From Bacteroidales bacterium (GTDB taxonomy: Bacteria > Bacteroidota > Bacteroidia > Bacteroidales > P3), in NCBI GenBank assembly GCA_017480785.1, contig JAFURZ010000005.1:16259-80258 (forward strand): DNA of 64,000 nucleotides, in the 5' to 3' direction. This document shows, in pieces, positions 1 through 64,000 of this stretch. Numbering within the stretch: the stretch's first letter is position 1; each line of letters opens with the position of its first letter. Position numbers and translations under genes: made by a program. The notes under the pieces are model-generated. The model was not told the DNA's origin, did not search any database, and saw only the letters and a list, made by a program, of their open reading frames with translations.

Positions 1-1089
1 CAGCGCCAGCAGGTCGTTGGCACGGTTGTCGGGCAGTTGCGTACCCATGCCGCTCACGCGGCTGTTGCTCGGGTTGGCCTCACCCAGGTCGGTCAAGGCC
101 AGAATGTTGCGGTTCTGCGTGACGGCGGCTCCCACATTGGTGCGCCACACCTCGATGCGCAGGATGCGTATGTTCGAGTTGACCACCGGCAGGGTACTCA
201 TGGCTCGGTTGTAGTTGTCATAGAAATACTGCGAGATGAAGTAGTGCCGGTTCTCCTCATATTCGTCGGCCCTGATTTCAAACTCGTGGCTGCTGGCACC
301 TCCCTGCACCTGCATATTCTCGGTCGAGGTCTCTTTCTGCGACAGCACGGCATCGACCGTCAGCTTGCCGAACTTCAGCTTGGTGTGGAAGCCGAACAGC
401 TGCTGGCTGCCCTTGATGAGGGTGGTCTGCAGGGGGAAGGAGATGTCGGCCGCCTCGAAGAGCTGCAGGATGTCGTCCTCCTTGCCCTCGTACTTGAGCT
501 TGTACTGGTTCTCGAAGTCGAAGGTGGCCTTGGTGTTCTCGTTGATGTTGAAATCGATGAGGTCGCCTATCTTGGCATTGAGGTTAATCTGTATGTTCTC
601 GTCGAAGTCGAAGGTGGTCACGCTGCGCTCGTGCTGGTCGCGCTGGGGGTCCTTGCGGTAGTTGTTCACAATCTGGAACGTCAGGTCGGCGCTACCGCTC
701 GGGTCGATGCTGATGAGGGGCTTGCCGTCGAGCATGTCGAGCTTCTGGCTTATCTGGTTGAAGCCCGGTATCTTGCTCAGCAGGCCTCCTTCGGCATTGT
801 CAAGCACCGAGCCCTCCTGCTTCTCGTTCCAGTACTTGTTCAGCAGCTGGTCCATCTGCCAGTCCTGGTATTCCTCGAAGGTCATGTAGTCGCGGCCGAT
901 AATCATGTCGCCCACCTTGGTGATACGCACATAGTCGCCCGTGGCGGGATTGTACTCCACCGTCGTGGTGATGCCCGCCGGCGTGTAGCCCGACCCCATG
1001 GGGGTATAGGCTCCGCTGTCGGTCTGCGCCCACGCGAAGCCGCACACCGCCAGCAGCACTATCAGCACTATTATCGATTTACCCTTCAA
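1..1089 (-). CDS. sprA: T9SS translocon SprA, N-terminal part (gene continues past window start)
   Basis: Reverse-strand reading from TTG at 1089 (in-frame stop just upstream) gives signal peptide LKGKSIIVLIVLLAVCGFAWAQT, then DSGAYTPMGSGYTPAGITTTVEYNPATGDYVRITKVGDMIIGRDYMTFEEYQDW. It stays open to position 1 and resembles the SprA N-terminus. sprA just downstream of ruvA is a known Bacteroidota synteny. ORF 37..1155(+) is its antisense shadow. Confidence 0.75.
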   Translation of the reverse strand, partial: MKGKSIIVLIVLLAVCGFAWAQTDSGAYTPMGSGYTPAGITTTVEYNPATGDYVRITKVGDMIIGRDYMTFEEYQDWQMDQLLNKYWNEKQEGSVLDNAEGGLLSKIPGFNQISQKLDMLDGKPLISIDPSGSADLTFQIVNNYRKDPQRDQHERSVTTFDFDENIQINLNAKIGDLIDFNINENTKATFDFENQYKLKYEGKEDDILQLFEAADISFPLQTTLIKGSQQLFGFHTKLKFGKLTVDAVLSQKETSTENMQVQGGASSHEFEIRADEYEENRHYFISQYFYDNYNRAMSTLPVVNSNIRILRIEVWRTNVGAAVTQNRNILALTDLGEANPSNSRVSGMGTQLPDNRANDLLAL

Positions 1090-1207
1090 TACACTCTACA
1101 AGTTAACCTATCAAAAACGAAGATGCGGAATATTTATTGTATTCCGCATGCATAAATAATATAAAAAAAACTCTTTCCCGCCCCTCTTTTTCCCTGCAGT
1201 TCTCCTA

Positions 1208-1246
1208 CTGTTCTTTTACTGTTCTTTTAGTTTTGTAAAAGAACAG
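1208..1246. repeat. CTGTTCTTTTA 11-nt tandem units forming a hairpin
   Basis: ctgttcttttactgttcttttag-tttt-gtaaaagaacag. Same family as 37943-37970 and 62378-62436. Confidence 0.8.
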
Positions 1247-1285
1247 GGGTCAACTACATGAAAACCAGCACTGGAAAACAGACGT

Positions 1286-1882
1286 CTACAGGCGCTGCAG
1301 GCCCACCTTGATGATGTCCTCGACGGTCATGGGACTTCCGTCGGGGTTCTTCCAGTCGCCCGACATCAGCAGTTTCTCGACAGCGGCCTTGGCAAATCCC
1401 AGCATCACGAGGGCCGTCATGGCCTCGTCGCGCGCCTGGTTGGACTGGTTGTTCGCCAGCGGCATCTGCCCGCCGACGGCACCCATCTTGTCGGCCAACT
1501 CGAGCACGATGCGCTGGGCTGTCTTGGCTCCGATGCCTTTCACGCGCTGCACCTTCTTGACGTCCTGCATCCGTATGGCCTCGCGCAGTTCGTCGACCGT
1601 GAGCGACGACAGCATCATGCGGGCCGTCTGGTTGCCCACGCCGTTGACTTCAATCAGGATGCGGAACATCTCGCGCTCGGCCATGTCGTAGAAGCCGAAG
1701 AGCTGATGTGCGTCCTCGCGCACCACAAGGTGGGCATAGAGTTTCACGCTCTGGGCATCGGCGCGCCGCAGCGCCTCATAGGTGTTCAGCGTGATTTCGA
1801 GCAGATAGCCCACGCCGCCGCAGTCGACGACCGCCTGCGTGGGTTCCAGATTGGCCAAACGGCCGCAAAAATATTCAAACAT
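1286..1882 (-). CDS. ruvA: Holliday junction branch migration complex subunit RuvA
   Basis: 198-aa ORF starting MFEYFCGRLANLEPTQAVVDCGGVGYLLEITLNTYEAL. HhH motifs VNGVGNQTARMMLS and VKGIGAKTAQRIVLEL. Confidence 0.95.
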   Translation of the reverse strand: MFEYFCGRLANLEPTQAVVDCGGVGYLLEITLNTYEALRRADAQSVKLYAHLVVREDAHQLFGFYDMAEREMFRILIEVNGVGNQTARMMLSSLTVDELREAIRMQDVKKVQRVKGIGAKTAQRIVLELADKMGAVGGQMPLANNQSNQARDEAMTALVMLGFAKAAVEKLLMSGDWKNPDGSPMTVEDIIKVGLQRL

Positions 1883-1888
1883 ACTATT

Positions 1889-3181
1889 TTAATTATCAAA
1901 AATATATCCAATCCCTTGAGCCGGCGACCCGTCCTGCAGGTGGTAGTCGTCCTCCTCGACGTCGACAAACTGCGGATCCTCGTCCCAGTCGCCGCCCTTC
2001 ACGAGGCAATGGGTGAAACTGTAGTTGAGCTGGCAGGCGTCGATGCCGCTGGCAATCACCTCGGAGGGCGAGTAGTTGCCATAGATGATGCAGTCGGTGA
2101 AGTCGGCCCGCGTGAGGTCACCCTGCTGCATGACGCTGCCGTCGGCGGCCAGCAGGTAGTTGGTCAGCACCACGCTCTCGATGCTGCGCGACGAGTAGCG
2201 CCAGTAGTCGGCGAAGGTGCAGCCCGTGAAGTCGTAGCTGCCGCCCCGCAGCACGGTGAGGCAGGTCAGGCAGTCGTAGACCAGCAGGTTGCTGCCGCTG
2301 ATGGTGCCGCCCTGCCCTATCAGGGCACAGTCGCTCATGTTACGTATAATAGTGTTGCTCACCGTCAGGCCGGCCCCGGGGTAGACGCGCAGCCCTCCGG
2401 TGCCGTTCTCCACGATGGCGTGGTCTATCGCATTGCCCGTGCTGCCGCTGGTGAACCAGAGGCACTGCCACTGCCCCGGCAGGAACGAGTACCACCCGTC
2501 GTGGCGCAACGAGGTGAAGAGCACCGGCTGTCCGGCCGTGCCCACCGCCACCAGGCTGGCGTTGCTGTCGACGGCCAGGATGGCGTCGTTGTAGAAGTAG
2601 AGCTCGTCGCCGGCCTGCAGGGTGAGGGTGCTGCCGTCGAGCACGGCGGCGGTGCCGAGGATGATGTGGGGCCTCGTGTGGTCCCAGTTGGCACAGTCGA
2701 CCACGCTGTAGGGGGCACCCGCCGGCACCGTGTGGTACACGGCGTTGCGGCCCCAGGCCGTCAGCGGAAGCCGCTGGCCGTTGCTGAAACGGATGGCGTC
2801 CTCCACCAGGAAGGGCGAGGTCTGGTCGTTGGGGTCGATATTGGCCTGGACGAAGATGAAGATGCTGTCGCCCGAGAGCAGTTCCACGTCGCGTGCCACA
2901 AGCGACGTGTCGCCGTCCACATTGAGGCGGAAGCGGCTGGCCCGCCCGCCCTCGAGGGTGACGCTGCTGAGCACCACGTCATGGCCCGTGGCGTTGTACA
3001 CCACCACCTGACGGGTGGTGCTGCCCACGGTGGTGAAGAGGGTGTCGAAGGCCAGCGTGTCGACCGAGAAGGCCAGCGGCACCTCGCGCTCGTCGGCATA
3101 GCCACCCTCGATGCACGACACCGACAGCCAGGGCATCACCGCCAAGACGAGGATATATAACAGTTTCTTCATCGCCGGCAT
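1889..3181 (-). CDS. Putative lipoprotein with parallel beta-helix-like repeats
   Basis: 430-aa ORF with a signal peptide and lipobox (MPWLSVSC). Repeated beta-helix-like segments (NAIDHAIVENGTGGLRV, SNTIIRNMSDCALIG, TGCTFADYW). Stop is 6 nt before the ruvA start. Confidence 0.7.
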   Translation of the reverse strand: MPAMKKLLYILVLAVMPWLSVSCIEGGYADEREVPLAFSVDTLAFDTLFTTVGSTTRQVVVYNATGHDVVLSSVTLEGGRASRFRLNVDGDTSLVARDVELLSGDSIFIFVQANIDPNDQTSPFLVEDAIRFSNGQRLPLTAWGRNAVYHTVPAGAPYSVVDCANWDHTRPHIILGTAAVLDGSTLTLQAGDELYFYNDAILAVDSNASLVAVGTAGQPVLFTSLRHDGWYSFLPGQWQCLWFTSGSTGNAIDHAIVENGTGGLRVYPGAGLTVSNTIIRNMSDCALIGQGGTISGSNLLVYDCLTCLTVLRGGSYDFTGCTFADYWRYSSRSIESVVLTNYLLAADGSVMQQGDLTRADFTDCIIYGNYSPSEVIASGIDACQLNYSFTHCLVKGGDWDEDPQFVDVEEDDYHLQDGSPAQGIGYIFDN

Positions 3182-3191
3182 CGTCCCCCCC

Positions 3192-4421
3192 TTACTTTGT
3201 GTACAATCCTATTATCTTCTCCAGCCGCTCGCGGCACACAGGGCAGAAGGGGGCGTAGTCGCGCATCATGCAGTGCATCGTCGGCCGGTAGACGCCCGTC
3301 GACGAGTAGCCGGCCCCTTCGTAGACACCCAGCGGGCCGCACTCCGTACGGGGCACCTTGTGGTTGTCGGGTGTCGGCACGGGGGTCTTCTTCCTGAGCA
3401 TGTGCTTCCACTTGCGGCCGAAGTCGACCAGGTTGGTGATGTTGGGCTCCAGCGGCTCGTACCGTGTCCGGTGCAGGTCGGCATAGCTGAGGTCCTCGTC
3501 GACATACTCGTCGGCCAGCCCTCCGATGCCGTGGCCCAGCTCGTGCGTCAGCACCATCTCGGCCATCGAGTGCAGCGAGCTGACGGAGTAGAAGTTGTAG
3601 ATGGCGCCGCCGCCGTACTTGGCGTTGTTGAGCACGATGATGACATGGTCGGCCGGAGTGCCGGCAAGCACGTCGTGCAGCTGGAACAGGCGGAAGGTCA
3701 TGGCATAGCGGTCGGACCCCAACGCGTTGTAGTCCACGCCCGCATGGCCGCGGATGAAATAGATGTTGAAATCCTCGCGGTGGCTGTGGAACGGCTCGTT
3801 CCTGAAGAAGCCCTCGACCATGCGGCGGCAGACACTGTTGTAGTAGGCCGTGTCGTCGTCGAAGCCCTGCATGACGAAGGCCAGGTCGAACTTGACGCCG
3901 GGGGCGCCATGTATCTCGTACGCTTCGGCCTCGTTCGTAACAATGAACGGGGAAAGCCGGGTCTCCCCGGGATTAAAGGTCACCACCGTCTGGTCATAGA
4001 GCCGCATCGCCTTGTCGCGCTTCTGCAAGGCAATCGTCACCTTCCCCCTCGGCATCGGCAGCAGCAGCACCTCCTCGAAGCGGGCCTTCACGGTCTTGCC
4101 CTCGGGCGTGTCCTTGTACTCGCGGAAGAGGTTGCTGTAGCCACGCGAGTAGAGCTCGCGACCCGTGGCGGCATCGCGCATCACCACGCGGTAGTCGCCG
4201 TTGTCGAAGGGGTCGAGCAACTGCGTGCGCGAGCCGTACCATTCCCCGGGACGGCCTACCCAGCGCTCCACCCACACCGTGTCCCCCTGCGCCGACCCTT
4301 CGCGCAGACAGTCCATGCGCAGCGTGCCGCCGGTGAACCAGCGGTCGAACTCCACCTCCTGCCCCCGTGCCGGAAGCACGGCGGACAGCAACAATATCGC
4401 GACTGCAATAATCCTTTTCAT
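3192..4421 (-). CDS. Peptidase M64 (IgA-peptidase-like) family zinc metalloprotease
   Basis: 409-aa ORF with signal peptide MKRIIAVAILLLSAVLPARGQ and zinc motif THELGHGIGGLADEY. Overall layout matches the M64 family. Confidence 0.85.
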   Translation of the reverse strand: MKRIIAVAILLLSAVLPARGQEVEFDRWFTGGTLRMDCLREGSAQGDTVWVERWVGRPGEWYGSRTQLLDPFDNGDYRVVMRDAATGRELYSRGYSNLFREYKDTPEGKTVKARFEEVLLLPMPRGKVTIALQKRDKAMRLYDQTVVTFNPGETRLSPFIVTNEAEAYEIHGAPGVKFDLAFVMQGFDDDTAYYNSVCRRMVEGFFRNEPFHSHREDFNIYFIRGHAGVDYNALGSDRYAMTFRLFQLHDVLAGTPADHVIIVLNNAKYGGGAIYNFYSVSSLHSMAEMVLTHELGHGIGGLADEYVDEDLSYADLHRTRYEPLEPNITNLVDFGRKWKHMLRKKTPVPTPDNHKVPRTECGPLGVYEGAGYSSTGVYRPTMHCMMRDYAPFCPVCRERLEKIIGLYTK

Positions 4422-4514
4422 GCCCTAGTAACGCAAAAAAACGCCGCTTATTATGCCGCGGGCAACGTTTTTTGCATCCCGACGCAAGTCCCTCTTTTTC
4501 CCTGCTTTTTCATT

Positions 4515-4566
4515 GCAGTTCGACTTGAGTTCGACTCGAAAACAAGTCGAACTCAAGTCGAACTGC
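4515..4566. repeat. 22-bp perfect-stem palindrome with 11-nt periodic arms
   Basis: gcagttcgacttgagttcgact-cgaaaaca-agtcgaactcaagtcgaactgc. Lies in a divergent intergenic region. Sister copy at 17976-18019. Confidence 0.85.
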
Positions 4567-4660
4567 CGATAAGTGTTTGAAAAACAATACTGTTTTTATT
4601 AGTGTTATACATATTGGCTTTTTTTTGTACCTTTGCACTTTCATTTTTTTGGACGAGTAT

Positions 4661-5281
4661 ATGCTTATCAAGCTCTACAACGACAACCCTAACGTGCGCG
4701 AAGTGAGACGTATAGCCGATGCCCTGCGCGACGGCGAGGTGGTCATCCTGCCCACCGACACGCTCTATGCCTTCGCCTGCTCGATGGAGCACAAGCGCGC
4801 CGTCGAGGAGATTGCACAACTCAAGGGGTTCAAAATCAAACAGGCCAAGTACTCGATGCTATGCTCCGACCTGAGCATGGCCTCGGAGTATGTGCGCGCC
4901 ATGAACCGCGACACCTTCGCGCTGCTCAAGCGGTCGCTGCCGGGACCCTTCACCTTCATCATGGAGGCCTCGGGGGCCGTGCCGCGCAACTACCAGAACC
5001 AGAACCACACCATCGGCATCCGCGTGCCGGAGAGCAACATCGCCCGCGCCCTCATCGAGGAGCTGGGCTCGCCGCTCATCGGCACCTCGGTGCGGCCCAT
5101 CGGCGAGGAAGACGGCGAGGTGGAGAACTACACCGACCCCGACCTCATCCACGACCGCTTCGGCCACCGCGTGTGGGCCGTGGTCGACGGCGGCATTGCC
5201 GACCCCGAGCCCTCGACCATCGTCGACTGCTCCGACGGCATCGAACTCGTCCGCCAAGGCAAAGGACAGATTGAGATATAA
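4661..5281 (+). CDS. L-threonylcarbamoyladenylate synthase (YrdC/Sua5/TsaC family)
   Basis: ORF 4577..5281 trimmed to ATG 4661 (MLIKLYNDNPNVREV), downstream of TAccTTTG at 4628-4635. Motifs VILPTDTLYAFAC and IGIRVPESNIARALIEELGSPLIGTS. Confidence 0.85.
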   Translation: MLIKLYNDNPNVREVRRIADALRDGEVVILPTDTLYAFACSMEHKRAVEEIAQLKGFKIKQAKYSMLCSDLSMASEYVRAMNRDTFALLKRSLPGPFTFIMEASGAVPRNYQNQNHTIGIRVPESNIARALIEELGSPLIGTSVRPIGEEDGEVENYTDPDLIHDRFGHRVWAVVDGGIADPEPSTIVDCSDGIELVRQGKGQIEI

Positions 5282-5325
5282 ACGCCCAGCCCCTGCGGGC
5301 TGTAATCCAGAAATCCAAACAAACA

Positions 5326-6243
5326 ATGAAACAGATACAGAAAGCCGCCGAGCTTCAAGCGGCAGTAAGTGAAGCCAAAGCCAAGGGCCTGCAGATAGGC
5401 CTTGTGCCCACCATGGGCGCCCTGCACGAGGGCCACCTCTCGCTCATCGAGCGCGCCCTGAAGGAGAACGACCTCGTCGTGGTCTCCCTCTTCGTCAACC
5501 CCATCCAGTTCAACAACAGGGAGGACCTGGAGAAGTATCCCCGCACCATCGAGGCCGACCTGGAGCTAATCGAAGGGCTCATAGCTCACGCCGATTGCCG
5601 TGCCAAGGAGCTGTTGGCGTTCACGCCGACAGTCGACGAGATGTACCCCGACGGGGAGCCGACGGAGATTGTCTACCACTTCGGGCCCGTCGAGGAGGTG
5701 ATGGAAGGGCCGCGGCGTCCGGGCCACTTCAACGGGGTGGCCGTCGTGGTGCGCCGCCTGTTCGACCTCAGCCAGCCCACCCGCGCCTACTTCGGCGAGA
5801 AGGACTACCAGCAGATTGCCGTCATCCGCGCCCTGCTAGAGCAGATGCTACCCACTACCCACTACCCACTACCCACTCTCGTTCCCTGCCCCATCGTGCG
5901 TGCCGACGACGGCCTGGCCCTGAGCAGCCGCAACAAGCGCCTCACCCCCGCCGCCCGCCAGATGGCCCCCGCCATCAACGCCACCCTCGAGCAGGCCGCC
6001 GAGATGGCCGAGTACGAGGAGGTGGACGACGTCAAGGAGTGGGTGCTCGACACGCTGGCGTCGTGGCACGAGGTGAATGAGTGCGGCGAGGGCCTGAGGT
6101 TCGAGCCTGAATACTTCGAGATTGTCGACGCCATCACCCTCCAGCCCATCGCCGACTGGACGGATGCCGACGAGCACGGCGCAGTGGGCTGCATCGCCGT
6201 ATGGCTCGACGGCGTCCGCCTGATCGACATAGTTAAGTTTTAA
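5326..6243 (+). CDS. panC: Pantoate--beta-alanine ligase
   Basis: 305-aa ORF with PanC motifs GLVPTMGALHEGHLSLI, YFGEKDYQQ and DGLALSSRN. Carries an in-frame TACCCAC x4 array. Confidence 0.95.
   Translation: MKQIQKAAELQAAVSEAKAKGLQIGLVPTMGALHEGHLSLIERALKENDLVVVSLFVNPIQFNNREDLEKYPRTIEADLELIEGLIAHADCRAKELLAFTPTVDEMYPDGEPTEIVYHFGPVEEVMEGPRRPGHFNGVAVVVRRLFDLSQPTRAYFGEKDYQQIAVIRALLEQMLPTTHYPLPTLVPCPIVRADDGLALSSRNKRLTPAARQMAPAINATLEQAAEMAEYEEVDDVKEWVLDTLASWHEVNECGEGLRFEPEYFEIVDAITLQPIADWTDADEHGAVGCIAVWLDGVRLIDIVKF
5849..5876 (+). repeat. TACCCAC x4 heptamer array inside panC
   Basis: Four perfect 7-nt units read in frame as LPTTHYPLPT. Confidence 0.9.
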
Positions 6244-6252
6244 ACCCCACAA

Positions 6253-6423
6253 GTCCCCGCAGGGGACGACACTTCTTAGCCGTGGGCGTAAGCCCACGGG
6301 AACGTGAGAAAAAAACATTATAGAGCCCCGTAGGGGCGACACATTGACAATCTGCCTAGTGCCGCCCCCACGGGGCTCGGTCACATCACTCTTCCTTCAA
6401 CCGTGGGCTTACGCCCACGGCTA
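6253..6423. repeat. Cluster of nested GC-rich REP-like hairpins
   Basis: tagccgtgggcgtaagcccacgg (6277-6299) is inverted at 6401-6423. gagccccgtaggggc (6323-6337) is inverted at 6361-6378. gtccccgcaggggac lies at 6253-6267. Confidence 0.8.
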
Positions 6424-6476
6424 AAACTTTTCGCCCTTAACAGGGCTCTGTTTGCATTATGAGACATCCTCTCTTA

Positions 6477-7274
6477 TTATCGCAGCAGCCAGCGCAGGCC
6501 CACCTTCACGTCGCTTGAGTAGACGCCCTCGAACAAATCATAGCCGACCCGGTAGTTCCCCTGCAGGCTCAACTGCAACTCGGGTGTAGCCTGCCAGCGT
6601 GCCTCCAGCTGGACGGCGCTGTTCTCCACACCCACCCCCAGCATCAGCCGGTCGGTGAGCAACCAGCGCGCAAAGAGAGAGTAGCGGAAAGACGGGTTGC
6701 CATAATCCGCATAGTATTGGGGCAAACGATTCCAGCTATAGCCCAACGAATAGTCGAGCAACCAGTGGCGGCCGATGCGGTTACGAAACTGCAATCCCAG
6801 CAAGGGCTGCAAACACCAATAGTCGTACCCCTTTGCTTTATTGACCGACAACTCGGTGACGAAAGTCACCTGCGGCAGCACTCCGCGGCCACCAAAGAGT
6901 TCCATCCGCACACCCACCCTGGGGGAAGCCGAGGTACCCATGTAGCGTGTGGCCGAGGAATCACTATCTTTCCATATGTCGGATACGCCGTTGAGACCGA
7001 ACGTCAGCTCAGCCTTGTGTCCGATACCCCAGCGCAGGCCCCCTCCCAGACCGATGTTATGCCTAGTGAAGTGCACGTAGGGTTGGTTTTGATACCACTG
7101 GAAATTATAGTATTCCATCAGAGTGCTCCATTGCAGCTCACCCTTGCCGGGCACGTTGGGGCCGGTGGTCCTGACAAGCGTGGAGTCCTGCGTCTGGGCC
7201 ACCACGCCGCCGCAGATTGCCATGACGCTGAAACAAGCGACGGCCATAATGAAAGGTTTGACGTTCTTTTTCAT
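6477..7274 (-). CDS. Putative outer-membrane beta-barrel protein (paralog of 7780..8607)
   Basis: ORF 6477..7310 trimmed to the MKKNVKPFIMAVACFSVMAI signal peptide. Shares blocks with 7780..8607: TTGPNV-G-G-L-WS, GLRWGIG-KAELT, FVTE, RHW, LFARWL, WQAT--LQL. Family not identified. Confidence 0.6.
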   Translation of the reverse strand: MKKNVKPFIMAVACFSVMAICGGVVAQTQDSTLVRTTGPNVPGKGELQWSTLMEYYNFQWYQNQPYVHFTRHNIGLGGGLRWGIGHKAELTFGLNGVSDIWKDSDSSATRYMGTSASPRVGVRMELFGGRGVLPQVTFVTELSVNKAKGYDYWCLQPLLGLQFRNRIGRHWLLDYSLGYSWNRLPQYYADYGNPSFRYSLFARWLLTDRLMLGVGVENSAVQLEARWQATPELQLSLQGNYRVGYDLFEGVYSSDVKVGLRWLLR

Positions 7275-7290
7275 AGCCATCCAAGGGTAT

Positions 7291-7761
7291 TTATTGGTTA
7301 AGCATCGCATCGTCCACCCGGAAGGTGAGCGAGGCCCAACTCTTGAGCTCCGAGCCGCTTGGCAGACCGTCGAAGGTGTAGCGCGGCGAGTCGAAGTTGT
7401 AGGGCGAGTCGGCGCCGAGGGTGTCGCTGGCGTGGAAGGTCAGCGTGTCGGTGCCGTCGACCACAAAGCTCACACTGTCGCCCAGCAGGCCATAGCGTGC
7501 CGACGCACATATTGCACTCCGGCTGGTATGGCCCATGTCGCCCGAGAAGGGCAGCGACACTTTCCGCCCCGCCGGCACGGGATAGCTGCCGTCGAAGCCG
7601 AGGCCGCCCTCGTAGGGGTAGTAGCGCCAACCGCCACCCCAGATGAATGTCAGGTCGTGCGACGATTGGTTGTCGATGATGTACTCCTCGTTGTAGGAGG
7701 GGTCGCAGGCCGCCAGCAGCAAGGCGGCAGCGGCCATAAGCAATAGTCTGTTCGGTTTCAT
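7291..7761 (-). CDS. Hypothetical lipoprotein
   Basis: 156-aa ORF with lipoprotein signal MKPNRLLLMAAAALLLAAC. No recognisable domain. Sits between the two paralogous OMP genes. Confidence 0.6.
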   Translation of the reverse strand: MKPNRLLLMAAAALLLAACDPSYNEEYIIDNQSSHDLTFIWGGGWRYYPYEGGLGFDGSYPVPAGRKVSLPFSGDMGHTSRSAICASARYGLLGDSVSFVVDGTDTLTFHASDTLGADSPYNFDSPRYTFDGLPSGSELKSWASLTFRVDDAMLNQ

Positions 7762-7779
7762 ATCTCTTTACATTTAAGG

Positions 7780-8607
7780 TTATCTAATCATCCAATTGAA
7801 GCCCATGAGGCCGTAGACGCTGAAGGCGGAGTAGTCGGAGCCTTTGCCGCCGTCGACGCACACCTGCGCCTTCAGCTGCAGCTTGTCGGTGGCCTGCCAC
7901 ATAGCCTCGTAGCGGCTCCGCAGGCCGTCGAGGCCGGCGCTGAACATCCACCGTTCGTTGGGGAGCCAGCGGGCGAACAGGGTCAGGCGGAAGGGGCGGT
8001 CGGTCATCAAGAAGTAGGGGGCATGGCGGTTCCAGGCGTAGGCCGCCGAAGCGTCGAAGTACCAGTGGCGCGAGAAGCGGTGGCGGTACTGCAAGCCGAT
8101 GATAGGCTCGGCCAGCAGGCCCTCGTCCTCCACCATGGGGTGTCCCTGCCGTATGGGCAGGGTCACCTCGGTGACGAAGGTCAGCATATTCTTCTTACCC
8201 TCGCCGCCCAGCAGCACCACCCGGGCCCCCAGCGAGGGAACCAGGTTGAGGTGGTTGGCACCGAACGAGAGCGAGTCCATCACGCGGCCGTGGGCATGCT
8301 CGGCGCTGACGCCCAGCGTCAGCTCGGCCTTGCTGCCGATGCCCCAGCGCAGGCCGGTCTGGGCGCCGAACACGCTGTAGTTGTTGTAGTCTGCCTCATC
8401 CCACACGGAATGCAGGCGGTAGAAGCTCAGGTCGCCGCTCCACATGAGGTGGCCGGAGCCAAGCACATTGGGGCCGGTGGTGGTGACGAGGGGTGTGGAA
8501 GCCAGCGGGTCGTCCTGGGCGTGGGAGGCCACCGCCGCGCCGAAGGTCATCGCAAGGAAGAAGGCCACCACCAAAAGGTTGGATTTAGTATTGTCGTTCT
8601 TTTTCAT
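7780..8607 (-). CDS. Putative outer-membrane beta-barrel protein (paralog of 6477..7274)
   Basis: 275-aa ORF with signal peptide LLVVAFFLAMTFGAAVASHAQ. Shares conserved blocks with 6477..7274. Confidence 0.6.
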   Translation of the reverse strand: MKKNDNTKSNLLVVAFFLAMTFGAAVASHAQDDPLASTPLVTTTGPNVLGSGHLMWSGDLSFYRLHSVWDEADYNNYSVFGAQTGLRWGIGSKAELTLGVSAEHAHGRVMDSLSFGANHLNLVPSLGARVVLLGGEGKKNMLTFVTEVTLPIRQGHPMVEDEGLLAEPIIGLQYRHRFSRHWYFDASAAYAWNRHAPYFLMTDRPFRLTLFARWLPNERWMFSAGLDGLRSRYEAMWQATDKLQLKAQVCVDGGKGSDYSAFSVYGLMGFNWMIR

Positions 8608-8628
8608 ATTGGAGTTGAATTATACAGT

Positions 8629-9360
8629 TTAGAGATAAATCATCATGCCGGTGTTGTATATCTTCGTGCCCGAGGCGGGGTCGATGTAGGTGGGCAGCAG
8701 GTTGGTGAAGAAGCGCACGCCGTGGATGATGCCCAGCATGTCGGTCGACAGGGTGAGGCCCACCTCCAGCTTCCAGGGCTGGAACATGGGGTCGCCGGAC
8801 TCGACGACCGTCCTGTCGCTGCTGGTCAGCACACCGAAGTAGGTGTTGCGGGCGTCGAGGGTACGGATGGTGAGGTAGTGGCTCACGTCGTAGGCCACGT
8901 AGTAGTCGAGGCCCAGCCGCAACGCACGGTGGTTGCCCGGCACCACCTGCCACTGCACCTCGCCCGTGAGGCCCAGGTAGCTGTGGAACATGGTGGCCGT
9001 CTGGCGCCCTGTGGTGGGGGTGGTCAGGAGGTCGATGCCGCCACCGTCGACGCGGGTCACATTGTAGCGCAGGAAAGACCACTCGAAGTCGTAGCGCAGG
9101 CCGCCGATGGCGGTCAGGCGGTCCACCGGCAGCGGTATCGTCGCCACCAGCGGTATCTGCAACAGCAGGCTGTGGGGCGCGTCGTAGGGCGTGTAGTCGG
9201 TGCGGTTGAACTTCATGCCGGCCTGCACGCCGAGGGTGAGGTTCACCTGGCGGCGCCCGCCGTTGCCGCAGGCCGACAGCGAGTCGGGCAAAGTGTCGGT
9301 CTGGGCCGGGAGCGCCGACGCGGCAAGCACAAGGGACAGTATAATAGCAATGCGTTTCAT
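8629..9360 (-). CDS. Putative outer-membrane beta-barrel protein
   Basis: 243-aa ORF with signal peptide MKRIAIILSLVLAASALPAQ and an alternating beta-strand-like pattern. No specific family recognised. Confidence 0.55.
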   Translation of the reverse strand: MKRIAIILSLVLAASALPAQTDTLPDSLSACGNGGRRQVNLTLGVQAGMKFNRTDYTPYDAPHSLLLQIPLVATIPLPVDRLTAIGGLRYDFEWSFLRYNVTRVDGGGIDLLTTPTTGRQTATMFHSYLGLTGEVQWQVVPGNHRALRLGLDYYVAYDVSHYLTIRTLDARNTYFGVLTSSDRTVVESGDPMFQPWKLEVGLTLSTDMLGIIHGVRFFTNLLPTYIDPASGTKIYNTGMMIYL

Positions 9361-9380
9361 AATATGGTGTTTTTTCGTTT

Positions 9381-10124
9381 CTAGAATTCCAGTAAAGCCA
9401 AGGTGGTGCCTTCCATCAGGCTGGGTTCGGCCGGGCGGAAGAGGCTGCCGAGGAAGCTGCGGCGGCGCTCCCGTGGCTTGGCGGCAGGCTCGACCGGTTC
9501 GGGCTGCACCGGCTCCGGGGTGGCCTGCACCACCAGCTCGGATTCGGCCTCGACATCGCTCTCGATGACAGGTATCGTATCGGTGTTTTCGGGGATTTCG
9601 CCAACCGCCTCTACCTCAGCGAAATACACTTCCTCGAAGGGCGCCGTTTCTTCAATTTCGCTAACAGCCTCTTGCTGAGCCACTTCATCGCCTAATGTCT
9701 TACCACCGTGGTAAGAGTTGGTAAGGCGTTGGTAAGGCGTTGGTAAGGCGTTGGTAAGGCGTTGGGGGGCGGCCGGCCGTAAGTCGCCGTCTCTCAAGCG
9801 AGTAGTGCTGTCGGCCAATTCCAGGCCGATGGCGGCGGGGATGTCGGCCTCGGCCACCGTCACGGGCTCCTCGCCGGTAGGGACGAACCAGATGCGCACT
9901 ACGGTGCTGACAAAGAGGAGGATGCACGCTGCCGCGGCCACCCGCAACGTCCACCACCACGCACCGTGGCGGTGTTCTCTGCCCGCCTCGCTCCGTTCTC
10001 CTTGTTCCGCTGCCAGGCGGTCGAGCATGTCGCCCAGCTCCTGCTGCCGGCGCTCGTCGCGGCCGGCATGCTCGAGGGTGGCGAGCAGCTGCTCCAGGTC
10101 CAGGTTATCTCTGTTTGTTTTCAT
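9381..10124 (-). CDS. Putative anti-sigma factor (single-pass membrane protein)
   Basis: 247-aa ORF that overlaps the sigma gene stop by 20 nt. One TM helix (WWWTLRVAAAACILLFVSTVV). The position is typical of an anti-sigma partner. Contains an 11-nt x4 array. Confidence 0.6.
   Translation of the reverse strand: MKTNRDNLDLEQLLATLEHAGRDERRQQELGDMLDRLAAEQGERSEAGREHRHGAWWWTLRVAAAACILLFVSTVVRIWFVPTGEEPVTVAEADIPAAIGLELADSTTRLRDGDLRPAAPQRLTNALPTPYQRLTNSYHGGKTLGDEVAQQEAVSEIEETAPFEEVYFAEVEAVGEIPENTDTIPVIESDVEAESELVVQATPEPVQPEPVEPAAKPRERRRSFLGSLFRPAEPSLMEGTTLALLEF
9717..9765. repeat. GTTGGTAAGGC 11-nt x4 tandem array inside the anti-sigma gene
   Basis: Four perfect units at 9717-9760 plus a partial fifth. 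Translated as LTNALPTPYQRLTN. Confidence 0.9.
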
Positions 10125-10605
10125 ATTCCAGTATCATTTCTTTCAGTGAACTATAGGCGCGCGAGAGGAGGGTGTAGACGTTGCCCGCATTGACGTGCAG
10201 TACCTCGGCTATCTGCTGCGTGTCGGCCCCTTGCAGGTGCTTGAGCCTGACGGCCAGCGCCTGCCGCTCGGGCAGCCGGTCGACCAGCTGTGTCGCCAGC
10301 CGCAGCCGCTCCTCGCCGGCATGGCTCTCCTCTTCGGCCAGGGCCATGGCGCGCTCGTCAATCTCGACGGTGGGCTTGCGCCGGCGCAGCAGGTCCACGC
10401 AACGGCGCTTGACAAGGGTGATGCACCACGCCTCGCGGTTGACCACCCGCCGCAGCTTCGCGCGCTCCTCCCACAGGGTGACGAAACAGTCCTGCACCAC
10501 GTCGGCAGCGTCGGCCTCGCTGCCCAGCAGGGTCTCGGCCATGCGCTGCATGGCGGGCTGCAAGGGCAGGTAGTCGTGTTTGAACTGTTCCGTTTCCTGT
10601 TTCAT
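10105..10605 (-). CDS. RNA polymerase ECF-type sigma-70 factor
   Basis: 166-aa ORF with region 2 (DAADVVQDCFVTLWE) and a region 4 HTH (QQIAEVLHVNAGNVYTLLSRA). Confidence 0.9.
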   Translation of the reverse strand: MKQETEQFKHDYLPLQPAMQRMAETLLGSEADAADVVQDCFVTLWEERAKLRRVVNREAWCITLVKRRCVDLLRRRKPTVEIDERAMALAEEESHAGEERLRLATQLVDRLPERQALAVRLKHLQGADTQQIAEVLHVNAGNVYTLLSRAYSSLKEMILEYENKQR

Positions 10606-10678
10606 AACTAGTAGTCGTAAATGGATACGAAATCTTACACTCAGGTAAAAAAAATTTTTTCAGTCAGACAGAAAAAAC

Positions 10679-10794
10679 CTCAATCAGAACTGAAAGGATT
10701 TATTCTCAATCAGAACTAAAAGAACTATCAGAATAGGGTCGTATTTCTTTTTGTTCTTTTAGTTCTGATTGAGATTTTGTTTCTGATTGAGATT
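10679..10794. repeat. Composite palindromic element (CAATCAGAAC / GTTCTGATTG family)
   Basis: Nested inverted repeats. Contains the complement of ttctgatagttcttttagttctgattg, the same unit found twice inside ribD. Confidence 0.8.
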
Positions 10795-11209
10795 AGACAA
10801 GGGCACGGAGTGCCAGCTCGTAGCCCTGCAGGCCGAGGCCGCACACCATGCCGCGGCAGGCCGAGGTGACGAGGGAGTGGTGGCGGTAGTCCTCGCGGGC
10901 GAAGATGTTGCTCAGGTGCACCTCCACCTTCGGGGCCGGCACGGCCAGCAGGGCATCGCGCAGGGCCACACTGGTGTGGCTGTAGCCCCCGAGGTTCACT
11001 ATCAGGCCGTCGGCCTCGAAACCGGCACGCTGTATCTCGTCGATGAGCTCGCCCTCCACGTTGCTTTGAAAAGAGGTTATCTCCACTTCGGGGAAGCGCA
11101 TTCCGAGTTCTTCGAGATACTGGTCCATGGTCATCGTGCCGTAGACCTCCGGCTCACGGAGTCCCGTGAGGTTGAGGTTGGGTCCGTTGATGATTTCTAT
11201 ATGTTTCAT
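10793..11209 (-). CDS. aroQ: Type II 3-dehydroquinate dehydratase
   Basis: 138-aa ORF with MKHIEIINGPNLNLTGLREPEVYG and HLSNIFAREDYRHHS. Confidence 0.95.
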   Translation of the reverse strand: MKHIEIINGPNLNLTGLREPEVYGTMTMDQYLEELGMRFPEVEITSFQSNVEGELIDEIQRAGFEADGLIVNLGGYSHTSVALRDALLAVPAPKVEVHLSNIFAREDYRHHSLVTSACRGMVCGLGLQGYELALRALV

Positions 11210-11383
11210 ATTACTAATAACGTCACATCCTCTTTTTTATTACGCCCCCGCCTGGCCGTATTGTTAAAGTATGTTAATTGGATTATTTTTTTAATCATCC
11301 CGCACAATATAGCTCTCGAGGGTGCGTTACTGGGATAGATTAAATAATTAATCATAGGATTAACGAATAAATCATATACGACT

Positions 11384-11782
11384 ATGGCAAGAAAGAAGAC
11401 AGAACTGAGCGGGACGCTGACCAAGGCCGAGGAGCAGGTGATGCAGGCCGTGTGGCAGCTGGGCCGGGGCTTTGCGGGCGACATAGCGGCGGCGGTGGAG
11501 GAACCGCGTCCGGCCTACCGCACCGTGCTCACGGAGATACGCATCCTGGAGCAGAAGGGCTTCGTGGGCCACCGCGAGATGGGCGGCAGCAACGAGTACT
11601 ACCCCTTGGTGAGCAAGGCCGACTACAGCGGTCGGCAACTGGGCACCTTGATGAAAAACTACTTCGGCGGCAGCTATCAGCAGCTGGTCTCCTTCTTCGT
11701 GGAGGACAAGAACATCAGCGCCGCCGACCTCGAGGCGCTGGGTCGCATCATCGAGGAGAAGCGAAAGGAGGTGCAGCCATGA
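11384..11782 (+). CDS. BlaI/MecI/CopY family transcriptional repressor
   Basis: 132-aa ORF with a winged-helix pattern (LTKAEEQVMQAVWQLG ... YRTVLTEIRILEQKGFV). Followed by an M56 sensor gene. Confidence 0.9.
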   Translation: MARKKTELSGTLTKAEEQVMQAVWQLGRGFAGDIAAAVEEPRPAYRTVLTEIRILEQKGFVGHREMGGSNEYYPLVSKADYSGRQLGTLMKNYFGGSYQQLVSFFVEDKNISAADLEALGRIIEEKRKEVQP

Positions 11783-13089
11783 GGTACCTGCTTTTGGCCG
11801 CAGCCGCCACTGCCCTGTTCTTCGGTGCCTACTGGCTGCTGATGCGCAGCGAGAAGCGCCACACGATGGTGCGGTTCTACCTGGTGGGTACGCTCGTGCT
11901 GTCGCTGCTGCTGCCGGCGGTGCACCTGCGTCTGGCTGTGCCGGCGCACTATGTGGCGCGGAGCGAGGCGGCAGTCAGTCTTTCCGGTTATTCCAGTGAT
12001 TCTAGATTATCTAGCGAATCTAGACTTTCTAGAGATTCTAGAGAATCCAGTGCTGCCGGCTCCCGGCCATCCCTGCCGCTGTGGCAGTGGGTCTGGCTGG
12101 CGGGCGTGGCCGTGGCGACAGTGGTGCTGGCTGTGAGGCTCGCGGTGCTATGGCGCAGGATGCGCAGCCTTCCCTTCGAGGAGCGCGACGGCCTGCGGGT
12201 GGCGCTCTTGGACGACGACACGCCGGCCTACTCCTTCGGGCGCCGCATCGTGGTGGGCACGCGGGGCTTCACTGACAACGAGGTGCAGCAACTCGTCGGA
12301 CACGAGTCGGTGCATGCCCGCCGATGTCACACCGCCGACCTGTTGCTCTGCGAGGCGGCCAAGGTGGTGCTTTGGTTCGACCCATTTACATATCTGTATG
12401 CGCGCGAGCTGAAGCGTGTGCACGAGTACATCGCCGACGGCGCGATGATGAGCGCCGACTATGCCGCGCTGTTCTACCACCAGGTGAGCGGACGGCAGTA
12501 TGTCCCACTGGCCAACCAGTTCGACTACCGCATGGTGCACCAGCGCATCGCCATGATGTCGAAGCGGCGCCGCTACGGCGGCTGGCTCAAGCCGCTGGCG
12601 GCCCTGCCCATCGTAGCTGTGGTGCTGTTGGCCGCCTGCGCTCCGAAATCCAACAGCCTGCTGGTGGGCCAGTGGGAATATGTCGGCATCAGCCGGGAAT
12701 TCATCTATGACGACGGGGATACCGACTTCCATATCAAGGAAGATGACCCCGACAACACCTACCCGCGGATAAACGACCTCGACTTCCACGCCGACGGCAC
12801 TGCCACGGTAATAGCCTGGGATGTGAGCAAATGGGTCACTGACGAGGATGACGACTCCACGAAGATACTCAAACCCGGCGACTACTTCGACTACACCCCC
12901 TATGCCGTCGAATGGCAGGTGGTGGCCGACACCCTGCTGATGTGCAACGACAAAGGTGGCCGCGAGGCATTCTGCATCGTCAACGTCGACGAGGACACAC
13001 TCGTCTTTGTCTCGAGCAGCATCTTCCGACTACAAGATAGAGGAGAAGGCCATACCCGTGAGACCTATACTTTCCGCCGGAAGAAATAA
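11779..13089 (+). CDS. M56 family peptidase / BlaR1-like signal transducer
   Basis: ORF 11452..13089 trimmed to ATG 11779 (MRYLLLAAAATALFFGAYWLL), which overlaps the upstream stop as ATGA. TM segments and an HExxH motif (HESVHARRCH). Contains an in-frame 9-nt array. Confidence 0.85.
   Translation: MRYLLLAAAATALFFGAYWLLMRSEKRHTMVRFYLVGTLVLSLLLPAVHLRLAVPAHYVARSEAAVSLSGYSSDSRLSSESRLSRDSRESSAAGSRPSLPLWQWVWLAGVAVATVVLAVRLAVLWRRMRSLPFEERDGLRVALLDDDTPAYSFGRRIVVGTRGFTDNEVQQLVGHESVHARRCHTADLLLCEAAKVVLWFDPFTYLYARELKRVHEYIADGAMMSADYAALFYHQVSGRQYVPLANQFDYRMVHQRIAMMSKRRRYGGWLKPLAALPIVAVVLLAACAPKSNSLLVGQWEYVGISREFIYDDGDTDFHIKEDDPDNTYPRINDLDFHADGTATVIAWDVSKWVTDEDDDSTKILKPGDYFDYTPYAVEWQVVADTLLMCNDKGGREAFCIVNVDEDTLVFVSSSIFRLQDRGEGHTRETYTFRRKK
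11989..12051 (+). repeat. 9-nt periodic TCTAGA-containing array inside the blaR1-like gene
   Basis: gattctaga/ttatctagc/gaatctaga/ctttctaga/gattctaga, flanked by (a/t)tccagtg direct repeats. Reads SSDSRLSSESRLSRDSRESS. Confidence 0.85.
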
Positions 13090-13107
13090 TCTAAACCTCA
13101 CATAACC

Positions 13108-15306
13108 ATGAAGCATACAGCGATTGTGCTGCTGCTCTTCGGAGCGGCGGCGGGCATAGGCTACGCCCAAACAAATGACTCGATTGACCTCGACAGCCTC
13201 TATTTTCCCGAGTCGATAAGACAACTCGAGGAGATGGAAATCACCGCCGAGCGGCCGCTCTACAGCGTCGACGGCGAGAAGCAGCTCTACAACGTCGGCG
13301 ACGACCCGAGCGTGCAGACCGGCACCGCCAGCGACGCCCTGCAGAACGCCCCCGGCATCGAGGTGGACGCCGAGGGCAACATCACCCTGCGCGGCTCGCA
13401 GAGCGTCGACGTGTGGATAGACGACCGGCCCTCGAACCTCAGCGGCGAGGCCCTGCGGCAGTACATCAAGACCCTGCCGTCCGGCGCCATCGACCGCATC
13501 GAGGTCATCACCAACCCCTCGGCGCGCTACGGCGGCAGCGGCCCGGTGGTGAACCTCGTGATGCGCCGCAAGGTGAAGCGCAACGAGTTTCTCACCTTCG
13601 GCGCCAGCGGCAACCACCGCCCGCAGGTGTCGCCCTGGGTCAGCTATGTCTACGGCGGCAAGCGGTTCTCCTTCAACGTCTACGCCGAGTACGACTACTC
13701 CCACACCTGGACCGACCAGAGCGGCAGCAACGTGATGCTCACGCCGCAGGGCGACACCAGCGCCGTGCGCAGCTACACCGCTCACAGCGACGCGCGGCGC
13801 CACGGCAGCTACCTGTGGCTCAGCGGGCACTACGACATCGATACCCAGCGCACCGTCCGTCTCTGGGGCGGCGCCTATCCGTCGGTCTACTTCCACAGAA
13901 GCAATACTGACTGCCAGTGGCGCGAGCTCATCTACGCACCGGGCGACTACAGCTACCGCAACACCTCCGACTACCGCTTCCCGCAGGCGGGCGGCTTCGG
14001 CGGCGTGGAATACACGCGGCGCATCAGCCCCGAGGGCGAAAAGCTGTGGCTGCAAGTCGGTGGCAGCACCTTCAGATACCATAGCAATGGCACCGACACG
14101 CGCACCTACACCTCGCTGGTCGGGCAGGACGTCACATTGCAGGACGACACCCGTAGCCGGAGCGGTCTCAGTACCTACGTCGACGCCGGCTACACCCTAC
14201 CAATCGGCAAGCTGTGGGAACTGGAGATGGGCCTCGGTGGTGGGCGCGAATTCCCGAGCAGTTACATCTTTGCCGCCGACAGCATCATCGGTGGTACCGC
14301 CGTGCACGACACGTTGCGCAGCTACACAGAAAGCGAGAGCAGTTGGAAGTACCAGGCCTACGCCACCCTGCAACGCCGCTTCGGCGACCTCACCGTCAAG
14401 TTGGGCCTGCAGGCCGGCCGCAAGCACGTGGAGGGCTACTGGGACGGCCACACCACCGCCACGGTGGACCGAACATGGAGCGTGCCAGTGCCGTCCGTCC
14501 ACCTCACCTACAGCACCAATAGCATGCACAACTTCGCCCTCAGCTGGACGCGCCGAACGGAGACGCCCACGGCCGACAACCTCAGCCCCTTCGTCAAATA
14601 CTACACCGAGAACTACGACATCGGCAACCCGGCATTGCAACCCACCGTGACGCACAACATCGAGGGCCGCTGGGACAAATACTTCGACGGCTTCGGATCG
14701 GTGGGCACGGAACTCTACTGGCGCGCAGCGCAGAACAGCATCAGCGAAATAGGCGACGTGGCCTACAGCGACATCTTCGGCCGCGAAGTGTCGTTCCGCA
14801 TGCCCTACAACATAGGCAACGCCGAGGTGGCGGGCGGCACGCTCAACGTCACCTACCGCCCCACAGCCTTCCTCAACCTGCGCCTCTCGGCCATGGCCTA
14901 CCACAACCACTACCGAATGATGTTCCGCCCCGGCGAGTGGGCCGAGGATGCCAGCTGGAGCGGCCGCCTGCGACTTAATGCCTGGGCCAAGCTGTGGAAC
15001 ACATTGCAGGTCTTCGGCACGGTGAGCTACACCACGCGCCAGATTGCCCCGATGAACATCCACGAGCCCACCTTCCGCACCGACCTCGGCCTCAGCGCCG
15101 ACCTGCTGGACCGCAAGCTGTCACTCTATTTAAATGTAAAAGACATCTTCGGCAGCGACGCTGAGGAGTGGCAGAGTACCAACCCCTACTACAGCGGCGG
15201 CGGCCGCAGCACCTCCAGCTCGCGCTACGTCTCCCTGGGCATCACCCTGCGCTTCGGCAAGATGGAGCTCGAGAGTCAGGCCCGCACGGGAGGGTCAGGC
15301 AACTGA
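13108..15306 (+). CDS. TonB-dependent-receptor-like outer membrane beta-barrel protein
   Basis: 732-aa ORF with a signal peptide, a plug-like N-terminus (DALQNAPGIEVDAEGNITLRGSQSVDVWIDDRP) and a long barrel region. Confidence 0.8.
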   Translation: MKHTAIVLLLFGAAAGIGYAQTNDSIDLDSLYFPESIRQLEEMEITAERPLYSVDGEKQLYNVGDDPSVQTGTASDALQNAPGIEVDAEGNITLRGSQSVDVWIDDRPSNLSGEALRQYIKTLPSGAIDRIEVITNPSARYGGSGPVVNLVMRRKVKRNEFLTFGASGNHRPQVSPWVSYVYGGKRFSFNVYAEYDYSHTWTDQSGSNVMLTPQGDTSAVRSYTAHSDARRHGSYLWLSGHYDIDTQRTVRLWGGAYPSVYFHRSNTDCQWRELIYAPGDYSYRNTSDYRFPQAGGFGGVEYTRRISPEGEKLWLQVGGSTFRYHSNGTDTRTYTSLVGQDVTLQDDTRSRSGLSTYVDAGYTLPIGKLWELEMGLGGGREFPSSYIFAADSIIGGTAVHDTLRSYTESESSWKYQAYATLQRRFGDLTVKLGLQAGRKHVEGYWDGHTTATVDRTWSVPVPSVHLTYSTNSMHNFALSWTRRTETPTADNLSPFVKYYTENYDIGNPALQPTVTHNIEGRWDKYFDGFGSVGTELYWRAAQNSISEIGDVAYSDIFGREVSFRMPYNIGNAEVAGGTLNVTYRPTAFLNLRLSAMAYHNHYRMMFRPGEWAEDASWSGRLRLNAWAKLWNTLQVFGTVSYTTRQIAPMNIHEPTFRTDLGLSADLLDRKLSLYLNVKDIFGSDAEEWQSTNPYYSGGGRSTSSSRYVSLGITLRFGKMELESQARTGGSGN

Positions 15307-15320
15307 CCCGTGCCCAAGGG

Positions 15321-16412
15321 TCATTGGTTGCGTATCTTGTTGCCCAGGATAAAGCCGAAGATACCGGTCAGGAGGATGCCCAGGGTGGTCTGCAACACGT
15401 TGAGCAGGTCGACAAACGGCGACACCCCCGCCAACACGTCGGAGTCGACGCCGGCCATATTCTTCAGGCTCACGCCCAAGGCGTCGATGTAGGCCAGCGG
15501 CGACACCTCCTCGCTGAAGAGGAAGGCAAAGAAGAAAACCGTGACGATATAGGTCAGTATCATCTTCAGCATGCTCTCGCCATAGCCGAAGAAGAGGTCG
15601 GACAGGAAGTTGGTGAAGATACGCCAGCAATTACCCACCTTGGTCCATAAAGGAATCCTCGGATTGCTCATGTCGGCCACCATGCGGTGACGTTCCATGC
15701 GGCGCCCCTGCACATAGGCCCAGTTGGCGTCGGCGATATAGCCCTTGCCGGCCCACAGCCCGTTAAGGGTCTTGTAGATATCCTCGGCCTCGTTCCAACG
15801 GTTCTTGACGGCCTCGTCGGCACTCCAATCCGACACCTGGCGGCTGTCGTTGGTGCGTTCGCCGGTACCGTAGTTGTGCCAGTCGACCAGGAACTTGGTG
15901 AACTGGCTTCTGCTCTGCTGCACGATACGTCCCTTCACCAGATTCTCACGGCGTATGTTGGCGGCATCGCCGAAGTAGGTGTTATTCAGGCTGGAGTTGC
16001 TTATGCGGGCATGCTTGAAGATAATCACGCCCTCCATGAAGCAGCGGTAGAAATCGCAATAGTCGACCACCGCATCCTCAAGGGTGCCCTGGTTGATGCG
16101 GGCATAGCGGAAGTCGCTCCACACGAGGTAGGCATAGCGGAAACGACAGTTGTTGAGTTCCGCCTTGCGGAAGGACACGCTCTGCAACGTAGGTTCGGCG
16201 GCGGGTCCGGAATGGTCAAAGTCGCAGCTGTCCATCCTGGCCTCGTCGAAACGACAATGGCGCAGATGCGCATTCTTGAAATTCACATTGGTCAGAGTGC
16301 ATCCCGAGAAGTCGATTCCCTCGAGAGTCATGCCACCCAAATCCACATCGGCGACAGTCTTTGTCGCTACCAACTGTTCCAGTTCCTGTTGAGTCATACC
16401 TTTTGTTTTCAA
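15321..16412 (-). CDS. Pentapeptide-repeat protein with C-terminal membrane domain
   Basis: 363-aa ORF with N-terminal pentapeptide repeats (DLGGMTLEGIDFSGCTLTNVNFKNAHLRHCRFDEARMDSCDF) and C-terminal hydrophobic helices (MILTYIVTVFFFAFLF, TTLGILLTGIFGFILG). Confidence 0.75.
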   Translation of the reverse strand: MKTKGMTQQELEQLVATKTVADVDLGGMTLEGIDFSGCTLTNVNFKNAHLRHCRFDEARMDSCDFDHSGPAAEPTLQSVSFRKAELNNCRFRYAYLVWSDFRYARINQGTLEDAVVDYCDFYRCFMEGVIIFKHARISNSSLNNTYFGDAANIRRENLVKGRIVQQSRSQFTKFLVDWHNYGTGERTNDSRQVSDWSADEAVKNRWNEAEDIYKTLNGLWAGKGYIADANWAYVQGRRMERHRMVADMSNPRIPLWTKVGNCWRIFTNFLSDLFFGYGESMLKMILTYIVTVFFFAFLFSEEVSPLAYIDALGVSLKNMAGVDSDVLAGVSPFVDLLNVLQTTLGILLTGIFGFILGNKIRNQ

Positions 16413-16450
16413 CGTTTATAAAAGAAGGCCGTCCGCAGACGGACGGCCTT
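16413..16450 (-). terminator. Rho-independent-type terminator after gdhA
   Basis: 12-bp stem GAAGGCCGTCCG/CGGACGGCCTTC (16423-16434 / 16439-16450), followed on the minus strand by a T-rich run. Confidence 0.7.
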
Positions 16451-16479
16451 CCGTATCATGGGTTTTTCCAATCGTGCAA

Positions 16480-17823
16480 TTAGATGATACCCTGGGCAAC
16501 CATGGCGTTGGCGACACGCATGAAGCCAGCGATGTTGGCACCCTTGACATAGTTGATGTGACCATCAGACTCACGACCGTGCTCGACGCACATGTCGTAG
16601 ATGTTGTTCATGATGGTGTGGAGGTTCTTGTCGACCTCTTCGGCAGTCCAGTTGCGGTGTTCGGCGTTCTGGCAGATTTCGAGACCCGAAGTGGCAACAC
16701 CACCGGCGTTGACAGCCTTACCGGGGCCGAAGGGCACCTTGGCAGCCTGAATGGCGGCGATGGCGGCGGGCTGGCAGCCCATGTTCGAGACCTCAGCCAC
16801 ATACTTCACGCCATTGGCGAGGAGCATCTTGGCATCTTCCTCGGCGAGCTCGTTCTGGAAGGCGCAGGGCATAGCGATGTCGCACTTCACAATCCAAGCC
16901 TTCTTGCCGGCGGTGAACTTGGCCTGGCCGGGGAACTTGTCGGCCATATCCTGGACCTTGTTGCGATTCGAGGCACGCATGACGAGCATGTAGTCGATCA
17001 TCTCCTTGGTGATGCCGTTCTCGATTTCGCAGACGCCGTCGGGGCCGCTGATGGCGACGACCTTGGCACCCAGCTCGGTGGCCTTGATGGCGGCACCCCA
17101 AGCCACGTTGCCGAAGCCGGAGAGGGCGATGCGCTTGCCTTCCATCTTGTCACCCTGCTGCTTCACCATGCGCTCCACATAGTAGATGGCGCCGAAGCCG
17201 GTGGCCTCGGGACGGATGAGGGAACCACCCCAGCCGTAGCTCTTGCCGGTCAGAGCACCGGTCGAGTGCTCGCGGGCGAGTTTCTTGTAGGCACCATAGA
17301 GGTAGCCGATTTCGCGGCCGCCCACACCCACGTCGCCGGCAGGGCTGTCCTGGTCGGGACCGATGTTGCGCCACAACTCATACATGAAGGCCTGACAGAA
17401 ACGCATGATTTCGGCGTCGCTCTTTCCGACGGGGTCGAAATCGGAACCACCCTTACCACCGCCGAGAGGCAGCATGGTGAGGCTGTTCTTGAAAATCTGC
17501 TCGAAGCCGAGGAACTTCAGCATGCTGACGTTCACAGCCTTGTGGAAACGCAGACCACCCTTGTAGGCGCCGAGGGCGGCGTTGAACTGCACGCGGTAGC
17601 CGAGGTTGGTGCACACCTCACCCTTGTCGTTGACCCAGGTCACGCGGAAGGTGAAGATACGGTCGGGCTCCACAATGCGCTCGACAATCTTGTTGGCCTC
17701 AAACTCGGGGTGTTTGTTGTACTCTTCCTCGATGGTCTCAAGAACTTCGCGAACTGCCTGCAAGTACTCGTTTTCGCCCGGATGTTTGGCCTCCAGGTTG
17801 GCCATGATTTCGTTTACTTTCAT
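16480..17823 (-). CDS. gdhA: NAD(P)-specific glutamate dehydrogenase
   Basis: 447-aa ORF with LPLGGGKGGSDFDP and the Rossmann motif SGFGNVAWGAA. Confidence 0.95.
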   Translation of the reverse strand: MKVNEIMANLEAKHPGENEYLQAVREVLETIEEEYNKHPEFEANKIVERIVEPDRIFTFRVTWVNDKGEVCTNLGYRVQFNAALGAYKGGLRFHKAVNVSMLKFLGFEQIFKNSLTMLPLGGGKGGSDFDPVGKSDAEIMRFCQAFMYELWRNIGPDQDSPAGDVGVGGREIGYLYGAYKKLAREHSTGALTGKSYGWGGSLIRPEATGFGAIYYVERMVKQQGDKMEGKRIALSGFGNVAWGAAIKATELGAKVVAISGPDGVCEIENGITKEMIDYMLVMRASNRNKVQDMADKFPGQAKFTAGKKAWIVKCDIAMPCAFQNELAEEDAKMLLANGVKYVAEVSNMGCQPAAIAAIQAAKVPFGPGKAVNAGGVATSGLEICQNAEHRNWTAEEVDKNLHTIMNNIYDMCVEHGRESDGHINYVKGANIAGFMRVANAMVAQGII

Positions 17824-17868
17824 AATATTTAATACTTTAGATGAATAATTTATTTTGTTTCAGTCCGG

Positions 17869-17900
17869 CAAATATACAACTTAAATTTAATTACGCCAAA
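17869..17900 (-). promoter_or_regulatory. Promoter of gdhA
   Basis: On the minus strand: TTTG (complement of 17897-17900), 20-nt spacer, TAtaTTTG (complement of 17869-17876). Confidence 0.6.
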
Positions 17901-17975
17901 ATTATTTTAAAATATTTCAAATTTAATTATGCCGCAATCCACAAAGCGCTCTTTTCCACCAGCCTTGCAATTGAA

Positions 17976-18019
17976 TTCAACTTGAGTTCGACTTGAAAAC
18001 AAGTCGAACTCAAGTTGAA
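17976..18019. repeat. 19-bp-stem palindrome, sister of 4515-4566
   Basis: ttcaacttgagttcgactt-gaaaac-aagtcgaactcaagttgaa. Confidence 0.85.
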
Positions 18020-18048
18020 CTGAAATCAACAACATGAAAAAGAGGCGG

Positions 18049-19671
18049 CTACAGCAGGTCGAGCGAGTAGTGCAGACCGACGTTCTGCCGGCGGGCACGG
18101 GCCATCTTGATGATGAGATAGGCGCAGGCGATGAGGTTGCGCAGCTCGCTGAGGGGCTCGGTGAGCACGGAGCGGTTGTAGAGGTCCTCGGTCTCGCGGA
18201 AGATGAGGTTCAGACGGTCGAAGGCGCGCTGCAGGCGCAGGTCGCTGCGCACAATGCCGACATAGTTCCACATGATTTCCTGCAGCTCCTTCTTGGTCTG
18301 CGTGATGAGCACCATCTCCTCGTTGAGCACCATGCCCTCGGCGTTCCAGTCGGGCACTTTTGAGTGGGTAGTGGATAGTGGATAGTGGGTAGCATTTGAC
18401 CCTGTGCTCCCCACTACACACTCCCCACTACACACTTGCGCTATAGCCGACATGGCTGCGTTGTGGGCATAGACCACGGCCTCGAGCAGCGAATTGGAGG
18501 CCAGGCGGTTGCCGCCATGCAGACCCGTGCAGCTGCACTCGCCGGCGGCATAGAGGTTGAGGATGGACGATTGCCCGTTGCGGTCCACCTTGATGCCGCC
18601 GCACTGGTAGTGGGCTGCCGGCCGGATGGGTATCATGTCGCGCGTGATGTCGATGCCGATGGAGAGGCATTTGGCATAGATGGTGGGGAAGCCCTCGATG
18701 AGGTGCTTCTTGCCGATGCCGCGGGCGTCGAGGTAGAGGTAGTCCTTGCCGCTGAGTTTCATCTCGTTGTCGATGGCACGGGCCACAATGTCGCGCGGGG
18801 CGAGACTCAGGCGCTCGTCGTACTTCTGCATGAACTCCTTCCCGTCGCGGTCTTTCAGCACGGCGCCGGCGCCGCGCATGGCCTCGGTGATGAGGAAGGC
18901 GGGCTTCTCGGCGGGGTTGTAGAGCGAGGTGGGGTGGAACTGCATGAACTCCAGGTCGCTCAGCACGCCGCGGGCGCGGTGCACCATGGCCACCCCGTCG
19001 CCGGTCGAGATGACGGGCGTGGTGGTGGTGCTGTACACGTTGCCCATGCCGCCGGTGGCCAGCAGGGTGACGCGGGCCAGGTAGGTGTCGATGCGGTTGG
19101 TGTCACAGTCCAAAGCATAGACGCCGTAGCACTCGATGCCCGGCGTGTGCTTGGTGACGCGCTGGCCCAGATGGTGCTGGGTGATGATGTCGATGGCGAA
19201 CTGGCGTTCCTTGAGCTCGATGTTGGGATGCCGGCGCACGGCCTCGAGCAGGCCGCGCTCTATCTCCTCGCCTGTGTTGTCCTTGTGGTGCAGGATGCGG
19301 AACTCCGAGTGGCCGCCCTCGCGGTGCAGGTCGAAGCGGTCGCCGCCTTTCCCCTCGGCGGGGACGCGGTCGAAGTTGACCCCGTACTGCACCAGCTCGC
19401 GGATACGGTCAGGAGCCTCGCGGATGGTCATCTCCACCACCTCGCGGTCACAGATGCCGTCGCCGGCCACCAGGGTGTCCTGTATGTGCTTGTCGAACGA
19501 GTCGCTGTCGTACATCACCGCAGCGATACCCCCTTGGGCGTAGCGCGTGCTTCCCTCGCTGGCATCGCCTTTGGTCAGGATGCACACCCGGCCGTAGGGA
19601 GCCACCTTCAGGGCGAAACTAAGGCCCGCTATACCCGAGCCAACAACCAAGAAATCAACTTCGTAGCGCAT
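18049..19671 (-). CDS. nadB: L-aspartate oxidase
   Basis: ORF 18049..19758 trimmed to ATG 19671 (MRYEVDFLVVGSGIAGL FAD motif), downstream of TAtaTTTG (19695-19702, minus). Also RYAQGGIAAV. Carries an in-frame heptamer hairpin. Confidence 0.95.
   Translation of the reverse strand: MRYEVDFLVVGSGIAGLSFALKVAPYGRVCILTKGDASEGSTRYAQGGIAAVMYDSDSFDKHIQDTLVAGDGICDREVVEMTIREAPDRIRELVQYGVNFDRVPAEGKGGDRFDLHREGGHSEFRILHHKDNTGEEIERGLLEAVRRHPNIELKERQFAIDIITQHHLGQRVTKHTPGIECYGVYALDCDTNRIDTYLARVTLLATGGMGNVYSTTTTPVISTGDGVAMVHRARGVLSDLEFMQFHPTSLYNPAEKPAFLITEAMRGAGAVLKDRDGKEFMQKYDERLSLAPRDIVARAIDNEMKLSGKDYLYLDARGIGKKHLIEGFPTIYAKCLSIGIDITRDMIPIRPAAHYQCGGIKVDRNGQSSILNLYAAGECSCTGLHGGNRLASNSLLEAVVYAHNAAMSAIAQVCSGECVVGSTGSNATHYPLSTTHSKVPDWNAEGMVLNEEMVLITQTKKELQEIMWNYVGIVRSDLRLQRAFDRLNLIFRETEDLYNRSVLTEPLSELRNLIACAYLIIKMARARRQNVGLHYSLDLL
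18364..18435. repeat. GTGG(G/A)TA x4 array plus CTCCCCACTACACA x2 opposing arm inside nadB
   Basis: Left arm 18364-18393, right arm 18409-18435. Read in frame (minus) as ..VCSGECVVGSTGSNATHYPLSTTHS.. Confidence 0.85.
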
Positions 19672-19787
19672 ATCGTTTCGTTTGTTCCGAGTTGCAAATA
19701 TACACAAAAAATATGAATATACACCGTAAAATATGTATTGGTTGGCCTCATTCGGCATACATATTTTTCAAATATCGAAAAAAAGAT

Positions 19788-19795
19788 GTATTTTT
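19788..19795 (+). promoter_or_regulatory. -7 box upstream of the GLUG-repeat protein gene
   Basis: TAttTTTG lies 34 nt before ATG 19830. No clear -33 element. Confidence 0.45.
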
Positions 19796-19829
19796 GCTGC
19801 ATGGCAAACAATATAATATATATACGTAT

Positions 19830-22800
19830 ATGATTATGAATCAAGCAATTACCCCCCCCCCATGCCGATTTGTCGCCATTGAAATCCTGAAAAGGACCGC
19901 AAAAAGGGTGTGCCTGCTGGCCGCCATGCTTATCGGCGTCACAGGGCTTCGTGCCCAGACCCACATTACCGACGTGTCGGGTTTCGACGCCCTCAACGGC
20001 AGCAGCGCCGCCTTCATCATCGACAACGACATCGACGCCTCCTCCCTCGCCACCATTGCCTCCTTCGGCGGCACCCTCGAGGCCGCCATCGACCCTGAGA
20101 CCCACATGCCCTACCGCCTCTCAGGCCTCTCCCACCCCCTCTTCGAGACCCTCACCGGCACCGTCTGCAACCTGGTGCTCGAGGATGTCGGCATCAGCCA
20201 CACTGGCAACACCGGCGCCATCGCCTGCACGGCCTCCGGTGCGGCCCGCATCTACAATGTGGGCATCCTCGGCGGCTCTGTCGGCGGCACGGGCTACACC
20301 GGCGGCCTCGTCGGCCTGCTCGACGGCACGGCCCGCGTGATTAACTGCTACTCCTTCGCCGACATCGTGGGCGGCACGGAAAAGGCCGGCATCGTGGGCT
20401 ACAACAACTACGCCTCCCTCTACAACGACCTCAAGACGATGGTCATGAACTGCATGTTCTATGGCGACATCGCCGAGGGTGGCACCATTGCACCGGTCTA
20501 CGGCGGACTGGAGATAAGCAACGACTACAACAACTCCAACACCAAGCGCCTCAACAACTATAACTATTTTCTCTACGAAGCCTCCTTCAGTGCAGGCCGC
20601 CACATCACGAATTACAACTGTGCGCTGGCCGCCGAGGAGCGCTTCCTCGTCCGGTTCGAGTTCTACCGCCACCTGCTCAACTCCACGCGCGAGATGGCCG
20701 GCTGGTACGTCTACGGCTCCATCCAGGCCGATGCCCACAGCAAGATGCTCAAGTGGGTGCTCGACCCCGCCGTCGCCCGATACCCCGTGCTGAAGGAGCA
20801 AGGCAAGTACCCCTCGGTGGTCAACTACGACCCCGACTACACCTTCGACCCCGTGACCTCCAGCCGGGTGAGTCGCACCGCCGTCACCGAGCCCTACCGC
20901 GGCCGCCACCTCGGCACCCTCACCGTCAACATCGCCAACGCCAAGAGCCAAGGCAAGCAGGACTGGCCGGCCGGCGCCACCGTCAACACCACCTCGCTCA
21001 CCCTCGCCCGCACAGACATGGACGAGCCAAACTACAATTTCAACTACGACAAGGTGCAGCTGCCCTACTACAACGACGTGGGTACGGGCAACTACACGGG
21101 TAACCGTGTGGTCACGGGATGGATTGTCACCGCCGTCACGGGTGGCACGCAGGGCGAGCGCGTGGCCGCCGACTTCACCACCACCACCAATTATGACGCG
21201 CCCTACTACAACTTCGCCGACCGCGACACCTACGCCAAGGACCTCTACTCCATCAGCGGCCGCATCTTCGCCCAGGGAGCCTACTTCAACGTCCCCACCG
21301 GCGTCACCGCCATCACCATCGAGCCCTACTGGGCCGTGTGCACCTACCTCTCCGACGCATACTACGACAGCTATGGCTACATGGATGGCGGCACCAACGA
21401 CACCTACGGCCTGCGCTATACCAACAACAATAACTACACCATAAACGGCAGCTCCCAGAAGGTGTACACCGACGTGGGCAACGCGGTATCCAATCTGACA
21501 GGCGTCACCTCACCCACCGTCTACGACTATGCCGTGGTACTGGTGGGCAACCACCACAGATGCGGCACCTCGGAGCCCTCGGACGGAAACACTCCCTTCA
21601 CCCTCATGTCCATCGACAACAACCGCGACAACGAGCCCGACTACTCGTTCGTTTTCAAGAGCGGCAAAAACCAGAAATGCTCCCCCATACGCTACGACTT
21701 CATCAACATCCCGGCGGCATCCATGGCCCACAAGATGGCGTCGAGCACCGACCTCGCCATCCCGGGCAACGCATTCTACAAAGAATGGATGGAGGTCACC
21801 ACCACAGCCCTCATCCGTTTCGGACAGCTGGAGTACAGTAACAGTAACACTTCGCTGTCGCCCATGATTCTTATGGGTGGCGTGGTGGAACAAATAGTGT
21901 CAAGCAACGATGGAGATACCAACACCGACAAAAGGCGCTACCTCCTCTTCGGCGACAATGTGTGGTTCAAACGGTTTGCCAACGGCATACACGGCGACAA
22001 GACAGGTTCGACTCCCCACCGCCCCATCTCCGTGACAGGAGGCGAATACCTGCGGTTCTACCTCACCGGCTATTTCCGTCCCGACGCAGCTGCCAGCACC
22101 GACAACGCCGAGTGCTACATCGACGGGGGCCGCTTCGGCGACGTGGCAGGGGCCGGACAGGAGAACATCTCCGGCAACGTAAACTGGTTTGTCAACCATG
22201 CCGACATCGAGAACTTCTATGGCGGCGGCATCAAGTCAAGCAACACCAGCCAGATTGCAGGCAACATCACCACAGACATCAGGAACAGCCGCGTAACCCT
22301 TTTCTGCGGCGGACCCATGTTCGGCGACATGGTGGCCGACAAGACCGTCACCACCACCGCCGACCACTGCACCTTCGGCACCTATTTCGGCGCCGGCTAC
22401 GGCGGCAACTCCATCTACCTCAACCGAGTCCAGAACGAATACCAGCACCTGAACGAAAACTGGAACAACTGGATGGGCAATTCCTACGACAACGCCGGCG
22501 GCGGCAACTACCGCGGCAAATACTCCGGCAACGGCATCGCCATCGGCTACGAGTACGAGTTCTTCGCCGGCTCCAGCGGCAACGTAGCGCGCCTCTACAT
22601 CCACAAAGTCTCCTTCTCGCTGGCGAAGTGCAACGACGTCAACTCCACCCTGACGGGCTGCAAGGTGCTTGGCAACTACTACGGCGGCGGCAGCCTCGGA
22701 AAGGTGGTGGGCACCGCGACCTCGGAGCTGACCAGCGACACCGTGCTGGGCAACGTCTTCGGCGCGGGGTTCTCGGTCTCGTTGCCCGACGTGGAAGTGC

Positions 22801-23225
22801 TCGACAACGGCGGCTTCAGCCCTGCCCCCAACTACAACCAGGCGACCGGCGTCTACGAAGAAGGCGGCTTCCCGAGCACCCGGACATTCAAGTGGACCCA
22901 AGTGAACTCCATCAGCAACGGGACGCAATGCCTTGTGGTGGACGGCGAAAACCGCACCATCAAGACCACCGAGGACCTCGACAACCTAGGCACCGTGCAG
23001 GGCACCGTCAACCTCACCATCGGGGGCAGCAGCGTCATCGGCACCGCGGGCGACGCCGCCACCGGAGGCGTCTACGGCGGCGGCGAGGAGAGCACCGTCC
23101 AGGGCGACACCCATGTGCTGCTGAAAGGGACCACCCACGTGCTGGGCGACGTCTTCGGCGGGGGCAATCGCGGTCCCGTGAACGGAAACACCGAAGTGCG
23201 ACTCTGCGACGAATGCAGCCTATAG
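19830..23225 (+). CDS. Large secreted GLUG-motif / Gly-rich beta-helix repeat protein (putative adhesin)
   Basis: ORF 19692..23225 with start taken at ATG 19830 (MIMNQAITPPPCRF..KRVCLLAAMLIGVTGLRAQ). GLUG-like repeats (YTGGLVGLLDGTARVINCYSFADIVGG, KAGIVGYNN). C-terminal repeats NYYGGGSLGKVVG, VYGGGEESTVQGDT, VFGGGNRGPVNGNT. Confidence 0.7.
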   Translation: MIMNQAITPPPCRFVAIEILKRTAKRVCLLAAMLIGVTGLRAQTHITDVSGFDALNGSSAAFIIDNDIDASSLATIASFGGTLEAAIDPETHMPYRLSGLSHPLFETLTGTVCNLVLEDVGISHTGNTGAIACTASGAARIYNVGILGGSVGGTGYTGGLVGLLDGTARVINCYSFADIVGGTEKAGIVGYNNYASLYNDLKTMVMNCMFYGDIAEGGTIAPVYGGLEISNDYNNSNTKRLNNYNYFLYEASFSAGRHITNYNCALAAEERFLVRFEFYRHLLNSTREMAGWYVYGSIQADAHSKMLKWVLDPAVARYPVLKEQGKYPSVVNYDPDYTFDPVTSSRVSRTAVTEPYRGRHLGTLTVNIANAKSQGKQDWPAGATVNTTSLTLARTDMDEPNYNFNYDKVQLPYYNDVGTGNYTGNRVVTGWIVTAVTGGTQGERVAADFTTTTNYDAPYYNFADRDTYAKDLYSISGRIFAQGAYFNVPTGVTAITIEPYWAVCTYLSDAYYDSYGYMDGGTNDTYGLRYTNNNNYTINGSSQKVYTDVGNAVSNLTGVTSPTVYDYAVVLVGNHHRCGTSEPSDGNTPFTLMSIDNNRDNEPDYSFVFKSGKNQKCSPIRYDFINIPAASMAHKMASSTDLAIPGNAFYKEWMEVTTTALIRFGQLEYSNSNTSLSPMILMGGVVEQIVSSNDGDTNTDKRRYLLFGDNVWFKRFANGIHGDKTGSTPHRPISVTGGEYLRFYLTGYFRPDAAASTDNAECYIDGGRFGDVAGAGQENISGNVNWFVNHADIENFYGGGIKSSNTSQIAGNITTDIRNSRVTLFCGGPMFGDMVADKTVTTTADHCTFGTYFGAGYGGNSIYLNRVQNEYQHLNENWNNWMGNSYDNAGGGNYRGKYSGNGIAIGYEYEFFAGSSGNVARLYIHKVSFSLAKCNDVNSTLTGCKVLGNYYGGGSLGKVVGTATSELTSDTVLGNVFGAGFSVSLPDVEVLDNGGFSPAPNYNQATGVYEEGGFPSTRTFKWTQVNSISNGTQCLVVDGENRTIKTTEDLDNLGTVQGTVNLTIGGSSVIGTAGDAATGGVYGGGEESTVQGDTHVLLKGTTHVLGDVFGGGNRGPVNGNTEVRLCDECSL
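19852..19861 (+). repeat. C10 homopolymer tract between the start codon and signal peptide of the GLUG-repeat gene
   Basis: att acc ccc ccc cca tgc reads ITPPPC. The tract currently keeps the frame open. Confidence 0.9.
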
Positions 23226-23242
23226 CCTCCCCTTCACCTCCG

Positions 23243-23339
23243 CCATTTTTACGGTAGTATTACGGTAGTATTACGGTAGTATTACGCTTTAAAAGCGTAA
23301 TACTACCGTAATACTACCGTAATACTACCGTAAAAATGG
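23243..23339. repeat. ~47-bp near-perfect palindrome with TACGGTAGTAT 11-nt x3 arms
   Basis: ccatttttacggtagtattacggtagtattacggtagtattacgcttt | aaaagcgtaatactaccgtaatactaccgtaatactaccgtaaaaatgg. Confidence 0.9.
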
Positions 23340-23394
23340 TAGACCTGACATGGGGTCGAACAAAACTTTTTGCTCACGTATTAAATATTTTTTG

Positions 23395-23402
23395 TATCTT
23401 TG
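23395..23402 (+). promoter_or_regulatory. -7 box upstream of the EF-G paralog
   Basis: TAtcTTTG lies about 93 nt before ATG 23496. Confidence 0.5.
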
Positions 23403-23495
23403 CCGTCTCATAAGACACCGCCATCAGCCCCGATGACGGCGTTTAGTGCACTAGTAATCACCAATGTAGAACAAAAATAAATAATAGCAATAACA

Positions 23496-25628
23496 ATGAA
23501 AATTTATCAGACTCAGGACATCCGTAACATCGCCCTCGTGGGCGGTGCCAAGAGCGGCAAGACCACCATGGCCGAGGCTATGGCTTTCTGTGGCGGCCTC
23601 ATCAACCGCCGCGGCAGCGTGGACAGCAAAAACACCATCAGCGACTATCGCGACATCGAGCACGACCGCGGCTACTCCGTGGAGAACACCCTCATGTACA
23701 CCGAGTTCGGCGGCAAGAAAATCAACATTCTTGACGTTCCCGGCTTCGCCGACTACCAGGGCGAGCTGGTCAGCGCGCTGAACGTGGTCGAGGCCGCCGT
23801 CGTCGTGGTCAACGCACAGAGCGGCGTCGAGGTCGGTACCGAGATTGCCAACCGCTACACCGCCAAGCTCGACACCCCCATGCTCTTCGTCGTCAACCAC
23901 CTCGACGCCGAGAAGGCCAACTTCGACGACAGCGTCAACCAGCTGAAGGACTTCTTCGGCGGCAAGTGCACCGTGCTGCAGTTCCCGACCAACGCCGGTC
24001 TGGGCTTCAACCAGGTGGTCGACATCGTGGCCAACAAGATGTACACCTTCACCGACGGCAAGATGACCGAGGCCGACATCCCCGCCGAGTACGCCGACAA
24101 GGCCGAGGAGATGCGCATGGCCCTCGTCGAGGAAGCCGCCGCTGCCGACGACGCCCTCATGGAGAAATACTTCGAGAACGGCGACCTCACCCCCGAGGAG
24201 CTCACCCAGGCCCTCAAACTGGCCATCGACAAGCGCGACCTCTTCCCCATCCTCTGCACCTCCGCCAAGGAGAACTTCGGCGTGGGCCGTCTGCTCGAGT
24301 TCATCTGCCAGAACGTCCCCGCCCCCTGCGAGGTCCTCGACGCCAAGAAGACCAAGGGCGGCAAGGAGCTGAAGAGCAACAGTGCCAACCCCACCGTGGC
24401 CTTCGCCTTCAAGAGCGCCAAGGACAAGAACCTCGGCGAGATCACCTACCTCCGCATCTTCGACGGCGAGCTGGCCGAGAGCCAGGACGTGGTCAACGCC
24501 TGCAACCAGAGCAAGGAGCGCGTCAGCCAGGTGCTCGTCTGCAGCGGCAGCAACCGCCAGAAGGTCGAGAAGGCCTGCGCCGGCGACATCGTCTGCACCA
24601 TCAAGCTCAAGGACGTCAAGATTAACCACACCCTCACCACCCCGAAGAACGCCGACGACGCCGTCGAGGAAATCCAGTTCCCGACGCCCATCTACACCGT
24701 CGCCGTCAAGGCCGCCAACAGCAACGACGACGAGAAGGTAGGCGCCGCACTGAAGGACCTCACCACCTACGACCGCAGCCTCACGCTCGAGAACAGCCGC
24801 GAGCTGCGCCAGGTCATCCTCGGCTGCCAGGGCGAGCTGCACCTGAACACCATCAAGTGGTACTTCGAGAACCAGTACAAGCTCGGCGTCAACTTCACCG
24901 CCCCCAACGTGCCCTACCGCGAGACCATCACCAAGAGCGCCGAGGCCATGTACCGCCACAAGAAACAGTCGGGCGGCAGCGGCCAGTTCGGCGAGGTACA
25001 CATGCTCATCGAGCCTTACTTCGACGGCATGCCCAACCAGACCAAGTACCCCATCCGCGACACCCAGGAGTATCCACTGGAGTGGGGCGGCAAGCTGGTC
25101 TTCAACAACTGCATCGTGGGCGGCTCCATCGACGCCCGCTTCATGCCCGCCATCCTCAAGGGTATCATGGAGAAGATGGAACAGGGTCCTCTGACCGGTT
25201 CCTACGCCCGCGACATCGTCGTCAACATCTACGACGGTAAGATGCACCCCGTGGACAGCAACGAGACGGCCTTCAAGATTGCCGGCCGCACCGCTTTCCG
25301 CGAGGCCTTCAAGCAGGCTGCCCCGAAGATCAAGGAGCCTATCTACGACGTCGCCGTCACCGTGCCGACCGAGAGTCAGGGAGGCGTCATGACCGACCTG
25401 CAGGGCCGCCGCGCCATCGTCATGGGCATGGATGCCGAAGGCAAATACACCACCCTGAAAGCCAAAGCCCCGTTGGCCGAGATGAACCGCTACTGCACCG
25501 CCCTGAGCTCCCTCACCAGCGGCCGCGGCACCTTCACCATGACCTTCAGCGGCTACGAGCTCGTCCCCGCCGACGTCCAGCAGGCCCTCCTCAAAGCCTA
25601 CGAGGAAGCCGCCAGCGAGGAAGAGTAA
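23496..25628 (+). CDS. Elongation factor G paralog (EF-G2-like translational GTPase)
   Basis: 710-aa ORF with G1 GGAKSGKTT, G3 DVPGFADY and EF-G domains II-V. The divergent G1 resembles the second EF-G known in Bacteroides. Confidence 0.9.
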   Translation: MKIYQTQDIRNIALVGGAKSGKTTMAEAMAFCGGLINRRGSVDSKNTISDYRDIEHDRGYSVENTLMYTEFGGKKINILDVPGFADYQGELVSALNVVEAAVVVVNAQSGVEVGTEIANRYTAKLDTPMLFVVNHLDAEKANFDDSVNQLKDFFGGKCTVLQFPTNAGLGFNQVVDIVANKMYTFTDGKMTEADIPAEYADKAEEMRMALVEEAAAADDALMEKYFENGDLTPEELTQALKLAIDKRDLFPILCTSAKENFGVGRLLEFICQNVPAPCEVLDAKKTKGGKELKSNSANPTVAFAFKSAKDKNLGEITYLRIFDGELAESQDVVNACNQSKERVSQVLVCSGSNRQKVEKACAGDIVCTIKLKDVKINHTLTTPKNADDAVEEIQFPTPIYTVAVKAANSNDDEKVGAALKDLTTYDRSLTLENSRELRQVILGCQGELHLNTIKWYFENQYKLGVNFTAPNVPYRETITKSAEAMYRHKKQSGGSGQFGEVHMLIEPYFDGMPNQTKYPIRDTQEYPLEWGGKLVFNNCIVGGSIDARFMPAILKGIMEKMEQGPLTGSYARDIVVNIYDGKMHPVDSNETAFKIAGRTAFREAFKQAAPKIKEPIYDVAVTVPTESQGGVMTDLQGRRAIVMGMDAEGKYTTLKAKAPLAEMNRYCTALSSLTSGRGTFTMTFSGYELVPADVQQALLKAYEEAASEEE

Positions 25629-25654
25629 GCAGGCCCAAACAATTTAACTATACA

Positions 25655-25690
25655 GAAAGCACGCCCCGCGGGGCGTGCTTTCGCCGTTTC
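25655..25690 (+). terminator. Terminator-like hairpin after the EF-G paralog
   Basis: AAAGCACGCCCC/GGGGCGTGCTTT stem followed by TCGCCGTTTC. Near-identical arms occur after tsf (41373-41410). Confidence 0.6.
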
Positions 25691-25745
25691 TATATATATA
25701 TGTATCGCTCACAGGTGTGGCGCATTCACAGCTTTTTTTCACAAT

Positions 25746-25791
25746 CCCGCATCAATGCGAGACCGTTTTGCAGCACTTGCAATGCTCCCCG
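25746..25791 (-). repeat. 46-nt 3' element, copy downstream of the TM2 gene
   Basis: The reverse complement cggggagcattgcaagtgctgcaaaacggtctcgcattgatgcggg matches 56381-56426 at 40/46 positions. Confidence 0.8.
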
Positions 25792-25844
25792 AGCAAACCG
25801 CGGATAAAGATACACTGCTTGCTACATTAACGATTTGGTGACAG

Positions 25845-26282
25845 TTACCTGCTGTTCCATTTTGCCACGCGCTCTGCCCAGCCTTCGTCGTCATCGCAAA
25901 GCCAGACAATGCCTTCTATCAGTCCGATGATGGCTGGGACACCTGTCCAGCAAAAGAGGATGTCCAAAACACCACGCAGGGCTTGCCCTGTGTAGAAGTG
26001 CTGAACGCCAATATCTCCAAGGAGAATCGCAAGCAGGCCTGCTGTCAACTTGTCGGGGTTTTCGCTGAGTTCGAAAACTTCAGCAGACATATCGTTCTCT
26101 GTTGGGAACGATGCATCCTTCACTGCTTCGAAAGAAACAGAAGCAGGTTTTTCCTCGACCTGCTCGGTGAACATTTGGGGGTCGTTAGTGGTGGTGTTCT
26201 CGGGCTCGGCGAGCAATGACTGAGCTGATGCCGTGGCCATGCCCATCATGGCAGCAACGATTAGAGTAAGAACTCTTTTCAT
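25845..26282 (-). CDS. TM2 domain-containing membrane protein
   Basis: 145-aa ORF with a signal peptide and a C-terminal TM2 pattern (LLAILLGDIGVQHFYTGQALRGVLDILFCWTGVPAIIGLIEGI). Visibly less GC-biased than its flanks. Confidence 0.8.
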   Translation of the reverse strand: MKRVLTLIVAAMMGMATASAQSLLAEPENTTTNDPQMFTEQVEEKPASVSFEAVKDASFPTENDMSAEVFELSENPDKLTAGLLAILLGDIGVQHFYTGQALRGVLDILFCWTGVPAIIGLIEGIVWLCDDDEGWAERVAKWNSR

Positions 26283-26516
26283 AGGTGTGGTAATTTTATA
26301 AGGTTTTGTGCATTATTGCCATAAAAAAGGTACGGATGTTTCCGTCTGCCTTACAGGTTTACCACAACCTCCTTTCCCGACGGACACCGTACCATATAAA
26401 GCACGAATGCCCCAACGGGGAAGGATTATGGTGAAGCACTAATCGACTTCGAGGTGGTAATTTGTAAGGCAATTGAGTTCTTCTTGCCGTATGCATATCT
26501 CTCGCAAACGACGGTG

Positions 26517-26584
26517 CAAAAATACAAACTTTCTGCGACGTGACCAAATTTATTTTGCCATGTGGCTGAAATGTTGTATCTTTG
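26517..26584. promoter_or_regulatory. Back-to-back Bacteroides-type promoters (TM2 gene leftward, ribD rightward)
   Basis: Leftward TAttTTTG is the complement of 26517-26524; rightward TAtcTTTG is at 26577-26584. Central CAAA-tttat-TTTG supplies both -33 elements with 19-20 nt spacers. Confidence 0.65.
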
Positions 26585-26594
26585 CACCCTGAAA

Positions 26595-27677
26595 ATGACA
26601 CAGGAAGAGATAGACAAAAAGTATATGCGGCGCTGCCTGCAGCTGGCAGCCAACGGACTGGGTCGCGTGAGGCCCAACCCGTTGGTGGGGTGCGTGGTGG
26701 CGAGGCAAACGGAGAGTGGAGAGTGGAGAGTGGAGAGTGAAGGTTACCACCAATACTATGGCGGATGGCACGCCGAGCGCAACGCACTATTGCGTGCAAG
26801 CCAACTTTCAACTTTCAACTCTCAACTTTCAACTTTATATGTCAACCTCGAGCCCTGCTCGCACTACGGCCACACGCCACCCTGCGCCGACCTCATCATC
26901 GAGAAGGGCATCCGCCGGGTGGTCTGCTGCAACGACGACCCCAACCCCCTGGTGGCGGGGGGCGGCTTCCGCAAGCTGGAGGCCGCCGGCATCGAGGTGG
27001 TGCGTCACGTGCTCGAAGCGGAGGGCCGCGAACTGAACCGCCGCTTCTTCACCTTCATGGAGCAGCAGCGGCCCTACGTCATCCTCAAGTGGGCCGAGAG
27101 CAAGGACGGCTACATGGCGCCAAGCCCTAATTCTCAATCAGAACAAAAAGAAAATTCTGATAGTTCTTTTAGTTCTGATTGCAATAAAAAATACTGGCTC
27201 AGCACGCAGGAGCAGAACCGCCTGAACCACCGCTGGCGCACCGAGGAGGCCGCCATCCTCGTGGGCAGTGAGACCTTCCTGCGCGACCACCCCTCGCTCA
27301 CGGCACGCCACTACCTCGGTTCACAGCCGCAGCCCGTGGTGCTCGACCGCCGCGGACGCTTACTATCCCAATCAGAGGTTATTTCTCAATCAGGACTAAA
27401 AGAAAGTTCTGATAGTTCTTTTAGTTCTGATTGCAACAAAAGAGAATGGCTGGTTCTGCGGAGCCAGACCATCCCCGAGGTGCTGCATGCACTCTACGAG
27501 CACAAGCTGCAGAGCGTCATCGTCGAGGGCGGCCGCCAGATGCTGGACGCCTTCATCGAGAGCGGCCTCTACGACGAGGTGCGCATCCTCCGCAGCCTGC
27601 AGACCCTCGGCAGCGGCCTCAAGGCTCCCGCCATCCCGCCCATCGCCCCCAACCGCCTAATCATCATCGAGCCATGA
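26595..27677 (+). CDS. ribD: Bifunctional riboflavin biosynthesis deaminase/reductase RibD
   Basis: ORF 26562..27677 trimmed to ATG 26595, 10 nt after TAtcTTTG. Motifs RPNPLVGCVV, HAE, LEPCSHYGHTPPC and the reductase motif VIVEGGRQMLDAFIESGLYDEV. Confidence 0.9.
   Translation: MTQEEIDKKYMRRCLQLAANGLGRVRPNPLVGCVVARQTESGEWRVESEGYHQYYGGWHAERNALLRASQLSTFNSQLSTLYVNLEPCSHYGHTPPCADLIIEKGIRRVVCCNDDPNPLVAGGGFRKLEAAGIEVVRHVLEAEGRELNRRFFTFMEQQRPYVILKWAESKDGYMAPSPNSQSEQKENSDSSFSSDCNKKYWLSTQEQNRLNHRWRTEEAAILVGSETFLRDHPSLTARHYLGSQPQPVVLDRRGRLLSQSEVISQSGLKESSDSSFSSDCNKREWLVLRSQTIPEVLHALYEHKLQSVIVEGGRQMLDAFIESGLYDEVRILRSLQTLGSGLKAPAIPPIAPNRLIIIEP
26711..26738 (+). repeat. GGAGAGT x4 heptamer array inside ribD
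   Basis: Four perfect units read as ESGEWRVES. Confidence 0.9.
26803..26837 (+). repeat. AACTTTC x5 heptamer array inside ribD (imperfect inverse of 26711-26738)
   Basis: Units aactttc x2, aactctc, aactttc, aacttta. Read as QLSTFNSQLSTL. Confidence 0.9.
27127..27190 (+). repeat. In-frame palindromic element copy 1 inside ribD
   Basis: aatcagaacaaaaagaa...ttctgatagttcttttagttctgattgcaa. Reads PNSQSEQKENSDSSFSSDCNKK. Confidence 0.85.
27368..27445 (+). repeat. In-frame palindromic element copy 2 inside ribD
   Basis: caatcaggactaaaagaa...ttctgatagttcttttagttctgattgcaa (30 nt identical to copy 1). Reads SQSEVISQSGLKESSDSSFSSDCNKRE. Confidence 0.85.
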
Positions 27678-29416
27678 AACGCACACTACTCATAGCCCTG
27701 ATGCTCCTGCCGCTATTCCTGCGGGCACAGACAGTGGAGCCCACCTGGGAGAGACTCAATCAAAGAGGCTATCCGCAGTGGTTCAGCGACGCCAAGCTGG
27801 GCATTTTCATCCATTGGGGCCTCTACTCGGTGCCCGCCTATGCCGGCAAGGAGGGCTACGGCGAGTGGCTGTACAAAGGACTGATGAGCCGCGACCCCGG
27901 CCGCATGCGGGCTATGAGTTACTTCGCCGACACCACGCTGCCGGTGCGCGAGATGTACGGCCAGCTGACTCGCCACTGGCATGCCGAGCTGTGGAACCCG
28001 CAGGAGTGGGCGCGGATGTTCCGCGAGGCGGGGGCACAATACGTGATGCTGGTCACCAAGCACCACGACGGCTACAGCCTGTGGGACGACCCCTACCAGC
28101 CCGAGTGGAACAGCGTCGTCAGCGGCCCGCACCGCAACATCGTCGGGGAGCTGACTGAGGCCGTGCGCCGCGAGGGCCTCCGCATGTGCTTCTACTACTC
28201 GCTGCCGGAGTGGAGCAACCCGCTGCACCGCTGGACGGTGGCCCCCCACGACAGCATTGGCCGATACGTGGAGCAATACATGATACCGCAGTTCAAATCC
28301 CTCGTCAGCCGATACCACCCCGACGCCCTTTTCGCCGACGGCGATTGGGACTTCACCGCCGACCAGCTGCACAGCACCGACCTCATCGCCTGGTACTACC
28401 GCACCGTGGGTGACAAGGCCATCGTCAACGACCGCTGGGGCAAGGGCACGCAACACGGCTTCCGCACGCCGGAGTACAGCGCCGGCATCAGCGTGACAGA
28501 CAGGCCATGGGCCGAGTGCCGCGGCATTGGCCGCAGCTTCGGCCTGAACCGCAACGAGGACCTAGCCAACTACCTCACCTCCACCGAGCTCATCCAGCAC
28601 TTCTGCGAGCTGGTGGCCCACGGCGGCGGCCTCACCCTCAACGTGGGCCCCTACGCCGACGGCACCATCCCCCTCATCCAGCAGGAACGCCTGCAGGCGC
28701 TAGGCCGCTGGCTGCAAGTCAACGGAGAAGCCATCTACGGCAGCCGGCCCTACAGCATCCCTTGCCAGCAGGAACACATGTCAGCGGCGATGCCGCCGAA
28801 CACACACATCGACTACGACTGGGTGCGCAATGCTCCGCTGAAGGGGATGCCGGTGGACAACTTCACCATCCACTGGCATGGCATCTACAACGCACCCGAG
28901 AAGGGATGGTACCAGTTCAAAGCCGAGGCCGACGACGAGATGACGGTCGTCTACAATGGCGACACCATCTTGTATTACAACCATGCGTGGGCGGAAAACA
29001 AGCCTGCCACCAGGGTGCTGCTGAAACAGAACCAAGCCATTGAATTGGATGTATTCTACCGCGAGAAAGACCTTGAGGCTAAAGCTGCGCTCTATGTCGG
29101 CAAGGACGGAAAGGACTTTGCACTGGCCGACGGGGCATGGCACGGCATCGCCACCTGGGAGCGCACCTTCCGCTGCTTCACCGCCAAAGGTGACACCCTG
29201 TATGTGATAGAGTTCGAGCGTCCCGGCCAGACGGTAGTCATCCCCGACATGCCGCGTCTGCGGAAAGGCTCCACCGTCACCCTGCTCGGCACCACGGGCA
29301 CCATCCGCTGGAAGCAGAAGCGCGACAGCACCCTCACGCTCGACCTCTCCAGCCTCGACACCAAGGAACTGGGCGCCCTCGACCATGCCTGGGTGTTCCG
29401 AATCGAAAAACAATAA
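27674..29416 (+). CDS. Alpha-L-fucosidase (GH29) with C-terminal PA14-like region
   Basis: ORF 27431..29416 trimmed to ATG 27674 (MKRTLLIALMLLPLFLRAQ), which overlaps the ribD stop as ATGA. Motifs KLGIFIHWGLYSVPAY and YVMLVTKHHDGYSLWD. Confidence 0.9.
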   Translation: MKRTLLIALMLLPLFLRAQTVEPTWERLNQRGYPQWFSDAKLGIFIHWGLYSVPAYAGKEGYGEWLYKGLMSRDPGRMRAMSYFADTTLPVREMYGQLTRHWHAELWNPQEWARMFREAGAQYVMLVTKHHDGYSLWDDPYQPEWNSVVSGPHRNIVGELTEAVRREGLRMCFYYSLPEWSNPLHRWTVAPHDSIGRYVEQYMIPQFKSLVSRYHPDALFADGDWDFTADQLHSTDLIAWYYRTVGDKAIVNDRWGKGTQHGFRTPEYSAGISVTDRPWAECRGIGRSFGLNRNEDLANYLTSTELIQHFCELVAHGGGLTLNVGPYADGTIPLIQQERLQALGRWLQVNGEAIYGSRPYSIPCQQEHMSAAMPPNTHIDYDWVRNAPLKGMPVDNFTIHWHGIYNAPEKGWYQFKAEADDEMTVVYNGDTILYYNHAWAENKPATRVLLKQNQAIELDVFYREKDLEAKAALYVGKDGKDFALADGAWHGIATWERTFRCFTAKGDTLYVIEFERPGQTVVIPDMPRLRKGSTVTLLGTTGTIRWKQKRDSTLTLDLSSLDTKELGALDHAWVFRIEKQ

Positions 29417-29431
29417 AAGAAGAACAAACAA

Positions 29432-30174
29432 TCACCCTTTCACCTCGACTTTCTGGATGGGATGGCCGGCCACCTTGACGTAATAGAATCCAGCACCAGG
29501 CATGCGCATCACCACGCGCGGTTCGTCCCCTCCAGTACTCACAATATGCCCCATGGGATCGTAGACCTCGACTGGTAACACATCGGCACCCGTCACGATA
29601 ATTTGCAGCCCGTCGACAGCGACCGACACCTCCTGCACCTCCTCCTTGTCAGCCTTGTGAACACGCCGTCGCACCGCGTCTACAGCGACATTCCCAACAA
29701 TGTCGAAACGGGTCAACACCAGGCCCTCGGGCAGCATGCCTCCCGTGCAAACAATCTCCACACAAATATTCCGTCCACTGAAATGACTTAAATCGACACT
29801 GACATGTTCCTCGGCATGGCACACTGCAAGAGCCGCCACAAGCCATTCCAGCACGCCATCGCTACATCGCACACGCAGGGCATAGTGCAACGGAGAGTTG
29901 ACAGGAAGATTGTTGGAATAGTGAAGACCCAAATGTAGCGACATCTGCGAGCCAGTGGGAATACTGAACCATGGACTAATCAGCCGGTCGCCGTACTCGC
30001 AGAGGGTCAGGGCCGCGCCCCTCGCGACATCACGACTGTCGCCATAGCGCCAGCCACGAGGTGACAACCTGTCGTAACAGTACAATATTTTACCCCCCCC
30101 ACAACCTGCGCGGTTGCCGAAAGCGGGAGAAAAGACAGTAGTACCGCCACAAGATATATTTGCCTCAGGTTCAA
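29432..30174 (-). pseudogene. T9SS cargo protein (choice-of-anchor-J-like domain + C-terminal sorting domain), frameshifted at a G8 tract; phase-variation candidate
   Basis: The main ORF 29432..30199 has no signal peptide. The neighbouring frame (ORF 30007..30246) encodes MNLRQIYLVAVLLSFLPLSATAQ from TTG 30174. The two frames meet at C8 (+ strand, 30093-30100). The body has DRLISPWFSIPTGSQMSLHL and a CTD ending GFYYVKVAGHPIQKVEVKG. Confidence 0.55.
30093..30100 (-). repeat. G8 (C8 on + strand) homopolymer tract at the frameshift site of the T9SS cargo gene
   Basis: The signal-peptide frame and the body frame meet here. G9 (or G6) would fuse them. Confidence 0.85.
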
Positions 30175-30210
30175 GTCTGCAACGATATTGTAACCACAAA
30201 TTCCAAGGTG

Positions 30211-30279
30211 CAAAAGTACAACATTTTCAACAAATAGGCAAAACAATTGTCTCCATCTGGAAAAAAAGTTGTAATTTTG
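30211..30279. promoter_or_regulatory. Back-to-back promoters (T9SS cargo gene leftward, yigZ-like rightward)
   Basis: Leftward TActTTTG is the complement of 30211-30218; rightward TAatTTTG is at 30272-30279, 5 nt before ATG 30285. Confidence 0.6.
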
Positions 30280-30284
30280 CAGTC

Positions 30285-30887
30285 ATGTTCGACGACACCT
30301 ATAGAACCATCGCCGCACCCGCCGAGGGTCTCTACAAGGAGAAAGGCAGCAAGTTCCTGGCTTTCGCCTACCCCGTGCGCACCATCGACGAGGTGAAGGC
30401 CCATCTGGAGCAGCTGCGCAAGGACTACTTCGACGCACGGCACCACTGCTACGCCTACATCCTCGGGCCCCGCAAGGACGCCTTCCGCGCCAACGACGAC
30501 GGCGAACCCAGCGGCACCGGCGGCCGCCCCATCCACGGCCAGCTCCTCTCGGCCGACCTCACGGATACCTTGATAGTGGTGGTGCGCTACTTCGGCGGCA
30601 TCCTCCTCGGTGCCAGCGGCTTGGCCAACGCCTACAAGACCGCCGCACGTGACGCCATCGACCACGCCACCATCGTCGAACGCACCATCGACTGCCGCTA
30701 CCGCCTCACGTTCAAGTACGAAACGATGAACGACGTGATGCGCATACTCAAAGACTTCGACCTCAAACCGTTGAATCCGGTCTACAACCTCGACTGCATG
30801 CTCGAAGTGGCCATCCGCCAGTCGGAGAGCGTCCGCTTCTACGACGCCGTGGCCGACCTGCGGACCGTGGAAATCGAGCCGCTCTAG
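30285..30887 (+). CDS. YigZ/IMPACT family protein
   Basis: ORF 30114..30887 trimmed to ATG 30285. Motifs EKGSKFLAFAYPV, HHCYAYILG and NDDGEPSGTGGRPI. Confidence 0.85.
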   Translation: MFDDTYRTIAAPAEGLYKEKGSKFLAFAYPVRTIDEVKAHLEQLRKDYFDARHHCYAYILGPRKDAFRANDDGEPSGTGGRPIHGQLLSADLTDTLIVVVRYFGGILLGASGLANAYKTAARDAIDHATIVERTIDCRYRLTFKYETMNDVMRILKDFDLKPLNPVYNLDCMLEVAIRQSESVRFYDAVADLRTVEIEPL

Positions 30888-31077
30888 ACCCTCGGAAAAT
30901 ACATCGTGCGCGATGTAATTAGACATTCTCCACCCCTCTCCACCCCCGGGGCCCTCCCGCCTCCCTCCGACCCGCCCCCTCCCCGTCGGATGCGCCCCAA
31001 TTCCCTCATACAGCTACAACCACTTGATTATCAGCATCTATATAACCAAAATACATTTAAACCGCAGAAAATCAGCA

Positions 31078-31160
31078 TCAACTCCGTAACAACTCCGACT
31101 CAACTCCGACACAACTCCGACCATGGTCCGACTGCAGTCGGAGAATCGTCGGAGTAGTTT
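31078..31160. repeat. CAACTCCGAC(A/T) 11-nt tandem units with opposing GTCGGAG arms
   Basis: caactccgtaa/caactccgact/caactccgaca/caactccgacc ... gtcggagaatc/gtcggagtagtt. Confidence 0.75.
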
Positions 31161-31412
31161 TGGTGATGAAACGGAGGTGGTGCAGATTATATCGTGCACG
31201 ATTTAATTCACAATCCCGCACCACCGACGGTGGCCCAGGTCGGCGAGGTGGAGGAGGAGGAAAAAGCAGCCGGAGCAAAACTTTTTTTGGCCGTGTCGGA
31301 AAAAAGTTGTAATTTCGTGCTTTGAAGCAGCCCGCCCATTCGCGCCCTCGACAGCGTACAACGGGTTGATTTCGACGTAGATAAACCGTTTTGACAAAAT
31401 AGAGACATATAT

Positions 31413-34130
31413 ATGAAAAAGATGAAAAAAGGTCTGTTGCTGCTTGTCGCGGCCCTGTCGATAGCCACTGGCGCCCAGGCGCAGAAGAGCATCGCCCAGA
31501 AGGCCGACGACCTGTTCGACCAAAACCGCTTCGTGGAGGCCCTGGACCAATACACCAAGGCCTACGAGCGCATCAAGGACAACAAAGCCGAGAAGAACCG
31601 CCTCTACTTCCAGATGGCCGAGTGCTACCGGCTGATGTACGACTATCCCCGCGCCGAGCGCATATACAAGCGGTTGGCCAACGAAGGCTATGCCAACACC
31701 GAGCGCAAACTGTACTTCAACCTGGCGGAGATGTGCCGCTTCGAGGAGAAATTCGAGGAAGCCGACGAATACTACGGCAAGTATCTCGAGATGGAGCCGT
31801 CGGACAGCTATGCCGCCAAGCGGCGGGCCTCACTGCTGTATGCCAACCAGCTGTCAATCAACCGTACGCGCCACGAGATTGCGAAGATGGAAGAGTGGAG
31901 CAGCGACTACAACGACTGGGCGCCCCGCTTCGTCGGCGAGGACACCACCAAGCTGATATTCACCACCTCGCGCTTCGCCGAGGGCGAAGGACAGGGGGCC
32001 GACCCGTGGACCAACCAGGCTTTCTCCGACCTCTACCAGGTGTTTCAGGACCGCAACGGCCGCTGGACGAGCACTCCCGAACCCTTCGACAAGAGCGGCA
32101 AGATAAACACGATGGTCAATGAAGGCGAGCCCTGCTTCTCACCCGACGGCAACACCATCTACTTCACCCGCTGCGACGTGCGCGAGAAGGAGACCCTCGG
32201 CTGCCGCATCTACACCGCCTCGCGCGCCGTGGCGGCACCGGAGAAAAAGAAGAAGAAAACACCCGCCAAGAAGACCCAGACGGCCAAGGGCAAGAAGGGT
32301 GCATCCAACGACAAGCAGGCGGCCGCCAACGAGACGCCCGACGGTGAATGGAGCGAGCCCGTCATGCTGGTGCTGGGCGACTCGGCCTACAACTACCTCT
32401 ACCCCGCCGTGAGCAGCGACGGGCTGACGCTGTACTTCAGCAGCGACATGCCGGGCGGCTTCGGCGAGTACGACCTGTGGAAAGCCACCCGCAAGAGCAC
32501 TGCCGACGACTTCGGCCGCGCCGTCAACCTGAGTTCCATCGTGAACACCCCGGGCCGCGAGGTGATGCCGCTGCTGCGCACCGACTCGCTGCTCTACTTC
32601 TCGTCCGACGGTCATCCCGGCGTGGGCGGCCAGGACCTCTTCGTCACGCGCCTGCAGCGCAACGGCAAGTTCGATGTGCCCCAGAACATGGGGGTGCCCA
32701 TCAACTCGTCGTACGATGAGATGTCGATTGTGTTCTATCCCGTGGTGGGCGCCGGAAGCAACCTGCTGGAGCGCGGCTACTTCTCGTCGAACCGCCCCTT
32801 TGCCGACCCGCACAACAAGAACATCGCCAACCAGAACAAGAGCAAAACGGCCCCCATCAACGACGACCTCTACTACTTCGAATTGCCGGGGCTGAACTAC
32901 TCCATCGAAGGCATCGTGCGCGACGAGAAGTCGATGCAGCTGATGCAGGACGTGCGCGTGCGCCTCGTCGGCTCGGACGGCACCGAGAAGGAGGTGCGCA
33001 CCGACAAGCGGGGCTTCTACAAGTTCGACAGCACTGTGGTGCACCGCGACGTCATCTACAAACTCTACCTCTCGAAGAAGAACTACTACAGCATCGAGGG
33101 CTCGGAGAGCACCAAGGGATACAACAATAACAAATACATCAAGCACGACTTCCGCATGGACCCCGTGCCGCGCACACCGGTGGTGCTGCCCGAGATACGC
33201 TTCGACCTGGCCCGTACCGAGCTCAAGGGCGAGTTCATGGACTCGCTGATGGACCTGCTCATCGTCATGGAGAACAACCCCGGCCTGGTGGTGGAGATAC
33301 GCTCGCACACCGACTGCCAGCCCTATGTGGGCCTGACCAACGACACCCTCTCGCAACGCCGTGCACAGACAGTGGTCGACTACCTGGCCAACCGCGGCAT
33401 CGAGCGTGAACGGCTGGTAGCCAAGGGCTATGCCGACCGCGTGCCGCGCGTGCTCGACGAGGACATGACCGTCGTGCTCAACGGCAAGCCCTACACCTTC
33501 CTGAAAGGCACCGTGATGGATTGCGACTACATAGCCACCCTCAGCGGCGACCGGCAGCAGGCGGCCCACTCGCTCAACCGGCGCATTGAGTTCCTCGTGC
33601 TGCGTGACGACTACGTGTCGCGCCGCGAGATAGACAACATGACGCATCCCACCGACGGCAAGGTGGTCAACCTGGTCGACAACGAGCTGGAAGACCTCGA
33701 CCGCATCCAGCAACCCACCATCATACACGACGAGACCACCATCCCCGTCACCATGATTAACGCCACCCGTGGCGAAATCAACTGCATCATCAACAGCGCC
33801 CAGCAGATGCCCATGCTCATCGACGAGCGCTACCCCGAACCCATCGCCATCGCCTGGGAGGAGGCCATGAACCTGCTCTACCAGCAGCGCATCACCAAGG
33901 AGGACTTCCCGCTGCGCGACGAGAGTTTCGACCCCGAGGGCAACATCGTGGACCGTGCCACCTTGGTGTTCAAGGAGATGCAGATTGGCGAGCAGCGGCA
34001 GCGCAACGTCGAGGTGGTGGTGATGAAAGGCATCGACTACAAGTTCATCATCAACCGCACGGGTCTGCGCCAGTTTGGCGAGTATGAATTCGACAAGCAG
34101 CGCGCCAAGCTCATTTTCTTTGATGAGTAA
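31413..34130 (+). CDS. OmpA-family protein with PorE-like domain order (TPR, PD40 propeller, CarboxypepD_reg, OmpA_C) plus C-terminal extension
   Basis: 905-aa ORF with a signal peptide. PD40-like repeats (CFSPDGNTIYFTR, PAVSSDGLTLYFSSD, LYFSSDGHPGVGGQDLF), IEGIVRDEKSMQLMQDVRVRLVGSDG, and OmpA_C VVEIRSHTDCQPYVGLTNDTLSQRRAQTVVDYL. The PorE assignment is inference. Confidence 0.75.
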   Translation: MKKMKKGLLLLVAALSIATGAQAQKSIAQKADDLFDQNRFVEALDQYTKAYERIKDNKAEKNRLYFQMAECYRLMYDYPRAERIYKRLANEGYANTERKLYFNLAEMCRFEEKFEEADEYYGKYLEMEPSDSYAAKRRASLLYANQLSINRTRHEIAKMEEWSSDYNDWAPRFVGEDTTKLIFTTSRFAEGEGQGADPWTNQAFSDLYQVFQDRNGRWTSTPEPFDKSGKINTMVNEGEPCFSPDGNTIYFTRCDVREKETLGCRIYTASRAVAAPEKKKKKTPAKKTQTAKGKKGASNDKQAAANETPDGEWSEPVMLVLGDSAYNYLYPAVSSDGLTLYFSSDMPGGFGEYDLWKATRKSTADDFGRAVNLSSIVNTPGREVMPLLRTDSLLYFSSDGHPGVGGQDLFVTRLQRNGKFDVPQNMGVPINSSYDEMSIVFYPVVGAGSNLLERGYFSSNRPFADPHNKNIANQNKSKTAPINDDLYYFELPGLNYSIEGIVRDEKSMQLMQDVRVRLVGSDGTEKEVRTDKRGFYKFDSTVVHRDVIYKLYLSKKNYYSIEGSESTKGYNNNKYIKHDFRMDPVPRTPVVLPEIRFDLARTELKGEFMDSLMDLLIVMENNPGLVVEIRSHTDCQPYVGLTNDTLSQRRAQTVVDYLANRGIERERLVAKGYADRVPRVLDEDMTVVLNGKPYTFLKGTVMDCDYIATLSGDRQQAAHSLNRRIEFLVLRDDYVSRREIDNMTHPTDGKVVNLVDNELEDLDRIQQPTIIHDETTIPVTMINATRGEINCIINSAQQMPMLIDERYPEPIAIAWEEAMNLLYQQRITKEDFPLRDESFDPEGNIVDRATLVFKEMQIGEQRQRNVEVVVMKGIDYKFIINRTGLRQFGEYEFDKQRAKLIFFDE

Positions 34131-34134
34131 CACA

Positions 34135-34203
34135 GTGGATAGTGGGCAGTGGGTAGTGGGTAGCACACGTGGTCAGCAGCTACCCACTACCCACTACCCA
34201 CTA
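34135..34203. repeat. GTGGGTA x4 / TACCCAC x3 hairpin between the PorE-like stop and the miaA core
   Basis: gtgggtagtgggtagc (34149-34164) pairs perfectly with gctacccactacccac (34179-34194). Confidence 0.9.
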
Positions 34204-35106
34204 ATAACTATTCTAGGGCCCACGGCGACCGGCAAGACGGCCCTGGCGGCCGAGGTGGCCTACCGGCTGAACGGCGAGATAATCAGCGCCGACTCGCGTC
34301 AGGTGTTCCGCGGCATGGACCTCGGCACCGGCAAGGACCTGGCCGACTACGACCTGCACGGCGTCCACGTGCCCCACCACCTGATTGACATCTGCGACCC
34401 GCGCGAAGAATACTCCGCCTACCGTTTTGTGAACGACTTCCGGCGGGCCTACGAGGACATCACCGCCCGCCACCGGCAGCCCATACTCTGCGGCGGCACG
34501 GGTCTCTACCTTGACGCCATCCTGCGGGAGTACCACCTCAGCGACGCCCCCGTCAACCCCGCTTACCGCGCCTCGCTCGAGTCCTACAGCGACGAGGAGC
34601 TCACCGAACGGCTGGCCTCCTACGGCCCACTGCACAACCACACCGACACCGAGACCCGCGAACGGCTGCTGCGGGCACTGGAGATTGCCGAGTATGCCCG
34701 CCTCCACCCCGACCGCTATGCCCGTCTGCCCGAGATGGAGCACCGCGTGTTCGGCATGGCGCTGGAGCGCCAGCAGGTAATCGACCGCATCGGGCGGCGC
34801 CTGCGGCGCCGCCTCGACGAAGGCATGACCGCCGAGGTGCAGCGACTGTTGGACGAAGGCATCCCCGCCGAACGCCTGATGCGCTTCGGGCTGGAATACC
34901 GCCACGTGACCCGCTATCTGCTGGGCCAATGCACCGAGGAGGAGATGTTCCGCGACCTCTTCACCGACATACGCCGCTTCGCCAAGCGCCAGATGACCTG
35001 GTTCCGCCGCATGGAGCGCAACGGCGTGGCCATCCGCTGGCTCGATGCCTCACGCCCCGTGTCCGAGCTGGCCGACGAGGTGGCCAACGGCTCATATCAC
35101 CAATAG
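34156..35106 (+). CDS. miaA: tRNA dimethylallyltransferase
   Basis: ORF 34075..35106 overlaps the upstream gene. The conserved core begins ILGPTATGKTALA, followed by SADSRQVFRGMDLGTGK. There is no ATG; the nearest in-frame start, GTG 34156, lies inside a hairpin repeat, so the 5' end is uncertain. Confidence 0.85.
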   Translation: MGSTRGQQLPTTHYPLITILGPTATGKTALAAEVAYRLNGEIISADSRQVFRGMDLGTGKDLADYDLHGVHVPHHLIDICDPREEYSAYRFVNDFRRAYEDITARHRQPILCGGTGLYLDAILREYHLSDAPVNPAYRASLESYSDEELTERLASYGPLHNHTDTETRERLLRALEIAEYARLHPDRYARLPEMEHRVFGMALERQQVIDRIGRRLRRRLDEGMTAEVQRLLDEGIPAERLMRFGLEYRHVTRYLLGQCTEEEMFRDLFTDIRRFAKRQMTWFRRMERNGVAIRWLDASRPVSELADEVANGSYHQ

Positions 35107-35135
35107 TGGTGAGGCGGAAGGAGGGCGATTTTTCG

Positions 35136-35143
35136 TATCTTTG
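35136..35143 (+). promoter_or_regulatory. -7 box upstream of feoAB
   Basis: TAtcTTTG lies 26 nt before ATG 35170. Confidence 0.5.
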
Positions 35144-35169
35144 CAAAAGAAACTACAACAGGAAACAAC

Positions 35170-37605
35170 ATGCTACTATCTGAGCTACAGACAGGTGAAC
35201 GGGGTGTGGTGGTACGCGTGGCAGGCCACGGCGCCTTCCGCAAACGCATCATCGAGATGGGTTTCATCAAAGGCGTCACGGTCGAGTCCATCCTCAACGC
35301 ACCGCTCAAGGACCCCATAAAATATAGAATAATGAACTTCGAGGTGTCGCTGCGCCGCGCCGACGCCACGAAGGTGGAGATTGTCAGCGAGCGCGAGGCC
35401 GAGCGCGAGATTGCCAACCACCAGGACTACAAGCCCATCGACATCTCGGGCGAGAGCCCGATGCACCACATCGCCGCCGAACGCAGCAAGACCATCAACG
35501 TAGCCCTCGTGGGCAACCCCAACTGCGGCAAGACAAGCATCTTCAACATTGCCGCCCATGCCCACGAACGGGTGGGTAACTACAGTGGCGTCACGGTCGA
35601 CGAGAAGGTGGGCACCTTTGAATACGGCGGCTACACCTTCAACCTCACCGACCTGCCAGGCACCTACTCCCTCAGCGCCTACTCGCCCGAGGAGCTGTAC
35701 GTGCGCAAGCATATCATCGAGAAAAACCCCGACATCATACTCAACGTGGTCGACGGCTCAAACCTCGAGCGCAACCTCTACCTCACCACCCAACTCATCG
35801 ACATGGACATCACGATGGTGATGGCCCTGAACATGTACGACGAACTGCAGCGCAGCGGCGACCGGCTCGACATCGACCAGCTCTCCACCCTGCTGGGCAT
35901 GCCCATCGTGCCCACTACCGGCCGCAACGGCAAGGGCATCGACTCGCTCTTCGACAAAATCATCGAAGTGTTTGAAGGGCGCGACAACAAGACACGCCAC
36001 ATCCATGTAAACCACGGCCCCGCCCTGGAGCCCTGCATCAAGCGCCTACGCTCCGAACTCTACGAGCACGGCTTCAGCGACTCGCTCTCCACCCGCTTCC
36101 TCAGCATCAAGCTGCTGGAGAACGACCGCCAGCTGGAGCAATATGTCGCCGAGCGCGACCCTGACGGCAGCGTAATGAAGATGCGCAACGAGATAGCAGC
36201 CAAATACCTTGAGAGCAGCCGACACTCGATAGACGACGCAGAGCATGTCCGCGAAGCACACGACGGCGACCGCCATGCGCACCAGGACATCGAGAGCGCC
36301 ATCACCGACGCCAAATATGCCTTCGTGCGCGGCGCCCTGGCCGAATGCTACCAGAAAAACGACAAAAGCACCCTGCACGCCCTTACCGACAAGATAGACG
36401 CCGTCGTCACCCACCGCTGGCTGGGCTACCCGGTGTTCCTGGTGGTGATGTTCATCACCTTCTTCTGCACCTTCGCCGTCGGACAATACCCCATGGACTG
36501 GCTCGAGTCGCTCTTCGGCTGGCTGGGCCAGGCGGTGGGCAGCGCCATGAGCGACGGACCGCTGAAGAGCCTCCTCTGCGACGGCATCATCGCCGGCGTG
36601 GGCTCGGTGCTCGTCTTCCTGCCCAATATATTAATATTGTACCTATTTATCTCTTTCATGGAGGACAGCGGCTACATGGCCCGCGCCGCCTTCATCATGG
36701 ACAAGCTGATGCACCGCATGGGCCTGCACGGCAAGAGCTTCATCCCGATGATTATGGGCTTCGGCTGCAACGTGCCGGCCATCATGGCCACCCGCACCAT
36801 CGAGGACCGCAAGTCGCGCCTGCTCACCATGTTGGTCATCCCCATGATGAGCTGCTCGGCCCGCATCCCGGTCTATGTCATCCTCGTAAGCGCCTTCTTC
36901 TCCAAGTGGGCCGCCTTCGTACTCACGGGGCTCTACCTGCTGGGCATGGTGATGGCCGTGCTCATGGCCAAACTCTTCAGCCGCTTCTTCGTCAAGGGAG
37001 AAAGCCTCCCCTTCGTCATGGAGCTGCCGCCCTACCGCATGCCCACCGCCAAGGCCGTCCTGCGCCACACCTGGGAGAAAGGCAAGGAATACCTCAAGAA
37101 GATGGGAACCATCATCCTCGGCGCCTCGATTATCGTGTGGGCCCTGAGCTACTTCCCCATGAACGAGGACCGCATCGCCCAGGCCGAGAACTCGTACATG
37201 GCCAAGATAGGAAAAACCATCGAGCCCGCCATGCGCCCCTGCGGCTTCGACTGGCGCCAGAGCGTGTCGCTCCTGGCCGGCGTCGGCGCCAAAGAGGTGG
37301 TGGCCAGCACCATGGCCGTCGTCTACGCCACCAGCAGCGAAGAAGCCGAGCTGCTTGAAGCCGACTTCGAGGCCGACGAGAACGAGAGCCGCATCTCACA
37401 GCTGGTCCACGACCACATGACGCCCCTCTCGGCAGCCTCCATGCTGCTCTTCATCCTGCTCTACATGCCCTGCATCTCCACCATTGTGGCCATCAAGAAC
37501 GAAAGCGGCCACTGGAAGTGGGCCCTCTTCACCGTGGCCTACACCATCGGCCTGGCATGGATTGTGAGCACGCTGTTCTTCCAAATCGGTTCGCTGCTGC
37601 TATGA
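35170..37605 (+). CDS. feoB: Ferrous iron transporter, FeoA-FeoB fusion
   Basis: 811-aa ORF with N-terminal FeoA (LSELQTGERGVVVRV..IEMGFIKG), G domain VALVGNPNCGKTSIFN and a polytopic permease C-terminus. Confidence 0.95.
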   Translation: MLLSELQTGERGVVVRVAGHGAFRKRIIEMGFIKGVTVESILNAPLKDPIKYRIMNFEVSLRRADATKVEIVSEREAEREIANHQDYKPIDISGESPMHHIAAERSKTINVALVGNPNCGKTSIFNIAAHAHERVGNYSGVTVDEKVGTFEYGGYTFNLTDLPGTYSLSAYSPEELYVRKHIIEKNPDIILNVVDGSNLERNLYLTTQLIDMDITMVMALNMYDELQRSGDRLDIDQLSTLLGMPIVPTTGRNGKGIDSLFDKIIEVFEGRDNKTRHIHVNHGPALEPCIKRLRSELYEHGFSDSLSTRFLSIKLLENDRQLEQYVAERDPDGSVMKMRNEIAAKYLESSRHSIDDAEHVREAHDGDRHAHQDIESAITDAKYAFVRGALAECYQKNDKSTLHALTDKIDAVVTHRWLGYPVFLVVMFITFFCTFAVGQYPMDWLESLFGWLGQAVGSAMSDGPLKSLLCDGIIAGVGSVLVFLPNILILYLFISFMEDSGYMARAAFIMDKLMHRMGLHGKSFIPMIMGFGCNVPAIMATRTIEDRKSRLLTMLVIPMMSCSARIPVYVILVSAFFSKWAAFVLTGLYLLGMVMAVLMAKLFSRFFVKGESLPFVMELPPYRMPTAKAVLRHTWEKGKEYLKKMGTIILGASIIVWALSYFPMNEDRIAQAENSYMAKIGKTIEPAMRPCGFDWRQSVSLLAGVGAKEVVASTMAVVYATSSEEAELLEADFEADENESRISQLVHDHMTPLSAASMLLFILLYMPCISTIVAIKNESGHWKWALFTVAYTIGLAWIVSTLFFQIGSLLL

Positions 37606-37790
37606 GTCAGTATATCATCGTGATTGCCATCCTCACCGCTACCGCCGTCCTGGCGGTGCGGTGGGTGGTGCGCACCCTCCGCGGCAAAGGCGGCTGCGGT
37701 TGCTCGTCGTGCGAGCACTGCCCCATGAAGGGCGACGCCAAGTGCCACTGCCACGACCAGGACCTCCATCTGCCCGACATCAAGGTCTGA
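37602..37790 (+). CDS. FeoB-associated Cys-rich membrane protein
   Basis: ATG 37602 overlaps the feoB stop as ATGA. 62 aa: MSQYIIVIAILTATAVLAVRWV plus a Cys-rich tail GGCGCSSCEHCPMKGDAKCHCH. Confidence 0.7.
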   Translation: MSQYIIVIAILTATAVLAVRWVVRTLRGKGGCGCSSCEHCPMKGDAKCHCHDQDLHLPDIKV

Positions 37791-37912
37791 CCGACCATTG
37801 CACCGACCGGGCCGCTTTGCCCGCCGGAAGCATCGAACAAGGCCCGGGGAAAGGTCGACACAATCCCCTGTCCCCACATCCTCAGGGTTTTCAACTGCTG
37901 TTCTTCGGTCGT

Positions 37913-37971
37913 TTTACGGTAGTATTACGCTTTTTTCTCGAAGAACAGTAAAAGAACAGTAAAAGAACAAC
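37913..37971. repeat. Composite of the TACGGTAGTAT unit and GTAAAAGAACA units
   Basis: ttttacggtagtattacgctttt (matches an arm of 23243-23339) followed by agaacagtaaaagaacagtaaaagaaca. Confidence 0.75.
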
Positions 37972-38097
37972 CATAGAAATGGCAGAGGCGGCGGGGCGCG
38001 GAGAGCGAGGAGTCGGGGACAATGCCTCCCGGGGACTTGGGCAGCAGCAAAACCTGTTGATTTTGGTGCGTCCATCCCGAGGAAAGAAAAAAAATAT

Positions 38098-38128
38098 TTT
38101 GCCAGTTGAAAAAATGTTTGTAACTTTG
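38098..38128 (+). promoter_or_regulatory. Promoter of rplM-rpsI
   Basis: TTTG (38098-38101), 19-nt spacer, TAacTTTG (38121-38128). Confidence 0.6.
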
Positions 38129-38295
38129 CACTCTCCAAAAATGGGGATAGTGTGTCTTGTAGACCCGTTCAAGACACATATTCTCAGGTTGGTACGCACG
38201 TAGGCCAATTATCCGTCAGCGGCCGAAATGTGGTTCAGCCGGAGGAGAAAACAATGAAGAAAAGAGAAAAAAATCATCGTTAGTAAAATAAAAAA

Positions 38296-38751
38296 ATGAG
38301 TACGTTAAGTTACAAAACCATCTCCGCCAACAAGCAGACCGTCCAGAAGGAATGGGTCCTGGTTGACGCCGAGGGACAGACCGTAGGCCGTCTGGCCACC
38401 CGCGTGGCCAACATCCTGCGCGGCAAGACCAAGCCCTCGTACACCCCGCACGTCGACTGCGGCGACAACGTCATCATCATCAATGCCGAGAAGGTTGTCT
38501 TCAGCGGCAAGAAAGAGACCGACAAAATCTACCAGCGCTACACCGGTTACCCCGGCGGCCAGCGTGAGACCACCCCTGCCAAGGTGCGCGCCACCCACCC
38601 CGAGCGCATCCTCGAGCACGCCATCAAAGGCATGCTGCCGAAGAACCGCCTCGGTGCCCAGCTCTACCGCAACCTCTACATCTATGCCGGCAGCGAGCAC
38701 CCGCACCAGGGTCAGAATCCCAAAGCCATCAATATTAACGAAGTCAGATAA
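38296..38751 (+). CDS. rplM: 50S ribosomal protein L13
   Basis: 151-aa ORF: MSTLSYKTISANKQTVQKEWVLVDAEGQTVGRLATRVANILRGK..GYPGGQRE. Confidence 0.97.
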   Translation: MSTLSYKTISANKQTVQKEWVLVDAEGQTVGRLATRVANILRGKTKPSYTPHVDCGDNVIIINAEKVVFSGKKETDKIYQRYTGYPGGQRETTPAKVRATHPERILEHAIKGMLPKNRLGAQLYRNLYIYAGSEHPHQGQNPKAININEVR

Positions 38752-38759
38752 AACAGGAT

Positions 38760-39149
38760 ATGGCAGAAGTAATCAACACTATTGGTAGAAGAAAGACCGC
38801 CGTGGCCCGCGTGTATATGACCCCCGGCAACGGTGAGATTAAGGTCAACGGCCGCGACTATAAGGAGTATTTCCCCACCGGTCCGCTGCAGTACATCGTC
38901 GGCCAGGCTTTCGCCGTGGCTAACGCCGAAGGCAAATGGGATGTCAAGGCCAACCTCGACGGTGGCGGCATCACCGGCCAGGCCCAGGCCCTGCGCATGG
39001 CCATCGCCCGCGCCCTCTGCGAGAACAACATCGAGGACCGCCCCGCCCTGAAGAAGGAAGGCTTCCTGATGCGCGACCCGCGTATGGTCGAGCGTAAGAA
39101 ACCAGGTCAGCCCAAAGCCCGCAAGCGCTTCCAGTTCAGCAAGCGTTAG
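38760..39149 (+). CDS. rpsI: 30S ribosomal protein S9
   Basis: 129-aa ORF: GRRKTAVARVYMTPGNGEIKVNG ... C-terminal PGQPKARKRFQFSKR. Confidence 0.97.
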   Translation: MAEVINTIGRRKTAVARVYMTPGNGEIKVNGRDYKEYFPTGPLQYIVGQAFAVANAEGKWDVKANLDGGGITGQAQALRMAIARALCENNIEDRPALKKEGFLMRDPRMVERKKPGQPKARKRFQFSKR

Positions 39150-39333
39150 TCCGGTCCGGTATGTTGCAACAGTGTTGCAACACGCAAAGACAGAAAGTTT
39201 AGTATCCAAACTGCCCGAATGCTCCGCTGCATTGACACAGCGAGCCGCATAGAAAGGCCACTAAATGCAGCCTGATGGACTCACGGACGGTTGGAAAAAG
39301 TTTTAGAACAACAAAAAAGGAAAGTAAACAAAC

Positions 39334-40191
39334 ATGAACGAACTCAAATTCGAAGAACTGCTCGAGGCCGGTTGCCACTTCGGCCACCTCAAGCGTAAAT
39401 GGAATCCCAAAATGGCTCCTTATATCTTCAAGGAGCACAACGGCGTGCACGTCATCGACCTGCAGAAGACCATCGCCAAGGCCGACGAGGCTGCGGCTGC
39501 CCTGAAGCAGATGGCCCGCAGCGGCAAGAAGGTCCTCTTCGTGGCCACCAAGAAGCAGGCCAAAGAGGTCGTCGCCGAGATGGCCAAGAGCGTCGACATG
39601 CCCTTCGTCACCGAGCGTTGGCCGGGCGGCATGCTGACCAACTTCAGCACCATCCGCAAGGCCGTCAAGAAGATGAACAGCCTCGACGCCCTGATGCACG
39701 ACAAGGATTTCAACAATATCAGCAAGCGTGAGCGCCTCCAGGTGCAGCGCGAGCGTGCCAAGCTCGACAAGAACCTGGGCTCCATCGCCGACCTCACCCG
39801 TCTGCCCAGCGCCCTATTCGTCATCGACATCAACAAGGAGCACATCGCCGTCGCCGAGGCCCGCCGCCTGAACATCCCCACCTTCGCCCTCGTGGATACC
39901 AACACCAACCCCGAGCTTATCGACTTCCCGATTCCCGCTAACGATGATGCAGCGAAGTCGATTGCCGCCATCCTCAAGCACATGTGCGAGGCCATCCAGG
40001 AAGGTCTGAACGAGCGCGCCCTCGACAAGGACGCCCAGCAGGAGGAAGAGGCACCCGTGGTCGAGGCCACCGACGAGCAGAAACCCGCCGAGAAGCGCAC
40101 CCGCGCCCGCCGTCCCCGCAAGACCGACGACGCCCCCAAGGCCGAGAAGGTCGCCGAGGCCAAGCCCGAGGAGGCTCCCAAGGCCGAATAA
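39334..40191 (+). CDS. rpsB: 30S ribosomal protein S2 (with charged C-terminal extension)
   Basis: 285-aa ORF: LLEAGCHFGHLKRKWNPKMAPYIF, VLFVATKKQAKE, ERWPGGMLTN. The C-terminal ~55 aa are E/K/A/P-rich. Confidence 0.97.
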   Translation: MNELKFEELLEAGCHFGHLKRKWNPKMAPYIFKEHNGVHVIDLQKTIAKADEAAAALKQMARSGKKVLFVATKKQAKEVVAEMAKSVDMPFVTERWPGGMLTNFSTIRKAVKKMNSLDALMHDKDFNNISKRERLQVQRERAKLDKNLGSIADLTRLPSALFVIDINKEHIAVAEARRLNIPTFALVDTNTNPELIDFPIPANDDAAKSIAAILKHMCEAIQEGLNERALDKDAQQEEEAPVVEATDEQKPAEKRTRARRPRKTDDAPKAEKVAEAKPEEAPKAE

Positions 40192-40220
40192 GGGATAAAA
40201 ACCGTTACGGCAAGACAGCA

Positions 40221-40313
40221 AGCCCCGTAGGGGCGAAAGAACATAGGCGGGGGTGGAGCGTAGCGAAACCCCCGTTTATAAAATAAAATCACCATTTAAG
40301 CCCCGTAGGGGCG
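40221..40313. repeat. REP-like hairpins (AGCCCCGTAGGGGCG x2 plus CGGGGG..CCCCCG)
   Basis: The 15-nt unit at 40221-40235 and 40299-40313 is identical to 6323-6337. Confidence 0.8.
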
Positions 40314-40346
40314 TCAGAATTCAAAAACAAAGAAAGGAACAATAAT

Positions 40347-41333
40347 ATGGCAATTACCGCTTCACAGGTTAACGAGCTCCGCAAACTCACCGGCGTCGGC
40401 ATGATGGACTGCAAGAAGGCTCTCGTCGAGACCGACGGCGACATGCAGAAGGCTATCGAGCTGCTGCGCCAGAAAGGCCAGAAGATGGCCGCCAAGCGCG
40501 CCGACCGCGACGCCAACGAGGGTTGCGTGCTGGCCAAGACCATGGGCAACTACGGTGCCCTCATCATGGTGAGCTGCGAGACCGACTTCGTCGCCACCAA
40601 CGCCGGCTTCGTGGACTTCACCAACAGCATCATCGACACCGCCATGGCGCAACACCTCACCACCAAGGAGCAGGTGCTTGACATGGACCTCAACGGTGCC
40701 AAAGTCAGCGACGCCATCACCGACCAAATCGCCAAAATAGGCGAGAAAATCGAGCTGGCCCACTTCGAGACCATCGAGGCCGAGAAGGTCTACGCCTACG
40801 TCCACCCGGGCAACCGCATGGCCTCCATCGTCGGACTGAGCAAGGCCGGTTTCGACCAGGTCGGTCACGACATCGCCATGCAGGTCGTCGCCATGCGTCC
40901 CGTCGCCCTCGACGCCGAGAGCGTGCCCCAGGAGATCAAGGACCAGGAGCTGCGCGTCGCCATCGAGAAGACCAAGGAAGAGCTCGTCGGCAAGGCTGTC
41001 GACGCCGCCCTCAAGAAGGCCGGCATCAACCCCGCCCACGTCGACAGCGAGGAGCACATGGCCTCCAACATAGGCAAAGGCTGGATCACCGAGGAGCAGG
41101 TCAACCAGGCCCGCGAAATCAAGGAGAAGGTCGCCGCCGAAAAGATGGCCCAGCTCAGCGAGCAGCAGATCAACCAGATTGCCAACGGCCGTCTGAACAA
41201 GTACTTCCAGGAGAACACCCTCATGGAGCAGGAGTACATCATGGAAGCCAAGGTGAAGGTGAAAGACTTCATCGCCAAGGCCGACAAGGACCTGAAGTGC
41301 ACCGGTTTCAAGCGCCTCGAACTCGGCGCCTAA
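40347..41333 (+). CDS. tsf: Elongation factor Ts
   Basis: 328-aa ORF: MAITASQVNELRKLTGVGMMDCKKALVETDGDMQKAIELLRQKG. Confidence 0.97.
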   Translation: MAITASQVNELRKLTGVGMMDCKKALVETDGDMQKAIELLRQKGQKMAAKRADRDANEGCVLAKTMGNYGALIMVSCETDFVATNAGFVDFTNSIIDTAMAQHLTTKEQVLDMDLNGAKVSDAITDQIAKIGEKIELAHFETIEAEKVYAYVHPGNRMASIVGLSKAGFDQVGHDIAMQVVAMRPVALDAESVPQEIKDQELRVAIEKTKEELVGKAVDAALKKAGINPAHVDSEEHMASNIGKGWITEEQVNQAREIKEKVAAEKMAQLSEQQINQIANGRLNKYFQENTLMEQEYIMEAKVKVKDFIAKADKDLKCTGFKRLELGA

Positions 41334-41372
41334 GAGCCAATGGTACGCAGGCCGCCTGCCTGCAATAGAACA

Positions 41373-41410
41373 GAAAGCACGCCCCGCAACGGAGCGTGCT
41401 TTCGTCGTTA
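41373..41410 (+). terminator. Terminator-like hairpin after tsf
   Basis: GAAAGCACGC/GCGTGCTTTC stem followed by GTCGTT. Shares CAGAAAGCACGCCCCGC with 25653-25669. Confidence 0.6.
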
Positions 41411-41423
41411 ATATGCAATATCA

Positions 41424-41485
41424 CCGCGCATCATTGCAAAACCGTGTCGCAGCACTGAAAACTGACTTCGCATCGATGCGGAGGC
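41424..41485 (-). repeat. 3' element, diverged copy downstream of the lipoprotein gene
   Basis: The reverse complement ..cagtgctgcgacacggttttgcaatgatgcgcgg aligns with the 3' two-thirds of 56381-56426. Adjacent palindrome cgcatcgatgcg. Confidence 0.6.
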
Positions 41486-41523
41486 TCTGGTTGAACTAAA
41501 AAACGATCTTGCCTCAATTCTTA

Positions 41524-42308
41524 TTATTCAATCATTTCAACGGTTCTTCCAGACGAAAAGCACTCAAGTGTATTGGGTTCTCCTGTATTGAAATAACACG
41601 GAGATGCAGAAACCATCATGGTAAAAAAACCTATTTTCTTCACCTCACATCTCGTGATATAAAATTTGTTTCTAATCTTTTTCCATTGAGGATTGTCTAT
41701 ATTATTTGAAAAAGTAAGGATGTGTTCACACATAAGATCTTCTTTACTGTATACTCCTTTTTTTCTCTCTAGAGAGTACCTAGAGGGTCTTGTCATTCGG
41801 AAGAACTTGACGTTACTTCTTGAATGAGGAGGGATTCCAACAAAACGTTCTTCTGTGGTCTGAACAAACGTGCCTGATGTAGAAGTTTCCCCCATGTTTA
41901 CACCATTTGCTACGGTTTGAGTTATTGGTCCAGCGCCTACGGCTCTTGTCACCGCACCGGCATTCACATTCATACTCCTGCTTTGGATATTCGTTGTTGT
42001 GACGACAGCATTATTATATATTTTGATAGCGTTTCCATAATTAGTTCCAAGTTCGTTATGTGAAATAAAAAAGGATTCCCCCAGATCAATATATAACATG
42101 CTGTCCGTCTCATTATAAACAAACAATGAACCATCTACATCATATTCTAACCGAATACCTTCATCTGAAATGGAGACTTCCATTCGAGATTGGTTGTCAG
42201 GTTTACATTCAGAATTAACACAGCGAACAGTGTAGGTTAGTCGGTTTACCGGCACGCATGATGTAAAAAGTGTAATTGCTAGGGTAGCAACAAAAAAGTT
42301 TTTTTCAT
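41524..42308 (-). pseudogene. Hypothetical lipoprotein gene, start codon out of frame at an A7/T6 tract; phase-variation candidate (AT-rich islet)
   Basis: The body ORF 41524..42255 is listed from GTG. Upstream, ATG 42308 reads MKKTFLLLP-stop. One extra A (A8) or T (T7) would give MKK(N/T)FFVATLAITLFTSC VPVNRL..., a canonical lipoprotein signal fused to the body. GC content is far below the flanks. No domain recognised. Confidence 0.5.
42292..42305 (-). repeat. A7-C-T6 tract immediately after the ATG of the lipoprotein gene
   Basis: Minus strand reads atg aaaaaaa c tttttt g. A +1 change in either run restores the lipoprotein signal peptide frame. Confidence 0.85.
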
Positions 42309-42560
42309 ATTTTATACCCTAATACGTGCCGGGCGCAACTTTCAAGCTCTTCCGCACCCCGTTGAGCGATTATTAAAGAAGCGTGGTGCCGTCACACCAT
42401 TCTTACATGGAGGTCGTAGGAATTACCTTGAAAAGAGAAGATGCAATAAGCCCACGCTATATAGCGAAGACCATTACACAAATTCTGCTTTTCTCTGGAA
42501 GTTTCCTACGTTTCCATGTACAGAATAAGCGTAAACGCTTCGGTGATTTCCTCATGAAAT
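42309..42560 (-). promoter_or_regulatory. Conserved long 5' leader (copy 1) upstream of the frameshifted lipoprotein gene
   Basis: Aligns block by block with 55647-55880. Shared blocks include GATTTC-N5-GAAATC, CGAAGCGTT, TATAGCGTGG, CAAGGTA, ACCACGCTTCT and CGCTCAACGGGGT. Confidence 0.55.
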
Positions 42561-42566
42561 CGACTG

Positions 42567-42634
42567 CAAAAGTACAAACTTTCTACGACGTGGCCAAATT
42601 TATTTTGCCATGTGGCTGAATTGTCGTATCTTTG
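42567..42634. promoter_or_regulatory. Back-to-back promoters (lipoprotein gene leftward, Bro-N gene rightward)
   Basis: Leftward TActTTTG is the complement of 42567-42574; rightward TAtcTTTG is at 42627-42634. 67/72 identical to 26515-26586. Confidence 0.65.
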
Positions 42635-42657
42635 CAGTCGGAAAACACACATTCGGC

Positions 42658-43497
42658 ATGACGAAGAAGCAAGCAATACAATTCTTTGAGGAGAAGAAGG
42701 TGCGCACCGTGTGGGACGACGAGCAGGAGAAGTGGTATTTCTCCATCGTGGACACCGTGGCGGTGCTGACGGACAGCCCCAATCCGCACAATTATTGGAA
42801 AGTCTTGAAACATAGGCTCAAGAAAGAGGGCAACGAGTCGGTTACAAAATGTAACCAACTGAAATTAATATCGACCGACGGGAAAAGCTACAAGACTGAT
42901 GTCGCCGACACCGAGCAGCTTTTCCGCCTCATCCAGTCCATCCCCTCGCCCAAGGCGGAGCCTTTCAAGCAGTGGATGGCGCAGGTGGCGGCCGAGCGGC
43001 TGGACCAGATGCAGGACCCCGAGCTGGGCATCGAGCAGGCGCTGATGGACTACAAACGGCTGGGCTACTCCGACAACTGGATCAACCAGCGGCTGAAGTC
43101 CATCGAGATACGCAAGGACCTCACCGACGAGTGGAAGCGCCACGGCCTGAAGGAGGGCGTGCAGTTCGCCACGCTGACCGACATCATCTACCATACATGG
43201 TCGGGTATGACCGCCAAGGAGTACAAGCACTTCAAAGGCCTAAAGAAGGAGAATCTGCGCGACAACATGACGAATAGGGAACTCGTCCTCAACATGCTGG
43301 CCGAACTCTCCACCAAGGACATCTCCGAGGCGCGCAACCCCGAGACCTTCGGCGAGCACGCCGAGGTGGCCCGACAGGGCGGCGAGATTGCCGCTGGCGC
43401 CCGCCGTGAGCTTGAAGCCAAGACCGGCAAGCCAGTCGTCACCTCGCTCAACGCCAAGGACGTGTTGCAGATTGAAGACAAAGCCACCGAAAAGTAA
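42658..43497 (+). CDS. Bro-N domain protein (DinD/antirepressor-like C-terminal half)
   Basis: ORF 42610..43497 trimmed to ATG 42658. Bro-N-like FEEKKVRTVWDDEQEKWYFSIVDTVAVL. The C-terminal part resembles DNA-damage-inducible protein D-type proteins. Confidence 0.75.
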   Translation: MTKKQAIQFFEEKKVRTVWDDEQEKWYFSIVDTVAVLTDSPNPHNYWKVLKHRLKKEGNESVTKCNQLKLISTDGKSYKTDVADTEQLFRLIQSIPSPKAEPFKQWMAQVAAERLDQMQDPELGIEQALMDYKRLGYSDNWINQRLKSIEIRKDLTDEWKRHGLKEGVQFATLTDIIYHTWSGMTAKEYKHFKGLKKENLRDNMTNRELVLNMLAELSTKDISEARNPETFGEHAEVARQGGEIAAGARRELEAKTGKPVVTSLNAKDVLQIEDKATEK

Positions 43498-43544
43498 GTC
43501 CTCTCCACGTCCAGCGGGATATGGTTCTCCTCCGCAATCATTTA

Positions 43545-44159
43545 TTATTTTTTTGTGAGGTAAGTGAAGCGGTCGAGGCGGGTGATGCCGAGGGCGGTGA
43601 GCCGCTCAGCGGTACGGTCGGTATCGGCCTCGGTGTTGTAGTCGGCGATGAGAGGCACGCGGACGGTGATGTGCTCGGGGCCGACGAGGCCGAGCAGCAG
43701 CGCCAGGTTGTCCCAAGCCACCGAGGCGGCGCCGCCGGTGTAGGCGCGGTAGATGTCGGGGTTGCCCTCCTTGATGTCCACGATGAAGTCACCCACCACC
43801 GCGGCAGCGCGGCGGACGCTCGCGGCAGGCACCTGCAACGAGGTCTCGGCCGTGAGATTCCATCCTTTGCCACAGAGTCGCTTGAACTCCTCGATGAAGT
43901 CCACCCGCAGCAGCGGCTCGCCGCCACCGAAGCAGACGCCTCCGCCGGTGGCGATAAAATAGAGGTTATCCACTCCCACGCGGTCGTAGAGCTGCTGCGG
44001 AGTGTAGCGTTGCAGGCCATCGGGAGCCTCCAGACAGCGGTGGTTGAGACAATACCTGCACTGCAGCGGACAGCCGTGGAAAGCCGCCAGCGTGGTCACT
44101 CCCACGCCGTCGACTCCCAACCGATGACGGTCGATGCCTATGAACGGTACAGCCTCCAT
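43545..44159 (-). CDS. Radical SAM protein (glycyl-radical-enzyme-activase-like)
   Basis: 204-aa ORF with a CxxxCxxC cluster (HGCPLQCRYCLN) and a GGGEPLL motif. Confidence 0.8.
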   Translation of the reverse strand: MEAVPFIGIDRHRLGVDGVGVTTLAAFHGCPLQCRYCLNHRCLEAPDGLQRYTPQQLYDRVGVDNLYFIATGGGVCFGGGEPLLRVDFIEEFKRLCGKGWNLTAETSLQVPAASVRRAAAVVGDFIVDIKEGNPDIYRAYTGGAASVAWDNLALLLGLVGPEHITVRVPLIADYNTEADTDRTAERLTALGITRLDRFTYLTKK

Positions 44160-44162
44160 CTT

Positions 44163-45701
44163 TCACTGACCCCAGCTGTCTCGGTCGAGCGACCTATATG
44201 TGATGGCCTCCTGCAGGTGGTAGGGCTTGATGTCGGGGCTGCCCTCGAGGTCGGCGATGGTACGGCTGACGCGCAGGATGCGGTCGTAGGCACGGGCTGA
44301 GAGGCCCAGGCGGTTCATAGCCATCTCCATGATGGAGCGGCATTCGTCGGTGAGGCGACAATGCTCACGCGTGAGTTTGCTGGTCATCTGGGCATTGCAG
44401 TGCACGCCGGGGTTACTGCGGAAGCGTTCGGTCTGTATGGTGCGGGCCGCCAGCACCCGCTCACGGATGGCGGCGCTGCTCTCGGCCCTGTCCTCTTTGT
44501 TCAGCTGGCTCACCGGCACAGGAGTGACCTCTATGTGCAGGTCGATACGGTCCATCAGCGGGCCGCTGACCTTGTTCAGGTAGCGCTTCACGGCACCCGC
44601 AGGGCAGGTGCATTCGACGGTGGGGTGGTTGTAGTAGCCGCAGGGGCAAGGATTCATGGCGGCGATGAGCATGAAAGAGGCAGGATAGTCGATGGTCATC
44701 TTGGCTCGGCTGATGGTGACGCGCCGTTCCTCCATGGGCTGCCGCAGCACTTCCAACACCGTGCGCTTGAACTCCGGCAGTTCGTCGAGGAAGAGCACCC
44801 CGTTGTGCGCCAAGCTGATTTCGCCGGGCTTGGGGTTGGCACCGCCGCCCACGAGGGCCACGTCGGAGATGGTGTGGTGCGGCGCGCGGAAGGGGCGCAC
44901 AGCAATCAGCGAGTCTTCCTTGCGCATCAGACCTGCCACGGAGTGTATCTGGGTGGTCTCCAAGCTCTCGCCGAGCGTCAACGGCGGCAGTATGCCCGGC
45001 ATGCGCTTGGCCAGCATGCTCTTGCCGCTGCCCGGAGGACCTATCATAATGGCATTATGCCCACCGGCGGCGGCAATCTCCAGGCACCGTTTCACCGTCT
45101 CCTGCCCTTTTACATCGGCAAAGTCGTACTCATAGTGGCTGAGTGTGTTCGCAAACTCGGCACGTGTGTCGACCACCGTCTGGGGAATATCAACAATTCC
45201 GTTGAAGAAGTCGGCCACCTGTTTAAGGTCTTCAGCACCATACACCTCCAGATTGTTCACTATAGCCGCCTCGCGGGCATTGGCCGAAGGCACGATGATG
45301 CCCTTGCAACCTCGACGCCGCGCCTCGATGGCGATGGGCAGCACACCCTTGATGGGGCGCAGCGAGCCGTCCAGTCCCAACTCACCCATGATGACATAGC
45401 GGTCAAGGCTGTCGGCATTCACCATCCCCACGGCTCCGAGGATGCCGATGGCGATTGTGAGGTCATAAGCCGAGCCCTCCTTTCTCAGGTCGGCCGGAGC
45501 CATATTCACCACCACGTACTGGTTGGGTACCTTGAAGTTCGACTCAAAGAAAGCCGACGAGATGCGATGCCCGCTCTCCTTGACGGCACTGTCTGGCAGG
45601 CCCACGATGGAGAACCCTGTTCCCGGCGACACCGTCACTTCCACGGTGACCGTCACCGCACTGACCCCGATAATTGCACTGCCGTATGTCTTGACTAGCA
45701 T
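44163..45701 (-). CDS. YifB/ComM family Mg-chelatase-like AAA+ ATPase
   Basis: 512-aa ORF with a Lon-protease-like N-domain, Walker A GPPGSGKSM and a ChlI-like core. Confidence 0.93.
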   Translation of the reverse strand: MLVKTYGSAIIGVSAVTVTVEVTVSPGTGFSIVGLPDSAVKESGHRISSAFFESNFKVPNQYVVVNMAPADLRKEGSAYDLTIAIGILGAVGMVNADSLDRYVIMGELGLDGSLRPIKGVLPIAIEARRRGCKGIIVPSANAREAAIVNNLEVYGAEDLKQVADFFNGIVDIPQTVVDTRAEFANTLSHYEYDFADVKGQETVKRCLEIAAAGGHNAIMIGPPGSGKSMLAKRMPGILPPLTLGESLETTQIHSVAGLMRKEDSLIAVRPFRAPHHTISDVALVGGGANPKPGEISLAHNGVLFLDELPEFKRTVLEVLRQPMEERRVTISRAKMTIDYPASFMLIAAMNPCPCGYYNHPTVECTCPAGAVKRYLNKVSGPLMDRIDLHIEVTPVPVSQLNKEDRAESSAAIRERVLAARTIQTERFRSNPGVHCNAQMTSKLTREHCRLTDECRSIMEMAMNRLGLSARAYDRILRVSRTIADLEGSPDIKPYHLQEAITYRSLDRDSWGQ

Positions 45702-45727
45702 AGTTACTGACTGTTGATTTGGTGTTG

Positions 45728-45795
45728 CAAAGATACAAAAGTTGTACGAGATGACAAAATTAATTTTGCCACGTCGCGGAATATGTGTATCTTTG
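45728..45795. promoter_or_regulatory. Back-to-back promoters (comM/yifB leftward, sodB rightward)
   Basis: Leftward TAtcTTTG is the complement of 45728-45735; rightward TAtcTTTG is at 45788-45795. Central CAAA-attaat-TTTG with 19-nt spacers. Confidence 0.65.
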
Positions 45796-45852
45796 CAAAA
45801 TAAAATCGTTCAAGAATCAACGCATTAACACACATAAAATATTCTAAGAGAT

Positions 45853-46443
45853 ATGAAAGACATCATGCCCGTTGGCGACCAGTTCGCCATGATGAACCTG
45901 CCCTACGAAGCACTGGGTGGGGTGATTAGCAAGGAGACCCTCTCCTTCCACCACGGCAAACACCTCAAAGCCTACGTCGACAACCTCAACAAGGCACTGC
46001 CTGGCAGCGGCCTCGAAGGGCTCTCGCTGCAGGAGGTGGTGCGCCGCGCACAAGGTGGCCTGTTCAACAATGCCGGACAGGTACTCAACCACACCCTCTA
46101 TTTCGAGCAGTTCTCCCCCACTCCACGCCCCATGGGCGAGAAGATGAAGGCCCTGCTGGAGCGCAGCTTCGGCTCCGTCGAGGCCTTCCGCAAGGAGTTC
46201 GAGCAGAAAGGCGCCACCCTCTTCGGCAGCGGCTGGGTATGGCTCAGTGCCGACCAGGAGAGCAAGCTGGTCATCACCCAGCAGCGCAACGCCGAGAACC
46301 CCGTCACCGACGGCCTCAATCCCCTGCTCACCTTCGATGTGTGGGAGCACGCCTACTATCTCGACTACCAGAACCGCCGCGCCGACTACCTCGCTGCCCT
46401 CTGGCAGCTGGTCGACTGGCCCACGGTCGAAGAGCGCCTGTAA
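45853..46443 (+). CDS. sodB: Fe/Mn superoxide dismutase
   Basis: 196-aa ORF with HHGKHLKAYVDNLN and DVWEHAYYLDYQNRR. The start could also be ATG 45865. Confidence 0.95.
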   Translation: MKDIMPVGDQFAMMNLPYEALGGVISKETLSFHHGKHLKAYVDNLNKALPGSGLEGLSLQEVVRRAQGGLFNNAGQVLNHTLYFEQFSPTPRPMGEKMKALLERSFGSVEAFRKEFEQKGATLFGSGWVWLSADQESKLVITQQRNAENPVTDGLNPLLTFDVWEHAYYLDYQNRRADYLAALWQLVDWPTVEERL

Positions 46444-46469
46444 AACCCACCTCTCCACCTCCCGCCAAC

Positions 46470-46495
46470 CATGCCGAAGACTTGTTTTCGGCATG
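46470..46495 (+). terminator. Hairpin after sodB
   Basis: 9-bp stem CATGCCGAA/TTCGGCATG. No clear T-run follows. Confidence 0.45.
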
Positions 46496-46573
46496 ACGGG
46501 TTGCGTGTACGCCACTCTTGTTGATAAGTAATTTTTCCCATTCCAGATAATCTTCGTACTTTTGCAGTTTGAA

Positions 46574-47134
46574 ATGAAAAGACTCTGGATAGCTATCGTG
46601 AAGCTCTGCGGATGGCGCTTCTGCCTGCCCGACAAGGAGGCGCGGCCCGAGGTGATGCGTTGCGTCTATGCCGCTGCACCCCACACGGCGGTCAGCGATT
46701 TCCTCGTCGGCATCGCCTACATGTGGGCCATCGGGACGCCAGGGCACATCTTCATCAAGAAAGAGTTCTTCCGCTGGCCGCTGGGGAGGCTGCTGCGTCG
46801 CTACGGCTGTGTAGCCATCGACCGCGGCAATCCCAAAAACGGCCTCGTGGAGCGCGCCGTACAAGGCTTTCGCGACCATCGTGAGTTCTCCGTCATCATC
46901 ACCCCCGAAGGCACCCGCAAACCAGTACAGCGGTGGAAGCGCGGCTTCTGGGAGATAGCCACCCAGGCCGGAGTGCCCATCGTGCCGGTCTACATCGACT
47001 TCAGCCGCAAGGAGATAGGCCTTTTCGACACCCTCTGGCCCACGACCGACCGTGAAGACGACACCCGCCGCCTGCGGACCCTCTACAGCAAGACGATGGC
47101 CAAGCGGCCCAAACAGTTCATCGAGTTGAAATAA
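46574..47134 (+). CDS. 1-acyl-sn-glycerol-3-phosphate acyltransferase family protein
   Basis: ORF from TTG 46562 trimmed to ATG 46574, 10 nt after TActTTTG. HX4D motif (PHTAVSD) and ITPEGTR. Confidence 0.8.
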   Translation: MKRLWIAIVKLCGWRFCLPDKEARPEVMRCVYAAAPHTAVSDFLVGIAYMWAIGTPGHIFIKKEFFRWPLGRLLRRYGCVAIDRGNPKNGLVERAVQGFRDHREFSVIITPEGTRKPVQRWKRGFWEIATQAGVPIVPVYIDFSRKEIGLFDTLWPTTDREDDTRRLRTLYSKTMAKRPKQFIELK

Positions 47135-47146
47135 ACAAAAACATAT

Positions 47147-50100
47147 ATGGTTAGAAGAATCTACGTAGAGAAGAAATCCCCCTATGCCGTGAAGGCGAAG
47201 GAGCTCAAGACCGAAATGAGCGAATACCTCGGCATCGAAGCCGACGTGGTACGCGTGCTGGTGCGCTACGACGTGGAGAATGTCAGCGACGCCACCTTCC
47301 ACACCGCGCTGACCACCGTCTTCAGCGAGCCTCCGGTGGACGACGTGTACCTCGAAGAGTTTCCCCGCAAGGAGAACGACTTCTGCTTCACCGTGGAGTA
47401 CCTCCCCGGCCAGTTCGACCAACGGGCCGACAGCGCCGAGCAGTGCGTCTGCCTCCTCAACGACGCCGAGCACCCCATCATCAAGTCTGCCACCACCTAC
47501 GTCATCTCTGGAGTGGATAGCGGGAAGTGGAAAGAGGACAGCGACTGGCAATCGGCCATCATCGCCCACTGCGTCAATCCGGTCGACAGCCGCCGTGCCG
47601 ACGGTCCCAAACCAGACACCCTCGAGGACCACTTCGACGAGCCTGCCGACGTCATCACCTTCGACGGCTTCAAGGACATGCCCGAGCCGCAGCTGAAAAG
47701 CCTTTACGACGGCCTCGGACTGGCCATGACCTTCGCCGACTTCCTGCACATCCAGCGCTACTTCCACGACGAGGAGCACCGCGACCCCACGATGACCGAA
47801 ATCCGCGTCCTCGACACCTACTGGAGCGACCACTGCCGCCACACCACCTTCGCCACCGAGCTGAAGGACGTCCGCTTCGACGACGGCTTCTACCGCCCCC
47901 TCATCGAGGGCGCCTTCCGGCAGTACCTCGCCGACCACCGCGAGCAGTATGCCGGACGCACCGACAAGTACGTCTGCCTGATGGATATCGGCACCCTGGC
48001 GGCCAAACGGCTCAAGAAAGCCGGCTACCTCGACGACCAGGAGCCCAGCGACGAAATCAACGCCTGCTCCATCGTGGTGCCCGTCACCATCGACGGCAAC
48101 CGCGAGGAGTGGCTCATCAACTTCAAGAACGAGACCCACAACCACCCCACCGAGATTGAGCCCTTCGGCGGCGCGGCCACCTGCCTCGGCGGCTGCATCC
48201 GCGACCCGCTCAGCGGCCGCACCTACGTCTACCAGGCCATGCGCGTCACCGGCGCCGCCGACCCCACCAAGCCCCTCAGCGAGACCCTCCCCGGCAAGCT
48301 GCCCCAGCGCAAGATTGTCACCACCGCCGCCCGCGGCTACTCCAGCTACGGCAACCAGATAGGCCTCGCCACAGGGCTAGTCAACGAGATATACCATCCC
48401 AACTACGTAGCCAAGCGCCTGGAGATAGGCGCCGTCATCGCCGCCGCCCCGCGCCGTGCCGTGAAGCGCCTCACCTCCGACCCGGGCGACGTCATTATCC
48501 TGCTTGGTGGCCGCACCGGCCGCGACGGCATCGGCGGCGCCACGGGTGCCTCGAAGAGCCACACCAGCAAGTCGCTCACCACCTGCGGCGCCGAGGTGCA
48601 GAAGGGCAACGCCCCCACCGAACGCAAGATACAACGCCTCTTCCGCCGCGAAGAGGTCAGCAGCCTCATCAAGAAGTGCAACGACTTCGGCGCCGGCGGC
48701 GTCAGCGTGGCCATCGGCGAACTGGCCGACGGACTCCAAATCAACCTCGACCGCGTACCCAAGAAGTATGCCGGCCTCGACGGCACCGAACTCGCCATCA
48801 GCGAGAGCCAGGAGCGCATGGCCGTGGTGGTCGACCCCAAGGATGTGGACCAGATGCTGCGCTACGCCGACGAGGAGAACCTCGAAGCCACCGTCGTGGC
48901 CACCGTCACCGAGGAGCCCCGCATGGTCATCTCTTGGCGCGGCAAAGAGATAGTGAACCTCAGCCGCCGCTTCATCGACACCAACGGCGCCCACCAGGAA
49001 ACCACCGTGAAGGTGAAGATGCCCGAGAAAATTGAAAATGGAAAATTGAAAATTGAAAATTCGCTGCCGCACCCGGATAATTCTCAATTCTCAACTCTCA
49101 ATTCTCAATTGAAGGACCTTTGGTTCCAGACCCTCTCCGACCTCAACGTCTGCTCGCAGAAAGGCCTCGTCGAGATGTTCGACAGCTCCATCGGCGCCGG
49201 CAGCGTGGTGATGCCCTTCGGCGGCCGCTACCAGCTGACGCCCACGCAGTGCATGATAGGCAAGCTGCCCCTCCTGGACGGCAAGTGCGACACCGTGACC
49301 CTCATGTCCTACGGCATGGACCCCTACCAGACCTCGTGGAGTCCCTTCCACGGCGCCGCCTATGCCGTGCTCGGCAGCGTGGCCAAGATTGCCGCCGCCG
49401 GCGGCGACGTCAGCCGCGTGCGCCTCACCTTCCAAGAATACTTCAAGAAACTGGGCACCGACCCCTACCGCTGGGGCGAGCCCTTCACCGCCCTCCTCGG
49501 CGCCTACCACGCCCAGATGGGCCTCCACCTACCCGCCATCGGCGGCAAGGACTCCATGTCCGGCACCTTCAACGACATCGACGTGCCGCCCACCTTCTGC
49601 TCCTTCGCCGTCGGCGTCAGCGACCTGCAGCACGTCGTCACCCCCGAGCTGAAGAAAGCCGGCAACCGGCTGGTGCTGCTCGATGTCAAGGAGGACCAGT
49701 ACGGCATGCCCGACTATGCCGACGCCCTCAACCAGTACGCCGCCCTGCACCGCGCCGTCGAGGCCGGCCGGGTGTGCAGCGCCTATGCCCTCGGCATGGG
49801 CGGCATCGTCGAGGCCGTCAGCAAGATGGCCTTCGGCAACAAGCTGGGCGTCCGCATGGCCCCCGTGCCCGAGACATCAGCCTCGGGTCTCGCCGCCAAG
49901 CACTATGGCTGGCTTGTCGTCGAGGTAGCCGGCACAGAAGAGCTGCCCTTCCGCTGCACCGGGATTGGCGAGGTCACCGCCGAGCCCGTGTTCGAGGTGG
50001 CCGGCGAGAAGATAAGCCTCGACGAGGCCCTCGCCGCATGGCAGAAGACGCTCGAAGGCGTCTTCCCCACCCGTAGCACCCAGCAAGCGGAAAGTGGAAA

Positions 50101-50977
50101 GTGGAAAGTGGAAAGCGCTCTGTACAACACTCCGAAGGAGAAACTTTCAACTTTCAACTATCAACTTTCAAGTTCCGCGAAGCCGAGAGTCTTCATCCCC
50201 GCCTTCCCCGGCACCAACTGCGAGTACGACTCGGCCCGCGCCTTCAACCGCGCCGGTGCCGAGAGCGAAATCATCGTCTTCCGCAACCAGAACGGCCAGC
50301 AGATTCGCGAGAGCGTGGACGCCTATGTCGACGCCATCCGCCGCAGCCAGATTATCATGCTGCCCGGCGGCTTCAGTGCCGGCGACGAACCCGAAGGCAG
50401 TGCCAAATTCATCACCAGCGTCTTCCGCAACCCCAAGATTGCCGACGCCGTGATGGAGCTGCTCCAGAAGCGCGACGGCCTCATGCTGGGCATCTGCAAC
50501 GGCTTCCAGGCCTTGGTGAAGCTCGGCCTGGTGCCCTACGGCGAGATACGTCCGCAGGCCGCCGACGCCCCCACGCTGACCTTCAACACCATCGGCCGCC
50601 ACCAGAGCAAGATGGCCTACACCCGCGTCAGCTCCAACCTCAGCCCCTGGCTGCGCAAGGCCGAACTCGGCGCCACCTACGTCATTCCCATCTCGCACGG
50701 CGAGGGCCGCTTCGTGGCCCCGCAGGAATGGATTGACAGCCTCTTCCGGAACGGACAGGTGGCCACACAGTACTGCGACCTCGACGGCAACCCCACCATG
50801 GACGAGGAGTACAACATGAACGGCTCCTACTGCGCCATCGAAGGCATCACCAGCCCCGACGGACGCGTCTTCGGCAAGATGGGACACAGCGAACGCCGCA
50901 GCAAAGGCAGCGCCCTCAATATCTATGGCAACGACGACCAGCAGATATTCGAGAGCGGCGTACAGTACTTCAAGTAG
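47147..50977 (+). CDS. purL: Phosphoribosylformylglycinamidine synthase (single-chain)
   Basis: 1276-aa ORF with NHPTEIEPFGGAATCLGGCIRD, a repeated AIR-synthase-like core and a C-terminal glutaminase (GICNGFQAL, SHGEGR). Two in-frame heptamer hairpins. Confidence 0.97.
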   Translation: MVRRIYVEKKSPYAVKAKELKTEMSEYLGIEADVVRVLVRYDVENVSDATFHTALTTVFSEPPVDDVYLEEFPRKENDFCFTVEYLPGQFDQRADSAEQCVCLLNDAEHPIIKSATTYVISGVDSGKWKEDSDWQSAIIAHCVNPVDSRRADGPKPDTLEDHFDEPADVITFDGFKDMPEPQLKSLYDGLGLAMTFADFLHIQRYFHDEEHRDPTMTEIRVLDTYWSDHCRHTTFATELKDVRFDDGFYRPLIEGAFRQYLADHREQYAGRTDKYVCLMDIGTLAAKRLKKAGYLDDQEPSDEINACSIVVPVTIDGNREEWLINFKNETHNHPTEIEPFGGAATCLGGCIRDPLSGRTYVYQAMRVTGAADPTKPLSETLPGKLPQRKIVTTAARGYSSYGNQIGLATGLVNEIYHPNYVAKRLEIGAVIAAAPRRAVKRLTSDPGDVIILLGGRTGRDGIGGATGASKSHTSKSLTTCGAEVQKGNAPTERKIQRLFRREEVSSLIKKCNDFGAGGVSVAIGELADGLQINLDRVPKKYAGLDGTELAISESQERMAVVVDPKDVDQMLRYADEENLEATVVATVTEEPRMVISWRGKEIVNLSRRFIDTNGAHQETTVKVKMPEKIENGKLKIENSLPHPDNSQFSTLNSQLKDLWFQTLSDLNVCSQKGLVEMFDSSIGAGSVVMPFGGRYQLTPTQCMIGKLPLLDGKCDTVTLMSYGMDPYQTSWSPFHGAAYAVLGSVAKIAAAGGDVSRVRLTFQEYFKKLGTDPYRWGEPFTALLGAYHAQMGLHLPAIGGKDSMSGTFNDIDVPPTFCSFAVGVSDLQHVVTPELKKAGNRLVLLDVKEDQYGMPDYADALNQYAALHRAVEAGRVCSAYALGMGGIVEAVSKMAFGNKLGVRMAPVPETSASGLAAKHYGWLVVEVAGTEELPFRCTGIGEVTAEPVFEVAGEKISLDEALAAWQKTLEGVFPTRSTQQAESGKWKVESALYNTPKEKLSTFNYQLSSSAKPRVFIPAFPGTNCEYDSARAFNRAGAESEIIVFRNQNGQQIRESVDAYVDAIRRSQIIMLPGGFSAGDEPEGSAKFITSVFRNPKIADAVMELLQKRDGLMLGICNGFQALVKLGLVPYGEIRPQAADAPTLTFNTIGRHQSKMAYTRVSSNLSPWLRKAELGATYVIPISHGEGRFVAPQEWIDSLFRNGQVATQYCDLDGNPTMDEEYNMNGSYCAIEGITSPDGRVFGKMGHSERRSKGSALNIYGNDDQQIFESGVQYFK
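49027..49110 (+). repeat. GAAAATT x5 / AATTCTC x4 inverted heptamer arrays inside purL
   Basis: Left arm 49027-49061, right arm 49079-49110. Reads KIENGKLKIENSLPHPDNSQFSTLNSQL. Confidence 0.9.
50089..50171 (+). repeat. GGAAAGT x4 / AACTTTC x4 inverted heptamer arrays inside purL
   Basis: Left arm 50089-50116, right arm 50142-50171. Reads ESGKWKVESALYNTPKEKLSTFNYQL. Confidence 0.9.
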
Positions 50978-50986
50978 ACTAATCCC

Positions 50987-51024
50987 GAGAGCCCCCCGAC
51001 AATCCGAGGGGCTCTTGGTTTTTT
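50987..51024 (+). terminator. Rho-independent terminator after purL (also faces the deoD 3' end)
   Basis: GAGAGCCCC/GGGGCTC stem followed by TTGGTTTTTT. Confidence 0.75.
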
Positions 51025-51032
51025 CCCGAGGG

Positions 51033-51743
51033 CTAGTCGACCAGACTGAAGGCCACGTCCATCATTTTGGTGAAGGTGGTCTGGCGCTCCTCGGCAGTGG
51101 TGGCCTCACCGGTGAGGATGTGGTCGCTGACGGTGCAGATGCCGAGCGCGTGCTTGCCAGCGCGTGCGGCATTCATGTACAGTTGCGCAATCTCCATCTC
51201 GACCGCGAGCACCCCCATGCGCTGCCAGCGCTCGTTGTGGGCGTTCTCGGTATAGAAGGTGTCGGAGGACATCACGTTGCCCACCTGATGGCGGTAGCCC
51301 ATACGCTCGCAGGCCTCGACGGCGCGGCGCGCCAGCGTGAAGTCGGCAATGGGGGCGAAGGTGCCGGGCAGCTCGTACTGGGCGGCATAGTTGGAGTTGG
51401 TGCAGGCGCCGGTGGCGATGACGAGGTCGCCCACGTGGAGGCTCTCCTGTATGGCACCTGCCGACCCGACGCGGATGATGGTCTGCACGTCGTAGAAATT
51501 GAAGAGCTCGTAGGTGTAGATTCCTATCGACGGGCCGCCCATGCCGTGGCCCATCACGCTGACGCGACGGCCCCGGTAGGTGCCGGTGTAGCCCAGCATG
51601 CCGCGCACCTGGTTGAAGAGCACGGGATTGTCGAGGTACTTCTCGGCCATGAATTTAACACGCAGCGGGTCGCCCGCCATGAGTACGGTTCCGGCTATTT
51701 CGCCTTTCTGCGCCCCGATGTGGGGAGTGGGTGTGCTTGACAT
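51033..51743 (-). CDS. deoD: Purine nucleoside phosphorylase, DeoD type
   Basis: 236-aa ORF with [14 protein letters not shown] and [14 protein letters not shown]. Confidence 0.95.
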
Positions 51744-51750
51744 ATCTTTA

Positions 51751-52548
51751 TTATGTTACTGTGTTAATAAATGAAACATTACTATTCCCATCAATATCCT
51801 CCGCCGGAGGCGCGGTGGACTTTGCATGCGCCGCGGATTGGCGGTCTTGCGGTGCCGGCGCTTCACCCGTTGCCGGCGCCGTGCCGGCGCCGGCAACCAC
51901 GACGTGCGGTTCCGTCTGCTCCGCGCCCTCGGTCACGGAGCCCGCATAGAGCGAGTCGCTCCAGCGGCCGTCGCGGCTCATGGCCATCAGGTAGACGTGC
52001 GCCTCGCACCCCGCGAAGAAGGTGGGCAGCGCCAGCGCGATGCGCTTGTCGGCCCGGTAGACCGGCGCCGAGAGGCACCCCTCGCCCCGCTCAGGCACGT
52101 AGACGTAGAGGTAGACATAGTCGAGCTGACTGCCCTGCGCAGAGCGGAACTTGACGCTCAGCACGTTGTCGTCGTCCCAGACCATCTCGCGCAGCTCCAC
52201 CGGCGCCACGTCGCCCACGCTCAGCCGCAGCGAGGCATAGTCGACCTGCAGCTGCCCGTCGGCCGAGCCGAAGGCCGGCTGGTTCAGGTGCACGAAGAGG
52301 TTGTACGACGTCATGCCCGCCTCGCGCGCCAGCCCGGTCAGCGTCGTGGTCACCGCCCACCGCATCCGGGCCGCCAGCTGCACCTGTTGCTTGAACAGCG
52401 CGCGGTGCTCCACCTGCGCCTCGGTGCGCGGATTGCGCACCATCGGGTTGTGGGCCCGAAGGCACCACTTTCCGTTCCACATATACCCCACCGCGGGCCC
52501 CAGCCTGCCGCTGAAACCACCCAGATAACCAGCCGATTGCTTTGCCAT
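51751..52548 (-). CDS. Hypothetical protein (DUF6266-like by recollection only)
   Basis: 265-aa ORF starting [28 protein letters not shown], with an A/P-rich low-complexity C-terminus. Stop is 7 nt before the deoD start. Confidence 0.6.
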
Positions 52549-52685
52549 GTCGTGTAGTTTTATAGTTATTTTCCTTTGCTCATAACGTTATTTTCCATTT
52601 ATTATTGCCTACTCGAATAAATTTTTATAAGGCGGGGACTAATATAGGAGTAAGGGTTGAGTAAGAGGTGGTGGTGCGGAAAGGT

Positions 52686-52729
52686 TGAAAAAGAAGCACT
52701 TCGGCTCGTCCGAAAACGGGCCGAAGTGC
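52686..52729 (-). terminator. Rho-independent-type terminator after cutC
   Basis: 10-bp stem GCACTTCGGC/GCCGAAGTGC (52696-52705 / 52720-52729) with a T-run on the minus strand. Confidence 0.65.
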
Positions 52730-52760
52730 CGAGTGGAGAGCTTTTCCGCCGCGCGCGGGG

Positions 52761-53465
52761 TCAGAGGGTGGCGGCGAGGGCCATGAGCTGGCGGACGGCG
52801 GCTTCGGAGGTCTGCACGGTGCCGTCGGCGAGGGTGGTCTTGCACGAGCCGTGCACCTCGGCCACGCCGGTGCGTTCCACCAGCTCCCTTGCGTTGGCGG
52901 GGGTCACGCCGCTGCCGGCCAGGATGCGGAAGCGGCCGGCGCCCGCCGTCAGGCGCTCGGCGTGCCGTACCAGCCGGCCTATGACGTCGGCCCCCGCGAG
53001 GGCCGTGGGGGCCTGTCCGCTGGTGAGCAGGCGGTGGCAGCCGCAGTCAATGATAGCCTCGAGGGCTTCGAGCGGGTCCTGGTGCGCCTCGTCGAAGGCG
53101 CGGTGAAAGGTCACCTCCATCCCGTCGGCCGCCTCGACGGCGCGGCGCGTGAGGGCGGTGTCGACCCGCCCCTCGTAGTCGAGGAAGCCCACCACCACGG
53201 CGGCGGCGCCCAGGCGGCGGCACTGCTCGATGGTGGCCAGCATCGCGTCCACCTCGTCGGCCGTGTAGTAGAAGTTGCCGGGCCGGGGACGCACCAGCAC
53301 ATGGGTGCGCAGACCCAGCGTATGGACACAGTACTCTATATCCTCATCTGTCGGCGTGAGGCCGCCGCACGCAAGGTCGCGGCACAGCTCGATGCGCTGT
53401 GCCCCGCCCCGCCGGGCCGCCTCGGCCGAGGTGCGCGAGGGGGTGCAGATTTCGACTTGTATCAC
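52761..53465 (-). CDS. cutC: Copper homeostasis protein CutC
   Basis: This is the 3' part of the 614-aa ORF 52761..54605. The CutC signature begins IQVEICT..AARRGGAQRIELC..GGLTPT. Start assigned to GTG 53465, overlapping the pepD stop as GTGA. Confidence 0.85.
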   Translation of the reverse strand: MIQVEICTPSRTSAEAARRGGAQRIELCRDLACGGLTPTDEDIEYCVHTLGLRTHVLVRPRPGNFYYTADEVDAMLATIEQCRRLGAAAVVVGFLDYEGRVDTALTRRAVEAADGMEVTFHRAFDEAHQDPLEALEAIIDCGCHRLLTSGQAPTALAGADVIGRLVRHAERLTAGAGRFRILAGSGVTPANARELVERTGVAEVHGSCKTTLADGTVQTSEAAVRQLMALAATL

Positions 53466-54952
53466 TTCAGGTGCTTCAGTATTTCGAGGGTCTGGTTCCA
53501 GAACATCTCGACGGTCTTGATTTCGATGCGCTCGTCGGGGCTGTGCACGCCACGGAGGGTGGGGCCGTAGGATATCATGTCCATCTTGGGGTACTTCTCC
53601 CCTATCAGGCCGCACTCGAGGCCGGCATGGATGGCGCGGACCACGGGCTCGCGGCCGTACATCTTCCGGTAGACGTCGACACCCACCTTGAGGACGCGGC
53701 TGTCGGGGTTGGGGGTCCAGCCTGGGTAGCCGTCGCTGTGCTTCACGCGGGCGCCGGCGAGGCGGAAGGTGCTCTCGATTTTGGCGGCGGCGGCCAGCTT
53801 GGCGCTCTCGACGGAGCTGCGCTGCGAGGTGGCGATATGGATGACGCCGTCGCTCATCTTGACACTGGCCAGGTTGGTGGAGGTCTCGACGAAGTTGTCT
53901 ATCTCGCGGCTCATGGCGAGGACGCCGTGGGCGCAGGCGTAGAGGGCGTCGACGAGGTGCTCCTGGGTGTCCTTGTCGATGATTTTCTTGGGCAGGTCGA
54001 CGCTGTTGAGGCTGAAGGTGAGGTCGGGCTCGGTGGAGCGGAACTCGAACTGCATGGCCTTGCCCATGCGGGTGACCATGGTCTTGAAGGAGCGCACCAC
54101 GTCCTCGGGGACGGTGACCACGGCCACGGCCTCGCGGGCGATGGCGTTGCGCAGGTTGCCGCCGTCGATGGAGGCCAGGCGCATGCCGTACTTGTAGGTG
54201 CCCTCCCAGAGGATGCGGTTGATGAGCTTGTTGGCGCAGCCGCGGCCGCGGTTGATGTCGTCGCCGCTGTGGCCCCCTTTGAGGCCGCTGACATGCAGGC
54301 GGAAGGCCTTGTGCCCCTTCATGGCGGGGACGGCCTTGAAGTCCATCTCGACCACCGTGTCGATGCCGCCGGCGCAGCCGATGCAGTACTCGCCCTCGTC
54401 TTCGTCGTCGAAGTTGAGGAGTATCTCGCTCTTGAGCCAGCTCTTGCCGAGGCCGCCGGCGCCGGTGAGGCCGGTCTCCTCGTCGACGGTGATGAGGGCT
54501 TCGAGGGCGGGGTGCTGTATCTTCTTGTCCTCGAGGATGGCGAGGATGGTGGCCACGCCGATGCCGTCGTCGGCGCCGAGGGTGGTGCCGTCGGCGGTGA
54601 GCCACTCACCGTCCAGCACAGGCTGGATGGGGTCTTTCATGAAGTCGAACTTCTTGTCCGAGTTCTTCTCGCAGACCATGTCCATGTGGGCCTGCAGGCA
54701 CACCATGGGGCTCTTCTCGTAGCCCTTGGTGGCGGGCTTGCGGATGAGGACGTTGCCGAGGCGGTCGCTCTTGGTCTCCAGACCGTGGTCTTTGCCCCAC
54801 TGCACGAGCCAGGCGCTGATGCGCTCCTCGTGCTTCGACGGACGCGGAATCTGCATTATCTCGCCGAACCAGTGCCACACGCGCGCCGGCTTCAACCCTT
54901 TGAGCACCGCTTGATTGCTCGATTGCTTGACTGCTTGAGTATTCTTTGCCAT
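53462..54952 (-). CDS. pepD: Aminoacyl-histidine dipeptidase (M20C, PepD)
   Basis: ORF 53462..55171 trimmed to ATG 54952 (MAKNTQAV), downstream of TAatTTTG (54982-54989, minus). Motifs IPRPSKHEERIS, CLQAHMDMVCEKN and GADDGIGVA. Confidence 0.9.
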   Translation of the reverse strand: MAKNTQAVKQSSNQAVLKGLKPARVWHWFGEIMQIPRPSKHEERISAWLVQWGKDHGLETKSDRLGNVLIRKPATKGYEKSPMVCLQAHMDMVCEKNSDKKFDFMKDPIQPVLDGEWLTADGTTLGADDGIGVATILAILEDKKIQHPALEALITVDEETGLTGAGGLGKSWLKSEILLNFDDEDEGEYCIGCAGGIDTVVEMDFKAVPAMKGHKAFRLHVSGLKGGHSGDDINRGRGCANKLINRILWEGTYKYGMRLASIDGGNLRNAIAREAVAVVTVPEDVVRSFKTMVTRMGKAMQFEFRSTEPDLTFSLNSVDLPKKIIDKDTQEHLVDALYACAHGVLAMSREIDNFVETSTNLASVKMSDGVIHIATSQRSSVESAKLAAAAKIESTFRLAGARVKHSDGYPGWTPNPDSRVLKVGVDVYRKMYGREPVVRAIHAGLECGLIGEKYPKMDMISYGPTLRGVHSPDERIEIKTVEMFWNQTLEILKHLK

Positions 54953-54981
54953 AGATATAATGTTTTTTTGATTTCCGACTG

Positions 54982-55049
54982 CAAAATTACACATTTTCGG
55001 GCAATTGGCAAAATATATTTTGCAGAATGGAATAAATGTAGTACTTTTG
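54982..55049. promoter_or_regulatory. Back-to-back promoters (pepD leftward, 55074 gene rightward)
   Basis: Leftward TAatTTTG is the complement of 54982-54989; rightward TActTTTG is at 55042-55049. Central CAAA-atatat-TTTG with 19-nt spacers. Confidence 0.65.
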
Positions 55050-55073
55050 CACACACTTTCAAACAATAAAACC

Positions 55074-55481
55074 ATGGACATTCCGCAAGGAAACACGAAA
55101 GAAGAGCTCAAGCAGCGCGAGGAGATAATCTCGCAGGTGTACCGCCGCTGGACGGAGGAAAACCCCGACAAGCGCGTCTACAACCGCTCGCTAAAGGACT
55201 ACATCAACATCCGCTACCTCTCTATCACCGAGACGATGCGTCACGCCGCCAAAACCTACGCATCCACGCTGGCGATGCTGCAACTGGACACCATTTTGCG
55301 CTACTCCGTCAAATTCGGTAAGCCTAAACCGCCCAAGAAAGGGGTGAAAAACCAGGAAATCTTCACATTGATGCAGGAGATGCATTGCGAGCTGGTAGGC
55401 ATCGGGACCGTGAAGATGATGGTCGGGATCAAACGCTCGGGAGAGAAGATACAGTATTGTATCACAGCCATTACGGCATAA
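55074..55481 (+). CDS. Hypothetical protein
   Basis: ORF 55005..55481 trimmed to ATG 55074, after TActTTTG at 55042-55049. 135 aa with no domain recognised. Confidence 0.5.
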   Translation: MDIPQGNTKEELKQREEIISQVYRRWTEENPDKRVYNRSLKDYINIRYLSITETMRHAAKTYASTLAMLQLDTILRYSVKFGKPKPPKKGVKNQEIFTLMQEMHCELVGIGTVKMMVGIKRSGEKIQYCITAITA

Positions 55482-55572
55482 AAAAAAGAAATCGACAGGC
55501 TGGCTCGCTCGGAAGGTCATCGCCAAATTGTGGACGTCTGAACTGGACTGTTCCCCTATTGATTTCCGACTG

Positions 55573-55641
55573 CAAAAGTACAACTTTTTTTCGGACTGAC
55601 AAAATTTATTTTTGCCAGTCCGATTTATTTATGTATTTTTG
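55573..55641. promoter_or_regulatory. Promoter module upstream of the small OMP gene; its leftward half has no target gene
   Basis: Leftward TActTTTG is the complement of 55573-55580; rightward TAttTTTG is at 55634-55641 with TTTG at 55611-55614 (19-nt spacer). Confidence 0.6.
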
Positions 55642-55646
55642 CAGCC

Positions 55647-55880
55647 GATTTCGGAAGGAAATCTTCGAAGCGTTATATCTTCGTCTTGCGATTGGGAATG
55701 TGAGAAGTTCATCGATAAGCGAGATAGGTATGATGGTTCGCGTGTATAGCGTGGACTTTATATCACATCTGCTTATCAAGGTATTCTCACAACCTCCAAT
55801 CGAAGAAGTGGTGTACGGTACCACGCTTCTGTTTTAACCGCTCAACGGGGTACGGGAGAGCACGAAAAAAACTAATAATA
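55647..55880 (+). promoter_or_regulatory. Conserved long 5' leader (copy 2) upstream of the small OMP gene
   Basis: Same blocks in the same order as 42309-42560 (minus). 5'-terminal hairpin GATTTC(55647-52)/GAAATC(55658-63). Confidence 0.55.
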
Positions 55881-56351
55881 ATGAAAAGATTAACGGTAAT
55901 TGCAGTGCTCATTCTTTTTTTAGCTTCAATGCAAGCAAACGCACAAACCACAGATGACCAACAAAAGATGGATTACACGAGAGGTAGTGGCTTTGTAATT
56001 CGTCCTGAATTAAACAATGGTCTACTTGCTACATTAGGTTACCAAATTAACCCTTATGTAATGTTAGAAGGGAGCCTTGGTTTTGATTTGTCGGGCTCTG
56101 CAGCCATGACTACGGTTATCGGTGTCAGGGCATACACTTCTAGCAAGCCTTGGGCCGCTTTTTTTGATTATCGTGTTGGCGCAGAAAGCGTCTCGGGATA
56201 TAGCATAACTAGACATACGATTGTTGCAGGTGCAGCATATAAAGACTTTGATTTTGGAGCCGGTGTAATATTCGGCACTGATGGGACGACAAGTGTCACA
56301 GGTCTATCCATCTCAATTGGATATAATATTCGCTGCTACAAGCACCGATAA
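55881..56351 (+). CDS. Small exported beta-barrel-like protein (AT-rich islet)
   Basis: 156-aa ORF with signal peptide MKRLTVIAVLILFLASMQANAQ and a short barrel-like pattern ending GLSISIGYNIRCYKHR. Markedly AT-richer than its flanks. Confidence 0.6.
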   Translation: MKRLTVIAVLILFLASMQANAQTTDDQQKMDYTRGSGFVIRPELNNGLLATLGYQINPYVMLEGSLGFDLSGSAAMTTVIGVRAYTSSKPWAAFFDYRVGAESVSGYSITRHTIVAGAAYKDFDFGAGVIFGTDGTTSVTGLSISIGYNIRCYKHR

Positions 56352-56380
56352 CAGTCCGTTTAACGCCATCTGTAAATGTG

Positions 56381-56426
56381 CGGGAAGCATTGCAAGTGCT
56401 GCGAAACAGTCGCGCATTGATGCGCT
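56381..56426 (+). repeat. 46-nt 3' element, copy downstream of the small OMP gene
   Basis: cgggaagcattgcaagtgctgcgaaacagtcgcgcattgatgcgct. Contains the near-palindrome agcattgcaagtgct and the palindrome gcgcattgatgcgc. Confidence 0.8.
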
Positions 56427-56481
56427 GCGATTTTTCGCGGTTGCTCGAAAGGGTGCTGATGTTGTCGAGAGGACGGGGGCT

Positions 56482-56724
56482 TCAGGGGACGGGGTCGTAG
56501 CCGGAGCCGCCCCAGGGATGGCATCGGAGGATGCGCTTCAGGGCCAGCCAGCCGCCGCGGAAGGGGCCGTATTTGCGGATGGCCTCCTGGGCATACTGCG
56601 AGCAGGTGGGCGTGTAGCGGCAGGCCGGGGGCGTGAGGGGGGAGATGCAGGTGCGGTAGAAGGCGATGAGTGCCAGCATCACCTTACTGAGCAGCCACGT
56701 CAGTGCTTTGTAGAGGCTTTTCAT
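56482..56724 (-). CDS. yidD: Membrane protein insertion efficiency factor YidD
   Basis: 80-aa ORF with [19 protein letters not shown] and [17 protein letters not shown]. Confidence 0.9.
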
Positions 56725-57100
56725 GGCTCAGGTCATTCATCAGCGCCGCCATCAGTTTGTCGAACCGGGGGCAGAGCTGGTCGTAGGTCATCAGGTTGTC
56801 GTGGATATAGACCAGGGAGAGGGTGATGCGCCGCCCCTGCTCCTGCAGGAGATGGAAGAGGGGCTCTTTGCGCAGACGGTAGCATTCGCGGGTGAGACGC
56901 TTGGTACGGTTGCGGTCGACGGCATGGTGCAGCCGGCGTTTGGGGGCCACTATCAGCACCTGGCAGGGAACCTCGAGCGACGGCTCCTCGACCCACTGCA
57001 CGCTGTAGGGGAATACCCTCAGACGATGCCCCTCGGCATGGAGACGCTCCATCAGCCTGCGGCTGCATAGGTGTTCCGCTTTGGGGAAACGGCAGTTCAC
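56684..57100 (-). CDS. rnpA: Ribonuclease P protein component
   Basis: GTG 57100 start overlaps the upstream stop as GTGA. Motif [16 protein letters not shown]. Overlaps the yidD start by 41 nt. Confidence 0.85.
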
Positions 57101-58170
57101 TTGGAGGTCTTGGTTTGGGTTGCCTTGACGGCGGTGGTTTTCTTGGCGGCCACCTTCTTGGCCGGGGCCTTCTTGGCGGGCTCGGCCTTGGGGGCGGTTT
57201 CCTTCTTGGTCGTCTTGGGGGCGCTCTTCTTGACGGCTTCGGCCTCCTGTTTGGCGCGCTCGGCGGCGCGGGCGGCGCGACGGGCGGCCGCCTGGGCCTT
57301 CTTCTCCTCCATGCGTTTCTTGTAGACTTCCTTGTTGGCAATCACCGGCTTGGAGTGCTTGGAGCCTCCCGCCATATTCATGCTCTTGGAGCGCTTCGAC
57401 TCGCCCTTGAGCGAGATGACGCTGCCCTGCTGGCGGCCAAGGATGTGGTTCTCGAGCGCCATGGCCATCGAGGGGGCCACCTGGGTGGGGGCGGCGATGG
57501 TGAGCTTGATGCCGTTCTCCTTGAGGGCGGCATGGGTCGAGGTGCCGAAGGCTGCAATGACGATGTTGCGGTCCTTGATGTCGGGGAAGTTCTTCACCAG
57601 ACTGCGCACCCCGATGGGCGAGAAGAGGCAGATGGCGTCGTAGTCGTCGAGGTTGAAGCGCGAAAGGTCGCGTGGCACCGAGGTGTACATGGGGGCCTTG
57701 GTGTATTTTATCTTGGCCTTGTCAAGGGCTTTGGTGTACTCGGTCTGCTTCTCGTCGGAGCAGGGGAAGAGGTACTTCTCGTCGCGGTGTTTGCCGATGA
57801 TTTCCACCAGGTCGGAGAAATACTGGGCGCCGAAGAAGACCTTGCGCTTGCGGTATTGGATGTAGTTCTGCAGATAGAGCGCTATCGACTCGGTGGCACA
57901 GAAGTACTTCATCTCTTCGCCCACAGTCTCGCGCAGGTCCTTGAGCATCCGGAAGAAATGGTCGATGGACTGCTTGCTGTTGAAGATGATGGCGGAGTAT
58001 TCGCTGATATGGATACGCGTCTTGCGGAAGTCACTGGCCGTGATGCCTACCACCTCGAAGAACTTATAGAAAGTGATGTCGATTCCGTACTTTTGAATTA
58101 AATTGCGGTAGGGCGACTTCTCCAAATCAGCCGGCTCGGGCTGGGAAACAAGGATTTTTTTGATTTTCAT
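57097..58170 (-). CDS. Uroporphyrinogen-III synthase (HemD)-like protein with Lys/Ala-rich tail
   Basis: 357-aa ORF with HemD-like segments (KILVSQPEP, AIIFNSKQSIDHFF, ICLFSPIGVRSL). Lies in the conserved DUF4271/hemD-like/rnpA/yidD neighbourhood. The last ~100 aa are K/A-rich. Confidence 0.8.
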   Translation of the reverse strand: MKIKKILVSQPEPADLEKSPYRNLIQKYGIDITFYKFFEVVGITASDFRKTRIHISEYSAIIFNSKQSIDHFFRMLKDLRETVGEEMKYFCATESIALYLQNYIQYRKRKVFFGAQYFSDLVEIIGKHRDEKYLFPCSDEKQTEYTKALDKAKIKYTKAPMYTSVPRDLSRFNLDDYDAICLFSPIGVRSLVKNFPDIKDRNIVIAAFGTSTHAALKENGIKLTIAAPTQVAPSMAMALENHILGRQQGSVISLKGESKRSKSMNMAGGSKHSKPVIANKEVYKKRMEEKKAQAAARRAARAAERAKQEAEAVKKSAPKTTKKETAPKAEPAKKAPAKKVAAKKTTAVKATQTKTSK

Positions 58171-58203
58171 TCTCTATCTGTTATTTTCGCAACTAACTGA
58201 TTG

Positions 58204-59055
58204 CTACTCTATAATCCACTTTATTAAGACCAAAAAAGGTGCCAATTCGACGATGCAAAGATAGTAAAAAAGATAGACATACGGCCCCGAAGATTGTGTT
58301 AAAAAAAGTTTCATTCCTCTAAACAAGCGCATTATCATTTCCAGCACGACCACCCCTTCCAGCACCGTGAGCACCACCGGCTGGCCGGCGGGCAGATAGG
58401 CCAGCAGGAACAGCAGCGGCAACGCCAGGCTGGCAAGGGTCAGATGGTAGAGGTAATTGCTGGTGATATATGTGTCGACGGCCGTCCGGTTGTCGAAGAT
58501 GAGGGCCAGCAGCCTCAGCAACCCGTTGCGGAGCAGGTAGAGGCCCGACACAGCGGCCACCAGCAGCAGGTAGCAGCCGAAGCCGGTCTTGGCAAGGGCT
58601 GTCTGGTGCACCGCCAGCATGAGGCATGACAGCATCAGCAAGCCCATCGGGACGAAGCGGATGCGGCTGTTGAGGTTGTTGTTGCGCAGCGTGCGGTCCA
58701 TGGCACGGCTGTCGAAAAGCAATGGCAGCAGGGTCCTGAAGCGGAGCTTGCAGGTTCTGTAGTAGAGCGTCATCAGCGCCAACAGGGCCACCAGCACCCC
58801 GAAGACCCACACCGGAGCCGCCACGTCGGCACGTGGCTGCAGCTCCTCGTGGCGGATGTCGAGGGAGTGCTCACGGAAGAGCGACGGCCTGACGACGGGC
58901 TCGGCCGCCATCGTGCTGTCGGGCAGGAAGTACAGGCTGAAGGTGTCGGCCACCGCCATGCCGGCATCAGGGGCGGGGGTCGCCATGACGTAGGGGACGG
59001 TGTCCCACTGGTAGAACGGTTGAGTACTGATTGCTATGGTGTCGGTTGCAGGCAT
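58204..59055 (-). CDS. Polytopic membrane protein (DUF4271-like by position)
   Basis: 283-aa ORF with about six hydrophobic helices. Lies directly upstream of the hemD-like gene, as in other Bacteroidota. Confidence 0.7.
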   Translation of the reverse strand: MPATDTIAISTQPFYQWDTVPYVMATPAPDAGMAVADTFSLYFLPDSTMAAEPVVRPSLFREHSLDIRHEELQPRADVAAPVWVFGVLVALLALMTLYYRTCKLRFRTLLPLLFDSRAMDRTLRNNNLNSRIRFVPMGLLMLSCLMLAVHQTALAKTGFGCYLLLVAAVSGLYLLRNGLLRLLALIFDNRTAVDTYITSNYLYHLTLASLALPLLFLLAYLPAGQPVVLTVLEGVVVLEMIMRLFRGMKLFLTQSSGPYVYLFYYLCIVELAPFLVLIKWIIE

Positions 59056-59057
59056 GG

Positions 59058-62000
59058 CTAATGGTGGATTACGAGTGTTTGATGGGCACGTCCGGTGGCT
59101 GTCACGAGCCGTAGCAGGTAGACACCGTCGGGGAGGGACGGGAAGCGGTAGGTGGCGGGGGCTACATGGCGCGTCGAGAAACAGAGGCGGCCGTAGAGGT
59201 CGAGCACCTGCAGTTCACCCTGCCCGCCGCCGTCCACCGTCACCGTGCCGTTGCACGGGTTGGGGAAGACATGCAGCGACGGCAGGCCGGGCTGCACTAT
59301 GCCGAGCCGGGTGCTGTCGCCAAACCAGCCATAGGCCGAATCCCACAGCGCCAGCGGAAGCCTCACGTCGTCAATCCACGCACAGTCGCTGCCGGCCGAG
59401 CCGCTCTCGTCCTTCACATAGCGCCACCGCAGCGTGTGGCGGCCGGCGTCGAGCACCGTCGTGTAGCATTTCCATCCGGCTTCGCCCCACCGTTCGTTGC
59501 CGCGCCGCACGCCGTCGACCGAGAAGAGCAGCTTGTCATACTGCGCCTCGCTCGACACCCGCGACCAGTAGCTGAGCGTGTCGCGTTGGGGGAGCAGCAC
59601 CTCGAGGACGAGGTCCGAGGTCTGGCGGTAGTCGATGGCACCGCTGCGCACGCTGAAGCGGCCGCTGTGACTCACCGTGCTATCCACCACCCACGGCTGC
59701 GTGCCGCCCTGTTGCCACGGATAGCTGGCGAAGCCCTCCTCGAAGCTGTCGGCCCGTTGGCCGCCGACCATGTACCAGTCGTAGTCCCTGCGGTGGTTGC
59801 CCAGCGCGACGGAGGCCTGCAGGTGCAGGTGGGTCAGGGTGTCGTCGGGGGTGGAGAATGGAGAGTGGAGAGTGGGGAGTGGAGAGCGGAAAGTGGAAAG
59901 CGTATCGCCCGAAGGGAGTGCGGTGAGGCCGAGGCTCACGCTGTCGCACGACCCCTCGACGGTGGTCTGAAGCAAGTATGTGTGCATCGGCAGCAAGCGG
60001 TTTGTCTCGCTGCTGTCGGCCTCCAGCAGGCGGACCGAGAGTTCGGGATAGCGAGGTTCCAGCCGCCCTTGCAGCCTGATGCAGCACAGCATCCCCTCGA
60101 TGCTGTCCCAGGCGAAGAGGTACGCCTGCCAGCCCGGCTGCTGTCCCACGGCAACCAGCTGCAACGGCACCGCCACCCGACGACTCTGGTGCGGCAGCAG
60201 GGTGTCGACCACCGTCTGTTGCTCTGCGACCAAGGCGTCGGCAGCACTGTCGGCATCAATCTGCGACAGCACCACCCGCAGGCCGTAGAGCGGCACCGCG
60301 CCCACGTTCTCCACGCGGCACTCCACCACGCTGTCGCCGACCGTCACTTCACGCAGCGCCACCCCAGTGCCTTCGGCAGCCGCCACAGTCAGCGTGTCAA
60401 TCCGCGGCCGGTGGTGACGGGCTGTGGCCGTGAGGACGAGCAGCGAGGTGTCGACCGACTGACCGAGCTGCAACGCCAGCAGTCCGTCGGGACCCATCAC
60501 GCCCATGCCCAGCACCGTGTCGTGCTGCATGGCCGTGACCGTACAGCCCGGCGTGCCGCCCAGATGCAGCGTGCCCGCGCCGTCAGTCGGCTGCCCGTTG
60601 GTCAGGTGCAGCTCGAGGGGCTGCGGAACACCCACCCAAGGCTCGAGCGACGGGTCTCCCAGCAGGCAGTAGGTCTCCCAGTAGAACTTGTCGTAGGGCG
60701 ACCCCACCGCCGTGACCGCCAGGTTGCCGGCCGTCAGCAGCTCGCCTTGGCTGTGCACCCCACCCGTGCGGCCCAGCCACCGGTCGAACGGACCGGGGCG
60801 CAGGCTGTCGTACTGCGGCGTGAGGCTCAGCGGGAGCTTCGGCCCCACGGCCCAGTAGTAGTCCTCGTCCCAGAGGGTGGAGTTGGTGGCGCCGATGACG
60901 CCGATGGCGCCGCCGTCGGCCTTGCGCAGCAGCTGCTCGCCGAAGCAGGTGCCGTCGAAGGCGTTGCTCAGGCAGCAGTTGTTCACGTAGAGGAGCGGCT
61001 GCGGGTTGTCGAGGGTGTCGATGCTGGTGAAGGTCACCGACGGACTGGTCCAGCCGGCGGAGGTGCAATGGGCCGTATAGTTGAGCAAGGCCACGCCGCG
61101 GCGCAGGTCGCCGAGGATGGCCGGCCGTTGGTCGGCCGAGGCGGGGTTGTGGTAACACAGGGTGTCGAGGAAGGGATGCGCCAGACGTGCCTCACGCGCC
61201 ACATAGTCCACCTGCCCGTTGGTGGTCACCGGTGCCGGCGCGCGGTCTTCGCTTCCGGCCACCAGCAGCAGGCGCTTCAGGCGTGCAGTGTCGATGTCGG
61301 CGCCCTGCTCGTAGCGGATGCACTTACGCACCACGGCGCCCAGCTCGGCGGTGTCGTTCACCGGCCAGCGGCCCAGCAACGCGTCGGGCAGGTAGTCGCC
61401 CGTGAACTCGGCATAGTAGAGGTCGGTGACGTGGTTGCCGAGGCCGGTGGGATGTGTGGTGCCCGGGAAAGCCTGCAGCAGCGCCACATCGCCCACCAGC
61501 AGCACGTGGCGCGGTCCACGGCTGCCGTCGGCGCTCCAGAGGGGGCGCATCAGGGCCTTCACGCTGTCGCGCAGGTGGGTGTCGACATAGAGCTCCATCA
61601 CCTCGAAGCCCTGCTGCCGTTTCCAGCGTACAAAAGGCTGCAATCCTTCGCGGAACAGCGGCCGCGACACAACCAGATAGCCATGGGTGCCAAGCGACGG
61701 GGAGGCGGCCTTGCCGACATGCAGCAGCGCGTCGACCGAGGTATCGCACTCCAGAAGGCCGTCCACGGGCCGGTAGCCCACGGGGCGCACCGTCACCCGG
61801 AACAGCTGCTCTGCTCCCATCACGCCGAGGAGCTCCACCTCCACCCGCCCGCCGCCGCGGTAAAGGTCGCCGGAGCCATACACCTTCGCGTCGGGACAGT
61901 AGTCGGGCGGCAGCCCGTCCTTGACCCATCCCTCCGTCACCGGTGCCAGGGGGCGGCCCTGCGGCACGACATCCATCGACACGGTGCCGGTCGACCGCAC

Positions 62001-62297
62001 ACCGGTCACCTCCAGCGTGCTGCCCTTGGGCAGGCTCACCAGGACCGACAGCGACGGCAGGTCGGGACAGCCCACACGTCCGGTGCCGATGGCCATCCCC
62101 TCCCACCCGAGGCGACAGAAAGCCCGAGAGGCATTGCTGTCGACCCGGGGCATGCTTCCTTGCACCTCGAAACGGAGACGGAAGAGGCTGTCGCCCTCTC
62201 CCACGAGGGACAACATGGGTTTCCCCACCGGCTGCGCACTTGCAGCAGACAGCATCAACAGACATATAATCAGTGCGATATATCGCCTAACATTCAT
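59058..62297 (-). CDS. Peptidase C25 (gingipain-like) family protein with T9SS C-terminal domain; PorU-like sortase candidate
   Basis: ORF 59058..62369 trimmed to ATG 62297 (MNVRRYIALIICLLMLSAASAQ). Candidate His/Cys sites LLNYTAHCTSAGW and YVNNCCLSNAFDG. CTD: LHVFPNPCNGTVTVD..GVYLLRLVTATGRAHQTLVIHH. The PorU call is inference. Confidence 0.7.
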   Translation of the reverse strand: MNVRRYIALIICLLMLSAASAQPVGKPMLSLVGEGDSLFRLRFEVQGSMPRVDSNASRAFCRLGWEGMAIGTGRVGCPDLPSLSVLVSLPKGSTLEVTGVRSTGTVSMDVVPQGRPLAPVTEGWVKDGLPPDYCPDAKVYGSGDLYRGGGRVEVELLGVMGAEQLFRVTVRPVGYRPVDGLLECDTSVDALLHVGKAASPSLGTHGYLVVSRPLFREGLQPFVRWKRQQGFEVMELYVDTHLRDSVKALMRPLWSADGSRGPRHVLLVGDVALLQAFPGTTHPTGLGNHVTDLYYAEFTGDYLPDALLGRWPVNDTAELGAVVRKCIRYEQGADIDTARLKRLLLVAGSEDRAPAPVTTNGQVDYVAREARLAHPFLDTLCYHNPASADQRPAILGDLRRGVALLNYTAHCTSAGWTSPSVTFTSIDTLDNPQPLLYVNNCCLSNAFDGTCFGEQLLRKADGGAIGVIGATNSTLWDEDYYWAVGPKLPLSLTPQYDSLRPGPFDRWLGRTGGVHSQGELLTAGNLAVTAVGSPYDKFYWETYCLLGDPSLEPWVGVPQPLELHLTNGQPTDGAGTLHLGGTPGCTVTAMQHDTVLGMGVMGPDGLLALQLGQSVDTSLLVLTATARHHRPRIDTLTVAAAEGTGVALREVTVGDSVVECRVENVGAVPLYGLRVVLSQIDADSAADALVAEQQTVVDTLLPHQSRRVAVPLQLVAVGQQPGWQAYLFAWDSIEGMLCCIRLQGRLEPRYPELSVRLLEADSSETNRLLPMHTYLLQTTVEGSCDSVSLGLTALPSGDTLSTFRSPLPTLHSPFSTPDDTLTHLHLQASVALGNHRRDYDWYMVGGQRADSFEEGFASYPWQQGGTQPWVVDSTVSHSGRFSVRSGAIDYRQTSDLVLEVLLPQRDTLSYWSRVSSEAQYDKLLFSVDGVRRGNERWGEAGWKCYTTVLDAGRHTLRWRYVKDESGSAGSDCAWIDDVRLPLALWDSAYGWFGDSTRLGIVQPGLPSLHVFPNPCNGTVTVDGGGQGELQVLDLYGRLCFSTRHVAPATYRFPSLPDGVYLLRLVTATGRAHQTLVIHH
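59850..59902. repeat. GGAGAGT/GGAAAGT-type heptamer array inside the C25/PorU-like gene
   Basis: ggtggagaatggagagtggagagtggggagtggagagcggaaagtggaaagcg. Read on the minus strand as STFRSPLPTLHSPFSTP. Confidence 0.85.
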
Positions 62298-62321
62298 CTC
62301 CTCACAGATAGTTTCCCGATG

Positions 62322-62329
62322 CAAAAATA
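62322..62329 (-). promoter_or_regulatory. -7 box upstream of the C25/PorU-like gene
   Basis: Minus-strand TAttTTTG, preceded by a T9 tract (A9 on the + strand, 62332-62340). Confidence 0.5.
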
Positions 62330-62377
62330 AGAAAAAAAAACGACATCGACCGTCATTTAACACGGTCATTTCCCGCC

Positions 62378-62436
62378 CTGTTCTTTTACTGTTCTTTTAC
62401 TGTTCTTTTACCGTTCTTTACAAATTCGTAAAGAAC
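62378..62436. repeat. CTGTTCTTTTA x3 tandem units followed by a hairpin
   Basis: ctgttcttttactgttcttttactgttctttta + ccgttctttac-aaattc-gtaaagaac. Confidence 0.8.
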
Positions 62437-62544
62437 TAGAGGTAAACACCTGGTAATCAGGGGGCGTTTTCTGCACGTCGACGCACACGCCTCCGAAACG
62501 GTCCGGGATGCAAATAAAGTTTTCACGGTTTGGGAAATAATTTG

Positions 62545-62552
62545 TATCTTTG
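62545..62552 (+). promoter_or_regulatory. -7 box upstream of hisS
   Basis: TAtcTTTG lies 20 nt before ATG 62573. Confidence 0.5.
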
Positions 62553-62572
62553 CAACTTAAAACAATACTGTC

Positions 62573-63925
62573 ATGGCCAACGTTAAGTGCTCTATACCAA
62601 AAGGAACGCGCGATTTCCTGCCTGTGGAGATGGCGCGGCGCAACTATATTTTCGACACCATCCGCTCGGTGTTCCGGGCCTTTGCCTTCGAGCCCATCGA
62701 GACCCCGTCGCTGGAGAACCTCTCCACGCTGATGGGCAAATACGGCGAGGAGGGCGACAAGCTGCTCTTCAAGGTGCTCAACTCGGGCGACTTCATGGAG
62801 GGCGTGGACTTCCAGCAGGACTACCACAAGGTGGCCCCGCGCATCTGCGACCGCGGCCTGCGCTACGACCTCACCGTGCCCTTCGCCCGCTTCGTGGTGC
62901 AGCATCGCGACCAGGTGGTCTTCCCCTTCCGCCGCTACCAGCTGCAGCCCGTGTGGCGCGCCGACCGGCCGCAGAAGGGCCGCTATCGCGAGTTCTACCA
63001 GTGCGACGCCGACATGATAGGCTCCGACTCGCTACTCAACGAGCTGGAGCTGGTGCAGATGATAGACATGGTGTTCCAGCGGCTGGGCATCGACGTGGCG
63101 GTGAAAATCAACAACCGCAAGGTGCTGGCCGGCATCGCCGAGATGATTGGCGCGCCTGAGAAGATTGTCGACATCACGGTGGCCATCGACAAGCTCGACA
63201 AGATAGGCCTCGACAACGTGCGCGCCGAACTGGCCGACCGCGGCCTCACGGCCGGGCAGATTGCCGCCCTCGACCCCGTGTTCTCGCTCAGCGGAAGCGC
63301 GGCCGAGAAGCTGACGGCCCTGGAGCGGATGTTTGAAGGTGTAGAGGTTGGGCGCAAGGGGGTCGAAGAGTTGAAGGAACTCTTTGGATATATCGAGACT
63401 GCCGCGCTGCGGTGCGAGGTCGAGTTGGACCTCACCCTGGCCCGCGGCCTCAACTACTACACGGGGGCCATCTTCGAGGTGAAGGCCCTCGATGTGCAGA
63501 TTGGCTCCATCTGCGGCGGCGGCCGCTACGACAACCTGACGGGCATCTTCGGCATGCCGGGCGTGAGCGGCGTGGGCATCAGCTTCGGCGCCGACCGCAT
63601 CTACGACGTGCTGACCGAGCTGCAGGCCTTCCCCGAAGGGTTGGAACAGGCGGCCCGCGTGATGTTCATCAACTTCGGCCCCGCCGAGCAGGCCGCCTGC
63701 GTAGCCATCGCCGCACGCCTCCGGGCGGCAGGCATCTCGACGCTCATCTACCCCGATGCCTCCAAGATGAAGAAGCAGATGGACTTCGCCAACCGCAAGC
63801 AGGTGCCCTTCGTGGCCTTCGTGGGCGAAAGCGAGATGCGCGACGGCACCGTCACCCTCAAGAACATGGCCGACGGCACCCAACAGACCCTCTCGGTAGA
63901 CGATATGATTTCCCAACTCCGATGA
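62573..63925 (+). CDS. hisS: Histidine--tRNA ligase
   Basis: 450-aa ORF with [37 protein letters not shown] and GGGRYDNL. Confidence 0.97.
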
Positions 63926-64000
63926 AACGACTACTCTACATACTGCTGCTTTTCCTGCCGCTGGGCCTTTCGGCTCAAGTAATCGACTCGGTCGCCGACA
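63922..64000 (+). CDS. Exported protein, 5' fragment (runs off window)
   Basis: ATG 63922 overlaps the hisS stop as [30 protein letters not shown] is a signal peptide. Only 26 codons are visible. Confidence 0.4.

Follow-up and report, generated by a model that had tools for sequence, protein, structure and literature searches.

A 46-nt intergenic element is the head module of a low-copy, genus-restricted repeat array that follows accessory genes in Bacteroidales

REP/BIME elements of enterobacteria are transcribed imperfect palindromes that lie at gene 3′ ends and between cistrons; they stabilise the upstream mRNA against 3′ exonucleases and are bound by gyrase and IHF. REP units alternate in orientation, occur in hundreds of copies and have a RAYT transposase as partner. 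The BOX element of Streptococcus pneumoniae is built as boxA-(boxB)n-boxC and is present in more than 100 copies per genome; we know of no report that it keeps a strict 3′-UTR polarity. The closest described elements to the one analysed here are BrickBuilt, with 23-nt units, and MITEPgRS (= MITE464), with 41-nt units, both from Porphyromonas gingivalis (PMC4596501, PMC2575886).

The window, a 64,000-nt stretch of a Bacteroidales draft genome (2.25 Mb, 19 contigs, 57.5% GC), carries three copies of the element, A, B and C, whose coordinates are collected in Table 1. The initial annotation had described a 46-mer with a reverse-complement copy, and such a pair is present: the heads of A and B agree at 40 of 46 positions, where chance would give no such match. 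A degenerate 39-mer that spans both copies hits these two sites alone in the window and none in 100 shuffles. BLAST of the 2.25-Mb assembly returned A and B as the sole close pair (91% over 44 nt). The ORF maps agree with the claimed spacing from the stop codon, which is 29 nt for A, 53 nt for B and 67 nt for C, and with the claim that all three copies have the same polarity relative to their own gene. Each copy lies in a convergent spacer, the gene on the opposite side being yidD for the OMP-like gene, an EF-G-like gene for the TM2 gene and tsf for the 243-aa ORF. The three upstream genes are, as had been noted, AT-richer than the window (60% GC).

Table 1. Positions of the array modules, their upstream genes and the associated hairpins in the window.
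Feature	Position	Strand	Evidence or remark
Upstream gene of A, 156 aa, signal peptide, weak OMP beta-barrel match, 42% GC	55881–56351	+	
Composite copy A, decayed array	56357–56472	+	BLAST to G027 and G017 arrays; head alignment; nhmmer hit C14:72627–72685
Copy A stop-proximal hairpin remnant	56364–56383	+	part of composite A
Copy A head (= 46-mer)	56381–56426	+	followed by a degenerate second unit with a 15-nt insertion
Copy A P1 hairpin GCGCATTGATGCGC, then TGCGATTTTT	56412–56425	+	terminator-like in copy A only
Upstream gene of B, 145-aa TM2-domain protein, 52% GC	25845–26282	−	
Composite copy B: head (25746–25791) and one degenerate unit	about 25700–25808	−	BLAST, alignment
Copy B terminal GC-rich hairpin, bidirectional terminator in common with the EF-G-like gene	25653–25685		terminator scan
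Upstream gene of C, 243-aa ORF, no Pfam match, 38% GC	41524–42255	−	
Composite copy C: two units and tail module (GATATTGCAT), no head	41404–41506	−	G027 match; nhmmer and CM hits
14-bp terminal hairpin with T-rich tail, directly 3′ of the copy C tail	41373–41403	−	terminator scan

The 46-nt limits are too narrow, since homology covers about 56357–56472 in A and about 25700–25800 in B. What had been described as a discrete 46-nt unit is one module of a 100–300-nt array of ~42-nt units, and the 46-mer is shown to be the head of a genus-restricted, low-copy, non-coding modular repeat. The anatomy was read from copies in four genomes of the same genus, using a 76-nt query. A full copy (e.g. that of G027) is ~250–300 nt long and contains, in this order, a stop-proximal hairpin, the head, the units, a tail and a GC-rich hairpin with a U-rich tail. 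The stop-proximal hairpin, which forms one end of full copies, lies 8–50 nt 3′ of the stop codon of the upstream gene; the other end is a GATATTGCA tail. Up to five more ~42-nt units follow the head; every unit comprises a GCA-N4-TGC hairpin, lengthened by pyrimidine/purine pairs, as well as a T-tract and a CAGTGCTG core. In G027, the gene of a 176-aa lipoprotein is followed by CCTCCGCATATATGCGG, the 46-mer homologue and a run of units with the consensus CTCCGCATTGATGCGAGGTCGTTTTTCAGTGCTGCAAATGCGTTTT, and the array ends with the tail ...GCAATGATGCGAGGCGATATTGCAT, the GC-rich hairpin and TGTTGTT. The period found by Tandem Repeats Finder is 42 nt, with a sub-period of 21 nt; of the 67 units whose length was measured, 48 have 42 nt, 18 have 41 nt and one has 40 nt. 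The alignment of nine heads has 36 invariant columns, the head being the best-conserved part of the array, and the homology continues beyond the 46-mer on both sides in A, B and all the relatives. Copy B is orthologous to longer arrays 3′ of the TM2 gene in G013 and G126, so that the same locus holds ~2 hairpins in our genome, four in G013 and six in G126. Such differences in array length would reflect the gain and loss of units and the exchange between arrays.

The alignments show that the window copies are shortened, A and B consisting of the head and a decayed unit and C of the last units and the tail. C had been regarded as a diverged copy of the head; instead, window positions 41375–41506 correspond to positions 148–279 of the G027 array with 83% identity, a segment made up of the last units together with tail and terminal hairpin. 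The two small hairpins assigned to the 46-mer do exist, but only B folds better than its shuffles (z −3.5). For the short copies A and C, the fold does not exceed that of shuffles, and these two may for this reason be decaying remnants.

The hairpin CAGAAAGCACGCCCCGC...GCGTGCTTTCG is indeed common to loci B and C and has no other site in the genome. It had been attributed to neighbouring housekeeping terminators; because it is found only at B and C and continues the homology to the G027 tail, we assign it on sequence grounds to the composite itself, as its terminal module. At locus C this hairpin has a terminator score in the direction of the small gene, and at locus B in that of the EF-G-like gene; the hairpin of locus C is predicted to terminate the lipoprotein gene and, on the opposite strand, tsf. 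Termination is predicted at the terminal hairpin in general, with the exception of copy A, where the P1 hairpin precedes a T-run. A U-tract after a hairpin occurs only at these two places, P1 of copy A and the separate terminal hairpin of the composite. The heads in the relatives have no U-tract and are followed by GGGATGATGAAAC, which argues that the 46-mer, as a family, is not an intrinsic terminator.

These observations bear on the initial proposal of a self-contained 46-nt structured element that is itself a terminator, a processing site or an sRNA. Such an element would fit the strong conservation of the head with its 36 invariant columns, as well as the terminator-like score of the second hairpin and T-run of copy A. 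However, the flanking homology on either side in all relatives, the relatives' heads that lack a U-tract and are predicted to pair with later units, and the failure to match any Rfam family make it very unlikely.

Using a unit profile, five clear loci were identified in the genome (A, B, C, C8:102631–102873 and C4:249830–250011), together with two weak loci on C19 and C13. The idea of a plain high-copy REP family was rejected with this count of five clear and two weak loci in a 2.25-Mb draft and a single polarity relative to the upstream gene, which agrees with the initial annotation. Within the genus, 49 of 121 genomes contain the family when the full G027 array is used as the query, with 1–6 loci each; these counts are minima, and several arrays of the relatives lie at contig ends. 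For the rest of the order, a unit covariance model applied to an even draw of 300 genomes from 209 genera gave a single marginal hit, and the family therefore appears to be confined to one genus of uncultured rumen Bacteroidales. A contig scan with a degenerate 19-mer returned mostly chance matches in unrelated phyla, while double matches 42 nt apart were found in 'Bacteroidales bacterium' MAGs from rumen and gut (RUG, UBA). A metagenome contig scan with a 25-nt head pattern yielded only two contigs, both with the lipoprotein-array-asnS locus. No Rfam family matches the three window loci, and a search up to E 10 with locus A and one full array gave chance-level matches only. Searches of the literature on DUF6261 and on Bacteroidales minisatellites turned up nothing on this 42-nt repeat family.

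Other structured repeats are present elsewhere in the window. Two gathering-level matches to Rfam Acido-Lenti-1 (RF01687) lie at 6252–6299 (−) and 6401–6447 (+), as an inverted pair of CCGTGGGC..GCCCACGG hairpins ~100 nt apart in this Bacteroidales genome. Inverted pairs of short tandem 7- or 11-mers, which form hairpins of repeats, are located at 23249–23333, 34134–34203, 49027–49110, 50085–50171 and 26711–26836, and some of them are inside genes (ribD, purL).

The placement described for the window copies, at the 3′ ends of single AT-rich accessory genes and with a polarity fixed relative to the upstream gene, holds for the family. In at least 28 of 31 loci, a co-directional CDS ends no more than ~100 nt upstream of the array. 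The upstream genes belong to 14 unrelated families: OMP-like, TM2, two different lipoproteins, a 93-aa membrane protein, ORF6N, T5orf172, DUF6261, DUF1846-like, porin-like, putative T9SS C-terminal-domain proteins and three others. The clearest exception is a deletion derivative in G006, whose array abuts a Bro-N gene fragment. The convergent setting is found at all three window loci, but it is not general, as arrays of the relatives also lie between co-directional genes. Three classes of context can be distinguished. Class 1, which includes A–C, the asnS loci and the cobW loci, has head and units in a convergent spacer 3′ of a small AT-rich gene for an exported protein. Class 2, found in many relatives, has the order DUF6261 3′ end, array, intrinsic terminator, TTTGTTT and lipoprotein ATG, with the ATG of variable MKK... 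lipoprotein genes at a constant 82–88 nt from the array. Class 3 (C4 and C8 of our genome) resembles class 2 minus the terminator. In every class, a stop codon precedes the array, and the next terminator or gene comes only after it.

Additional features were observed around these loci. The class-2 terminator hairpin (L038–L049, about 1690–1780 in array orientation) shows by eye some compensating stem changes between loci. The ~30 nt between this terminator and the lipoprotein ATG seemingly leave no room for a separate promoter, which suggests that the class-2 lipoprotein genes are expressed by read-through (attenuation). At C4:249683–250706 of our genome (G000), a class-3 array and the gene of a 212-aa lipoprotein come after a short remnant of the DUF6261 3′ end (…DGDEPAQDDTIPAE*); this array was apparently duplicated along with the end of the DUF6261 gene. 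Each of the three small genes upstream of A, B and C is preceded by the same two-way promoter module (55585–55700, +; 42400–42640, −; 26380–26620, −), of the form GCAAAGATACG...CAGCCACATGGCAAAAT...TGTATCTTTGCA with two divergent TAnnTTTG boxes, and this module also stands before unrelated cassette genes in G027, G122 and G017. Its 3′ side is occupied, at the OMP and lipoprotein genes, by a common leader (CCGATTTC..AAGGAAATC..). An LPD3-domain ORF (55005–55481, +) lies just upstream of the OMP cassette, a Bro-N gene (42610–43497, +) adjoins the lipoprotein cassette, and the order Bro-N, cassette, array recurs beside asnS in G017.

The array next to asnS is orthologous in four species, while the gene before it differs (TM2, the 93-aa membrane protein, a lipoprotein, or none). 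Arrays in this slot are 86–95% identical between species, compared with 65–79% at the four-fold-type third positions of asnS. Across species, the units keep the sequence typical of their position, and within one array they agree with each other at only ~72%; judged from these sequences, rapid homogenisation as in a VNTR does not take place in the array. One lipoprotein cassette of 1041 nt, from promoter and leader to the array tail, is found at two sites, next to cobW in G027 and next to asnS in G122, with 83.6% identity. It has no visible duplications and no inverted ends. This transfer of a whole gene cassette is the only relocation seen, and no target-site duplications were observed. The metagenome array L191 is a mosaic, with a near-identical lipoprotein gene and inner units like those of G027; exchange between arrays thus takes place, and it may contribute to the high identity between species. 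Recombination could therefore lie behind that identity, and the polarity could be inherited if the array is copied together with its gene.

A neutral or selfish origin would account for a part of these observations. In that case, the array would be a minisatellite or MITE-like remnant that spreads with the neighbouring DNA and inherits its polarity and position from it, with no function of its own. The class-2 copies that carry a 3′-end fragment of the DUF6261 gene, the single cassette found beside both cobW and asnS, the decay in A and B, the deletion derivative in G006, the mosaic array and the restriction to one lineage, as for BrickBuilt (PMC4596501), are all compatible with such a view. 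It is nevertheless hard to reconcile with orthologous arrays that are more conserved than the synonymous sites of the adjacent essential gene asnS, with units that keep their position-specific sequences instead of being homogenised, with the lack of terminal inverted repeats and of any IS with matching ends in the genome, and with only 5–7 loci per genome. We consider a purely neutral repeat unlikely.

The exchange of genes at constant arrays also raises the possibility, which we regard as a rather doubtful one, that the array and the promoter/leader module constitute exchangeable expression cassettes for accessory envelope proteins, with the array as both a recombination arm and a regulatory 3′ UTR or read-through leader. 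Fixed slots such as Bro-N/slot/asnS would keep the 3′ array while the gene before it is swapped between strains and species, and the array could serve as a read-through leader for a following lipoprotein gene, as an alternative to a regulatory 3′ UTR. If true, this would be an integrase-independent cassette system in rumen Bacteroidales.

Several signals in the array point to RNA. The GCA-N4-TGC hairpin core is invariant with a free loop. Pyrimidine-purine pairs lengthen the stem to 7 bp, and in this 7-bp hairpin 89.8% of cells pair, compared with 25–55% in slid controls. Many of the stem pairs are U·G, which are A·C mismatches on the other strand (68 vs 9 and 59 vs 1, with the third position reversed). 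In 27 of 31 arrays, folding as RNA is more stable for the sense than for the antisense strand (mean z −4.1 vs −2.9), although this z difference is modest and a G+T-rich sense strand favours sense folding by composition alone. The full G027 element folds with −131 kcal/mol (z −6.2) into a predicted long imperfect rod, in which the head pairs with later units, and the consensus fold of seven heads is a ~64-nt hairpin centred on CGCATTGATGCG. Compensatory base changes were found in none of 26 Alifold pairs, and the covariation score is not above that of shuffles, as conservation is too high or variation is confined to one side. As compensatory changes are absent, the case for an RNA structure draws on conservation and thermodynamics, by which it is supported but not proven.

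A coding function of the head was rejected. A small peptide (…GSIASAAK[R/Q]SRIDAG), produced for instance by a frameshift from the upstream gene, was considered since A and B share an open frame in which three of the four differences are synonymous. Over nine loci, however, the variable sites are spread over the codon positions as 7/6/6, the head of G013 has an in-frame stop, no start codon is present and, read by hand, the frame is not in the same register with the upstream gene at all loci. We give this candidate practically no credence.

The same repeats could act on DNA, and the 42/21-bp period together with the perfect palindromes keeps a DNA-binding model alive. The phased palindromic cores would then bind a dimeric or nucleoid protein, or the array would be a recombination hot spot or homology arm. 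A 41–42-bp period corresponds to ~four helical turns, with the 21-bp sub-period within it; cores such as CGCATCGATGCG and CCGCATATATGCGG are perfect palindromes; the asnS slot keeps its array while the upstream gene varies (TM2, 93-aa membrane protein, lipoprotein); and mosaic arrays exist. Against a platform of this type, approximately half of the extended stem pairs are T·G, which are mismatches in the symmetry of a duplex or cruciform, and a symmetric binding site would not need a strict polarity. Moreover, the shared 5′ leaders, with an identity of only ~72%, are poor substrates for homologous exchange, and the genome has only two tyrosine recombinases, located on other contigs (C1, C12). 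A DNA-level role appears quite unlikely on these grounds.

We slightly favour the view that the array is a structured 3′-UTR repeat module of accessory envelope-protein genes with a role at the RNA level. No terminator lies between the stop codon and the array and one follows it, so that, to judge from the anatomy, the accessory gene before it, and no other gene, would carry the array in its transcript as a 3′ UTR. A sigma-70 promoter scan of the three spacers returned none, and no Bacteroidetes −7 box (TAnnTTTG) was seen by eye inside the arrays. The array would most likely act in the RNA as a stack of stable hairpins, which could slow 3′-to-5′ decay or serve as a platform for processing or protein docking, and in this way would set the expression of AT-rich envelope-protein genes. 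The mechanism would most probably lie in the stability or processing of the mRNA.

Uncultured rumen Bacteroidales are abundant, and to our knowledge almost nothing is known of their gene regulation. The array family provides a defined, conserved non-coding module that accompanies variable surface-protein genes at their 3′ ends. Should the array stabilise or process mRNA, Bacteroidales would have a counterpart to the function of REP or BOX, and expression design would gain a useful part; should it mark slots for gene swaps, it would explain the turnover of accessory envelope genes. For annotation, the shared 'terminators' and small ORFs in these spacers should be treated as parts of one repeat.

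Compared by their descriptions, the family is best read as a new one of a known kind of repeat, similar in kind to BOX, REP/BIME and BrickBuilt/MITEPgRS. Like BrickBuilt/MITEPgRS, it belongs to Bacteroidales, is strictly intergenic and consists of tandem direct repeats between a distinct leader and tail, with long predicted stem-loops that often lie beside terminators, a restriction to a species or genus and no Rfam match (PMC4596501, PMC2575886). Internal direct repeats (23 or 41 nt) in variable copy number between distinct flanking segments are a feature by which MITEPgRS and BrickBuilt are recognised, and the array family shows it with a period of 41–42 nt and a distinct head and tail. In both cases, the unit number varies, between strains in BrickBuilt/MITEPgRS, and leader or tail is often partly deleted (PMC4596501, PMC2575886). 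Both ends of MITEPgRS/BrickBuilt carry 12-nt IS5-type terminal inverted repeats (GAGACnnTTGCA ... TGCAAnnGTCTC), which the array family lacks, as it lacks visible target-site duplications, the other feature that defines these MITEs; the TIR-like string GAGACCGTTTTGCA is found solely within the head and in inward orientation. A MITE with IS5-type ends was rejected as a candidate, as the genome has no such IS and only four loose matches, one of them in an array. The family has 5–7 loci as opposed to the 10–20 of BrickBuilt/MITEPgRS, and its strict polarity 3′ of a gene has no equivalent rule in Table 1 of the BrickBuilt study (PMC4596501). BrickBuilt has bidirectional promoter activity, whereas the array family has no visible −7 box (TAnnTTTG).

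The array also resembles an integron attC site, which is an imperfect palindrome placed in one orientation 3′ of single, AT-rich, variable accessory genes. Unlike integron cassettes, those of the array family each come with a promoter and leader of their own and occur one at a time at scattered sites. An integron-like site was rejected, given that the two Phage_integrase genes of the genome (C1, C12) are not near the arrays on C14, C4 and C8. With BOX, the family shares the modular head-(unit)n-tail plan, a tandem unit of ~45 nt in BOX, a stable predicted RNA structure and a definition that requires neither a transposase nor terminal repeats, and BOX is co-transcribed with neighbouring genes; BOX differs in its unrelated sequence and its occurrence in another phylum. 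REP differs in its arrangement, as the array units are mostly direct and few. The array nevertheless resembles REP/BIME in its position between stop codon and terminator and, probably, in its role.
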